Part shown: positions 1-64,000 of the stretch, piece by piece
Layout: each line of letters begins with the position of its first letter
Numbering within the stretch: position 1 is the stretch's first letter
IMG/VR virus record: IMGVR_UViG_3300032227_000570
Span: 35,800 to 99,799 of that record
Length of the DNA: 64,000 nt
From: a virus
Lineage: Duplodnaviria > Caudoviricetes
Direction: 5' to 3' (one strand)
Notes under the pieces: generated by a model
Database searches by the model: none
The model's input: the letters and a program-made list of their open reading frames with translations, nothing else
Told to the model about the DNA's origin: nothing
Position numbers and translations under genes: made by a program

Positions 1-312
1 ACACTTCAACTTTGTCTTTGTCTTATCGTGACGAGTTGGTGTCCAATCCAGTTTGACCTCTACTGGGTCTGCCTGTCGTAGTGGTTCGTAACCTTCCCAT
101 GCAGGATGAATTACATACTTGTAACCCTCAAGGTCGTGAACAGTTGCGTTTCCTTCTTCATCCTTTGTAACAGTCTGATAGGTAGAAACGCTAACCTTTG
201 AGATACGTCCCATATCTTCTGGGTCTAATCCCTGCTTTTCTAGAAGTTCTTGAACTTTTTTGCGTTGCTGTATATCTGCAACCTCATTTTTAAACTCATC
301 ACTTAGCGACAT
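1..312 (-). CDS. Partial CDS running off the left edge; possibly the N-terminal region of a phage metallophosphoesterase-like protein
   Basis: Hand-translated open frame from ATG at 312 (MSLSDEFKNEVADIQQRKKVQELLEKQGLDPEDMGRISKVSVSTYQTVTKDEEG...) to base 1 with no stop. The function is from recalled similarity only; the catalytic part is not in the window. Confidence 0.5.
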   Translation of the reverse strand, partial: MSLSDEFKNEVADIQQRKKVQELLEKQGLDPEDMGRISKVSVSTYQTVTKDEEGNATVHDLEGYKYVIHPAWEGYEPLRQADPVEVKLDWTPTRHDKTKTKLKC

Positions 313-578
313 GCACATTTACCCTTCAGGTGGTGGCGGATAGTGTCCCTACTTATGTCAGTCATTGTTTGAAACTTCTCATGGATTTTTACATAGTTGG
401 GTTTCACAACATCATCGTGATTGGCTTTAATCCAAATATCAACCATTTCACGGTGTTCTGGTGAAAGGAAATCCAACCAGTCTCCAAAACGGCAACGCTT
501 TGTCTCTGGTAAATGAAGTGGGGTATTAAAAAAAGATTCGAACTGTTCTTCGCTTGGATACTGAAATGCTTTTGGCAT
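303..578 (-). CDS. Small hypothetical protein with C-terminal HH..CxC motif (possible metal/DNA-binding)
   Basis: 91-aa ORF with strong GGAGAGG SD; ends RHHLKGKCACR. Confidence 0.6.
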   Translation of the reverse strand: MPKAFQYPSEEQFESFFNTPLHLPETKRCRFGDWLDFLSPEHREMVDIWIKANHDDVVKPNYVKIHEKFQTMTDISRDTIRHHLKGKCACR

Positions 579-648
579 GTGTTCCTCTCCTAGAGATTTC
601 CTCTAAGAAATAGTACACGAAAAAAGCAAAGAACTTCTGGACGAGGAC

Positions 649-885
649 TTACTTTTCCTCACGTGTCGTACTTGAAGATTCGTCAAAGTTGTAGTACGAG
701 CCACGGGTCTGCTTTGAATAAGGAGCAGGGGTTCCATAAGGGTTGTTCTCATTCTTCCATGCAGTGCGTTGTTGAGCACTTGAAAGATTTTGGGAACCTA
801 AAGCAGACGGAGATGTCACGCCCTCATACTTATATGCTGAGAAGCGTGAATCACCTTCGTCTTGAGAAGATTGTCTCTTACTCAT
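649..885 (-). CDS. Hypothetical protein
   Basis: 78-aa ORF in operon orientation. Confidence 0.55.
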   Translation of the reverse strand: MSKRQSSQDEGDSRFSAYKYEGVTSPSALGSQNLSSAQQRTAWKNENNPYGTPAPYSKQTRGSYYNFDESSSTTREEK

Positions 886-894
886 AAAAGCAAA

Positions 895-1299
895 TTACAT
901 CATTGAGTTGTCAGAGCCGCTTGAGAAGTTCTGACGAGAACCCATTGTAGAAGGAACAATACGACCAGCAGACATTGTTGCTGCAGCCTCTGGAGAAGAG
1001 ACTGAGAACTTTGACTTGACACGGTATGCCGCACCTAGACGTTCTCCACCTGCGTTAAGAATAGCAGGACGACCGCCACTCTTTCCACCTGCGGTTGGGT
1101 CTGCTGCTTGTGTGTTTTTCTTAGGAACTAGTGTTCCCTTTACAGCACCAACAGCAAGTTTTGCACTTCCTGCAGTGATGTGTTGTTCAATAACGCTTGG
1201 AACGTCTACTGACGTATTCTTTCCTGCAGCGTCCATGTGGTTTGATGCTGCTCCTGCACGACGACGCATAGCGTGTCCCATCTTTCTGTAGTCTGACAT
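895..1299 (-). CDS. Hypothetical protein (Ala/Gly/Ser-rich, basic)
   Basis: 134-aa ORF with AAGGAG SD. Confidence 0.65.
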   Translation of the reverse strand: MSDYRKMGHAMRRRAGAASNHMDAAGKNTSVDVPSVIEQHITAGSAKLAVGAVKGTLVPKKNTQAADPTAGGKSGGRPAILNAGGERLGAAYRVKSKFSVSSPEAAATMSAGRIVPSTMGSRQNFSSGSDNSMM

Positions 1300-1337
1300 T
1301 GGAACTCCTTTGTGCCCTAAAAGAAGGATACCTTCTT

Positions 1338-1631
1338 TTAACTTGCTTGGATGCTAAACACGATGGCGGAGATTTCCCCGTCACGGCTTTCAATGGTTGT
1401 GAAACCTGGCTTGCAGGTTAGGTCTAGCCCTCTTGGGGCTACATATCCACGGGCAATGGCTAGGGCTTTAACTGCTTGGTTAACAGCACCTGCTCCTACG
1501 GCACGTAGTTTGACCTGACGGTCTGCGTACAAGGCATGAGCGATAGCGGAAGCAACGCTTTGTGGGTTGCTGCCAGCACTTACACGGAGAAACGGCTCTT
1601 CTGGAGAGACGATTGGTTCAACATTAGTCAC
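1338..1631 (-). CDS. spoVS: SpoVS-family (Alba-like fold) protein
   Basis: LRVSAGSNPQSVASAIA...AVGAGAVNQAVKALAIARGYVAP.G.DL.CKPGF...GEISAIVF matches the SpoVS signature. Confidence 0.9.
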   Translation of the reverse strand: MTNVEPIVSPEEPFLRVSAGSNPQSVASAIAHALYADRQVKLRAVGAGAVNQAVKALAIARGYVAPRGLDLTCKPGFTTIESRDGEISAIVFSIQAS

Positions 1632-1698
1632 GATTTATTATCCCTTTAGTTTGTGGTGCCCACCTAACCCCTAAAGGTAAAGAAAAACACCACCTACG

Positions 1699-2274
1699 TC
1701 AGTCTAAACGCTTCTCATCTCTATATTTTGGGTCAGACATTTGTTTAATTATTGCTTTTTCTACATCATTTATCCCAGTACCTGAGACTAACCTGGCTAA
1801 GGCGTAAGAGTCAGCAGCATTGTCGTCGCTAAACTCCACACCCCAACGCTTGTACATCTGCATCAGCATCTCTTGTTTTTTAGAGTTTCCTTTACCTGAC
1901 GCAAACTTCTTTAGGGTCATAGGGGCTACCTGCAACGGGAATATCTTGTCTCGTTCGTACAGTTCTAATTTAACGATGGCTGCTAACTCACCTAGTTTTA
2001 GAGCAGCAGGGGATTGTAAAACGCTACCTTCTATAGCAACATCAAGTATCTCGGCATTTAGTTCTTGGATGTAGTCAAGTGTGTCGCCTATCCACTCTTT
2101 AATATCTACAAGTCTTTCAATACCAAAGTACGGTGACTTATAAACCCATGTGTTGTATTGCTTTGGGTCTTTGGATGACAGGGCTGTTAAACCAAACCCA
2201 GTTAAGGATTGGTCAATGCCTATGTAAACGTCGTCTTTTCGGGTAAGACCGTTATCAAAGAATCTTGTAGGCAA
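1699..2274 (-). CDS. RuvC-like Holliday junction resolvase
   Basis: YIGIDQSLTGFG, VAIEG, PMTLKKFASGKGNSKKQEM, DDNAADSYALA motifs. Confidence 0.85.
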   Translation of the reverse strand: MPTRFFDNGLTRKDDVYIGIDQSLTGFGLTALSSKDPKQYNTWVYKSPYFGIERLVDIKEWIGDTLDYIQELNAEILDVAIEGSVLQSPAALKLGELAAIVKLELYERDKIFPLQVAPMTLKKFASGKGNSKKQEMLMQMYKRWGVEFSDDNAADSYALARLVSGTGINDVEKAIIKQMSDPKYRDEKRLD

Positions 2275-2779
2275 GGGTTTTCACTAGAAACTCTAACTGT
2301 TCTAGTGTCCCATCATTCTGTAGAACCTCGTCAAATGTGTAACCACTCATCTCCACTTCAGAGATGTGACTGTTAACAGCAGTTACGTCTGGACGTTCTA
2401 CACGCCAAATCTCTCCACCTAACATACGGATAGTGTCTGCTTCATTCTGGAATCTAACATCCGCAATTACGTAGTTCTTTTCTGGGTCTAAGTTGTTTAA
2501 CGCTGCTTCAATCCAAACACCTTCTCCAATTACTTTACGTGCAGCATACCCAAGAGACTGCAGTAACCCACGTACTTCTTCTTTTGCTTTAGCAACATCC
2601 CAACCGTACTCATCAACTAAAGGTACTAAGTTGTCAGAACCTATTTGTGGATTCATTGCATACAGAATCTCACGAATGGCATCTGCAAAAGCAACACGTT
2701 CGTAACCGCACTCTTTAACTAACGTTTCTGCAACGGTGTCTTTACCTGAACGAGCAAATCCTGATAAACCAATAATCAT
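2255..2779 (-). CDS. Deoxynucleoside monophosphate kinase
   Basis: IIGLSGFARSGKDT P-loop, AFADAIR, RGLLQSLG, VIADVRFQNEA, HISE. Confidence 0.85.
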   Translation of the reverse strand: MIIGLSGFARSGKDTVAETLVKECGYERVAFADAIREILYAMNPQIGSDNLVPLVDEYGWDVAKAKEEVRGLLQSLGYAARKVIGEGVWIEAALNNLDPEKNYVIADVRFQNEADTIRMLGGEIWRVERPDVTAVNSHISEVEMSGYTFDEVLQNDGTLEQLEFLVKTLAYKIL

Positions 2780-3264
2780 GCTGAGAACTTGTCCTTTCGC
2801 ATTGAACGGAAGTCAGAAGAACGACGAGTGATTTCACGTGAGACCAAAGCGGTATCTCGTTCTAGGTTGTAAAACATAACCTCAATCATTTTGCGATAGG
2901 CATACGCATCTTCCAACTTATCAGCCAAACCTAAAACCTTTGGGTCAATTGCAACCTCTGCCTTGATTGCAGTAACTCGTTCTCCAGTGGTCTTTTGACC
3001 CATACGAGTAACCATGATTCTTGCAGAAGCAGAGTCAACAGCCTTCTCTGCGTATCGTTCATCAACCTGTGCTGCAGACAACTGAGTAGCAATGTAGTTA
3101 GACCACGCAGTTAAACTGCTAAACAAATGGCTTAACTCTTCTCCGTCAAGGTCTGTGAGTTCCTTCGGCATAGTAGGAAACTCTGACTGCTTTGCAGCGT
3201 GGAAAAATCCTTGTTCTGTCAAAGCATCTACCGCTTTCTGTGAGGCTGGTCCAAACTTAAGCAT
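2776..3264 (-). CDS. Helical protein, possibly UvsY-like recombination mediator
   Basis: Coiled-coil-like sequence ending LVSREITRR, inside the RecA/nuclease cluster. Start placed at the ATG after a GGAG SD. Confidence 0.45.
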   Translation of the reverse strand: MLKFGPASQKAVDALTEQGFFHAAKQSEFPTMPKELTDLDGEELSHLFSSLTAWSNYIATQLSAAQVDERYAEKAVDSASARIMVTRMGQKTTGERVTAIKAEVAIDPKVLGLADKLEDAYAYRKMIEVMFYNLERDTALVSREITRRSSDFRSMRKDKFSA

Positions 3265-4096
3265 TGTTATCTCCAAACTGGTTGCACTGTTTACATCCTA
3301 GTGCACCGTTGTTGCTGCACTCAATAGGTGTTCCTGCTTTAAAAGCGTCAACTACAAGTTGGGCCTTTTCAAAGATAGGTGCAACAAACTCGTAGTCTGC
3401 TTTAATTGTGAACTCACGGTAATCCTGGTCTGCCTTGAGTTCGTAGATAAACACAATCTCTTTAGGAGCAGCATCACCGTGAACACGTTTTGCTAACTCT
3501 AGATACATTTGACCCTGCAAAATGTGAGTTCTAAATGGGCGACGAATACTCCTCCACGCTTTAGTTAAATCACCGTCTGCTTTTGCAAGTAACTCAGGGG
3601 CTTCAAAACGTAGAGTTCCTGCACCAATCGATTTAATCTCAATTAAGCAGTCATCTCCAATCCCTTTAATCCAACCATCGGCGTGACCTGCAATCATTAG
3701 TTCAGGAAGAACTAAAGGCACTTCTTTATAAACCTTGCTAAGTTGTCCTGCAAGGTCCTTAGAGGTTGCCCATGTCATGTTGTCGTCACGTCCAAACTGC
3801 CAAAGTCCGTACAACACACCCATCTCACTAAACCAGTTCTGCCACTTAGCATGGATGCTGTGGCCTTCATCAAAGATAGATTGCAAACGCAGGTTTGCTT
3901 TGTCTTTCTTTACTGGTGCACCTGTAAGTGCAAAGTAAGAGGCTCTTAGACACCAGTCTGATTTAACCATCTCAGAAGGATGCAACACGGTCGTTGAACG
4001 TACCTCTGGTGGTCGTGACATCAAGTGTCGTTCAATGTCGCCAATGAGACGAGGGTTTGTCTTCTTAGCGTCTAAGAACTTCTTTAGGTCTGTCAT
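3257..4096 (-). CDS. Cas4-like PD-(D/E)XK exonuclease
   Basis: HPSE..C.R, G.SIH, GHADG, LIEIKS, QGQMY and C-terminal C...CKQC (four-Cys Fe-S pattern). Confidence 0.8.
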   Translation of the reverse strand: MTDLKKFLDAKKTNPRLIGDIERHLMSRPPEVRSTTVLHPSEMVKSDWCLRASYFALTGAPVKKDKANLRLQSIFDEGHSIHAKWQNWFSEMGVLYGLWQFGRDDNMTWATSKDLAGQLSKVYKEVPLVLPELMIAGHADGWIKGIGDDCLIEIKSIGAGTLRFEAPELLAKADGDLTKAWRSIRRPFRTHILQGQMYLELAKRVHGDAAPKEIVFIYELKADQDYREFTIKADYEFVAPIFEKAQLVVDAFKAGTPIECSNNGALGCKQCNQFGDNNA

Positions 4097-4413
4097 TCAG
4101 TTTCCAATCTCAAGATGTACTCTTTTAAAGTCATCTGCTTTTTGTAGGACTTCTTCCACTTTCTTACTTGAGCGTTTCTTTCACGATGTGAAAGTCCTCC
4201 CCAAATGCCGTGTGGCTCATCCCTTTCTACAGCATCCCACAGACATTCATTTCGTACTGGACACGGCGTTTTGCCGTTTTCCCCAAAACAAAATGTTTTA
4301 GCCCTGTCTGCAATAACTGTGTATAACTCTTTGTCACGAGGTGGGTAAAAGGTGTCAGTGTCCTCTCCCTTGCACTTTGCCTTATACCGCCATGCGTAAG
4401 ACGGTTCATCCAT
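4093..4413 (-). CDS. whiB: WhiB-family transcription factor
   Basis: W...AKC.G.D...FYP, AK.FC, CPVRNECL..A, HGIWGGLS.RER. Confidence 0.92.
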   Translation of the reverse strand: MDEPSYAWRYKAKCKGEDTDTFYPPRDKELYTVIADRAKTFCFGENGKTPCPVRNECLWDAVERDEPHGIWGGLSHRERNAQVRKWKKSYKKQMTLKEYILRLETE

Positions 4414-4416
4414 TTG

Positions 4417-4737
4417 TTACGATTCCTTTTCAATGGTCTCTCTCATTTCTAGGTAATCGTCTTCAAGGAGAACCACGTAGTTCTCCCCATCTAAATGCAA
4501 ACCGAGTACGGGTGTTCGGCTATCTAGTATTGCCTCTCTCGTTATCTTCTTTAGAACCTCTGACTTAATGGTGACTTGCTTTTTGCCTGTCCACTTGTGT
4601 TCAATCAAAAGGTCTTTAGAACGGACATCGCCCTTCCTTGACCAGAAAGCACCAGAAGCAGCAGTCCGAGAACCGTCAACTTTTTTTGCTAAACGGTTTT
4701 CGTGTTTGCGTGATTGCTTCTGGCCTTCTGACTTCAT
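4417..4737 (-). CDS. Hjc-like PD-(D/E)XK nuclease / resolvase
   Basis: HE..LA, ASGA...KGDV, LIEHK.T.KK. Confidence 0.7.
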   Translation of the reverse strand: MKSEGQKQSRKHENRLAKKVDGSRTAASGAFWSRKGDVRSKDLLIEHKWTGKKQVTIKSEVLKKITREAILDSRTPVLGLHLDGENYVVLLEDDYLEMRETIEKES

Positions 4738-4952
4738 TAGTCCTCAAGCATGTGTGACTTGTGGTGACCAATGGCGGCAATTGTCAGTGCAACTGTTTCT
4801 GCAGTGGACTGTACTGTTACCGATAAATCTTCTGGGTGCATCTTATCGTGCAGATGCTTACCCGTTACATAGGTATCAGAGTTCTTTACGACCTCTGTAA
4901 GAATGGTTAGGTACTGGTCCATAGACAAGTACCACTTAGGTTCTTTAGCCAA
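4737..4952 (-). CDS. Hypothetical protein
   Basis: 71-aa ORF filling the gap, overlapping both neighbours. Confidence 0.55.
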   Translation of the reverse strand: MAKEPKWYLSMDQYLTILTEVVKNSDTYVTGKHLHDKMHPEDLSVTVQSTAETVALTIAAIGHHKSHMLED

Positions 4953-5964
4953 GTTCCAACACCTTCTTTGCTAGTTCTTCTTTGAGTTCAATCTCTTCTC
5001 GGATACTTGCAATGAGTGCATCTGTGCCTTGCCACTTACGTTCACCGTAGTAGTACCAAGCACCCTTACGCTCTACTATCTCATTGAGCACTGACATCGC
5101 TGCAATTTCCTTGGCAAAATCATACTCTCCTGGAGCACAATCTCCTCCTGGGGCAAAGTAGAAATCAAAGTAAGCCACACGCTGTGGTGGTGCTGTCTTG
5201 TTCTTTAAACTGCGAACCTTGATGACTTGACCAATACGGGTCTTGTTACCGCTAGGACCAATCTCAATCCACTCATCTCTACGAACCTCACAACGAGTAA
5301 AGAAGGCATAGTTCTTTCCTTCTCCTCCAGGAGTTGTACGAGGGTCGCCGTGCATTACGCCAATCTTCATACGGTATTGGTTAATTACGATACCCAGTAC
5401 GGCACGTTCATCCTCTACCAAACTTCTTTTAATGGCTGAACCAACAACTCTAAAGAACTTATTGGTGAGCAAGGCTCCACGACCTACGGTCATCTCATCC
5501 ATGTTCTTCTCCATTTCAGGAGCAGGTGAGAGGGCTGGTAGGGAGTCAATAACAATTGCATCTACAGCCTTAGACTCAGCAAAAGCAATCACTGCGTCAT
5601 AGGCTTCTTCCATAATGTTGGTTTCAATAACAATTACTTTGCTGGTGTCAACACCACACATCTCTGCGTACTCTGGAACCCATTGCTCTGCAGCAACCCA
5701 CACAGTTGTGTGTTCTGGGTTTAGTTTTTGATTAGCAGCAATCGTCTTTAATGCTACGGCTGTTTTTCCGTGTGAGGATTCTCCGATGAGTTCATTCCAC
5801 TGGTTTCCAGGAAATCCTCCTCCAAGGACGTAATCCAATGTAGTAGAACCACTGGTAATGCGAGGAATAAGGTCAGCCCTAATATCAGACCCGACCACAA
5901 CGACGTTCTCACCAAACCGTTTATTAAGTTGTGCTGCGACTTTTCTTGCTTCATCATTTATCAT
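4945..5964 (-). CDS. recA: RecA/UvsX recombinase
   Basis: TGSTTLDYVLGGGFP, GESSHGKT Walker A, IVIDSLPAL, INQYRMKIGVMHGDPRTTPGG, KNKTAPP. Confidence 0.95.
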   Translation of the reverse strand: MINDEARKVAAQLNKRFGENVVVVGSDIRADLIPRITSGSTTLDYVLGGGFPGNQWNELIGESSHGKTAVALKTIAANQKLNPEHTTVWVAAEQWVPEYAEMCGVDTSKVIVIETNIMEEAYDAVIAFAESKAVDAIVIDSLPALSPAPEMEKNMDEMTVGRGALLTNKFFRVVGSAIKRSLVEDERAVLGIVINQYRMKIGVMHGDPRTTPGGEGKNYAFFTRCEVRRDEWIEIGPSGNKTRIGQVIKVRSLKNKTAPPQRVAYFDFYFAPGGDCAPGEYDFAKEIAAMSVLNEIVERKGAWYYYGERKWQGTDALIASIREEIELKEELAKKVLELG

Positions 5965-6335
5965 CCGTCAATTCTTCCTATGATGCCTTGTGGATTCCAG
6001 TTGCTTGTAACGTCGTTTCCAATAGAGGACTTTGTAGTTCCTTCAACCTTTGCACCTGTAAGTGCTCCGTACCTAGAACCCGATTGACTAATTGGGTATC
6101 CGCAGTCGTAGCAACGAGGTGCTGAGTTCTGTACTGCCATGTAATTATTGGAATTACATTCAGGACAAGTCTGTGTTTGTTGAGCACTTCCTATTCTCAA
6201 CTGAGGTGTTTGAGGTTGTGGTGCTTCGTACCGTGTCATGGGCTGTTGAGATGGTGGCATAGGTGGTGACACGTCCTGACGTTGTGCAGGAGCGTTTCCC
6301 TGCAATTGTCTTGCCCACCAGTCTGCACTGCTCAT
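5961..6335 (-). CDS. Zinc-ribbon hypothetical protein
   Basis: CPECNS...RCYDCGY after a Pro/Gln-rich N-terminus. Confidence 0.65.
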   Translation of the reverse strand: MSSADWWARQLQGNAPAQRQDVSPPMPPSQQPMTRYEAPQPQTPQLRIGSAQQTQTCPECNSNNYMAVQNSAPRCYDCGYPISQSGSRYGALTGAKVEGTTKSSIGNDVTSNWNPQGIIGRIDG

Positions 6336-6775
6336 CTTGGTCTCCTTGGTCCTACGCTTAATAACCTTAAATCTACCATCTGGGAAATAGACCCTAGCAC
6401 AGCCCCCAACATCATCTGATGATTGTGTGTAACCATGCGTGTCCAGACTTCATCAGGGACTTGGCTTAGGTCTCCTGAGATGCTTGTCTTTTCTAACTCC
6501 ATACTGGACTTAGCAATAGCAAAAGTCTGAGCAATAATGAGGGGTGTCAGATGCTCTACTCGTTTAATTCGTTTATCACTTGCTGCTTGCTCCATTTCAG
6601 CAACTTCATCGCTAACCATGGATGTGCCTGATAAAACACTTAAAGCAAAGGCTTCTTTAAACTGTGCGTCTAAATACAAACCACGAATACGGGACATCAC
6701 TTCTGTAGTTAACTCATCTAAAGTTAACTCTGGGTCTTTCTTTTTCTTAAACCAACTCACTTTGCTTCTCCCCAT
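6332..6775 (-). CDS. Hypothetical protein
   Basis: 147-aa ORF overlapping the polymerase stop; true start may be the GTG near 6760. Confidence 0.6.
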   Translation of the reverse strand: MGRSKVSWFKKKKDPELTLDELTTEVMSRIRGLYLDAQFKEAFALSVLSGTSMVSDEVAEMEQAASDKRIKRVEHLTPLIIAQTFAIAKSSMELEKTSISGDLSQVPDEVWTRMVTHNHQMMLGAVLGSISQMVDLRLLSVGPRRPR

Positions 6776-8769
6776 TTCTGGACAACATAGGTTTCTGCAA
6801 TCAAGGGAACAATCATGTCTGGAAGTTTAACACCTTCCATAGATGACTTAATTGCTGCAGCAGTCTCCTCAACCAAGTGGTCTGGAGTAATAGTCACAAG
6901 TTCATCGTGAACTGTAAGAAGAACATTAACTTCTGGCTCATCAACAAAACATGAGTGTGCTCTAACCATAGCCAACTTAATTAGGTCAGCAGCAGAACCC
7001 TGAATAACTGTGTTAAATGCTTGTCGTTCTGCTCGTGACTTTTGCCCCAAGTCTTTGTTCAACAATTCTGGAATATATCGTCTACGCCCTAGAACTGTTG
7101 AGACATACGGGAGTGGTCGTTGTTGACGAGCAAGACGGATGACTCTTTCTCTGTAGTTGTTTACAGAAGAGAACGAGTCATTAAAGCGGTCCATCAACTG
7201 ATGAGACTCTTTAACCGTACAGCCAATCTGGTCTGCAATCTTTTCTGGACCAATACCGTAAGCAATAGCAAGTACAAGTACCTTTCCTGCTTTACGGTCT
7301 ACGCCCATGCTCTCACCAATAGTTGTGTAGATGTCTCCACCCTCTAAATAGTTCTTAACCATTCGTGGGTCACGAGAAAACGATGCAATGATTCGTGGCT
7401 CAATCTGAGAGTAGTCAGCAACTACTAACTTGTACCCAGGGGGTGCGATAAACAAGTTACGGATTAACTTGCCGTACTCACCACCGTTAGGAATGTTCTG
7501 CAGGTTTGGTTCACTACTGGAGAAACGCCCAGTCTCAGCACCGTGGGATTTAAAGTTCGTGTGAACCTTTCCGTTTACCAACAAACTCTGTCGCTCTGTG
7601 GTTTTTGATTTACCCGCTGTAGTTCTTGTTACTGAACCACCAGTGTAAGGAGTTACATAGGTTGTCATGATTTTGTTTAAGTCTTGGTACTTCATGATTG
7701 CTCCCACCAGTGGGTCTTTCTCACGGTAGTACTCAAGTGCTTCTGCACTTACAGAATAGTGTTGGGGACCAACCTCAACCCCACTCTTCACTGCTTCTAA
7801 TCCTTTAGGTGTAAGAGCAATCTTGATTGTCTTGTTAGGACGAATACCACGACCGCCTTCTGACTTTGGAGTAAAGAGGATGTTTTGCTTTTCAGGAATC
7901 GAGTTCATGTGGAACTCTTTACCTGCAAGTTTGTAGGCTTCCCCAGTTACTTTAACAAGGTCCTTTTCAATCTGCTTACGAAGGCTTTCAAGTTCTTCCT
8001 CGTCAATAGTCGCACCTGCTAACTCCATGTCAGCCAGTACAAGCATGAGGTCCATCTCTAAACGCCAAACAGTAAGCATGTCACGCTCTTTAAGTCGTTG
8101 GTCATACACCTTGTACAACTTCCAAGTGGACTCAGCATCTATTGCTGCATACTTAGCAACTTCACTAAAAGCGTGTCTTTCAACGGCTTTACCTACACCC
8201 TTAACAACAACAAGCCCCAACTCTCTCTCAGAACAGGCTGCAAGTCCTAGGTTGTTCTTAGTGCGGTTATCTAAAATAAACGAAGCCATCATTGTGTCAA
8301 AGTACGGCTTTGGACAAACTACTCCTCGGTAGTACTTAGCAATTGCTTTGAGGTCGAACTTAATGTTGTGTCCGACTTTTGTTTTGTCACTAAACAGTAA
8401 AGGCTTGAGTGCTTTAAACACATCCCCTGGAAGGAGTTGTGTTGGTGCTGCGTCAAAAACTGGTGTCCAGTTATCTTCTCGCTTTGAGTAATCCTGTTCA
8501 CGAATTTCCTTTCCTTCTGCTAAACGCTTTTCTCCAGAAGCAAGTAAAGGCTTATCCCAATGAAGGAACTCTCCGTTTGGATGTCCCATAGGTATGACAT
8601 CCACACGACCTTCTGTAGCAAAAGCAATCCAAGTTACTTCGTTAAGAAGCGGATGCAGTCGTGAGAAGTCATCAGGTCCAACGGTTTCTACGTCAAAAGC
8701 AAAAGCGGGTTCTTTTAAGTAAGCGTTGACCATCTCAGTCAATGCTTCTGTGGTTGTAATAATGTTCAT
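6757..8769 (-). CDS. polA: Family A DNA polymerase with 3'-5' exonuclease
   Basis: FAFDVET, GHNIKFD, YAAIDA (Exo I-III); TGRFSSSEPNLQNIP; DYSQIEPR; RKAGKVLVLAIAYG; VHDE. Start moved to ATG 8769 after an AAAGGAG SD. Confidence 0.95.
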   Translation of the reverse strand: MNIITTTEALTEMVNAYLKEPAFAFDVETVGPDDFSRLHPLLNEVTWIAFATEGRVDVIPMGHPNGEFLHWDKPLLASGEKRLAEGKEIREQDYSKREDNWTPVFDAAPTQLLPGDVFKALKPLLFSDKTKVGHNIKFDLKAIAKYYRGVVCPKPYFDTMMASFILDNRTKNNLGLAACSERELGLVVVKGVGKAVERHAFSEVAKYAAIDAESTWKLYKVYDQRLKERDMLTVWRLEMDLMLVLADMELAGATIDEEELESLRKQIEKDLVKVTGEAYKLAGKEFHMNSIPEKQNILFTPKSEGGRGIRPNKTIKIALTPKGLEAVKSGVEVGPQHYSVSAEALEYYREKDPLVGAIMKYQDLNKIMTTYVTPYTGGSVTRTTAGKSKTTERQSLLVNGKVHTNFKSHGAETGRFSSSEPNLQNIPNGGEYGKLIRNLFIAPPGYKLVVADYSQIEPRIIASFSRDPRMVKNYLEGGDIYTTIGESMGVDRKAGKVLVLAIAYGIGPEKIADQIGCTVKESHQLMDRFNDSFSSVNNYRERVIRLARQQRPLPYVSTVLGRRRYIPELLNKDLGQKSRAERQAFNTVIQGSAADLIKLAMVRAHSCFVDEPEVNVLLTVHDELVTITPDHLVEETAAAIKSSMEGVKLPDMIVPLIAETYVVQKWGEAK

Positions 8770-8787
8770 AATGCTCCTTTTGATAAT

Positions 8788-8827
8788 GTGGTGGGTTAGC
8801 GGAATCCGCACACTGCTAACCCACCAC
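8788..8827 (-). promoter_or_regulatory. 13-bp perfect hairpin just upstream of the polymerase SD
   Basis: gtggtgggttagc (8788-8800) / gctaacccaccac (8815-8827). Confidence 0.6.
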
Positions 8828-8850
8828 GTGGGACTAATCGCTAATGGGGG

Positions 8851-9516
8851 TTAAGCGATTGAACGAGCAATCTCAAGTAGTTCGGAACGAGGTGTATCCC
8901 AAATTACTTCAGGGCTGAATGGTTCAGCCGATGCTACGAGTTCCTCAACCTGAGCAGGGTCAAGGTCCCAATCTTCCATCAAGTCTGTTCCACGAACACG
9001 CTCTAGAGAGTATGTGGTCTGTGGTCCAGTACCAGCACGTGAAATTGAATAGTAGAACTTATTCAACGGTCCACGCTTTGGGTCTTCGTGTGCTGCTTTA
9101 ATCTGACGGAACAAAGTTGGTGGAGCAGTCATAATCATTGTCTTCTTCTCTTCTGATGAAAGAACAAGAACAGTGAAAGCAAACTTGCCACGTGGCTTAT
9201 CTCCTAGAAGGTCGCATAGTGGGCAACCCTCTGGGTCAGAATCTGCAAGGCAAACAAATGAACGCTTACCTGACGAACGGTCAATCCAATGTTGTTCGTA
9301 ACTACGGAAAGGTCCATCACCAATGAATTTGATGAGTTGTGATTCTTCTGTGAACTTAAAGTCGTTTGGATATTCTCCGTCTTTAACGGTTGACTTTAGG
9401 ATTTTACTTGCTGCATCCCATCCAGCCTGAACTGTTGTTCCGACCTTTGGTGTTGCGTTTTCGTCATCTGCATCCAAATAAGCATCTGCATTGACTGATG
9501 GTTGTGTGATAGGCAT
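8851..9516 (-). CDS. Single-stranded DNA-binding protein (gp32-like)
   Basis: YEQHW, FVCL...CPLCD Zn-type motif, ISRAGTGPQTTY, acidic regions; next to the polymerase. Start placed at MPITQP. Confidence 0.65.
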   Translation of the reverse strand: MPITQPSVNADAYLDADDENATPKVGTTVQAGWDAASKILKSTVKDGEYPNDFKFTEESQLIKFIGDGPFRSYEQHWIDRSSGKRSFVCLADSDPEGCPLCDLLGDKPRGKFAFTVLVLSSEEKKTMIMTAPPTLFRQIKAAHEDPKRGPLNKFYYSISRAGTGPQTTYSLERVRGTDLMEDWDLDPAQVEELVASAEPFSPEVIWDTPRSELLEIARSIA

Positions 9517-9565
9517 TTTTCTTCTTTCGGTAATGAGGCTTTCGCACTCGGTTGGTTGTGAGGTA

Positions 9566-10039
9566 TTAACTCTCGTTAGCAGTCTGCTCTTTCCATCTTG
9601 AAAGAATCGCAATGGTTAGGTCTTCGTGCTGGGACCATTCTACACGAGCAGTCCCTAAAAGCCCTCTTTTGGAGAACTCTTCAACGGCTATTTCTATAAG
9701 AACCCGTGTATAGACACGGTTTCCCCCGACCTTTTGTCCGTTTAAAGACTTAGACCGAAGCCTGTATGGTGCTCTTGGGATATAGCCTTTCTTCTCCCAT
9801 GAGCGGATACTGATGATGCTTTTCTCTAACGCTTTGGCTAAAGCACCGATTGTAAAAACTTCTACTTCTTTTCCACCCAAATGCTTAAGTACTGGGTTAG
9901 AGTCCCAAGCATCTTCTTCATAAGACTTCTTGCGTGGAGCCTTTGGGTTTACATCACGGCGTTTTTGTTTTGACCCAGGCTTGTACTGCAAACCAGCAAA
10001 CGCTTTTGCAATCTCATCTTCTCCACGCAATCCAGCCAT
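9566..10039 (-). CDS. MerR-type HTH DNA-binding protein
   Basis: FTIGALAKALEKSIISIRSWEKKGYIP...GNRVYT. Confidence 0.7.
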   Translation of the reverse strand: MAGLRGEDEIAKAFAGLQYKPGSKQKRRDVNPKAPRKKSYEEDAWDSNPVLKHLGGKEVEVFTIGALAKALEKSIISIRSWEKKGYIPRAPYRLRSKSLNGQKVGGNRVYTRVLIEIAVEEFSKRGLLGTARVEWSQHEDLTIAILSRWKEQTANES

Positions 10040-10041
10040 GA

Positions 10042-10479
10042 TTACTTCTTACTCAACATAAGTGCCCACACAATTTTTGGTGGGAACATTTCATCTACTT
10101 CTTCCTCGGTTAGTAAACCCTCATACAAAGCAGCCATAAGTTCATCTTCATCAACTACACGAATGGTCTTGTAAAGACGGTCAGTTAGACCCTTCTTCTC
10201 AATAAGGTCTTCAGCAATCATCTCGTCAATCTTGCGACTAACACGCTTTTGCTTTTGCAAACTTACGTACTCATCAACAGGTTCTGGAAGTTCTAACCAC
10301 CAGTTACCTTTATCGTCAGTAAACCCATCCTCTTCAATTTTTTCAAAAAGGGATGTCTTTAGTTCTTTCTGACGTGCTTCAAACTGGTCAATGTTTTTCT
10401 TTAGTGATGCGTACTCTTTTGTTTGACTTAGTAGGTCATCGCCAGAAAACTCACGTGGTTCATCGGCTGCTCTTGCCAT
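10042..10479 (-). CDS. Hypothetical protein (coiled-coil N-terminus)
   Basis: 145-aa ORF with AAGGAG SD. Confidence 0.65.
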   Translation of the reverse strand: MARAADEPREFSGDDLLSQTKEYASLKKNIDQFEARQKELKTSLFEKIEEDGFTDDKGNWWLELPEPVDEYVSLQKQKRVSRKIDEMIAEDLIEKKGLTDRLYKTIRVVDEDELMAALYEGLLTEEEVDEMFPPKIVWALMLSKK

Positions 10480-10488
10480 GTTATCTCC

Positions 10489-12102
10489 TTATATTTGTTT
10501 ATTAGTTAGGAAGTTTAGAAGGCTACCAACGGTTAGGTCAACCCCTCCACGGGAGTTGATACCTGTACCGTCAATAACTGCGTCAGCAACAGAGTTCTTC
10601 TGGTGCAGCATCTCGTGCTGACGTTCTTCAATAGAATTTAAAGCAAGAAAATCCTGAATGATGACAGTCTTCCACGTGCTAGAAGTACGTCGTATTCGAG
10701 AGTTTCTTTGGACTGCTGCACCAGAAGACCACGGCAGGTCGTAATTTACTAGGAGGTTTGCCTGTGGCAAGTCGACTCCGTAACCACCTGCATCACTGGA
10801 TATCAAGACCCTAACTTCTTTAGAAGTCTGAAAATCTACCTTTGCTTCTTCTTTGGCCTTGGCATTCATTTCCCCTGAATATAGACGGCTTTTAATCTTC
10901 TTTAGAAGAAGCCGTTCCTGGATGAGGGGAAGCACACCCAGGTAACTGGCAAAGACTACGACCTTTGAGTTCTCATCCGTTTCCAGATGCTCCGCAATAT
11001 AACTGACCACTGCTTCCAGTTTCGGACAACTTGTACCAATATCACTGAGATAACCACCATCAGACAAGCCAGCAATGTATGCACTTCCACCTTTTGCTCC
11101 TTCTATAGCAAGACGTTCTCCGTCTATTTCGGTCCAGCCAGATTTATATTTAGTTGAACTTTCAACTAACAACATAGGGCTGTCGCACAACATTCGTAGT
11201 GCAGTTATTTTAGACATGATGGAGCCTCGCAGAGCATCTGCAGGACTTCCAGCAGCCCACCCTTGTCCGTAGTGAGCCTCAATAGAGAACCCTCCACCAA
11301 ACAAGTCTTGTGCTTCTTTTAGTTCGTTAGTTAAATCCATAGAAATCTTTTCGTACAACTCTCTGGACTTCTTATCTAACTTAACCCGTACTGGGTCTAA
11401 ATGAATAGTGGCGGGCAAGTACGGAGCAACGTCTTCGTCAGACTGTGCTTTGCGTACTGATGCGGCTTTAATCTTCTCATGTAGTAATGGAAGATTGCGG
11501 TATCTCTGTACCCCGCCAAAGTTGTTTCTTACAATGAAGGTCTTATCAAAGAGGTCAAAGCGACCAAGCAGACCTGGCTCTACAAACTGCATAATGCTGT
11601 ACAACTCTTCAGGCTTACCGTTTTCAATTGGTGTGCCTGTCAATGCAAAACGCACTGGAATGTTTGCAGCAAGTTCTTTAACCTTCTTAGTTCTCTTGGA
11701 CCTAAAGCCCTTGATAGCGGTTGCTTCGTCACAAACAACCACACCAAAATCAATGTGCTTTAACATGTCCCAGTCATTCACAATCGATTCATAATTTGTA
11801 ATTACATAGTTGTGCTTTCCAGCATCTGCGTACTGAGTAGTGCGGGTTGTCTTGTTGCCATCAATAACTAAAGATGTTGCATCAGAGAACTTCTTTATCT
11901 CACTTGCCCATTGATACTTAAGACTGGCTAAAGCAATTACAAGTACAGGCTTTTTTAGACCTTCTTCACGCATCTGCTCAATTGCAGCAATTGTCATGCA
12001 AGTTTTACCAAGACCCATTTCATAGGCAACAAGAACCCTGCCTCGTTCCACCATTTTGTTAACGGCTTCAGGCTGGTAGGGCTTCAATGTTCCTTTAAAC
12101 AT
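10489..12102 (-). CDS. SNF2-family helicase/ATPase
   Basis: EMGLGKT, CDEAT, ALTGTPIEN, SDAGGYGVDL, YDLPW, QRNSRIRR. Confidence 0.9.
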   Translation of the reverse strand: MFKGTLKPYQPEAVNKMVERGRVLVAYEMGLGKTCMTIAAIEQMREEGLKKPVLVIALASLKYQWASEIKKFSDATSLVIDGNKTTRTTQYADAGKHNYVITNYESIVNDWDMLKHIDFGVVVCDEATAIKGFRSKRTKKVKELAANIPVRFALTGTPIENGKPEELYSIMQFVEPGLLGRFDLFDKTFIVRNNFGGVQRYRNLPLLHEKIKAASVRKAQSDEDVAPYLPATIHLDPVRVKLDKKSRELYEKISMDLTNELKEAQDLFGGGFSIEAHYGQGWAAGSPADALRGSIMSKITALRMLCDSPMLLVESSTKYKSGWTEIDGERLAIEGAKGGSAYIAGLSDGGYLSDIGTSCPKLEAVVSYIAEHLETDENSKVVVFASYLGVLPLIQERLLLKKIKSRLYSGEMNAKAKEEAKVDFQTSKEVRVLISSDAGGYGVDLPQANLLVNYDLPWSSGAAVQRNSRIRRTSSTWKTVIIQDFLALNSIEERQHEMLHQKNSVADAVIDGTGINSRGGVDLTVGSLLNFLTNKQI

Positions 12103-12302
12103 TAACTACGACCGTTCAAAGACCCAGGCAAAGAAGTAATCACATTGTGGTTTTCTAAGTCAGACAAAATCATGTCTTCTAAATCTAAAGCGTTGTTTGC
12201 TTTGAGTACACGGCGTACCTTCTCAATGCTTTCCTGAAACGCATCTTTCTCTGCTTGAACACGTTCTTCTAGCAAAGTCTGGCTAGTATCTTTTGCTTTC
12301 AC
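12102..12302 (-). CDS. Hypothetical protein
   Basis: 66-aa ORF with 1-nt stop/start overlaps on both sides. Confidence 0.6.
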   Translation of the reverse strand: MKAKDTSQTLLEERVQAEKDAFQESIEKVRRVLKANNALDLEDMILSDLENHNVITSLPGSLNGRS

Positions 12303-13261
12303 TATAGGTACGCTGCCTCTCCATAAATCATGTCCTTAGCGTTATCCAATCCAAACCTTATCTGTTCATCGGTCATGTCACCGACATCCTTGATGCCCGT
12401 GTCACCGTAGTTAAAGAACTTCACGGTCATACCGTACTTCCTACCACTGACAATCATCTCTTCACAGGCTTTCTTACCTGCCGCATCAATCTTTGGGTTA
12501 TCAAAGGCTGCTATGACGGTGTCGCTGTATCGCAGTAACTTGGCTTGGGTTTCGCTAACCATTGCACCAAAGGCAGCAACGGCTCCAGCAATTCCTGCAG
12601 AAGAAATACGAACAGCATCTAGGGGTGACTCAACAACAATCACCATGTCTGGGTTGTGTTCGTGAGCACCAAATAGCGTCTTCGATTTTGTCACACCTGC
12701 AGGGTAGTTTTTAAAACTACGTGTGCCTTCTCCCTTTTCTTGCCAACCCCACAATGTGTAATCGCTAGGACTTCTAATTGGCAAAATCCATGTGTCGTCT
12801 TCACGCCACAATACTTCGTACTTCTTTGCTGCCTCTAAAGTTATACGGCGTTTATCTAAAGCCCACTGCGGTGGGTCTGTAAACAATGCCAGCCTTGCTT
12901 CATTCATCGGTAGTTCTTGTTTTACAGATACGTAGGTAGGCATTTGCTTTAGTCGTTCTCCTAGTTCTTCTATAGATATTTCACCGAGGTTTGCTAACCA
13001 CTGTTTAACTTGTTCGTAGTCAATGGCTTCACCTAAGTAAAACTCATTAACTTCACCGACTAAAGAGAATACGTTGCCTTTCCAACCACATGAAAAACAA
13101 ATGTGTGCACCTGTCTCTTGGTTTATCCACCAAGAAGGGTTGTGGTCTTCTTTTCCAGTTCGAGCCTTGTGCATTGGGCAGAACGAGAGAATCTCATCTC
13201 CTCGTTCACGGATAACTTCAATGCTTAACTTTTCTAGTACTTGTGGAATATCGACAGTCAT
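12302..13261 (-). CDS. DnaG-like DNA primase (Zn finger + TOPRIM)
   Basis: CPMH...CFSCG zinc finger, VVESPLDA, AFDN...D.AG, KDVGD. Confidence 0.88.
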   Translation of the reverse strand: MTVDIPQVLEKLSIEVIRERGDEILSFCPMHKARTGKEDHNPSWWINQETGAHICFSCGWKGNVFSLVGEVNEFYLGEAIDYEQVKQWLANLGEISIEELGERLKQMPTYVSVKQELPMNEARLALFTDPPQWALDKRRITLEAAKKYEVLWREDDTWILPIRSPSDYTLWGWQEKGEGTRSFKNYPAGVTKSKTLFGAHEHNPDMVIVVESPLDAVRISSAGIAGAVAAFGAMVSETQAKLLRYSDTVIAAFDNPKIDAAGKKACEEMIVSGRKYGMTVKFFNYGDTGIKDVGDMTDEQIRFGLDNAKDMIYGEAAYL

Positions 13262-14511
13262 TACATCAACCCTCGCTTACACAAAGCACATGTGTGCATC
13301 TTGCTTTCTTCGTGGAAGCAGCCTGTCTCCCAGTTCCAAACCATAGATACTTCTTGAGGACCACAGTTACGGCTTGCAACAATCTTGAAGTTACGCATGT
13401 CCTCTACATCTGGAACAGGTTCCAAACCAAAAATAACATCTGAGTCTTGGAAGAAAGAAGAGGAGTAACCGATTGAGTCTGCGGTTACCTTTCCTCCACG
13501 CATCTTCCACAACAAAGTCTGTGTGGTGATAACGACTGGAATGTCATGACGTTGTGCTAGACGCTTCAGAGCACGAGTCACGTTTGTAATGGACTGAGGT
13601 GTGTTCATCTCACCTGTCTGCTCATCCATCATCAAATACACACCATCTACAAATACAACCTCTGGCTTTAACTTGGTGATGGTTGCAGAAAGGGAAGCAA
13701 CCGTTAATCCGTTAACAGCATCTACTAGATGAAACGGAGTCTGCATTTGTCCCATGTCTTTTAGCATGTCTACATATCGTGCTTCTTCATCTTGGAATAA
13801 CTTTCCACGACGAAGTCGTCCGTGAGATACCTGTGCTCGCATAGCATCGTGACGTTGTTGTTGTTCACGGTTTGTCATCTCAAACGATTGGAACATAGGT
13901 GTCTTGCCTTGCTTATGGACGTTGATTGCAACAGCCATAGCAATCTGAGACTTACCTGTCTTAGGTGGAGCAATGATTGTAATTAACTGACCACCTTGAA
14001 GACCTGCAGTTGCTTCATCCATTGTGTCAAAGCCTGTACCAATACCAAGCATTGTGTGATTAGCAAGTGCTTGATACTCAGCAAAACGGTCTTCTGCATC
14101 TTTAACCAAGTCAACTTCATTAGTGCCTTTAGTTCCTTGAAGGTTGACACGATTGATTGCTGCTTCCATTGCAACCAATGCACCTTCATGGTCGTTGTGA
14201 GTTAACTTATCTACAGACTCTTCAAGACCTTGACGAACCAATAACTTGCGACGGAATGTGACTGCTTGGTCAACAAGAAAATCTAATGAGTCTTGTACAT
14301 CTAAAACTTTGTAAGTTGGGTAATGGTCTTTAACTGTTACTGCAGTTGGTACTTCTGAATACTCTGTGTAGTGCTTAACAACAAACTTCCAAACACGTGA
14401 GTTGTCTTCATCAAGAAACCAATCACTTGTAACGCCTTGTTGAATTGCTGGAAGGATGTCTCTGTCACGGATTACTTTACTAACTAACCGATGCTCGTTA
14501 TCTGCTGCCAT
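13261..14511 (-). CDS. dnaB: DnaB-like replicative helicase
   Basis: TGFDTMDEATAGLQGG, APPKTGKS, SFEM, VFVDGVYLM, QDSD, SRN. Confidence 0.88.
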   Translation of the reverse strand: MAADNEHRLVSKVIRDRDILPAIQQGVTSDWFLDEDNSRVWKFVVKHYTEYSEVPTAVTVKDHYPTYKVLDVQDSLDFLVDQAVTFRRKLLVRQGLEESVDKLTHNDHEGALVAMEAAINRVNLQGTKGTNEVDLVKDAEDRFAEYQALANHTMLGIGTGFDTMDEATAGLQGGQLITIIAPPKTGKSQIAMAVAINVHKQGKTPMFQSFEMTNREQQQRHDAMRAQVSHGRLRRGKLFQDEEARYVDMLKDMGQMQTPFHLVDAVNGLTVASLSATITKLKPEVVFVDGVYLMMDEQTGEMNTPQSITNVTRALKRLAQRHDIPVVITTQTLLWKMRGGKVTADSIGYSSSFFQDSDVIFGLEPVPDVEDMRNFKIVASRNCGPQEVSMVWNWETGCFHEESKMHTCALCKRGLM

Positions 14512-14526
14512 TGCCCCATCTTTTCT

Positions 14527-14943
14527 CTAAAGTCTGCTTAAGTCAATACCCCATGAGCCGTACATTGCGTTGCGAGTTGGTAAGTCAACCACACCTTTAA
14601 GATTTATGCGATAAGGCAAGTCATCTACTAACTCTTGTGTTGTTATATAAGTTTGGGCAAGGTTAAATGGATTGCCACCACGTCTATCTAAAATGTCCAT
14701 GACTTTGTCTAGGGACTCCTGGTCCCATCCGTTTTCTTCAGTGCCAGCAAGTTCTACAGACAAGCCGTACTTGTTTGTAAGAATCCACAACTGGTAGACC
14801 TCTGCCTTTTTAACGTTCTTTAACTTTAAAGAAGTTTCTTTAGAAAGGAACTTTCTTTCTGTAACTTCTACACGCTCTGCTACTACATCAGCAAGAACAA
14901 TTAAACGGGGAGGGGTTTCATTGGAGATATCTCCACCCCTCAT
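14527..14943 (-). CDS. Hypothetical protein
   Basis: 138-aa ORF in the replication operon. Confidence 0.6.
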   Translation of the reverse strand: MRGGDISNETPPRLIVLADVVAERVEVTERKFLSKETSLKLKNVKKAEVYQLWILTNKYGLSVELAGTEENGWDQESLDKVMDILDRRGGNPFNLAQTYITTQELVDDLPYRINLKGVVDLPTRNAMYGSWGIDLSRL

Positions 14944-15239
14944 AGGACCTCAACTCTTGCGTACTTTAAAACAAACTCACGGAATGACTCTGCACTCTCG
15001 TTTGCTTTATCCGCAACATCTTCAGGTACATCATCAGGAACAAGGATTGCGTAGTGCCCATCGTTCTCTGCCATACGAGCAGTTACAAACTGAGTGTGCT
15101 TGCACTTGTTTCTAATCTTGTAAGAAGGGCAAGAGCATTGTGCATTGGTGTCGTTGGGGCGTAGTTGTACCTCGTACACACCTGTCGGTGAGAGGAACAC
15201 TTGCACTGTACGCCACGTATCCAAGTTTGAGCCTTTCAT
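14940..15239 (-). CDS. SWIM zinc-finger protein
   Basis: YEV...CSCPSY...CKH. Confidence 0.75.
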   Translation of the reverse strand: MKGSNLDTWRTVQVFLSPTGVYEVQLRPNDTNAQCSCPSYKIRNKCKHTQFVTARMAENDGHYAILVPDDVPEDVADKANESAESFREFVLKYARVEVL

Positions 15240-15952
15240 CCTTTAGCCCTCCGTAAGTCTTTACCAGTAAGTCGAACTCTATGGAACGCCTCATTAGCAA
15301 AACTCGCCATCGCATTGCTGTATTTGGCGGACCAATTTTCCAGCATCTCGTTGGTAGTTACTATTGTAGGGAGTGCACGGTCATAACGGCTTCTTAATAT
15401 CTCATCAAATGATGCGTCGTCGTATTTAGAACCGTACTCCTTACCAAGGTCGTCGAGTATGAGAAGTCTAACGTTTAACCAATCTTCTTTAGCACGTCCG
15501 TGAAAACCCTCAATCTGACGATTCATTTCACGCTTTTCTTCAGCGTCTGCATCAAAGGTGGCTTTCTTTCGTGACAAGAACTCTGGATATGTCAGGTAAT
15601 ACACAGGTCGTGACATAAGGCCATAGTCGGATTGGTTGGAATACTGAAGTACTTCTTTAGCCTTTTCCATATCCAAACGACGGATGAACTCCATCGCTGC
15701 AACAACTGCGTGGGTTGTCTTACCAAGACCAGGACCGCCGTCAAACAAGAGTCCAACACCAGTCTGCCCTAGACCACCGACAGTTTTAATGCAGTGACCT
15801 GTGAGCATGTCCTCTAGCCAGTCCTCAATAATGGGTGGGAACTCAGAGAGCATGTCGCTAGGTTCCAAGCCCATGAAGCGACGGGGGATGTTTGAGTTGT
15901 TAAGTATCCATCGCTTCTTTGCAGGTTCTAACTCATCGATTTGGTAGGTCAT
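15236..15952 (-). CDS. DnaC/IstB-like AAA+ helicase loader
   Basis: IPRRF, GLLFDGGPGLGKT, LLILDDLGKE, RSRYD..LPTIVTTN. Confidence 0.85.
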   Translation of the reverse strand: MTYQIDELEPAKKRWILNNSNIPRRFMGLEPSDMLSEFPPIIEDWLEDMLTGHCIKTVGGLGQTGVGLLFDGGPGLGKTTHAVVAAMEFIRRLDMEKAKEVLQYSNQSDYGLMSRPVYYLTYPEFLSRKKATFDADAEEKREMNRQIEGFHGRAKEDWLNVRLLILDDLGKEYGSKYDDASFDEILRSRYDRALPTIVTTNEMLENWSAKYSNAMASFANEAFHRVRLTGKDLRRAKG

Positions 15953-16106
15953 CAGATGTCATCCCAGTTTCTTGAATCGTTAATACAAAGTACTTCTGAC
16001 CTGGGAATAAGATGCTTGTCACGATGTCAATGATTCGTTCTTTCCACTTTGGCATCTCAACAATTGCAAAAACAGGTAGTGCGTCCTTTTTTTTAGTCTT
16101 GGACAT
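15933..16106 (-). CDS. Small hypothetical protein
   Basis: Start placed at MSKTKKK after an AAGGA SD. Confidence 0.5.
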   Translation of the reverse strand: MSKTKKKDALPVFAIVEMPKWKERIIDIVTSILFPGQKYFVLTIQETGMTSDDLPNR

Positions 16107-16296
16107 TTTTATCCTTGTAAGGCTCTGCACGAACTACTACTCCTTGGAAAGGAATCTGTGCGTCGTCGCCTTGCATGTAGTCCTGAACAGCAAAAGACAA
16201 GAAGTCTCTAATGTGGTCAACTGTTGCTGATGTAAACTCCATGTACTTTGGATAAACCTCAACAGTAAATACATGTGGGTTAAGTGGGTTTGTCAT
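16093..16296 (-). CDS. Hypothetical protein
   Basis: 67-aa ORF overlapping the initiator stop (ATGA). Confidence 0.55.
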   Translation of the reverse strand: MTNPLNPHVFTVEVYPKYMEFTSATVDHIRDFLSFAVQDYMQGDDAQIPFQGVVVRAEPYKDKNVQD

Positions 16297-17240
16297 TTGT
16301 TTAGTTTCCCTTCATATCGCTCTAAGTATTTTCGTCCGACAATGGTGTTATCGAATGCCCGACCATCCGAAGCATAGACGAATTGCTCGCCGTCGTCATC
16401 TACTGGGTTGGTGAGTCCGATGTTCTCTCGTGCCTTGTTCATGTGAGTACGGAACATCGCAAGGTATCGCTTGTAGAGGTGTGGTGCCTCATCGCCAACA
16501 TCTTTGAAGTTCTTCTCATCGACCATAAACATTTTAAGGATTTCCATTTCGACCAGGGCTGTCGTTTGGTATTGCTTCCGCATCTTTGCGAGTGCTCCCG
16601 CCAGATGGTTTACATTCACGGTGCCTGGCAGCCACGGGAACTTACGACCTACAAGGAAGGAGAACTCGGCTGCAACATCACGGGTTGTCCACTCTGTTAC
16701 GGGTCGCTTGCCTCGGGTCTTGGTGTCCTTCTTGGAGGGCGTGGACCTCGGTGACTCGTCGGCAAACTTTCCGATTCCGCCCACTTGCTCATCCTGCTGC
16801 TGCTCTTGTTTCCACGACTTGTTCATGGTCTCCTCATCCACTTTTTGGATTTTTATATTTTCATTACTTATTAACTTATTAACTATATGGCTATTAGGTA
16901 GGAGCACTAGACCATCTGGTTCATGTGTTGTTAGCCTCTGTGGAGGCTCACTAGAGCCTATGGACGTGAGCCTCTGTAGAGGCCCACACAAGGTGTATTG
17001 CGAAGTCGTATAGAGGCCCCTATTGCGTTTCCGTCTCGTGGCGACGAGATAACCCGCATCCTCTAAAGCCTTCAGAGAGGCTTTGACGTGGCTCTGTGCT
17101 GAGACCTTAGTCAGGGCGGCGAGATGACCCACGGAGGTCTCTATGACCCCTTTGCGGTCTGCTAGATGGCAGAGTACGACTAAGAGACGGAACTGGTAAT
17201 GGGTCAGTTCCGCCTCTAGTAGTTCGTCAGGGATGTTCAT
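16293..17240 (-). CDS. Replication initiator (N-terminal winged HTH, lambda-O/DnaD-like layout)
   Basis: LT..QFRLLVVLC...SVGHLA.LT.VS....VKASLKALEDAGYL...R winged-helix pattern; upstream of the DnaC-like loader; carries internal repeats and an AT-rich tract. Confidence 0.7.
   Translation of the reverse strand: MNIPDELLEAELTHYQFRLLVVLCHLADRKGVIETSVGHLAALTKVSAQSHVKASLKALEDAGYLVATRRKRNRGLYTTSQYTLCGPLQRLTSIGSSEPPQRLTTHEPDGLVLLPNSHIVNKLISNENIKIQKVDEETMNKSWKQEQQQDEQVGGIGKFADESPRSTPSKKDTKTRGKRPVTEWTTRDVAAEFSFLVGRKFPWLPGTVNVNHLAGALAKMRKQYQTTALVEMEILKMFMVDEKNFKDVGDEAPHLYKRYLAMFRTHMNKARENIGLTNPVDDDGEQFVYASDGRAFDNTIVGRKYLERYEGKLNK
16842..17084. promoter_or_regulatory. Putative replication origin (iteron-like palindromes plus AT-rich tract) inside the initiator gene
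   Basis: AGCCT-N6-AGGC(T/C) at 16933-16948, 16969-16984 and 17067-17082; AT-rich 16842-16897 with tandem ACTTATTA. Confidence 0.55.
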
Positions 17241-17704
17241 TCTGGGCGACGGTACTTGCGCTTTCCGTCTTCGTCAATCTGGTCCATAACCATCTTGTAG
17301 ACAACAGCGATAAGGGTGTCAGTGAAGTCTGATAGGACTTCCTCTAGACGCTCCTCAAGAACGGCTGTCTCCATGTCAATAAGGTTGAGACCGTCTGAGA
17401 TATCCCAAACCTCATTCTTCTTATCTGCAGACCACTCAATAACATCAAAGCACTCATCTGAGTCATCCCATGCCACGGCGACGAGGTCTGTTTCGTCTAA
17501 TGAAGCAAGGACAACCATGAGGTCATCACCTGTTCTTACAGGTATTCCCTTTTCAGAGGCTGTGATTAGTACTTGGTCGTGTGTTTCGTTTGGTTCTGCC
17601 GATGGCAAAATAACCTCACTGATTACCTTCTTCGCTAATAGCAAGCGAAAGCCGTGGGTTACATCTACATCATCGGAAGTGCCAACTACTAATAGTCTTG
17701 GCAT
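17237..17704 (-). CDS. Hypothetical acidic protein
   Basis: 155-aa ORF with AGGAG SD. Confidence 0.65.
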   Translation of the reverse strand: MPRLLVVGTSDDVDVTHGFRLLLAKKVISEVILPSAEPNETHDQVLITASEKGIPVRTGDDLMVVLASLDETDLVAVAWDDSDECFDVIEWSADKKNEVWDISDGLNLIDMETAVLEERLEEVLSDFTDTLIAVVYKMVMDQIDEDGKRKYRRPE

Positions 17705-17713
17705 TTTATTCTC

Positions 17714-17962
17714 CTAGAGGCGACGGGTTGTTACTGCGACTGGTTTTTCTAAAAGCATCATAACAGCAAGAGACAAAAACGCTCCTGCAGGAGCCATGAT
17801 GATGAGGTCGTAAGGAAGGTACCCGATTAGGTAAAAGACACCTGCGGATAGTGCAAGGGCTAGAAAACCCTTGAATTTCTTAAGGTCATAGAACGCATCT
17901 ACTGCCCCAAGAAAAAAAGAGATAAACGATGTTGCGATAATTAAGTCGATTATGGTTTCCAT
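17714..17962 (-). CDS. Small membrane protein with about 3 TM segments (holin-like candidate)
   Basis: Three hydrophobic stretches, basic C-terminal TTRRL; follows the tail genes. Confidence 0.5.
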   Translation of the reverse strand: METIIDLIIATSFISFFLGAVDAFYDLKKFKGFLALALSAGVFYLIGYLPYDLIIMAPAGAFLSLAVMMLLEKPVAVTTRRL

Positions 17963-17980
17963 AACCGCATACTACTACGA

Positions 17981-20191
17981 CTAGGAAGTTCCCTCTTCAC
18001 CCTTGAAAGAGCGGACACGCCATTGAGTTCCCATAGGGACCCACTGGCTAAGGCTGTCTAGAAGACGAGCAATCTTGATAGTACGGCTCTGGTAAAAGTA
18101 GGAGTAGGAAGCGTGGGCAGTGCCTGACCAATAGACACCGCTTGCAGCAGGAAGAGAGCCGTCAAAGTAATCGGTGGCATTAAAACCAGCCTCAACCTGT
18201 GCAGCATCAACGTATACGCTCACTGATGAAGAAGACAGTGTTCCAGCAATATTGAGTGAAAGAGTGATGTTCCCTGTTGCTGACAAGTCTTCAGGTATGT
18301 AGAGACTTACTGTGTACCGTTGCCATGTTGAGGTTAGAGCCAGGGTTGATGAAGCATTGACCACGTTTGTAGAGTCATCATCGTCTGCAACTAAGGTCAT
18401 AGTCAAGGTGGAGTTGGCAGATGCCTTCATGTAGATAGACGCTGTGTAGAAAGACCCTTGAGTCAACTTATAAGTATTGGGGTTTTTATTAGCGTTTGTA
18501 GACAGTGAAAAGGCGGTTTGTCCAGATAGTCGTAAAGAATAGGTTCCAGGAAGTCCTGGTGGAATTGTTGTGTTGTCTCTTGTTGCTGAAGAGTTGGTAG
18601 TCCAATAAGTTGAGTTTGTTTCAAATGATGGGTTAGCAAGGATGTTTACTTTTCTTGGTTCCAAGAATACGTCTAATGCTCTTGCTTCATCGTAATTGGT
18701 AGCAGTTGCACTAGGTGCCATCTGTACACAGTCGATGTTATATGAGTTTTGTGTTCTGAACTTTAACCGAAACGCCGCATAAACCGCACCAGCAGGAGCG
18801 GTAGCAGTTTGCTCAATGCGTTGGTACACACCTGTAGTTCCGTATTCAGTTCCGATTACTGGAGACCCAATCTGTGCTCCAACTTCGTCATACCAATAAA
18901 TACGTCCTTCAACGTTTCCATTTGAATCTGAAGCAGCGTAATAACTGAACTTGTATGCGGTACCTGCTGTAACTGGAATTCCTTTTGTTCGAGGAGAGTC
19001 TTTGCCAATAAACATGTTTGAGGTGTTTGTAACGCTTCCAGTTGCTGCAGTTGAGCCTAGGTTTGCACCACTGTTGGCGTATGTAAAGACTGTAGGGCTT
19101 ATAACAGTTGCAACGGTTGCACCACTTGCATTAAATGCAGCATCAACACCAGTAATGTTTATAACGTCCCCTTGGTCAAGACCGTGGGCAGCACTAAGGG
19201 TTAGTTTAGCAATGTTGTCGGTTCGTTCTTTAAAAGTTACTGTAGATGTAGTTGTAACAAAACGACCTGAGTAAGCCTTATCAATAGCGTTATTTCCTGT
19301 AGGTGCTGTCTTGTTACTTACAGAAGTTAGAGTTCCATGAGTTTTAGTCCAACGACCAATGCCGTTAGTAAAAGAAGAATCTTGAACATCTAAAAAGAGA
19401 TTTGGAGAAACAGTAACTGTCGGTGCATATCCTGTAAGTGCTTCGATATACCCAGAGATACCTAAGTAGGTTCCCTTGTTCTTGTATAGGTAAACGCTTT
19501 CTCTAATTAACTTCTTTTGATTCTTGTTAGGCAACCCTCTCTCTGGATAAAGACCTAGATTAAGTTGGTTAATACCTAAAAGTTGAGGAGGAGTAGTTCT
19601 TTTTCCATAAGAGGGTTTTAATAAAGAAGCATAGGTAAGGACCTCATCATAAGAAAATGAGAAGGGCTTTAAAAACTTATAAACAAAAGACTCCGTGTTT
19701 GGGATACCTGTAGGTGTCTGGTCATCTGTTGTATACACTTTTGGAAGCATCTCAAACAAGCGTGTTTGTGTTCCAAAGTCTTTTGGAACAACGGTTGTTG
19801 CAAAACCCGCTTGTTTCCAAAGGTTAGCACTTGTAAAAATCCACATGGTGTAATAGACGAACTGACCAGTTGGTGGGTAGTAATCATTATCAGTGTTTGA
19901 ATCTAAGAAGTTGTCTATACCATCATAAAAACGGTCACGTTCAACTGTTCCAGAAAGATTTGTTGTTGATGCTTGTTCCCAAAGAACAATTCCATCTTCT
20001 GCGGTCTCTGGGTAATTATCGTTGTTTCTTACCAAACGAATTTTTGTAAAATCACCTGCAGGTGGATTCCACAAAATCCAAACTTGGTTGTAATCCATGG
20101 CATAAGCAGACATAGGTTCTGAAGACAGGACAAGTCGTGGAGCCTGACCATAGTAGGCTCCATGAAATATCGCACCCGTGTACTTTGCCAC
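17981..20191 (-). CDS. Baseplate wedge/tail protein (P2 gpI-like domain plus carbohydrate-binding-like repeats)
   Basis: LFEMLPKVY...YKNKGTYLGI..YIEALTGY; NLFL...SSF..G...W and NILANPSFETN...W CBM-like modules; DAAQVE...ATDYFDG. Confidence 0.7.
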   Translation of the reverse strand: MAKYTGAIFHGAYYGQAPRLVLSSEPMSAYAMDYNQVWILWNPPAGDFTKIRLVRNNDNYPETAEDGIVLWEQASTTNLSGTVERDRFYDGIDNFLDSNTDNDYYPPTGQFVYYTMWIFTSANLWKQAGFATTVVPKDFGTQTRLFEMLPKVYTTDDQTPTGIPNTESFVYKFLKPFSFSYDEVLTYASLLKPSYGKRTTPPQLLGINQLNLGLYPERGLPNKNQKKLIRESVYLYKNKGTYLGISGYIEALTGYAPTVTVSPNLFLDVQDSSFTNGIGRWTKTHGTLTSVSNKTAPTGNNAIDKAYSGRFVTTTSTVTFKERTDNIAKLTLSAAHGLDQGDVINITGVDAAFNASGATVATVISPTVFTYANSGANLGSTAATGSVTNTSNMFIGKDSPRTKGIPVTAGTAYKFSYYAASDSNGNVEGRIYWYDEVGAQIGSPVIGTEYGTTGVYQRIEQTATAPAGAVYAAFRLKFRTQNSYNIDCVQMAPSATATNYDEARALDVFLEPRKVNILANPSFETNSTYWTTNSSATRDNTTIPPGLPGTYSLRLSGQTAFSLSTNANKNPNTYKLTQGSFYTASIYMKASANSTLTMTLVADDDDSTNVVNASSTLALTSTWQRYTVSLYIPEDLSATGNITLSLNIAGTLSSSSVSVYVDAAQVEAGFNATDYFDGSLPAASGVYWSGTAHASYSYFYQSRTIKIARLLDSLSQWVPMGTQWRVRSFKGEEGTS

Positions 20192-20201
20192 TTAAAAGTA
20201 C

Positions 20202-20648
20202 CTACGCAGTCATTTGAACGGCGATGTAGTTTAACTTTAGTGGGTAACTGTTTCCTGCTTGTCCGTCTGTAATAGGTGTGTCCATCTCAACTTCGTATGT
20301 AAATTGAGCGTTTGATACCGTCTTTACTGTTCCATAACCGTTCTTAACGGTAGTTGGGTAAGTAACTGATACAAAAACAATAGGGGTCTGACTGAAACGA
20401 CCTAAATCAAAAGCCTTAGTTCCAATAATTAGTTGGTCTCCGCCAGTACTTGTTGTTAGATTAACAGTTCCAACCTCAATTGCATAAGGCACTTGAGAAG
20501 GACGAATAATCTGTCCATTAAATGTAGCACCGCTTGTAAAAGTATTAGCCGCATTTAAACGGGCATAGTTACTTAAATCAGGATAGGCAATAGAAAGTGG
20601 CTCCCATTCGGTTCCACTCCAAACTCGGACTTCTCTGTAATTAGGCAT
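20202..20648 (-). CDS. Minor tail/fibre protein with H-type-lectin-like C-terminus
   Basis: VWSGTEW, YARLNAANTFT, F...FSQTPIVFVS...LNYIAVQM. Confidence 0.55.
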   Translation of the reverse strand: MPNYREVRVWSGTEWEPLSIAYPDLSNYARLNAANTFTSGATFNGQIIRPSQVPYAIEVGTVNLTTSTGGDQLIIGTKAFDLGRFSQTPIVFVSVTYPTTVKNGYGTVKTVSNAQFTYEVEMDTPITDGQAGNSYPLKLNYIAVQMTA

Positions 20649-20650
20649 AG

Positions 20651-20881
20651 TTACTCACTAACTGGTGGTGTGAAGTTTGTGCCGTCCCATTTCCAACCAA
20701 CTTGTGGGTTGTTTTCTGCACCACGTGTAAACTCAAGGACTGTTGGGTTGCTTAAGAAAACAGAGGCACTACGCTCATCTGTTCCCATAACAAGGACAAC
20801 TTCTCCATCAAGTACAAAGGCTAGGCTTTTTGTTATAGCAGGTTGTTCACGTTTAAATTGGCTATTTACTGGCTCACTCAT
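20651..20881 (-). CDS. Small protein of a type often found beside fibre genes (assembly chaperone candidate)
   Basis: AFVLDGEVV...PQVGWKWDGTNFTPP. Confidence 0.5.
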   Translation of the reverse strand: MSEPVNSQFKREQPAITKSLAFVLDGEVVLVMGTDERSASVFLSNPTVLEFTRGAENNPQVGWKWDGTNFTPPVSE

Positions 20882-20882
20882 T

Positions 20883-21158
20883 TTATTCTCCTTCGTTAGT
20901 GCTTACTGTAACAGGTCCCCACTTACCTACGGGGCATGAAGCGTGTGGCAATTCAGCCTTTTTAGTCATAAAGCAACCACATTTTTTACAAGTCTTTGTT
21001 GCTTGAATAAGGAACGGGCAGTTAAGGCAGTGGTTTGTGTATCTGTACTCGTAAGTCTCGTCGTCTACTCTCCCAATTTTTGGGTTGAGTAAATCCCAAG
21101 GACGAACTGAATCGCCACCATTCTTTTCTTTCCAAATGTCCCAAGGTCTTTTTTCCAT
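20883..21158 (-). CDS. Cys-rich small protein (DUF6171-like)
   Basis: CLNCPF...TCKKCGCFM..KA.L..ASCPVGKW; six Cys. Confidence 0.65.
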   Translation of the reverse strand: MEKRPWDIWKEKNGGDSVRPWDLLNPKIGRVDDETYEYRYTNHCLNCPFLIQATKTCKKCGCFMTKKAELPHASCPVGKWGPVTVSTNEGE

Positions 21159-21159
21159 T

Positions 21160-22392
21160 TTATTGTCCTAACGGTTTAACTATTAATGAGCCAATTGTAC
21201 GACCATCTTCAAAGTTACTTGGACGTGCTACAACCCCATACCCAGTTCCCGTTGCAAGAAATTCGGAGGTTGTGTATGTCCCTATTTGATTAGTATAAAG
21301 GCTGTCTGTGTAGGCATTGACAGTCATGTTTGTGCCATTAGCGGATATTTTTACCGCTGACCAACGGTCAGGAACTTGAACAGATTCAACAACCGAGAAG
21401 ACCCCATTAACCATTTTTACTATCTGTAAATAGAAGTAGTTTGTGTACGAAGTTCCTGTGGCTGATTGGATACACTCATTGTACGAACCCGCTTGGCAAC
21501 AAGCGTACAACGGCACATTTGTATAGCCGTCAGGTGCACACTCGTACTCTGTTCCTATCTGCCCAAAAACTTCTCCACTAGGACAGTACTCAATATACGT
21601 CTCTTGTAAATCATAAACTGGTTCACAGGGATAGTCTTCCCATGTATTTGTGCAAACCTGTCTTGTTCCAGTTCCTGGAGTACAGACTCTAACCACACCT
21701 CGACCAATTTGGTATACCCACTCACAGTTTACTGTGTCATAAGGTTCGGTAACACAGTTTTGTACAATTCTACCTGATGGAGTTGGTGGTACACAGTCGA
21801 TTTCTACCCACTCGTCGTAATAAAGAAGTTCGTACCCACCAGGACAGGTAAAATCATATATTGGTGTAGTTGTTTCAGTATTTGGCGGGTCACAACGTAA
21901 GGTGTAATCATACGGCTCAGTACAAGCAGTAATGCAGTAACTTACTGGACGAGATTGAACGCAATAAGTATACGTTTGAGAAGTTTGGTTGTAATAGGGA
22001 AGAACACCCCACCAGTTATTTGCGTCAGTTACACGAATAGCAACTCCAGTTCCTGGAGTTAACTCGTTGGCTTGAAGGTCAAACTCTAAAAATCCAGCAT
22101 CAATTGATGCCAATGGGTAATCTGATTTAGAACCAGTTGTTTTAGCAGCGTTAGAGTTAATTTGCCATTGGCTTCTTAGAATAGTCCAGCCTTGTCCTGA
22201 ATCTGCAGCACCTAAACCAGAGGTGGTATCGGCTCTATTAAAGAGGTCTTCAAGTTTGTCTGCCCAAAACTGTTTCCACTCCCCAGCAACTTTTACATAG
22301 CCAAACTTAGCCTTCTTCCAACCGCCATCTACTTTTGCAAATAGACCAGAAGCAGACTTAAAGTTGCCAGATACCTTAGAACCAATAGCCAT
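21160..22392 (-). CDS. Putative fibre-tip adhesin/receptor-binding protein with a 16-Cys insert
   Basis: N-terminal KVDGGWK...YVKVAGEWKQFW repeats; beta-sandwich-like flanks (FNRADT..LG...GQ.W); all 16 Cys lie in residues 144-307. Confidence 0.6.
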   Translation of the reverse strand: MAIGSKVSGNFKSASGLFAKVDGGWKKAKFGYVKVAGEWKQFWADKLEDLFNRADTTSGLGAADSGQGWTILRSQWQINSNAAKTTGSKSDYPLASIDAGFLEFDLQANELTPGTGVAIRVTDANNWWGVLPYYNQTSQTYTYCVQSRPVSYCITACTEPYDYTLRCDPPNTETTTPIYDFTCPGGYELLYYDEWVEIDCVPPTPSGRIVQNCVTEPYDTVNCEWVYQIGRGVVRVCTPGTGTRQVCTNTWEDYPCEPVYDLQETYIEYCPSGEVFGQIGTEYECAPDGYTNVPLYACCQAGSYNECIQSATGTSYTNYFYLQIVKMVNGVFSVVESVQVPDRWSAVKISANGTNMTVNAYTDSLYTNQIGTYTTSEFLATGTGYGVVARPSNFEDGRTIGSLIVKPLGQ

Positions 22393-22400
22393 CTTATGTC

Positions 22401-23069
22401 CTAAGCAGTGTACTTAATCCAGATGTCTCCGTTATTACCACCAGTTGGGTCTGCTGTTGAGACCGTGATGTTACGAAGACGTGAGGTTAGTGCTTGGTCT
22501 CCCGTAAGAGTTCCACCAGTGATTTGGATGGTTGTATCAGCAGCAAGGACAGCAGGTGTTGAATCAGAGTCAACCCAAAGTGTTCCTGTTGGAAGTCCCA
22601 AAGCAGAAGCATCAGGTTGAGTTGACTGCATAAGGATAGGTTTAATAACTTGATTTTTATAAATAATCTGACCGTCTTTATCAACCTTAGTTAAAATGGC
22701 TCCTGTTGAATCTTTAAAGCGAATTAGGTCAGCAGTTTGGCTTGTAAAGCCCTGAATAGTTAGACCAACAACTGTTGAGTTAGAAGACTGAATTGTTTCC
22801 CCACCAGTAAAGTGCACATACTGATTGTGAACATCTCCTTTAATTCCTTTTTCAATGTTTGCTACACGAGCAGCCAAAGACGAAAAAGTGGTTGTTGTAT
22901 CATCAAAAGAGCCAACATATCCAGAAGATACGTGTGGCATTGAACCAACGTAGTTTTCAATAGCCATAACTTCGTCTTGAAGGCTGTTGATATGTTCTGC
23001 AACAATGATTTGCGTATAATCGGTTTTATTTTGAAAGGGCTTGGTACCCGATGGGTAATCTGCTGCCAT
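22401..23069 (-). CDS. Tail fibre/connector protein
   Basis: A.YP....F....D....AEHINSLQDEV.AIE anchor-type start; ends STADPTGGNNGDIWIKY. Confidence 0.6.
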   Translation of the reverse strand: MAADYPSGTKPFQNKTDYTQIIVAEHINSLQDEVMAIENYVGSMPHVSSGYVGSFDDTTTTFSSLAARVANIEKGIKGDVHNQYVHFTGGETIQSSNSTVVGLTIQGFTSQTADLIRFKDSTGAILTKVDKDGQIIYKNQVIKPILMQSTQPDASALGLPTGTLWVDSDSTPAVLAADTTIQITGGTLTGDQALTSRLRNITVSTADPTGGNNGDIWIKYTA

Positions 23070-23129
23070 GTTCGTCTCCTAACAGTTCTGGTCAATTCTG
23101 ACGGTATTTGTACTAAAAAACTTCCTCAA

Positions 23130-23588
23130 CTACGGGTGAGTATGGCTGACATTCGCTTTTGTCAGCATCTGTGCCTCTAAAGTTTTAACTTTATTGGCTA
23201 AAGCAACTATGGTGGCTACTAGGTCTACTTCTGTAGTTCCATTGTCAATTCGTTCGGTAATGATGTGAGAGGACAGCCCCGTTAAAGAAACGGAATCTGA
23301 AAGAACCTTTACATTGACTCTTTTGCCTTTTGTCTTTTTTCCGTATGTGCCAACCCAAAGAGGATAGGAGGGGTCTCCTCCTTCGTACATAACCCAAACT
23401 CCATCACCAATTTCAGGCACTTCAGTTTTAAGAGCCGAAGTTTCTTTAGGCCAAGCCCAAGGGAGTTCTTTAGTAAGAGCACTTCCGCTTAGTTGAGGAA
23501 CCGTTACTTTTAGACGACGGTGGTTTTCTGGGTCTTTATTTGAAACAACCGTCCCACGGTACATGCCATAAAAAAGTTCTTCTGCCAT
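23130..23588 (-). CDS. Baseplate spike (gp5/gpV OB-fold)
   Basis: YGMYRGTVVSNKDPE..RRLKV.VPQ, WAWP, VPEIGDGVWVMYEGGDPSYPLWVG; C-terminal HTHP. Confidence 0.85.
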   Translation of the reverse strand: MAEELFYGMYRGTVVSNKDPENHRRLKVTVPQLSGSALTKELPWAWPKETSALKTEVPEIGDGVWVMYEGGDPSYPLWVGTYGKKTKGKRVNVKVLSDSVSLTGLSSHIITERIDNGTTEVDLVATIVALANKVKTLEAQMLTKANVSHTHP

Positions 23589-23589
23589 G

Positions 23590-25146
23590 TTACACCGCTG
23601 AAACAATTATGTCGTTTTCTGCAAATGTAAGGATTTCGTAATCTGCAGCAGTAATGTCAACAATGCTTGGGGTACCACCAACTATGTACAAGAAAGTTAC
23701 CTTTGGCTTTTTGCAACCAGCAACACCTTGTAGAACAAAGGTAATGTCTTCAGCCTGTACTGTGTCACCAAAAGCAACATAGTTGTAACTAAAGTTGTCT
23801 AGAAGTGCTGACTTAATGTTTTTAATAGCGTCTTCTTCTGTATAGGTTGGGTCAAGAGTAAAGTCAATACCAATGTAGATTGGTTTATACGTTGGTTTAA
23901 CATAAGTAACTGTTGTTCCCACTAGCACCTTTGGTTCTAGGTAAGCCTTAACAGCATCTCGTAAAGAAGTCCATTCAACAGTTGCTTCATAAACTCCTGG
24001 CGTTGCAGTTTCTACTAAACCAGGTGTTGGGTCCGAATCGTTGATATCACGACTAGGAGCAATGTAAAGAGTTACCGCTGTCCACGAGGAAGCAATAGCC
24101 CTAGCCTTACCACAGTTAGTTACAGACAGTGCAAGGTTTTCCATATCAGCAAGCGTTACTGCACGGCTTTGAGAGTTTAAGTATGCAGGTGCGTTATTTC
24201 GAATAGATGTGTCTGATTCTGGTTCAGAACCACCCAAACCGTTTGTTGTGTTGGTTACGTCAATTGTGCCGTTTAAAGCAATTGTTAGTGACTCAGACAA
24301 TCCAGGAACATAAGTGATTGTGTCTAAAGTAGATGTTGCAATGTTTCCTAAAGTTCCACCGCCAACAACATACACGGCACGAATACTCGATAAGCGTGTA
24401 GGAATTGCACCAGACACACCATCACCAAATAAAACGTAAACGTTGTTGTCTTTATCAAGGCGAGTGCTATACACAGTGTCGTTTGGACCGTAGTCAAGAA
24501 GATGCTTTACTTCAGTCCATTTCTTGTAAGTAACTCCGCTTTGTACGTATACGTCAATGGTGTCGCTTACAACTGGGAAATCTTCAATAATAAAACTTTG
24601 GTCTGGTTGTCCAGTAGAACTTCCTAAAAGCGTTCCATAGGTATTTCCAGCCTCAACTGTGTTAAGTATTCCTTCATAAGCAAAAGCAGTAATTTGACCA
24701 CGTGTACCTGATGCAAACGCAGGAACAGTGACCGTTTGTTTTGTAGTAAAGATAACTGTGTACACAGCGTCTTCTACAGTAACATTTCCAGAAACACGTG
24801 TACCAGCAGGAATAGTCACTGCGGAGTTAGAGTTGTTATAAAAAGTAATATCAATAAGAGCATTTTGATATCCAGATGGAACATACCCATACGTTTCTGC
24901 AATAGCCAAAATAGACTCACGTTGCGTGGCTGTTGTAATAAAAGACTCGTTTGCAATGCGGTCAATATAGTAGTTCGCTATATCACCCATGTATGAAAAG
25001 GCTTCAATAAGAGCCATACCAAAATCTGCTTGGTCTGCTCCAGTCCATTCAGGAATTCGGTTCTGAACTCTAGCGATTAGTTCTTCACGAATAGCGTAAT
25101 AATCACGGCTTGTGTAATCAACGGTTACTGGTACTTCATCAGCCAT
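23590..25146 (-). CDS. Baseplate J / gp6-like wedge protein
   Basis: DYTSRDY, PEWT...DFG.ALIE, NESFITTAT.R.S, FGDGVSG.IP, GG.EPES...IR..AP, RAVTLAD. Confidence 0.9.
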   Translation of the reverse strand: MADEVPVTVDYTSRDYYAIREELIARVQNRIPEWTGADQADFGMALIEAFSYMGDIANYYIDRIANESFITTATQRESILAIAETYGYVPSGYQNALIDITFYNNSNSAVTIPAGTRVSGNVTVEDAVYTVIFTTKQTVTVPAFASGTRGQITAFAYEGILNTVEAGNTYGTLLGSSTGQPDQSFIIEDFPVVSDTIDVYVQSGVTYKKWTEVKHLLDYGPNDTVYSTRLDKDNNVYVLFGDGVSGAIPTRLSSIRAVYVVGGGTLGNIATSTLDTITYVPGLSESLTIALNGTIDVTNTTNGLGGSEPESDTSIRNNAPAYLNSQSRAVTLADMENLALSVTNCGKARAIASSWTAVTLYIAPSRDINDSDPTPGLVETATPGVYEATVEWTSLRDAVKAYLEPKVLVGTTVTYVKPTYKPIYIGIDFTLDPTYTEEDAIKNIKSALLDNFSYNYVAFGDTVQAEDITFVLQGVAGCKKPKVTFLYIVGGTPSIVDITAADYEILTFAENDIIVSAV

Positions 25147-25559
25147 TATAAGTTCTCCTGATACGCTGGTTGGTTTCTAGAGATAGCGGTGATAGCAACC
25201 ACTGCTAAATCAGTCTTGTTATTAGGGAGCGTGTACTCCACCTCGATGTTTATTAACCCAGAAGCATCTATGGCTTTTTCATCAAAGGTAACGTCAACTC
25301 TGTCTAATTCTAGGGTAGGCAAATACTTAATAAAGGCTTGTTCTACCTCAGTTTTAATTGCTGGGATTGCTACGCTGACCCCATCAAACATGTAATCAGC
25401 AATCTTGGTGCCAAACCCAACCTCCATCACACGTTCATCAACCATGGTGCAAATAACGGACCTAACTCTATCTGCCCAGATTTTAGAAAAATCGCTTGCT
25501 GTAGATATACGTCCATACGTATCTAAACGAAAAGGCAACGAGATTGTTTTTTCAGACAT
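25146..25559 (-). CDS. gp25/gpW-like baseplate wedge protein
   Basis: ISLPFR, VICT..DERVM...FGT. Confidence 0.85.
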   Translation of the reverse strand: MSEKTISLPFRLDTYGRISTASDFSKIWADRVRSVICTMVDERVMEVGFGTKIADYMFDGVSVAIPAIKTEVEQAFIKYLPTLELDRVDVTFDEKAIDASGLINIEVEYTLPNNKTDLAVVAITAISRNQPAYQENL

Positions 25560-25562
25560 TTA

Positions 25563-26831
25563 CTACACCCACTTTCTAGAGTTAAGGGTACTGTACCCAG
25601 TGTCGTTTTGATTAAACATGGATGACTTAATTGATAAAACAGGTGGCTGTGGTAAAGACAAGGTATCTCCATCATCAAAATCAGAAAGATTTAAAACAGG
25701 TACAGCACCTTTTCTGTTATACCGCTTACTGCTTTCTCTATTTTCATTTCGACCATCAGTAACCACAACCCCATTACATGAGTAGTGCCCTGTTTTGTTA
25801 AAAACGTGTGTTACAGACTTAACAATCCAATAGCCATCATTAGTGTCGTCTACTCCAGAAACTTCAACAACATGGTACGGAGCAATACGTGGGTCTCCCT
25901 GAGATTGAAAATGTGCTGGCATTGTAAAACGTGCTTGTTCGGCTTTAGCCTTAGCAACAGTTTTTGCAAACTCCAAACTATTTACAACTTGCTTACTTCC
26001 TTGTTCAGAAAACAAAACCTTATTTTGCTGACTTCTAAGCCCTTTTTTACTAGTTGGCTTTTCCTGAGATGAAAAAGACTTGCCAGTAATTGGGTCAACA
26101 CCAGTAATGTTTTTTACGGTCTTTTTTGCTGAGTCTGGGTCATCTGACCAATCTCCAGTAGTTGGACGAAACTTATCTAGGGTTCTTTCCAAAAAAGAAT
26201 GAAATGGTGCAGCAAGTGTATTGTCATAATGAAGCAGGGGTATAGTTCCCATGGATTTGTCAATAAGTGTGTCCCACTTTAAAAAGTAAACAGTAGTTCC
26301 TTTAACGTAAAACACATATCCAGCACGATGTGCAAGTTCCATTAAAAATTGCCAATAGGTTTTTCCATGCTGAGACAAAACAGAGTATCTAGCAGCACTA
26401 GGAGTAACCACGGCTTTTAACTTGTTCTTCTTTGCAATATCAGAAACAACCTCACTAATAGTTTTGTTTACATACACCTTTGTGTCTGTCTCTTTTAAAA
26501 AGAACGAAGGACCAATAGCGGTAACTTCAAACTCTCTGTTGTTTTGACCAGCAGTAGTTTCTTTAACGTCTGTTACATATCCAAAAAACTCACCCTTTAT
26601 ATTTAAACCAGTTGTCCAAGTTACTTTTACGGGAGAATGACTTCTTAATCCCTTTTTAAGGGTTTTACTAGTGGTCATATACTTTAAGACTATTTCATCA
26701 TGATACTTAGAGTTTTGATGAAGTTCGATTGTATGAGGCACCAGACGAACAGACGGGAAATCTGGGTAATCAACTTTATACTTTGTGCCTAAACGAGGTT
26801 GATAACCAGCAGGAATATGTTTAGTTGACAC
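25563..26831 (-). CDS. Baseplate hub (gpD/gp27-like)
   Basis: FFGYV, TISEVV..IAKK..L, Q...TYWQFL.ELA...GY, GDPRI.P...V.V.G....DGYWIV.SVTH. Confidence 0.8.
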   Translation of the reverse strand: MSTKHIPAGYQPRLGTKYKVDYPDFPSVRLVPHTIELHQNSKYHDEIVLKYMTTSKTLKKGLRSHSPVKVTWTTGLNIKGEFFGYVTDVKETTAGQNNREFEVTAIGPSFFLKETDTKVYVNKTISEVVSDIAKKNKLKAVVTPSAARYSVLSQHGKTYWQFLMELAHRAGYVFYVKGTTVYFLKWDTLIDKSMGTIPLLHYDNTLAAPFHSFLERTLDKFRPTTGDWSDDPDSAKKTVKNITGVDPITGKSFSSQEKPTSKKGLRSQQNKVLFSEQGSKQVVNSLEFAKTVAKAKAEQARFTMPAHFQSQGDPRIAPYHVVEVSGVDDTNDGYWIVKSVTHVFNKTGHYSCNGVVVTDGRNENRESSKRYNRKGAVPVLNLSDFDDGDTLSLPQPPVLSIKSSMFNQNDTGYSTLNSRKWV

Positions 26832-27099
26832 GTGGAATCCTCAGCAATGTTCCAGGTGTAATGTCAAATGGAGATGTGTACTCTGGGTTAAAGTCCATAA
26901 TTTGATGCCAGACATCTGGGTCACCAAATAAACGAGACGCAACAACATCGATTCGGTCGCCTTCCACCCATTCGTAGAAGTAAACATTTGAAACTTTTAC
27001 GGGAAACTTACGAAGAACAGTTAGTTCCCAAGTTTGTTTTGTTGGGTTGTAAGCACGAAAGATAGTGCCATCCGCATATCGGCTATCTAAAAAAATCAT
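26821..27099 (-). CDS. LysM/gpX-like baseplate protein
   Basis: SRY..., EGDRID.VA....GDP..W..I.D.NP......I.PGT.LRIP. Confidence 0.8.
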   Translation of the reverse strand: MIFLDSRYADGTIFRAYNPTKQTWELTVLRKFPVKVSNVYFYEWVEGDRIDVVASRLFGDPDVWHQIMDFNPEYTSPFDITPGTLLRIPRVN

Positions 27100-36237: not shown

Positions 36238-36497
36238 TACTTACTCCTACTTGTATGTGGGTTTGCTTTATGCCATTTCTGCACAGCCTTAACGCCTTGC
36301 TGAACGGTCTTAGAGCCACCCATTTTGGTGAGGTTAATCTTGTCGTACTTACCTTGGTTTGTGTTTGTATGTTCTACAACCACATCTCCTTTTTTGTTTT
36401 TGGAGACCTTGTGTGTAACCGACTTCTTTTTACCAGGAACTCCAATACCTAAAGTAACTGGCTTTTCTGGCTTAACGACCTTCTTTTTTTCCGCCAT
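36237..36497 (-). CDS. Lys-rich small protein
   Basis: 86-aa ORF. Confidence 0.7.
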   Translation of the reverse strand: MAEKKKVVKPEKPVTLGIGVPGKKKSVTHKVSKNKKGDVVVEHTNTNQGKYDKINLTKMGGSKTVQQGVKAVQKWHKANPHTSRSK

Positions 36498-36615
36498 TTT
36501 TCTTTACCTTTTCTGGAAGTTGTTTACCTTTGGGAGTTTTAGACTCCCATTCCTTTGCCATCTTTGGGTCTTTAGCCCACATAAGGCGACGTTGTGCTTC
36601 TGATTTAAATGGCAT
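36472..36615 (-). CDS. 47-aa basic mini-protein (MPFKS.AQRR type)
   Basis: Hand-translated [47 protein letters not shown]; TAATG-coupled to the collagen gene. Confidence 0.7.
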   Translation of the reverse strand: MPFKSEAQRRLMWAKDPKMAKEWESKTPKGKQLPEKVKKNGGKKEGR

Positions 36616-38291
36616 TATGCAACCTCGTATGTTCCAGAAATAGAAATAGTGTCACCAGTTCCAATATTTGTTGGATAGGTAGGTGTCATTCTGGCTGTAG
36701 TAGTTGTGGATGTCTGTGCATATAGAGGAAGAGTAGTTGAACCTGCAGTAGAAATACCATAGATAAGGAACGTTCCTGTTCCCGCACTTCCCATAAATGT
36801 AAAGATAGAGCCAGTAATAGGTGCTACTGGTAAAGATACAGAGTAATTTCCTGAACCTTCTGAGGTCGTAGACCCGTCTGTAATAAGGATTCTAAACCAA
36901 ACTGTTTTACCAATTTGCTTGTAGTTTCCAGTAATAGAACCATTACCAATAGTTGGATTTGTAGTTGATGCTGTCCACGTAGGGGTGTATGAAGTCCATG
37001 CTGTAAATTCAGATGAGGCTGCAGGTCCTGTGGCTCCTGTAGGTCCAGTAACAGTACTTGCTGCACCTGTTGGTCCAGTTGGTCCTTGTACTCCTTGTAA
37101 ACCTTGCACACCTTGTGGTCCTGTAGGTCCAAGTGCACCAGTAGGTCCACTAGGTCCCGTTGGTCCTGCTATTGTAGACGCAGGTCCAGTTGGTCCAGTT
37201 GCTCCTTGAATACCTTGCGGTCCTGTAGGACCTGTAACTGATAAACCTTGTGGTCCTGTTGGTCCAGTTACTCCTATTGCACCAGTTGGACCTGTTGGTC
37301 CTGTAACTGTAGAAGCAGCACCAGTAGGTCCTGTAGGACCTTGAGTACCTTGTGGTCCAACTGGTCCTTGTGAACCTGTTGGTCCTGTAACTGTAGAAGC
37401 AGCACCAGTAGGTCCTGTTGGTCCTGTAACTGATGGGCCTGTAGGTCCTGTAGGTCCTAAAACATCTCCAATATCAACCCATGTTGAACCTGATGGATTC
37501 CACAAAAGAAGTGAGCCATCATCAACAATAAGCCAAACATCTCCAGGGCTACCAATTAATGTTGCAGCGTTAAATGCTGCACGTGTTGCAAAAGAACCCT
37601 TGATTTGAATACCAACACCTTGTGGACCTGTTGCACCTGTAGGTCCGAGTGCTCCAGTTGCTCCTGTAGGACCTGCATTACCTTGACTACCTTGTTGACC
37701 TGCTGGTCCAATTGGTCCTTGAGGACCCGTGGCTCCTGTAGGTCCTGTTGCACCGTTAGTACCAGAAGCACCTGTCGGTCCTGTAGGTCCAACGATTGCA
37801 GATGCAGCGGTTGTTTGTACAGTTCCATCACCAAAGGTAAGTGACTTACCACTAGCAATACGAATATTGCGATTTAAAACTATTCTTCCTGAAGAAGTTG
37901 TAAGTCCTATGTCAATGTCTACATTTGGTTGAATAGATTCAATGTTGTTATTAACAAACTTTAGGTTACCTACCTGTAACTGGTAAGCACCGTTAATATA
38001 GAGAATTCCGTCAGATACTTGAAGACCTGCTTCAGTTCCTAAAACGTCATCGGTAATATAGATAGTTCCTGGACCAATGTGCAGGGATTCCCAACGCTTA
38101 GTAGGAGTTCCAAGTGTGTAGAGGTTATCGACAGAAGGCACGATGCTTTGAGTGACTGAGCCTAGGTTGCTTCCAGCACCAGCAGGTCCTGTTGGACCTT
38201 GAGTACCTAACTTACTGTCTAAATAATCAAGGGCAGCATTTAGAGCAATGTGCCAATTTAAATCTCCGTAATTAGGTTTATTCAGAGGCAT
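36615..38291 (-). CDS. Collagen-like (GPT-repeat) virion fibre protein
   Basis: Long G-P-T/G-A-T runs; C-terminal WTSYTPTW...G.YKQIGK.V...SLPV domain. Confidence 0.85.
37290..37418. repeat. 45-bp exact direct repeat inside the collagen gene
   Basis: acctgttggtcctgtaactgtagaagcagcaccagtaggtcctgt at 37290-37334 and 37374-37418. Confidence 0.8.
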
Positions 38292-38418
38292 CTGTTACGA
38301 CCAATTTGGCAATAGCAGCAAGTGCTTCCTCAATACGTGTTTTCTCACGTTCATCAAGTGTGTTTGCTAGTTCAGCCTCAAGTACAGCCTTGGCTGCCTC
38401 ATATTGTTCTTGGTTCAT
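38278..38418 (-). CDS. 46-aa helical mini-protein
   Basis: Hand-translated [46 protein letters not shown]; fills the gap between neighbours. Confidence 0.6.
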
Positions 38419-38421
38419 TTT

Positions 38422-39033
38422 CTACCTTCCGTACTCTTCAGTTCCAAAGTTGCCTTGTCCATATCCAGGATATGTAACAGGTGGTAAATCTTTTGTGCCC
38501 TTCAAAGCGTATTGCTGGAACTGTGGGTCATTAACTAGTTCATCAGCATTGACTTCAGTACATTCAACAGTGATGACAGCCCAGTAGTTCCCAAAGTGTC
38601 CACGTGGCAATACACGAGTTGGAGTAAACACGTTTCCTCGGTAAAGGATACGGTCTTTTATGTGCATGTCAGGGTTTACTAGCATGTCAGGGACAAGTCT
38701 TTGCACATCGCCAACATTTAGGACAATGCGGAGGGTATCTACAATATAGAAGCCTCGTTCGTTCATCTCGTTACTTCCACGAACTAACTGGGCGGTAACG
38801 CAAGGCATATTAAATGGAAGCATCCAACGACGACCCTCATTGTGGACTGAACTAGATACATCGTAGATATCGTCACGAATGGTCTCAATGTTTTCTGCAG
38901 CCCATTGGTTACTCCAACGGAACCAGTCAACCTCAACCCCTACTGGGTGTTGAAGGTCTTCTTGAATACCCTCGTAAATACGCTTTGATTCGTAGTCAAG
39001 GTTAAAGCGACCTTGTAACCTGCTACCACGCAT
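38422..39033 (-). CDS. Putative head-closure/neck protein
   Basis: Beta-rich, DDIYD, ERGFY.VD.L, DRILYRG.VF; late-operon position. Confidence 0.5.
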   Translation of the reverse strand: MRGSRLQGRFNLDYESKRIYEGIQEDLQHPVGVEVDWFRWSNQWAAENIETIRDDIYDVSSSVHNEGRRWMLPFNMPCVTAQLVRGSNEMNERGFYIVDTLRIVLNVGDVQRLVPDMLVNPDMHIKDRILYRGNVFTPTRVLPRGHFGNYWAVITVECTEVNADELVNDPQFQQYALKGTKDLPPVTYPGYGQGNFGTEEYGR

Positions 39034-39041
39034 ATTGGCTC

Positions 39042-40088
39042 CTAAGCGGAAAAGAACTCTACATTCTTCTTTAGACGTTCATCGTTAGGGTCAAGCATAA
39101 GTGCTTGTTGACCATAAGTCAGGGCTTCTTCTTTACGACCTAGATTGTACAAAGCAATTGCCGCTAAGTCATGGGGAAGTGCTCCCCAAGCCTTGGCTTC
39201 ATTGAGGTACTGCTCTGGCTTGTCTTTAATGGCTAGTGCTTTAAGGGCATACTCTAAAGACTCAACCCACTTTTCATTCTCGTAGTAGTACTCAGCCAAA
39301 TCAACCAAAGGTTCACGAGAGTCTTGGGCTTCATTGTGAGCCTTGAGAAACCACTCTTCTCGTTCTTGTCCTTGCGAACACTTAGCGATGTATCGCATAG
39401 ATGCAGCACGTTCTACATTCCACCGTGCACGTGGAAGTGCTAGGTGACGCTGTAACTCAGCCTTAGCCTTTTCGCACATTCCGTAGTAGTAGTACTCACG
39501 ACCAAGGTAATGAGCATTACGGTCATCGTGTGGGTCTTCTGCAGTTGCCATCTCTAGCATTGGGAAGTATTGCTTGCGTGACTTTGTATTGTCTGGGAAG
39601 TGATGAATTTCTAGCCCGACATTGGCTTGCTTCTCTTCAATTAGGTACGGAGAAAGAACCTCATGTACAGGGTGCTTCCATCTGTAACCTTGACGAGCAT
39701 GAATCTTGTCGCCGTAATACGTAAGACCCTCTGTTCCATCTGGGTTCCAGGACCAGGTGTACTTGTATCTAGGTCTTGTAACTTCTTTAGAAACTGCTTC
39801 AAGGTGTGGTCGCCAACCAGGTACAAACACTTCGTCCATATCCAGGGCAACGCAGTAGTCGATGTCTAATGGGAGTGCTGCTAAAGAAGCATTACGAGCA
39901 TCTTCAAAACGCCAGGGTCTAATGTTTATCTGGATAACGTTGATACCAAGAGCCTTGGCTTTTTCCACAGTACCGTCTGTAGAACCTGTGTCTGCTATAA
40001 GAAGGTAGTCTGCTTCTTTAGCAGACTCATACCACTTCTCAACAAACTGCTCTTCGTTTAGTGCGATTGTGTATACAGCGATTTTCAT
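39042..40088 (-). CDS. Glycosyltransferase family 2 with C-terminal TPR repeats
   Basis: IALNEEQFV, DTGSTDGT, F..ARN.SL, LDMDE (DxD), W..PVHE; TPR-like helices. Confidence 0.9.
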   Translation of the reverse strand: MKIAVYTIALNEEQFVEKWYESAKEADYLLIADTGSTDGTVEKAKALGINVIQINIRPWRFEDARNASLAALPLDIDYCVALDMDEVFVPGWRPHLEAVSKEVTRPRYKYTWSWNPDGTEGLTYYGDKIHARQGYRWKHPVHEVLSPYLIEEKQANVGLEIHHFPDNTKSRKQYFPMLEMATAEDPHDDRNAHYLGREYYYYGMCEKAKAELQRHLALPRARWNVERAASMRYIAKCSQGQEREEWFLKAHNEAQDSREPLVDLAEYYYENEKWVESLEYALKALAIKDKPEQYLNEAKAWGALPHDLAAIALYNLGRKEEALTYGQQALMLDPNDERLKKNVEFFSA

Positions 40089-40816
40089 TCAAATGACTTT
40101 CTAGACCAGTACTTCTTTTTGTATAAACCACTAACAACTCTACGAGAGTCATACGACTGTTGAGCAACCTTGTTTATGTCTTCGCTAGTCCCTACTTCTG
40201 AAGTCCAGTTATCTCTCTTAATAGGGATGACTTGAGCAAACGGAGTACCAGCAGGAATAATTCCTTCCCAGCCAGACTTCAAAAAGAAGGGGAGATTGCC
40301 AGAAGCGTGGTATGAATCTCCATCAATAATTCCAGACAAAGTGGTAAAAGGTAAATCAAACCTATTAAAAGGGTGAGTAATTAAAACACTGTATCCCTTT
40401 GGAACTTCAATACCCCACTGACCAATCCACGCAAACTGTTGGTTTGTGTGTCCTGCGGGTACTGGCAAAGTGCTTGCTAACTCGGATGTACGAAGAGTCA
40501 CCATGTCTGGTGTAGTAAGCCAATTGATGTTAGAAACAGTTTCATCAATAGCGTTGACTTGTGCATCTGTCCAAGTAGTTAAAAAGTAACCGTGAGTAAA
40601 AGAGTCCAAGAATGAAACACAGGACTTTACATCGTGATTGGCTTGATAGCCAGATATAACGGGCTTGTTATCTTCACCCATCCAACGCTTTGCTTTTACA
40701 TAAAACTCAGGAATATCTTTACTTGCAGGTGTAGGAGCAGGAAGTTTTATCTGTTCAGTTTGCCCATTAAAGGTAGGTAGGCTCATTGGTTGTGGTATGA
40801 ACTTTATTTTTTTCAA
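40085..40816 (-). CDS. Phage hypothetical protein (beta-rich, DUF6065/dUTPase-like fold suspected)
   Basis: VKSC..FLD....GY, W.I..PKGYS.L.THP.N, SGIID.D, I.AGTPF.QVIP.KR. Confidence 0.55.
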   Translation of the reverse strand: MKKIKFIPQPMSLPTFNGQTEQIKLPAPTPASKDIPEFYVKAKRWMGEDNKPVISGYQANHDVKSCVSFLDSFTHGYFLTTWTDAQVNAIDETVSNINWLTTPDMVTLRTSELASTLPVPAGHTNQQFAWIGQWGIEVPKGYSVLITHPFNRFDLPFTTLSGIIDGDSYHASGNLPFFLKSGWEGIIPAGTPFAQVIPIKRDNWTSEVGTSEDINKVAQQSYDSRRVVSGLYKKKYWSRKSFE

Positions 40817-40852
40817 GTTATGCTCCGATGTTAAGTGTGCTTACAGCCTACC

Positions 40853-41596
40853 TTATGTCCAAGTGGTTATTGCTGCTCTCTTCCAGGTATTTGTAGCAGT
40901 ACACACGTAAATATAGTCAGCATCCCAAACAACAGTTCCAGCAGTTCCTGTAGAACTAGCCGTAGGGGGTGTAACAGGGCCGTTTATTCCTGTTGGGCCT
41001 GTTGGTCCTGTTGGTCCCATAACAGTAGAGATTGGTCCAGTAGGTCCCGTTGCTCCTGTTGGTCCTGTTGGTCCACCAGAAGGTCCAGTTGGTCCTGTAG
41101 GTCCAGCAACTGTTGAAGCCTCACCTTGTGGGCCTGTTGGACCTGTTGCTCCTGCTGTTACCGAATCAATCCATACAGAGCCATTCCAAAAAGAAACAGC
41201 GTTGTTTGTCTTAATCCAAATATCACCAATTACTGGTTGAGTAGGGGCGTTTGCTCCGTATGTTACATACTGCTTGCCGTTTACTTCGTAAGCAGCATTT
41301 ACAGAGTAAGAGAAGTCATCTTTATTACTAATAACTTGGATTGAATCACCTGTATTTAAAGCAAATCTAAACGTTTCAAATGCCTGACCGTAACCAATTT
41401 CTAGGTTTTTTACGATTGTAAAAGAAGTGGGGTCTGTATAAGTACCACCAGTTGGGACAACATAAATAGATGTGTTACCAGAGTTAGTGCCTTTATTAGC
41501 AATAACAACAGCAGCAAGGTAGCCTTTATCAGCAGTTATAAGTGTTGTTAAAACGTCGGCTGCAGGATTAGATACAGCAAGTCGTGTTACTGGCAT
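40853..41596 (-). CDS. Virion protein with short GPT collagen segment; paralogue of the upstream gene
   Basis: Start at TAATG overlap ([11 protein letters not shown]); ends [17 protein letters not shown]. Confidence 0.75.
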
Positions 41597-42117
41597 TAGG
41601 AAGCACTCACCGTTTTCCATCCAGAGGCTGTTAGTACTTCTAAAGCCTTAAAGTCGGTATTGTATCTAACGTATCCTTCTTGTGCATCAACTGGGCGAGT
41701 GCTTGTTGCTCCAGACTCTAAGTAAAGAGTGTTGTTGTCTCCACGAATCGTTTTGTTGCTAAACACTGCTGGCAAATCTGATGGTCCAACATCTTCTGCT
41801 TGAAGAAGACCAAAAGCAGAGAACGAGGTATTAGCAATAGTTGACTCTACATAAATGGTGTCATTTGGGTTAAGGGCAACCTTAAATGTTTCGAATGACT
41901 GTCCCACTCCAATAGTTAAATTAGAGCAGATGTAGGCGTACTCACTGCTACTTCCAGCACCTTGAGGAACAACGTAGATGTCTACCTTGCACACAGGAGA
42001 TGACTGACCAGAGGTGTTTGCCGCAACTACCGACACTAAATGCGAATTTAGTACAGAAGCAAGTTGTGTTGGAGTATTTGCTGCAGGGGATGCAACTCCA
42101 AGTCGAATAATCGCCAT
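41596..42117 (-). CDS. Virion structural protein
   Basis: Beta-sandwich-like N-terminal domain; G.T..RP....G.VRYNTD...LE....GW shaft repeat. Confidence 0.7.
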
Positions 42118-42126
42118 GAGTGCCTC

Positions 42127-45100
42127 CTATGCCTGTGCTTCAGTCCAAGTTAACTTTGCTGATGTAAGTGTAGTGTTACCAGTCAAACGTGCCACAGCAA
42201 TCGTCAAGATATCTGGACCGTCTGGGAATACTGAGTCTCCACCAAGAATGGAGTTCGATAATTCGAACAACTCTGAGATATCAACAGTCGTTGACTGCTC
42301 AACACCGTTCTGACCAGCAGCACGGAAGTTGTAAATCTGTGTTCCACCAGAGATGGTGTCGTTTGAGTTGTGTTGAATAATCTGTGTCAATGAAGGCACT
42401 GGCACACCAGTAAAGTTCAAGTTATTGAGGCGTGGGTTAATCAACACCTTTACGTCAACAAGTTGAGTTGTCTGAATAGATAGTTCCTTCATACGCAACT
42501 GCATACGGTTGATAACGTCACGGTCACCCAACTTACCTGTCAAACCGCTTGATACCGAAGGTGACAAGCGAATTGAAAGAAGTGGCTGATAGTTAACACC
42601 TGTTGTGTTGTTAAGTGAGCCAAGTGGGTACAAGTAGTAGGTGTACTGCTGGTTACCCTGAGAGGTAATGTCAATGATGTTTGTTCCACCAGTTGCAGTC
42701 GCATCTCCTTGTGTTGGATGCAAAGTAACGTTGTTAGCATCAATTGCACGAACATACAAAGTAGATGAGTTCTGAAGGTTAGAGAAGTTGTAGTTTGCTG
42801 GTTGAGCCGTAATTGCTGGGTTCTGGTTATTTGAACCAGTTAATCCAGAAGCAGTTAAACCAATAAACGTAACAGCATCACCAGAAGCAAAACCATGAGT
42901 AGGGATGTTTATTTGGTTATTAGCAATCGTGATTGCTCGTGAACCAAAGGACTTGGCTGTTGTTCCTGTAATAGATAGGGTCTGACCTGATTGAGTAAAG
43001 AGGTAAGCCTTATCATCGTCAAACTTACCATCCATGATAACCGAAGTACCCCAGTGGAATAGGAACGGAATGTAGGTTGGGTTTGCGTAAGTAGTTACTT
43101 CGTAACGTGTAGGCAAGTTACCTGAACGGAAGTAAGACTCAAGCATGTAGTTGTTGTGGATGTACTCGTGTACATACTGAACTTCACCAGATACTGTCTT
43201 AAACCCGTAACGAATCTTTCCAGCACCGTACCAAGAGTAGTCAATATAGGCCATCTGGATAGTTCCAAGGTCAAGGTTGTAACCTGTAGGACCTGTTCCA
43301 TCTAGAGGGTCGATAGAGAAGTCTTCTTGTGGAGTGCGAAGGTCTACTGTCTTTGTGACAATAATTCCTGACTTAGCAGGAGTAAATGAGTGTGGGTTTC
43401 CACTACCTGCATCAGAGATTGCTACAACCTGAGATGAATCAGGTGTTGCCTTCAACTGGAAGTTATTGTTATCAATAAGGCTTACATAGTAAGTCTTACC
43501 GTTAATCAAACCACCAATAGGGCTTCCGTCAATTGAGTTGTATACAACTGGAAGAAGTTCTGTAAATCCGTGGCTTTGTAGGAAGAACTTGTCGTCATCT
43601 TGACGAACAACTCCAGTTGTACCATTTCCTGGGTTGAACTCTTTTTCAATTCCAGAAGCACCCTTATACTCAGGCTTAATAGTGATACGAGTATCACTAA
43701 GAATGCTTGATACCTTGTAAGACTGACCACGCATAACAATGTAGTCATTTACAGCAAGTTGAGTTGAGAACGATGTTCCTGTACCGAATACGAACTCAGA
43801 GCCTTGAAGGGCTGCTGCTGTTCCTCCGACCTGCTGTGTTGAAGAACGACGAACCGCATACAGTTTTTGACCGTCAAACTCAAAGAACATACCGTTCTGG
43901 AAGTCAAACATACCTGCACGGATAGCACCGTTTTGCCAAGAAGAAACATTGAACTGAGGGAATCCGTAAGCAATGTTGTCTGGAGCATTAGGAACACTGG
44001 ATGCAATACAAGTGAAGTTTGTTGAGTCAATTACTGTTACTTGGAAAGTTCCGTTATAAACAGTGCTTGTTGCTCCAGTAGAAGTTAACGCTTCAGAAAT
44101 CTTTACAAAAAGGCCGTTAATCAATCCATGAGGACGACGAGTGACACACTGGAAGGTAGTGTTTGAAACCTTGAATACCTTTTCTAGGTCAATTGTTGGC
44201 TTGAAGTTAATACCAAATGATGTCTGAAGACCCTTACCTGACTGGTAACGGAAGTACTTACGGGTTTGACGAATAATTGAAGCCCATGAAGTACCGACAC
44301 CAACAGACATTTCAACACCACCGTCAAATGAACGGTGAAGGCTGTAACCCTGTGGACGCACATACAAGAAGGTCTGATATGAGTACGAGACACCTGTAAA
44401 GGTTGTGGTGTAAGGACGGTCAACAGTAATCTGTGTATCAGAACCAATAGCAGTAATCTTGCGAACAATAGGTGCTGTTGGAAGTGTGCGTGAAAGAGTA
44501 TGAGCACTTCCTGAACCCTGTGTTGTAATAACCACTGGGTTTGTATTAGCGGTAGCGTCTGATGATGTGTTAAACAACTTAATAGTGTTTGCATCAACTC
44601 GACGTAAGAAGTAGAACTGGTTAGAAGTTAAACCAGTAGGTGCTACACCGCCAGAACCAGACAAGTAAAGAACGCAGTCACCTGTGTTAAAAGAATGTCC
44701 ATTAGATGTAATAGTGTTTGTTGGGTTAACTACTACAGCAGAAGCAGCAAAAGTTACCTGAGTCACGGTGTTTGGTGGGAACAAACGGAAACGGTCACCA
44801 ACTTTAAGAATCTTTGCAAAAGCAGTGTTACTACCGTTTACGAGGGTCGAACCACTTGCTGTGGTTACAGTTCCAGCACCAGTTACATACCCATTAATCT
44901 GGTATGTCTTCAATGAGTGGTCTGCACCAGCACCAAATGTGGTAAACACAATTGGGATACCAGAAGAAGCATTGTCTACTGTTGATGCAAGGCGAATGTA
45001 GTCTTTGTTGATAGCAATTGCGTAGTAGTCATTGCCACTAGTTAAACCACCAATAGAGGTACCGCCAGCATTTGTGTAGGTAAGTTTTGTTCCAGTAATA

Positions 45101-47955
45101 AATCCATGAGACAAAATCTTGATGTTATTTTGCTGTAGGTCAACTACTTGACGAGGTGTAAAGGTCTTATCGATAACAGGAACAAGACCATTTGCGGGTA
45201 CAGTAAATGAGTAAGCATCTGGAACAGCGTTAATTGTGTATGTTCCATCTGGAGAACGACCCAAAGACAAAATTCTGTGGCGGCCTGTTCCAAGAGAAGT
45301 AAGGTCAATTGGCACACCACTTTGAGCATTTACCAGTGTTGTTGCTAATTGAATCTGATTTCCGTCAGTTGCAATTACGTAGTATGGGTTACCTGAAACA
45401 AGACCACCAATTGCTGTTTGACCAACAGAGTCATACTGAACAAGTTCTCCAGTAGAGAATCCGTGATTTGGAATAGAGATAGAGTTTGCTGTTAATCCAG
45501 TATTAGCAATATCTACTGCACTTGTTGTAAGTGAGTGGTTTCCTGTGCCCAAACTAGATAGGTTGATAATGTTTTGACCAGCCTTATCGCTGGCAAGACG
45601 TACTAGGTTGTTGTCCACCTTATAGATAAAGTAAGACTGTCCGTTTGTAAGTCCACCAATTGCAGTTCCACCACCAGTTGAGTAAACAACCTTAGAACCT
45701 GTAACCAAATCGTGACCTGGAATGTAGAGGCTCTCGTCTGAAAGGTTAACAACCACATAAATAAAAGAGTGAGTTGTTCCAGAACCAGCAGCAGTTAAAT
45801 CAATAACATCTGAACCAAGTGACTGGCTCAACTGAATGTTGTTGGAATCAACTACAGTCTTGACGTAGTAAGTTGCACCGTCTTGAAGCGGTGTAATTGG
45901 AAGACTCGCAATAGTGGCTGTTCCACCAGATGTTGATGTGATAGTTCCACTTGTGCTTGTAGTAAACGTAAAGGTCGTTGTGCTTGGAACAGCAGCAATA
46001 ATGAATGCACCATTTAAATCTGTGTTAGATGTTCCAGCAACAGTTACAGTTTGACCTACAACGGCATTATGGGTAGCCGTAGTAGTCATTGTTACAAGAT
46101 TTCCAGTACGAACTGCTGTAGAGATGTTTCTAGCACCAGGGCTGTTTACCTGATATCGAACTGGCTGACCAGCCAAGAAACCGTGGCTAGGAATGGTGAT
46201 TGTATTTGTTGCTGTATTAGCAACAACCTTTCCAAAAGTTTCTGCAGCATTTTGTGTCGATGGGCTTGTGAAGTCTATGTTTGTAAACCCAGCAGTTTGC
46301 GGAGTTGTACTTAGTTTGTATGTCCAGTTGTCTACCTTATTAACGTAATAAGTTGTAGTTGTATTTAAAGGAGCGGCTGGAGTAGCACCAGAAGTAAGTC
46401 GATAAACAACCGCATCACCATTAGCCAAACCATGAGCATCAGTAGTATTAATTGTGTTGTTCTCAAGGTCTAAACTAATTGGGTAAAATGCGTGATACTC
46501 ACTACCAGCAGGAGTCAAAGTGATTGCGTTTGTTCCAGCATTAGCATCTGCAGCAGTTGGGTGAATAGTAAGAGCACCAGCAGCAGCCGAAGTTAGAACT
46601 ACAGAAACTGAACCTTCTACATCTCCTGTATTAAAGCCTTCGTTAGTAAGGGTGAATCCGTTAAATGCTGTTGAACCATTGAACTGACCAGTAGATGTAC
46701 CTGCGTTCTTAGCACTAGAGATAATGAAGGAACCTCCACCACCACCAGGAGCAGTACCTTGAGCGTTACCAGCAGCACCACCAGAGTAACCACCAGCACC
46801 ACCAGGAGCACCATAGGCTTCACCGTCAGAACCAGCACCGCCACCAAAACCACCGTTTGCAGATGAGCCACCTGCACCAGAACCACCTACGAGGCCGTTG
46901 TTAAAGCCTCCACCACCGCCACCGTATGAAGAGTTACCACCAGCACCGAGGAATCCACCTCCACCACCACCAGCAGTTCCACCAGGAGCACCGTTACCGT
47001 TTTGACCACCAGTGAGGTTTGCGTTATCACCTGCTGTTGTCATTAAAGCATTGCGACCAGGAGTGGTGTTAGAAGGAGAAGAACCAGCACCAGCAACAAA
47101 CAAAGGAACGTTTCCTTCTTTGCGAACAACAAAGGTTGCTCCAGAAGAAGAAGGCCAAGCATCGTTGTTACCTGGGTTAGAACCACGCTGTCCAACAGCA
47201 ATAGTAATAATCTCACCACGAGTGAGGTTGACAGTACCCTTAACGATACCTCCACCACCACCAGCAGCACGTGCTGTTTTACCAGGAGCACCCTTTACTG
47301 TAAATGTGTATGTACCAGTTACAGGAACTGTCCAGTCTTGATATCCTTGGAAACTTCCCTGATTAAAGTACGCTGTATTTGCAGTCCATGTTGCAGAAGA
47401 GTAAGCAGTTGTTAACTGTGAAAGTGTTGGGCCTGTACGACCAGTTACTCCAGCAGTAGTAAAGTTAAATGAAGTAAATGAGTACAAAGGTGCTGCGATA
47501 TCTGTAAAAGCACTAGATGTTTGTTTGACGTAGTATGTGTTGCCAGAAGTCAACCCTGTAATAGGGGTACTGTTTGTGTAGTACTTAACTGCCTGTTGGT
47601 TGTTATACAAAGAAGTTAGATGAATCTTATTTGAGTAAACAAATGGGAAGTTAAATGTAACGTTACCAGTTGTAAAATCAGTAATGTCAATAGCAGTACC
47701 GTTAGGTGTAGCAGAAAAAGTAAGTTTACTTTCATCTACGATGTTTGAAAATACAAGGCCACCAGAGGTAAATCCAGTGATGACACCTGTACCTGAACGA
47801 TAAATCCAAGGAGCATTAGCAGTGGCAGTAAAACCAGAGGCAAAATTAGCACCAGCAGTTCTATTAACGTAGATGAAGTTGTCTTCAACGTTAACAGATG
47901 TCTTAACTAATGAGTGTGTACCTGTAGTACCAGCAGCAGTAATATTAATTGGCAT
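42127..47955 (-). CDS. Giant (1942 aa) repeat-containing virion fibre/structural protein
   Basis: About 10 copies of an HGF.TG..V.Y...GGL..G..YYV repeat, a glycine-rich domain, and RQTRKYFRYQSGKG / YSWYGAG core. Confidence 0.8.
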   Translation of the reverse strand: MPINITAAGTTGTHSLVKTSVNVEDNFIYVNRTAGANFASGFTATANAPWIYRSGTGVITGFTSGGLVFSNIVDESKLTFSATPNGTAIDITDFTTGNVTFNFPFVYSNKIHLTSLYNNQQAVKYYTNSTPITGLTSGNTYYVKQTSSAFTDIAAPLYSFTSFNFTTAGVTGRTGPTLSQLTTAYSSATWTANTAYFNQGSFQGYQDWTVPVTGTYTFTVKGAPGKTARAAGGGGGIVKGTVNLTRGEIITIAVGQRGSNPGNNDAWPSSSGATFVVRKEGNVPLFVAGAGSSPSNTTPGRNALMTTAGDNANLTGGQNGNGAPGGTAGGGGGGFLGAGGNSSYGGGGGGFNNGLVGGSGAGGSSANGGFGGGAGSDGEAYGAPGGAGGYSGGAAGNAQGTAPGGGGGSFIISSAKNAGTSTGQFNGSTAFNGFTLTNEGFNTGDVEGSVSVVLTSAAAGALTIHPTAADANAGTNAITLTPAGSEYHAFYPISLDLENNTINTTDAHGLANGDAVVYRLTSGATPAAPLNTTTTYYVNKVDNWTYKLSTTPQTAGFTNIDFTSPSTQNAAETFGKVVANTATNTITIPSHGFLAGQPVRYQVNSPGARNISTAVRTGNLVTMTTTATHNAVVGQTVTVAGTSNTDLNGAFIIAAVPSTTTFTFTTSTSGTITSTSGGTATIASLPITPLQDGATYYVKTVVDSNNIQLSQSLGSDVIDLTAAGSGTTHSFIYVVVNLSDESLYIPGHDLVTGSKVVYSTGGGTAIGGLTNGQSYFIYKVDNNLVRLASDKAGQNIINLSSLGTGNHSLTTSAVDIANTGLTANSISIPNHGFSTGELVQYDSVGQTAIGGLVSGNPYYVIATDGNQIQLATTLVNAQSGVPIDLTSLGTGRHRILSLGRSPDGTYTINAVPDAYSFTVPANGLVPVIDKTFTPRQVVDLQQNNIKILSHGFITGTKLTYTNAGGTSIGGLTSGNDYYAIAINKDYIRLASTVDNASSGIPIVFTTFGAGADHSLKTYQINGYVTGAGTVTTASGSTLVNGSNTAFAKILKVGDRFRLFPPNTVTQVTFAASAVVVNPTNTITSNGHSFNTGDCVLYLSGSGGVAPTGLTSNQFYFLRRVDANTIKLFNTSSDATANTNPVVITTQGSGSAHTLSRTLPTAPIVRKITAIGSDTQITVDRPYTTTFTGVSYSYQTFLYVRPQGYSLHRSFDGGVEMSVGVGTSWASIIRQTRKYFRYQSGKGLQTSFGINFKPTIDLEKVFKVSNTTFQCVTRRPHGLINGLFVKISEALTSTGATSTVYNGTFQVTVIDSTNFTCIASSVPNAPDNIAYGFPQFNVSSWQNGAIRAGMFDFQNGMFFEFDGQKLYAVRRSSTQQVGGTAAALQGSEFVFGTGTSFSTQLAVNDYIVMRGQSYKVSSILSDTRITIKPEYKGASGIEKEFNPGNGTTGVVRQDDDKFFLQSHGFTELLPVVYNSIDGSPIGGLINGKTYYVSLIDNNNFQLKATPDSSQVVAISDAGSGNPHSFTPAKSGIIVTKTVDLRTPQEDFSIDPLDGTGPTGYNLDLGTIQMAYIDYSWYGAGKIRYGFKTVSGEVQYVHEYIHNNYMLESYFRSGNLPTRYEVTTYANPTYIPFLFHWGTSVIMDGKFDDDKAYLFTQSGQTLSITGTTAKSFGSRAITIANNQINIPTHGFASGDAVTFIGLTASGLTGSNNQNPAITAQPANYNFSNLQNSSTLYVRAIDANNVTLHPTQGDATATGGTNIIDITSQGNQQYTYYLYPLGSLNNTTGVNYQPLLSIRLSPSVSSGLTGKLGDRDVINRMQLRMKELSIQTTQLVDVKVLINPRLNNLNFTGVPVPSLTQIIQHNSNDTISGGTQIYNFRAAGQNGVEQSTTVDISELFELSNSILGGDSVFPDGPDILTIAVARLTGNTTLTSAKLTWTEAQA

Positions 47956-47957
47956 GT

Positions 47958-50483
47958 TTACCCCTTATACCTAATGACGACAATACCTGAACCACCATAA
48001 CCACCACGGTTATTTGAGTTGTAGTGAGCACCGCCACCACCACCGCCACCAGTGTTTGCACCAGCGTTACCGCCAGGTACGTTAGCCCAAGTGCTAGTAC
48101 CGCCACCTTGACCACCTTGACCTGGGTTTAATCCAGCACCACCTGATGGTGTACATGGAGAACCTCCACCGCCACCACCATTACCGCCTTGACCACCGCA
48201 CTGAGTATAACCAGCACCGCCACCGCCACCAGCCCAGTAATAACCTGTTCCTGTAATGTCGTTGAATACACCAATTCCACCTTGTGGATTATTTCCAGTG
48301 TTTTGACCAGCAGCACCAGCACCGCCACCGCCACCTGGGTACCAAGCACCGCCACCACCAGCACCATTATTACCTTGACCTGGTGTACCAAAACCGTTTA
48401 CGGAACCGCCGTAGCCTGAACCAGAGTTGTTGTTTGCTCCACCTGAACCGCCACCACCAGAGCCAACACCTGAACGAAGAGCAGGGTTATCTGCACGGTC
48501 GTGGTTAGAAGCACCGCCACCGCCACCAAGAGAAACAATATTAAGTCCGCCACCAACGATTGAGGAGTTTCCGCCTTCCCAACCACGTCGGTTACCAACA
48601 CCTGAGTTATCTCCCTGACCACCTGCACCAACAGTGACAGTTACAGTTCCAGAAGTAATAGGTACAGCAGTTCCTGCTAGATAACCTCCAGCACCTCCAC
48701 CGCCACCCATGTCAGAACCGCCTGAACCACCACCAGCAACAACCATGTAATCCACAGTTCCAGCACCAGTTACGTTAACTGTTGAAGTACCCACTGTTGT
48801 AAAGGTCAATACCTTATAAGACTGACCAGATACTGAAATTGTTGTAGGTGTAGGTCCGCCAGTAATGCTCAGTCCAGAACTTGATTCAAGTTGAACGTTA
48901 TTTGCATCTAGACGGGTGATGTACATGTAGTCCTTTGTGAAAGACAAACGTGTAAGTGCTCCACCAGATGGGTAAGAGTACTTAACCATGTCACCAGTAA
49001 CTAGACCGTGAGCAGGGATATGCAGTACGTCTTTATCTACAGATACGCCAATTTGCTGGAAAGTATGGGTTCCAGAACCCTGGCTTGTAATAACAATCTC
49101 AGAACCACCAACTGTTGCAGACAACTTAATCTGGATAAGTCCTGGGGCTGGAGAAACGATGATGTTGAAGTATGTAAGCCAGTAAGTTGTGTTGTTAGTT
49201 AGACCACCTGCTGCAGTTCCTGTGGTTGTGTAAAGAACCATAGAACCAACAGATAGGCCAGTAGAAACACCAGAACCAGCATTATTTGTTGTTTGAATAA
49301 GAGCAGAACCGTTAGAGAATGTTGTGTTAGTTCCGTTTACAGAACCAAGGTTGTTAGCACCATCAAATACTAGAGGGCCTCCAGAAGTAAGGGCTACGGT
49401 TGTCTCATTAGTCGCACTTGTGTTGTTACCAGCAAATAGTGCAGCCTGAACTGCTAGTTGAATAGTTCCAGATAGAGTCACTGTTAAATCAATAGCGTCT
49501 CCACCAGGGGTAGCAGAAACCTGGAATTCAGAAGAAGAAGTTCCAAGTAGGGCTGTGCTCTTTAGGTAAACAACACCACGAGGACGAGTAGCAAAGTAAC
49601 CAGAAGCAGCAGAAATGTTGTAGTACAAAGGTGTACCAATTTGCTTACCTGCAAAGTTTTCTTGACCAGCCGTGTGGGTTACTGTAATAGTGTCTGTTGT
49701 AGCATTAAAAGAAACAATGCTGCTTGGAGTTGCTCCAATATTTGCTTTGTTACTCAAATCAAGAGAGTAAGAGGTAAGAGTATTGGAACCATCAAAAGAC
49801 TGTGCTGTTGCTGTATTTGAAGAGTCAAACGTCTTAGCACCAGTGTTTGATGAGTCAAACTCTTGAGAAATAGTTGAGTTAAGGTTCAAGAAGTAGAATG
49901 GAGTGTTAACACCAAAACCGTGAGGGCTATCTGTCTTTACTGTAAGTGTTGAACTTCCAGAAGCGTTTGTAACGATACCTTCAGAGTCAGCAATCTTAAT
50001 CTGTGAACCCTGGAAGAACTGTCCTGTAATAACAGAAGTGTAAAGGTCAATAATTGACGCAGTAACTAACTGGTTCTGCTTGCAAAGGTATGTAAAAGTG
50101 GTGGTATCTGGCACTGAGTTAATGATGTAAGCACCATCTGCAGTAAGTGACTTTGAGCCAGAAACGTTAAGAGGAATACCAACAGCAAGACCGTGAGGCA
50201 AAGAAGTGGTTACTTTAATTTCACGTGAATCTGCGGTTGTTGTTAAGTCTAAAAGGTTAGGGATTGTTGTATCACCAGAAGCAGAAAAGAATGAAGGGGT
50301 GTTGTTGATAAGTTCAACTGTTTCCCACTTTGTTGGCTGCAGACCATATTCAAAGTCTGTATCCATCATTGTCTGCGGTTCGGATACACGCAGTTTCGTT
50401 ACTGGGTCAATTAATTCGGCAGGAAAACGGATTTCTCCACTTGTTCCACTTCCGCTTGAACTACCGCCTAAAAATCCTGGCAT
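47958..50483 (-). CDS. Virion structural protein with C-terminal glycine-rich domain
   Basis: DPVTKLRVSEPQ...DTDFEYGLQPTKWE N-terminus; VVAGGG.GG...GGGGAGG...GGSGIVVIRY. Confidence 0.8.
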   Translation of the reverse strand: MPGFLGGSSSGSGTSGEIRFPAELIDPVTKLRVSEPQTMMDTDFEYGLQPTKWETVELINNTPSFFSASGDTTIPNLLDLTTTADSREIKVTTSLPHGLAVGIPLNVSGSKSLTADGAYIINSVPDTTTFTYLCKQNQLVTASIIDLYTSVITGQFFQGSQIKIADSEGIVTNASGSSTLTVKTDSPHGFGVNTPFYFLNLNSTISQEFDSSNTGAKTFDSSNTATAQSFDGSNTLTSYSLDLSNKANIGATPSSIVSFNATTDTITVTHTAGQENFAGKQIGTPLYYNISAASGYFATRPRGVVYLKSTALLGTSSSEFQVSATPGGDAIDLTVTLSGTIQLAVQAALFAGNNTSATNETTVALTSGGPLVFDGANNLGSVNGTNTTFSNGSALIQTTNNAGSGVSTGLSVGSMVLYTTTGTAAGGLTNNTTYWLTYFNIIVSPAPGLIQIKLSATVGGSEIVITSQGSGTHTFQQIGVSVDKDVLHIPAHGLVTGDMVKYSYPSGGALTRLSFTKDYMYITRLDANNVQLESSSGLSITGGPTPTTISVSGQSYKVLTFTTVGTSTVNVTGAGTVDYMVVAGGGSGGSDMGGGGGAGGYLAGTAVPITSGTVTVTVGAGGQGDNSGVGNRRGWEGGNSSIVGGGLNIVSLGGGGGASNHDRADNPALRSGVGSGGGGSGGANNNSGSGYGGSVNGFGTPGQGNNGAGGGGAWYPGGGGGAGAAGQNTGNNPQGGIGVFNDITGTGYYWAGGGGGAGYTQCGGQGGNGGGGGGSPCTPSGGAGLNPGQGGQGGGTSTWANVPGGNAGANTGGGGGGGAHYNSNNRGGYGGSGIVVIRYKG

Positions 50484-50507
50484 TAGTTGCTACCTTTCCT
50501 TATCATT

Positions 50508-52516
<2,009 letters not shown>

Positions 52517-52517
<1 letters not shown>

Positions 52518-53575
52518 TATGTAGTCACCTCACGTACTGTAAATAATTTGCCAGCCTTGTATGTTTCTTTGTGACCGTCAGAGTCATATACAAACTGAAC
52601 GTCCCAATACATACGCTGTGCAAGTCTCTTTGTTTGTTCCTGCGTTAAACTCAAGGTAATAGTATGACTTGTTGTTGAACCTGCCGCAGTAGTAACTACT
52701 ACTGTAAATGGCATGTGGGATTGGTCTACTCCCGCTTTCCATCTGATGTTCGCAACAACGCCCTTAGTAGTGAGGTCACCCGTGTACGGTAAGGAGTATG
52801 TGAAAGCCACATCCTGGTAAGCGGTGAGTTCCACAGAGTCATAAGGGTGCTCTGATGGTTTGTCTCCGTATGTTGGGCGTGGGAGTTCGATTCTTTCTGG
52901 ATAGGAGTAATCGTCCACCTCCTGTGGTCGGTATAGAGGTACGTAGTGGTTTGTTGTGCGTGAAATACGGCGGAGTGTAAATACCTCCATGCCAAATAGA
53001 CCGATACCCATAAGAGTACAGAGTTCACGGTATTGCTCTTTACGTGCATTGAGCATGTCCATCAACTGACGGTAACGCTCTGCACGTGGGATGCTGACTC
53101 CATCTGGAGCCGAAATATTAATATCAAAAGATGCGTCAGTAGCAAGGGTGTACAACGCAAGAGTTGTAGCAAGTAGGGCTACTGGATAGACCTCGTTAGC
53201 AGGAAGTCTTTCTAATGTTTGAACACGTCCAAGAGAGTCAACTCTGTTGTTTGAATGCTGTAGAAAAGCAGCATCAACAAAACGCTCAATCTCAGATGTA
53301 GTGAAGTATCTAAAGTAATTTCCAGCAACTGTAATTTCTACCCCGTCTAGAGGTACCTGGTCTGTTACAAGGACACCAGTTGCTTCTTCAACAGAACAAT
53401 CGTTTGAAACATCTACTCCGTCAAAACTTACAAAGACATCAGTTGCGTCTACTGGAGCGTAATGAAGGGTAAATCTATTAGTTGTTCCGTCTGCCATAAA
53501 CTGCATTACGAAGGACTTAGATGTGTCACCCAACTCTGACCGAACTAAATCGGTGAGACTGGATACTGTGGTCAC
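52517..53575 (-). CDS. Putative head-tail adaptor with accessory domains
   Basis: [27 protein letters not shown]; downstream of the capsid genes. Confidence 0.55.
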
Positions 53576-53636
53576 TTATCCTCCATGCTAATAATTACCT
53601 GTGGCTATAATCGCAAATTATTTACGATTAGTACGC

Positions 53637-53689
53637 ACAAAAGGGGTACGTCCCTCTGGGAGGAGGGCGGAAACCAGAGGGAACGTACC
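53637..53689 (-). terminator. Long hairpin / terminator with CU-rich loop
   Basis: Minus strand ggtacgttccctctgg-tttccgccctcctc-ccagagggacgtacc then ccttttg. Confidence 0.65.
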
Positions 53690-53709
53690 GACTTATTGAC
53701 GACTAATTT

Positions 53710-54081
53710 TTAGTTTGGTCGCCAAATGTAACCTAGACCTTCGAGATAATTAGCAAGGTCACGAGGTACTGAGTACTTAACACCAGCCTTGAATGTGTAG
53801 GTATTGCCTACACCGTAGGTCATGTCATCAATATCTGTAATCGTACGGATAATGACTTTGTCATTAGCCAGTCCTACGCCAATTTCTTCGATTTCGTCTA
53901 GAACAATAGGTACGTCTGGATGCTTTGGGTCAAAGACATCTCGTTCCAATGATTCTGCTTCTAACTGGTTAGCGATTGAAATTTCATCTTGACGCTTACG
54001 CAGTTCTTCTGCCCGACTCTTTTGTGCTTTTTCCGCTGCTTTGCCTGTTGCATCAAGCGGACTTGTTGGTGTATTTGCCAC
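53710..54081 (-). CDS. Hypothetical capsid-associated protein
   Basis: 123 aa directly after the major capsid gene; TAGGAG SD. Confidence 0.65.
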   Translation of the reverse strand: MANTPTSPLDATGKAAEKAQKSRAEELRKRQDEISIANQLEAESLERDVFDPKHPDVPIVLDEIEEIGVGLANDKVIIRTITDIDDMTYGVGNTYTFKAGVKYSVPRDLANYLEGLGYIWRPN

Positions 54082-54120
54082 GGTATGTATTCTCCTAAAG
54101 TAGTTTTTAAATTATTGTGG

Positions 54121-54157
54121 TGGATAGGCCCCAAAGAAGGAGTATGGGGCCTATCCA
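54121..54157 (-). promoter_or_regulatory. 13-bp perfect hairpin after the major capsid gene (stability/attenuation element)
   Basis: tggataggcccca / tggggcctatcca; minus-strand loop tactccttctt; no U-tract. Confidence 0.7.
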
Positions 54158-54170
54158 ACCCATGCTTAAA

Positions 54171-55283
54171 TTAAGCGGTGTAGACCTTAACGATAGCCTG
54201 GTCTGTGATAACGCCAAGACCCCAAATTGCGTACCATGCAAGAGCGTGTTCACGACCGAAGTCAAGAACTCCACCATCACGTAGTTCAACTGGAAGAGAG
54301 ATAGCGTGACCAAATGCGTTGTCACCAATCATGATTGACTCATAAGTGTCAACACCTGGTGTACCAGCAGTTGCAGAAGCACCTGCTGATTCTGGGTTTC
54401 CACCAGTTCCTGGACCAGTGTTAGCCTTTACAGGAACAGTTGTCTGGTCTGAAACAGCACCAACCTGGCTTGCGTAATCGATTGCAACTCCACCTGTCAA
54501 CTTCTTGACCTGTGTTGTCTCAATGAATACTACGTCGTATAGACGACCAATTTCACCAAGCATGAAGTTTCCTGGAGCAGCGTACTTTGTAACTTCGATG
54601 AACTCTGGGTTCGAACGAATGTCACGTGACTGCTTAGGGTGGATGAACTGAACATAGGTCTCACCAAGGCGAGGGATGTTCTTTGATGCAAGTGTCAGTG
54701 CTGCGTCCTTAACGGCTGCAGTTGTCAACTTGTGGTTCGCTGTAATAGCAGCAAGGTTTGCTGCCTTTGAACCTTCATCGTAGTTTGTGAATGCTCCACC
54801 TGAGATGCCTGAACGGTCGTATCCGAAGACAGCAGAGGTAGCAGCACCAAGAGTGTTGCGAGCCTGTACGTCAAGGTACTGTGCCATGTGGCGACCGAGA
54901 AGACGTGAAGATGATGCCATAACGTCATCGAATGATGCGTTAAGTAGAAGTTCTGAAACTGCTACTGCGTAGCCGTGTTCAGCAACTGTAATTGCAATCT
55001 GCTCTGCTGTGAGAGCGTTTGTTGTAAGACGTACACCTTCTGTAAGAGGTGCTGGGTCTACAGCAAAGTTCTTGTAACGAAGGAAGTTCACACGAAGACC
55101 TGGTGCTACACCAAGTTCAGTCTTCTTTACTGCGAACTGCTCGAAACGAAGGATTGGCATTGCCTGGAACAAGATTTCCTTAGACCAGATGGTCTGGATT
55201 GCTTGTGAAAGGCTTGTGTTAGTGCCGCTGTATGCGGTAGGTGCTGCAGCCAGTTGACTGGAGCCTGTAATCGCTGATGCCAT
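54171..55283 (-). CDS. Major capsid protein (N4-gp56 family, HK97 fold)
   Basis: LFQAMPILRFEQFA, PLTEGV, EHGYAV..SE, IHPKQ..D, GEIGRL..V.F.ET, DFGREH.LAWY; after the scaffold gene. Confidence 0.9.
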   Translation of the reverse strand: MASAITGSSQLAAAPTAYSGTNTSLSQAIQTIWSKEILFQAMPILRFEQFAVKKTELGVAPGLRVNFLRYKNFAVDPAPLTEGVRLTTNALTAEQIAITVAEHGYAVAVSELLLNASFDDVMASSSRLLGRHMAQYLDVQARNTLGAATSAVFGYDRSGISGGAFTNYDEGSKAANLAAITANHKLTTAAVKDAALTLASKNIPRLGETYVQFIHPKQSRDIRSNPEFIEVTKYAAPGNFMLGEIGRLYDVVFIETTQVKKLTGGVAIDYASQVGAVSDQTTVPVKANTGPGTGGNPESAGASATAGTPGVDTYESIMIGDNAFGHAISLPVELRDGGVLDFGREHALAWYAIWGLGVITDQAIVKVYTA

Positions 55284-55331
55284 AGTTGGAATCAACCTTT
55301 CTTGTTAGTTGTTAGTGTTAGGTTAATTAAA

Positions 55332-56120
55332 TTACCCGAACAGTCCTCGCCCACGATTACCTGCTGCTTCGCCAAGTAACTTGGCTCTTTGCTTCGCATA
55401 ATCTGCCAATGACATATCCCGAATAGATTCGGGTGAGTACGAACGTTGTTCCGAGTCGTTATCTAGAGGTCCTGATGCTGGAGCGGTTACCCGTGTTCCA
55501 GCCATTTCTCTGCGAGCCGACTGTGAAGCCGCCTGTACAGAGCCGAGAATTTGAGCAGATTTGTTTTTAAGATTCGTGATGCTCTGCTCAATCTCATCAC
55601 GGTCATTACCTTCAATTAAATCTACAAGTTCAGGAATGATTGAATCACGTTCCTGCTCTAGACGTTGTTGACGGTACTGCATTACATCTTGAAAGTGCTT
55701 TTCCTGCTCAAGTAGTGCAAAGGCACGTTCTCTTTCAAGACGCTCTGCTTCTAACTGTGCAGCAAATTCTTGCTCTTTCTTTTGAAGAAGTGAACGAACG
55801 TCCATTTCCTCTTCTTGCTGCTTCTGCTGTTCTAGCATTGCAGCCTGACGATTGCGTTCTTCTTCCGCAGCACGGTCATCACGCTCCTTCTTCAAGGTTG
55901 CAAGTTCCTCTTTTAACTTCTCCATCTGAGGATAAAGTTTTGCCTTCTCTTGTTCACGAGCCTTTGCAATGTCATCTTGCGAAAAGCCTGAATTAAAAGA
56001 AGGAACAGAAGTGGTTGAAGATACTTCTCCAACACTTGCATTTGTCATGATGGTTTCGGCAGCGACATTTGAAGCCGTTACTTCGCCAGTTACTTCGTTA
56101 TTTTCCGTTGTCATTCTCAT
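55332..56120 (-). CDS. Capsid scaffolding protein
   Basis: Coiled-coil (REQEKAKLY), C-terminal IRDMS.ADYAK.R; between portal and capsid. Confidence 0.8.
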   Translation of the reverse strand: MRMTTENNEVTGEVTASNVAAETIMTNASVGEVSSTTSVPSFNSGFSQDDIAKAREQEKAKLYPQMEKLKEELATLKKERDDRAAEEERNRQAAMLEQQKQQEEEMDVRSLLQKKEQEFAAQLEAERLERERAFALLEQEKHFQDVMQYRQQRLEQERDSIIPELVDLIEGNDRDEIEQSITNLKNKSAQILGSVQAASQSARREMAGTRVTAPASGPLDNDSEQRSYSPESIRDMSLADYAKQRAKLLGEAAGNRGRGLFG

Positions 56121-56241
56121 ACCTTTTCTATGTCATTGTCCGAATACAGGTTGCCCTGCGTGTCCCACTTTACTTACCCCGCAATTTCACACTTTTTTTG
56201 TGCTCTTGTCAGGGTAAATCAGATTATTTATCTGAATTCTT

Positions 56242-64000: not shown

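Follow-up and report, generated by a model that had tools for sequence, protein, structure and literature searches.

Host recognition determines which bacteria a phage kills, and to our knowledge almost nothing is known about how the phages of the very abundant freshwater actinobacteria recognize their hosts. Isolates of the Nanopelagicales type do exist (PMC10202952). The closest described structures to the protein presented here are the C-terminal receptor-binding domain of TM4 gp23 (PDB 9n6a) and the CBM of Douge BppU (8zdo), both from distal baseplate proteins of actinophages, together with CBM66 (4b1m). Our protein, likewise placed by its gene in the distal baseplate region of an actinophage, is predicted to have the same sandwich fold (Z 14.1-16.8, 153-176 residues aligned), but none of these structures aligns over its Cys-laddered stalk of 160-200 aa, and no sequence similarity to them is detectable in Pfam.

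The stalk itself recalls other systems. In the tip of T4 gp37 (collar and needle, PDB 2XGF), the chain leaves a globular collar, reaches the receptor-binding tip, and returns antiparallel. Regularly spaced putative cross-links along a rod and a variable tip recur in our protein; however, gp37 is an obligate trimer with Fe2+ held by HxH, whereas the insert described here uses Cys pairs, and iron motifs of the gp37 type are absent from its residues 144-307, which contain no His. Theta-defensins, protegrin, and tachyplesin also consist of two antiparallel strands with parallel nested disulfide rungs. These peptides have 2-3 rungs in 17-18 residues, against 8 predicted rungs over 164 residues here and 3 to about 23 in relatives, and the Cys ladder of our protein, neither cyclic nor antimicrobial, is inserted into a folded domain. 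A third likeness is to T-even gp38, also a small separate protein, for which, as for ours, a distal position and a role in deciding host range are proposed and in which conserved and hypervariable segments are interleaved. In gp38, however, glycine-rich motifs form a polyglycine-II sandwich, while our insert, with 7% Gly, lacks Gly-rich motifs and is carried by a predicted ConA-like body, and gp38 was absent among the sequence and fold matches.

The gene encoding this protein, hereafter the ladder protein, lies in a window of 64,000 nt taken from the genome of a complete 99.8-kb contractile-tailed phage (myophage) that encodes WhiB and probably infects a low-GC actinobacterium. It is present in a single copy, begins 8 nt past the stop of the upstream gene, and has an AGGA-type Shine-Dalgarno sequence ~7 nt upstream of its start. 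The surrounding baseplate module begins with a tape measure with M23 peptidase, followed by gpD-like, gp25, baseplate J, and V-type OB proteins, and continues with a 222-aa fiber-like protein, the ladder gene, DUF6171, 76-aa and 148-aa genes, and a 736-aa CBM_4_9 protein, an order that is kept in relatives. A tblastn search of 50,697 phage records with the ladder protein gave nothing at E <= 1e-3, and since the collection thus holds no cultured relative, we infer virion presence and receptor binding from gene position and fold alone.

Table. Features of the ladder gene, its product, and neighboring genes, in window coordinates.
Feature	Position	Strand	Basis or remark
Putative Cys-laddered lectin tail protein (P0001; "ladder protein")	21160..22392	minus	ORF; translation of 410 aa plus stop
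N-terminal anchor, aa 1-45, three K-V-x-G-x-W/F-K beta-hairpin repeats	22258..22392	minus	best-conserved part
Predicted ConA-like lectin beta-sandwich, N-terminal half, aa 46-125	22018..22257	minus	VIA-align matches; pLDDT 90-97
Predicted stalk, aa 126-328, two sandwich strands prolonged as a long kinked hairpin	21409..22017	minus	DSSP of AF2 model
Cys-bearing insert, aa 144-307, 16 Cys	21472..21963	minus	Cys positions
Predicted rungs C144-C307, C153-C299, C157-C298, C167-C285, C183-C270, C200-C256, C213-C247, C223-C237			
Predicted tip turn G229-R230-G231	21700..21708	minus	sole 3-residue break at the center of the AF2 strand pattern
Predicted ConA-like lectin beta-sandwich, C-terminal half, aa 329-410	21163..21408	minus	same fold matches; pLDDT 91-98; 55% mean identity
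Upstream fiber-like protein, 222 aa, ends GDIWIKYTA	22401..23069	minus	C-terminus matches end of tail-fiber PHROG 14064
DUF6171 gene, 91 aa	20883..21158	minus	starts 1 nt past stop of ladder gene
76-aa gene after DUF6171, V-I-D-G-x-V-V ... T-D-E-R motif	20651..20881	minus	motif conserved

A first-pass annotation of this DNA had drawn attention to a mirror-like spacing of cysteines, and the translation bears out its description. The 16 Cys, at residues 144, 153, 157, 167, 183, 200, 213, 223, 237, 247, 256, 270, 285, 298, 299, and 307, all lie inside the insert, with none in the flanks, and pairing them from the outside in gives, on recalculation, the index sums originally listed (451, 452, 455, 452, 453, 456, 460, 460). 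The center falls on Y226-Q-I-G-R-G-V-V233, as had been noted, and the Tyr/Thr-rich flanks beside the insert, the N-terminal K-V-x-G-x-[WF]-K repeats, and the GDIWIKYTA end of the upstream gene are all present. The insert contains 9.8% Cys and neither His nor Lys, and the Cys content of the other structural proteins of the phage is 0-0.4%.

How far this regularity exceeds chance depends on the control. When 14 Cys were placed at random between the outer two, an equally narrow range of sums arose in 0.07% of trials; when the observed gaps were shuffled, a range as narrow arose in 3.5%. Much of the mirror in this single protein thus stems from roughly even spacing, and the pattern becomes convincing, as a matter of sequence comparison, only once relatives are added. 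The gap shuffle also leaves some room for a reading in which the insert is a string of EGF-, TraN-, or zinc-finger-like units that pair near neighbors, the mirror sums being a by-product of even spacing, and a short repeat, C-x-T-E-P-Y-D, does occur twice on the first arm. The insert has no CxxC knuckles and no His, though, and no Pfam family matched the ladder protein at E <= 0.1.

The relatives are metagenomic. We found 71 homologs at E <= 1e-3 and a wider family of 473 representatives. The Cys count is even in all 133 full-length members examined (67 homologs and 66 further cluster members), and each of the 67 homologs has 14-34 Cys, every one inside the insert. Among distant representatives, 131 of 148 have an even count (p about 3e-23), and some of the 17 with an odd count are fragments. 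Gap shuffling gave p<0.05 in 62 of 67 close homologs and in 43 of 118 distant representatives at 50% identity, 29 of which reached p<0.01 (binomial about 1e-25). In one distant subfamily, the gap lists read as palindromes, each arm carrying 3-11 rungs and the tip gap between the arms measuring 18 aa.

The cysteines are also lost in twos. Where close homologs differ by two Cys, 11 of 14 distinct events fall at exact mirror ranks (p about 3e-11), between residues 8-129 apart, and 2 of the 14 are coupled events away from mirror ranks. In one homolog (P0020), for example, C213 and C247 are both replaced, by F and T; another (P0033) lacks both C157 and one member of the CC doublet. Together with the even counts and the palindromic gaps of distant members, these events support the nested mirror pairing proposed in the first-pass annotation, and the comparison, along with the predicted model, supports a connectivity of the cystine-ladder beta-hairpin type. 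From coupled loss in close homologs, a full predicted disulfide map can be drawn. We consider the alternative of local modules very improbable: coupled changes spanning up to 129 residues led us to reject EGF-like, TraN-like, and zinc-finger modules, unequal gaps form palindromes in many unrelated members, and the predicted structure has a single hairpin.

That structure was modeled with AlphaFold2 (mean pLDDT 88.6, pTM 0.58); the ESM Atlas model has a pLDDT of 0.64. A search of 48,161 PDB chains with the AlphaFold2 model by VIA-align, in which the matches cover residues ~46-410, gave CBM66 (4b1m) as the best match (Z 16.8, rmsd 2.6 A, 153 of 165 residues aligned), with the TM4 gp23 receptor-binding domain at Z 14.8, the Douge BppU baseplate chain (8zdo_a) at Z 14.1, and many GH43_C2, GH16, and legume-lectin domains at Z 10-15. 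The model thus agrees with the earlier suggestion of a lectin-like beta-sandwich and points to a CBM66-like body of the ConA-like lectin/glucanase fold. Matches to PHROGs 25859 and 36019, both families of unknown function, cover aa 1-46 only. The anchor that makes up this region is modeled as short strands with a pLDDT of 42-69, as would be expected of a docking segment.

From the sandwich, the stalk strands are predicted by DSSP to go up at residues 126-166, 172-182, 188-201, and 207-228, and to come down at 232-253, 257-269, 275-286, and 291-328, with pLDDT 82-93 and with breaks mirrored between the two arms. Foldseek against the PDB gave weak matches to protomers of pore-forming beta-barrel toxins (E ~1e-3, TM ~0.1, rmsd ~55 A). 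Kinship to these toxins was dropped, and we read the matches merely as a sign that a long hairpin is present. In that limited sense, they join the mirrored strand breaks in favoring the antiparallel two-armed hairpin of ~165 aa that had been predicted (154-202 aa in relatives). The comparison with bovine ultralong CDR-H3 that accompanied this prediction holds in one respect, as the predicted stalk, like that of the antibody, is a long beta-ribbon that carries a variable element away from a beta-sandwich; but the antibody stalk is about ten times shorter and has no disulfide rungs, its disulfides being in the knob, so that the likeness is one of analogy only.

The regularity of this hairpin has limits. 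C153 and C157 are of like parity, yet the residues presumed to pair with them, C298 and C299, are direct neighbors, so a flat regular ribbon is ruled out at the stalk base, and the odd rung periods of 9, 11, or 13 residues in many relatives would need bulges in both arms. We know of no solved precedent for a two-strand ribbon of up to about 290 A, and the real object may therefore be folded, coiled, or oligomeric. One oligomeric form would be a trimeric needle: three copies would associate, as they do in most phage fibers, their six arms would make one rod resembling the needle at the gp37 tip, the Cys of each level would form inter-chain disulfides or an axial metal site, and the tip would still recognize the host. 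Any joint action of the two Cys of a level would equally well account for even counts, mirrored spacing, and loss in twos; a lone two-stranded ribbon of such length is physically doubtful; the pTM of the model is 0.58; and in gp37, residues of the outgoing and returning strands reportedly build axial metal sites jointly. We nevertheless think such a needle unlikely. The best-matching ConA-like CBMs of actinophage and lactococcal receptor-binding proteins are single-chain modules on trimeric stems, the AlphaFold2 model confidently places the two arms of a single chain next to each other, and six-thiolate sites in an insert without His would be chemically unusual. Hydrophobicity at odd and even positions along the arms gives no clear buried face, a pattern that decides nothing on oligomerization.

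For the single two-armed hairpin, we infer that the Cys are oxidized to disulfides, given their parity, their loss in twos, their replacement by F and T, and the lack of His. Metal sites in place of disulfides are less likely. Virions are assembled in the reducing cytoplasm, which counts against a disulfide ladder, and the ladder protein raises the question of how 8-23 ordered disulfides could be made in a protein built there. Most probably, the bonds would form when the particle reaches oxidizing water. Disulfide-rich virions do have precedents in phages: the Mycobacterium abscessus phage Jabs is a documented case (PMC13419713), and the tail of the Agrobacterium phage Milano reportedly contains an extensive disulfide network (PMC10811340).

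Mean identity among the 67 homologs falls steeply from the anchor (78%) through the sandwich (55-66%), the stalk base (about 50%), and the mid-stalk (23-28%) to the tip (15-20%), where non-Cys residues are 15% identical. Indels cluster at the tip as well, with 1260 of about 1790 homolog-inserted residues directly after residue 229. The expectation that homologs would have conserved flanks and an insert that varies in length but keeps an even, mirrored Cys set is thus borne out. This steep drop to a hypervariable tip, together with variation in rung number between close relatives, is a hallmark of a host-coevolving surface and runs counter to a reading in which the ladder protein does not determine host specificity but is a probe or ruler that spans the cell wall, a decoy-resistant decoration, or an accessory for anchoring to glycans, with the 736-aa CBM_4_9 protein as the true receptor-binding protein. 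The genome does offer further adhesin candidates in the CBM_4_9 protein and three collagen-like fiber proteins, and in some distant relatives (P0147, P0152, P0175) the lectin module is found inside multi-copy giant proteins. Even so, such a subsidiary role seems quite improbable to us.

We think it likely that the ladder protein is a baseplate-attached receptor-binding protein composed of an anchor, a lectin sandwich, and a Cys-paired two-armed hairpin stalk. In this model, the conserved 45-aa anchor would hold the protein on the tail, and the ConA-like sandwich, of a kind used by actinophage receptor-binding proteins, could bind cell-wall glycans, as the Douge BppU CBM does for those of mycobacteria (PMC13033339). 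Two neighboring sandwich strands would run on into a single hairpin with two arms of about 85-100 residues each, in which every Cys on the way out has a counterpart at the mirror position on the way back, the pairs being most likely intrachain disulfides. A thin ribbon that would otherwise be unstable would gain rigidity and protease resistance from the rungs, while the sequence between them, above all at the tip, would stay free to vary. Changes in stalk length, which occur mainly at the tip and in the distant subfamily add or remove one rung on each arm, may retune reach and specificity for the host surface. A bolder proposal, which we regard as possible rather than probable, is that freshwater-actinobacteria phages share an undescribed, naturally modular scaffold, a free-standing two-armed beta-ribbon that is tens of nm long and is held together solely by 3 to about 23 disulfide rungs, and that it serves as a hypervariable probe of adjustable reach and is matured by DUF6171.

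The literature on cysteine-rich, disulfide-hairpin, and cystine-ladder phage receptor-binding proteins yielded no published adhesin of such architecture, in line with the first-pass annotation. No solved phage adhesin shows this combination of a lectin body, a Cys-pinned stalk with a variable number of rungs, and a tip that evolves fastest. Should the rungs prove to be disulfides, the stalk would surpass every known cystine ladder in length and be a natural rigid, sequence-tolerant display scaffold of interest to protein engineering.

The neighboring genes offer possible partners. The 222-aa fiber-like protein may be the docking partner of the ladder protein; its gene is conserved in close relatives but not in distant ones. 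The suggestion that the ladder protein docks on the tip of an upstream fiber in the manner of gp38 found no support, as distant relatives have the same anchor with different upstream genes.

On the other side, DUF6171 is a candidate helper for ordered disulfides and might assist or protect the Cys pairs before oxidation. The gene passes Pfam PF19668 at the borderline (27.2 bits with a cut-off of 27.0, E 5.3e-6). It has 82 homologs, many carrying precomputed PF19668, and six invariant Cys (C44, C47, C57, C60, C62, and C75). Its model has a pLDDT of 83 but gave no match in a fold search (Z at most 2.5), and a literature search on DUF6171 found no paper. No thioredoxin-fold protein (PF00085) is encoded in the phage genome. 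In a search of the genome for Erv1/ALR, the control itself was without any match. In the window and in five related contigs (L001, L002, L003, L005, and L006), DUF6171 is the gene immediately after the ladder gene. Three other phage contigs have short forms (63-74 aa) that do not adjoin ladder genes, so the pairing is not obligatory across the whole DUF6171 family. Small genes homologous to the 76-aa gene, in turn, come after DUF6171 in L005 and L006; in L008 they are found close to it.

The ladder gene, a single-copy minus-strand ORF of the phage genome, encodes a 410-aa protein and has an AGGA motif ~7 nt ahead of its ATG. Because it starts 8 nt downstream of the preceding gene's stop, and its own stop lies 1 nt before the start of the next gene, the three genes probably form one translation unit. 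The 16 Cys positions reported by the first-pass annotation match exactly: all fall within residues 144-307, an insert with Cys-free flanks, and Cys makes up 9.8% of this insert versus 0-0.4% of the phage's other structural proteins. Outside-in position sums are 451-460. These mirror sums were reproduced in 0.07% of trials by random Cys placement and in 3.5% by shuffling the actual inter-Cys gaps, and the mirror of this single protein is, by itself, only modest evidence.

More can be learned from close homologues with differing Cys counts, which were used as natural double mutants. All homologue pairs of at least 60% identity were aligned, and the cases with exactly two extra Cys in one protein were listed, giving 14 distinct events. 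Eleven of these involve two Cys of mirror rank (equal from either end) with a position sum equal to the protein's mirror constant. Among these events are C213 and C247 of the ladder protein, replaced by F and T in homologue P0020, as well as 193 and 260 in P0014, 200 and 253 in P0028, 174 and 303 in P0066, and three pairs in the P0046 clade (211 and 278, 221 and 270, 229 and 260). Separations in the 11 events range from 8 to 129 residues; one of the remaining three misses mirror rank by one, at a CC doublet, and two are not at mirror ranks. Under a random-pair model, the probability of at least 11 mirror-rank events in 14 is about 3e-11. Sequential local Cys modules predict short separations without a common centre, and were rejected because the coupled Cys are mirror-ranked and up to 129 residues apart. 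The nested pairing that had been proposed from the pattern of one protein is supported by coupled changes across many, and sequence comparison and modelling together favour a lectin body carrying what would be a nested ladder.

The relatives of the ladder protein comprise 71 metagenomic homologues, none of them named, and an exhaustive search gave 473 representatives at 50% identity (E <= 1e-3). In an alignment of 67 sequences, all Cys are confined to the insert and the count is even in every protein, ranging from 14 to 34. Counts are likewise even in all 66 additional full-length proteins drawn from ten 90%-identity clusters and in 131/148 more distant representatives (p about 3e-23), with several of the odd-count representatives being fragments; the highest count, 46, is found in a 647-aa member. 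The gap-shuffle test gave p<0.05 for 62 of the 67 close homologues, and for distant representatives p<0.05 in 43/118 and p<0.01 in 29/118. Mean identity to the ladder protein is 78% for aa 1-45 and 55-66% for the body. Along the stalk, the predicted long hairpin, identity is about 50% at the base, 23-28% in the middle and 15-20% at the tip, and 1260 of the ~1790 residues inserted in homologues come directly after residue 229, the predicted turn. As the first-pass annotation had anticipated, the family combines conserved flanks with an insert that varies in length and keeps an even, mirror-spaced Cys set.

A distant subfamily related to P0124 has palindromic gap lists around a central gap of 18-19 residues, with 3 to 11 equal rungs (proposed Cys pairs) per arm of 7-13 residues each. 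The gaps are 12x6, 18, 12x6 in P0112; 7, 12, 7, 9, 9, 11, 9, 9, 18, 9, 9, 11, 9, 9, 7, 12, 7 in P0402; and 7, 9, 19, 9, 7 in P0396. Stalk length in this subfamily thus shifts by whole rungs on both arms. P0394, which has 9 Cys ahead of its 18-residue tip gap and 11 behind, may be an unequal-arm intermediate. In P0149, the insert of the same scaffold is without Cys and is built from PPSYYAG-like repeats.

An AlphaFold2 model of the ladder protein, built with the 67-sequence alignment (pLDDT 88.6, pTM 0.58), agrees with the earlier proposal of a lectin-like sandwich. In it, about aa 46-125 and 329-410 form the body, a ConA-like beta-sandwich whose best fold match is CBM66 4b1m (Z 16.8, rmsd 2.6 A, 153 residues), followed by the receptor-binding domain of mycobacteriophage TM4 gp23 (9n6a, Z 14.8) and a Douge baseplate chain (8zdo_a, Z 14.1). 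Phage J-1 Dit CBM2 and G7C gp63.1 also match, as do numerous GH43_C2, GH16 and legume-lectin domains. In array experiments, the CBM of Douge BppU bound mycobacterial LAM/AM and alpha-glucan (PMC13033339). By fold, the body is an ordinary lectin module of the actinophage type.

In the model, the outgoing stalk strands (126-166, 172-182, 188-201, 207-228) lead to a 3-residue turn (229-231) and return as strands 232-253, 257-269, 275-286 and 291-328. Because the strand breaks of one arm mirror those of the other, the stalk is interpreted as a single kinked hairpin prolonging two neighbouring sandwich strands. By our arithmetic, the arm from C144 to the turn, fully extended, would measure about 290 A (86 residues x ~3.4 A), which should be taken as an upper bound given the pTM, the pLDDT of 0.64 of the ESM Atlas model, the Pro- and Gly-rich breaks trailing several Cys, the mismatch in Cys parity (C153 and C157 share parity, yet C298 and C299 are adjacent), and rung periods that are odd in many relatives. 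For the same reasons, the stalk likely has bulges, kinks, coiling or lateral packing.

We found no described counterpart of the stalk in searches of Pfam, PHROGs, PDB, ESM Atlas or the literature. Foldseek against PDB found no more than a weak resemblance to toxin protomers in the pore form, which have a globular domain and a long hairpin. In BFVD, six "uncultured Caudovirales phage" proteins share the complete architecture (E 1e-19 to 1e-12), and actinophage minor tail proteins have only the body in common. The stalk shares the concept of an out-and-back needle with T4 gp37 and that of a cystine ladder with theta-defensins, its predicted ladder being roughly ten times larger than theirs, and the design is of high structural interest. 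The ladder protein is taken to be a phage receptor-binding protein, with the binding itself presumed.

Several points favour disulfides for the stalk Cys pairs. Counts of 14, 18, 22, 26 and 34 are not multiples of four, Cys are lost in twos with ordinary replacements (F, T), and the insert has no His and no CxxC knuckles. In a trimer, by contrast, the Cys pair at each level might link different chains or form a site on the axis, as His does in T4 gp37, and the comparative Cys data fit the intrachain and trimer readings alike. We infer the disulfide chemistry, oligomeric state and virion location of the ladder protein, as we do its receptor binding. The virion of M. abscessus phage Jabs has an extensive disulfide network of about 1,700 bonds (PMC13419713), and the title of a paper on Agrobacterium phage Milano also names an extensive disulfide network (PMC10811340).

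The first-pass annotation had the protein docking on the upstream fibre in the manner of gp38, a suggestion that is not supported. Since the N-terminal anchor, the best-conserved segment, is common to proteins with different upstream genes and to PHROGs with other C-terminal parts, it is more plausibly a general adaptor to the tail or baseplate. In the 90%-identity cluster of P0055, a 442-aa ladder protein, many 220-aa members (P0299-P0311) are homologous to the product of the 222-aa fibre gene upstream, which is either a clustering oddity or a hint of fused forms somewhere.

Six Cys are invariant in the 91-aa DUF6171 protein, which is far better conserved than the ladder protein. Its gene is directly 3' of the ladder gene in the window and in three relatives (L001-L003), and the same adjacency is found in two phages of very different context, L005, whose ladder protein has 647 aa and 46 Cys, and L006, whose ladder protein has 413 aa and 22 Cys. 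A gene for a small "VIDGxVV...TDER" protein then follows in L005, L006 and the window, and the pair stands directly behind ladder genes even in unrelated phage backbones. Shorter DUF6171 forms (L007-L009) have no adjoining ladder gene. The DUF6171 fold had no match in PDB (Z at most 2.5), a literature search found no paper mentioning the family, and no PF00085 thioredoxin-fold protein was found in the phage genome. Hypothetically, the partner might be a maturation, protection or metal-binding helper.

The virus record, of which the window is part, is 99,799 bp with direct terminal repeats and is rated complete; it represents a deep-branching 99.8-kb actinophage. WhiB is a marker for actinobacteria and their phages, and the phage encodes one (E 1.6e-18) outside the window's tail module. 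The tail sheath is closest (34-38% identical) to sheaths of ~113-kb Streptomyces BRock-type myophages. With a G+C content of ~44%, we infer a low-GC actinobacterial host, for example from freshwater. On the minus strand, the order is tape measure with M23 peptidase domain, gpD-like, gp25-like, baseplate J, 158-aa V-type OB protein, 222-aa fibre-like protein (ending GDIWIKYTA), ladder gene, DUF6171, 76-aa, 148-aa, CBM_4_9 protein and small membrane protein. This order is kept in L001-L003, relatives with 31-47% identity.

Coordinates of the ladder gene and other features (window positions unless a locus is given)
Feature	Position	Strand
Ladder gene	21160-22392	-
Cys-rich insert of ladder gene	21472-21963	-
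DUF6171 and VIDGxVV...TDER pair	20651-21158	-
Same pair, L005	L005:6953-7397	
Same pair, L006	L006:6252-6837	
V-type spike OB protein (PF04717), 158 aa	23130-23606	-
CBM_4_9 protein, 736 aa	17981-20191	-
Two large collagen-like tail-fibre proteins and glycosyltransferase (PHROG 13126)	36615-38291, 50508-52517, 39042-40088	-
WhiB (full phage genome)	G000:C1:39970-40191	

The PF04717 gene comes after baseplate J and not before gp25, a placement conserved in L001-L003. Collagen-like fibre and glycosyltransferase genes lie upstream of the tail genes. The CBM_4_9 protein, at the close of the tail module, has 1 Cys only and is a candidate second receptor-binding protein.
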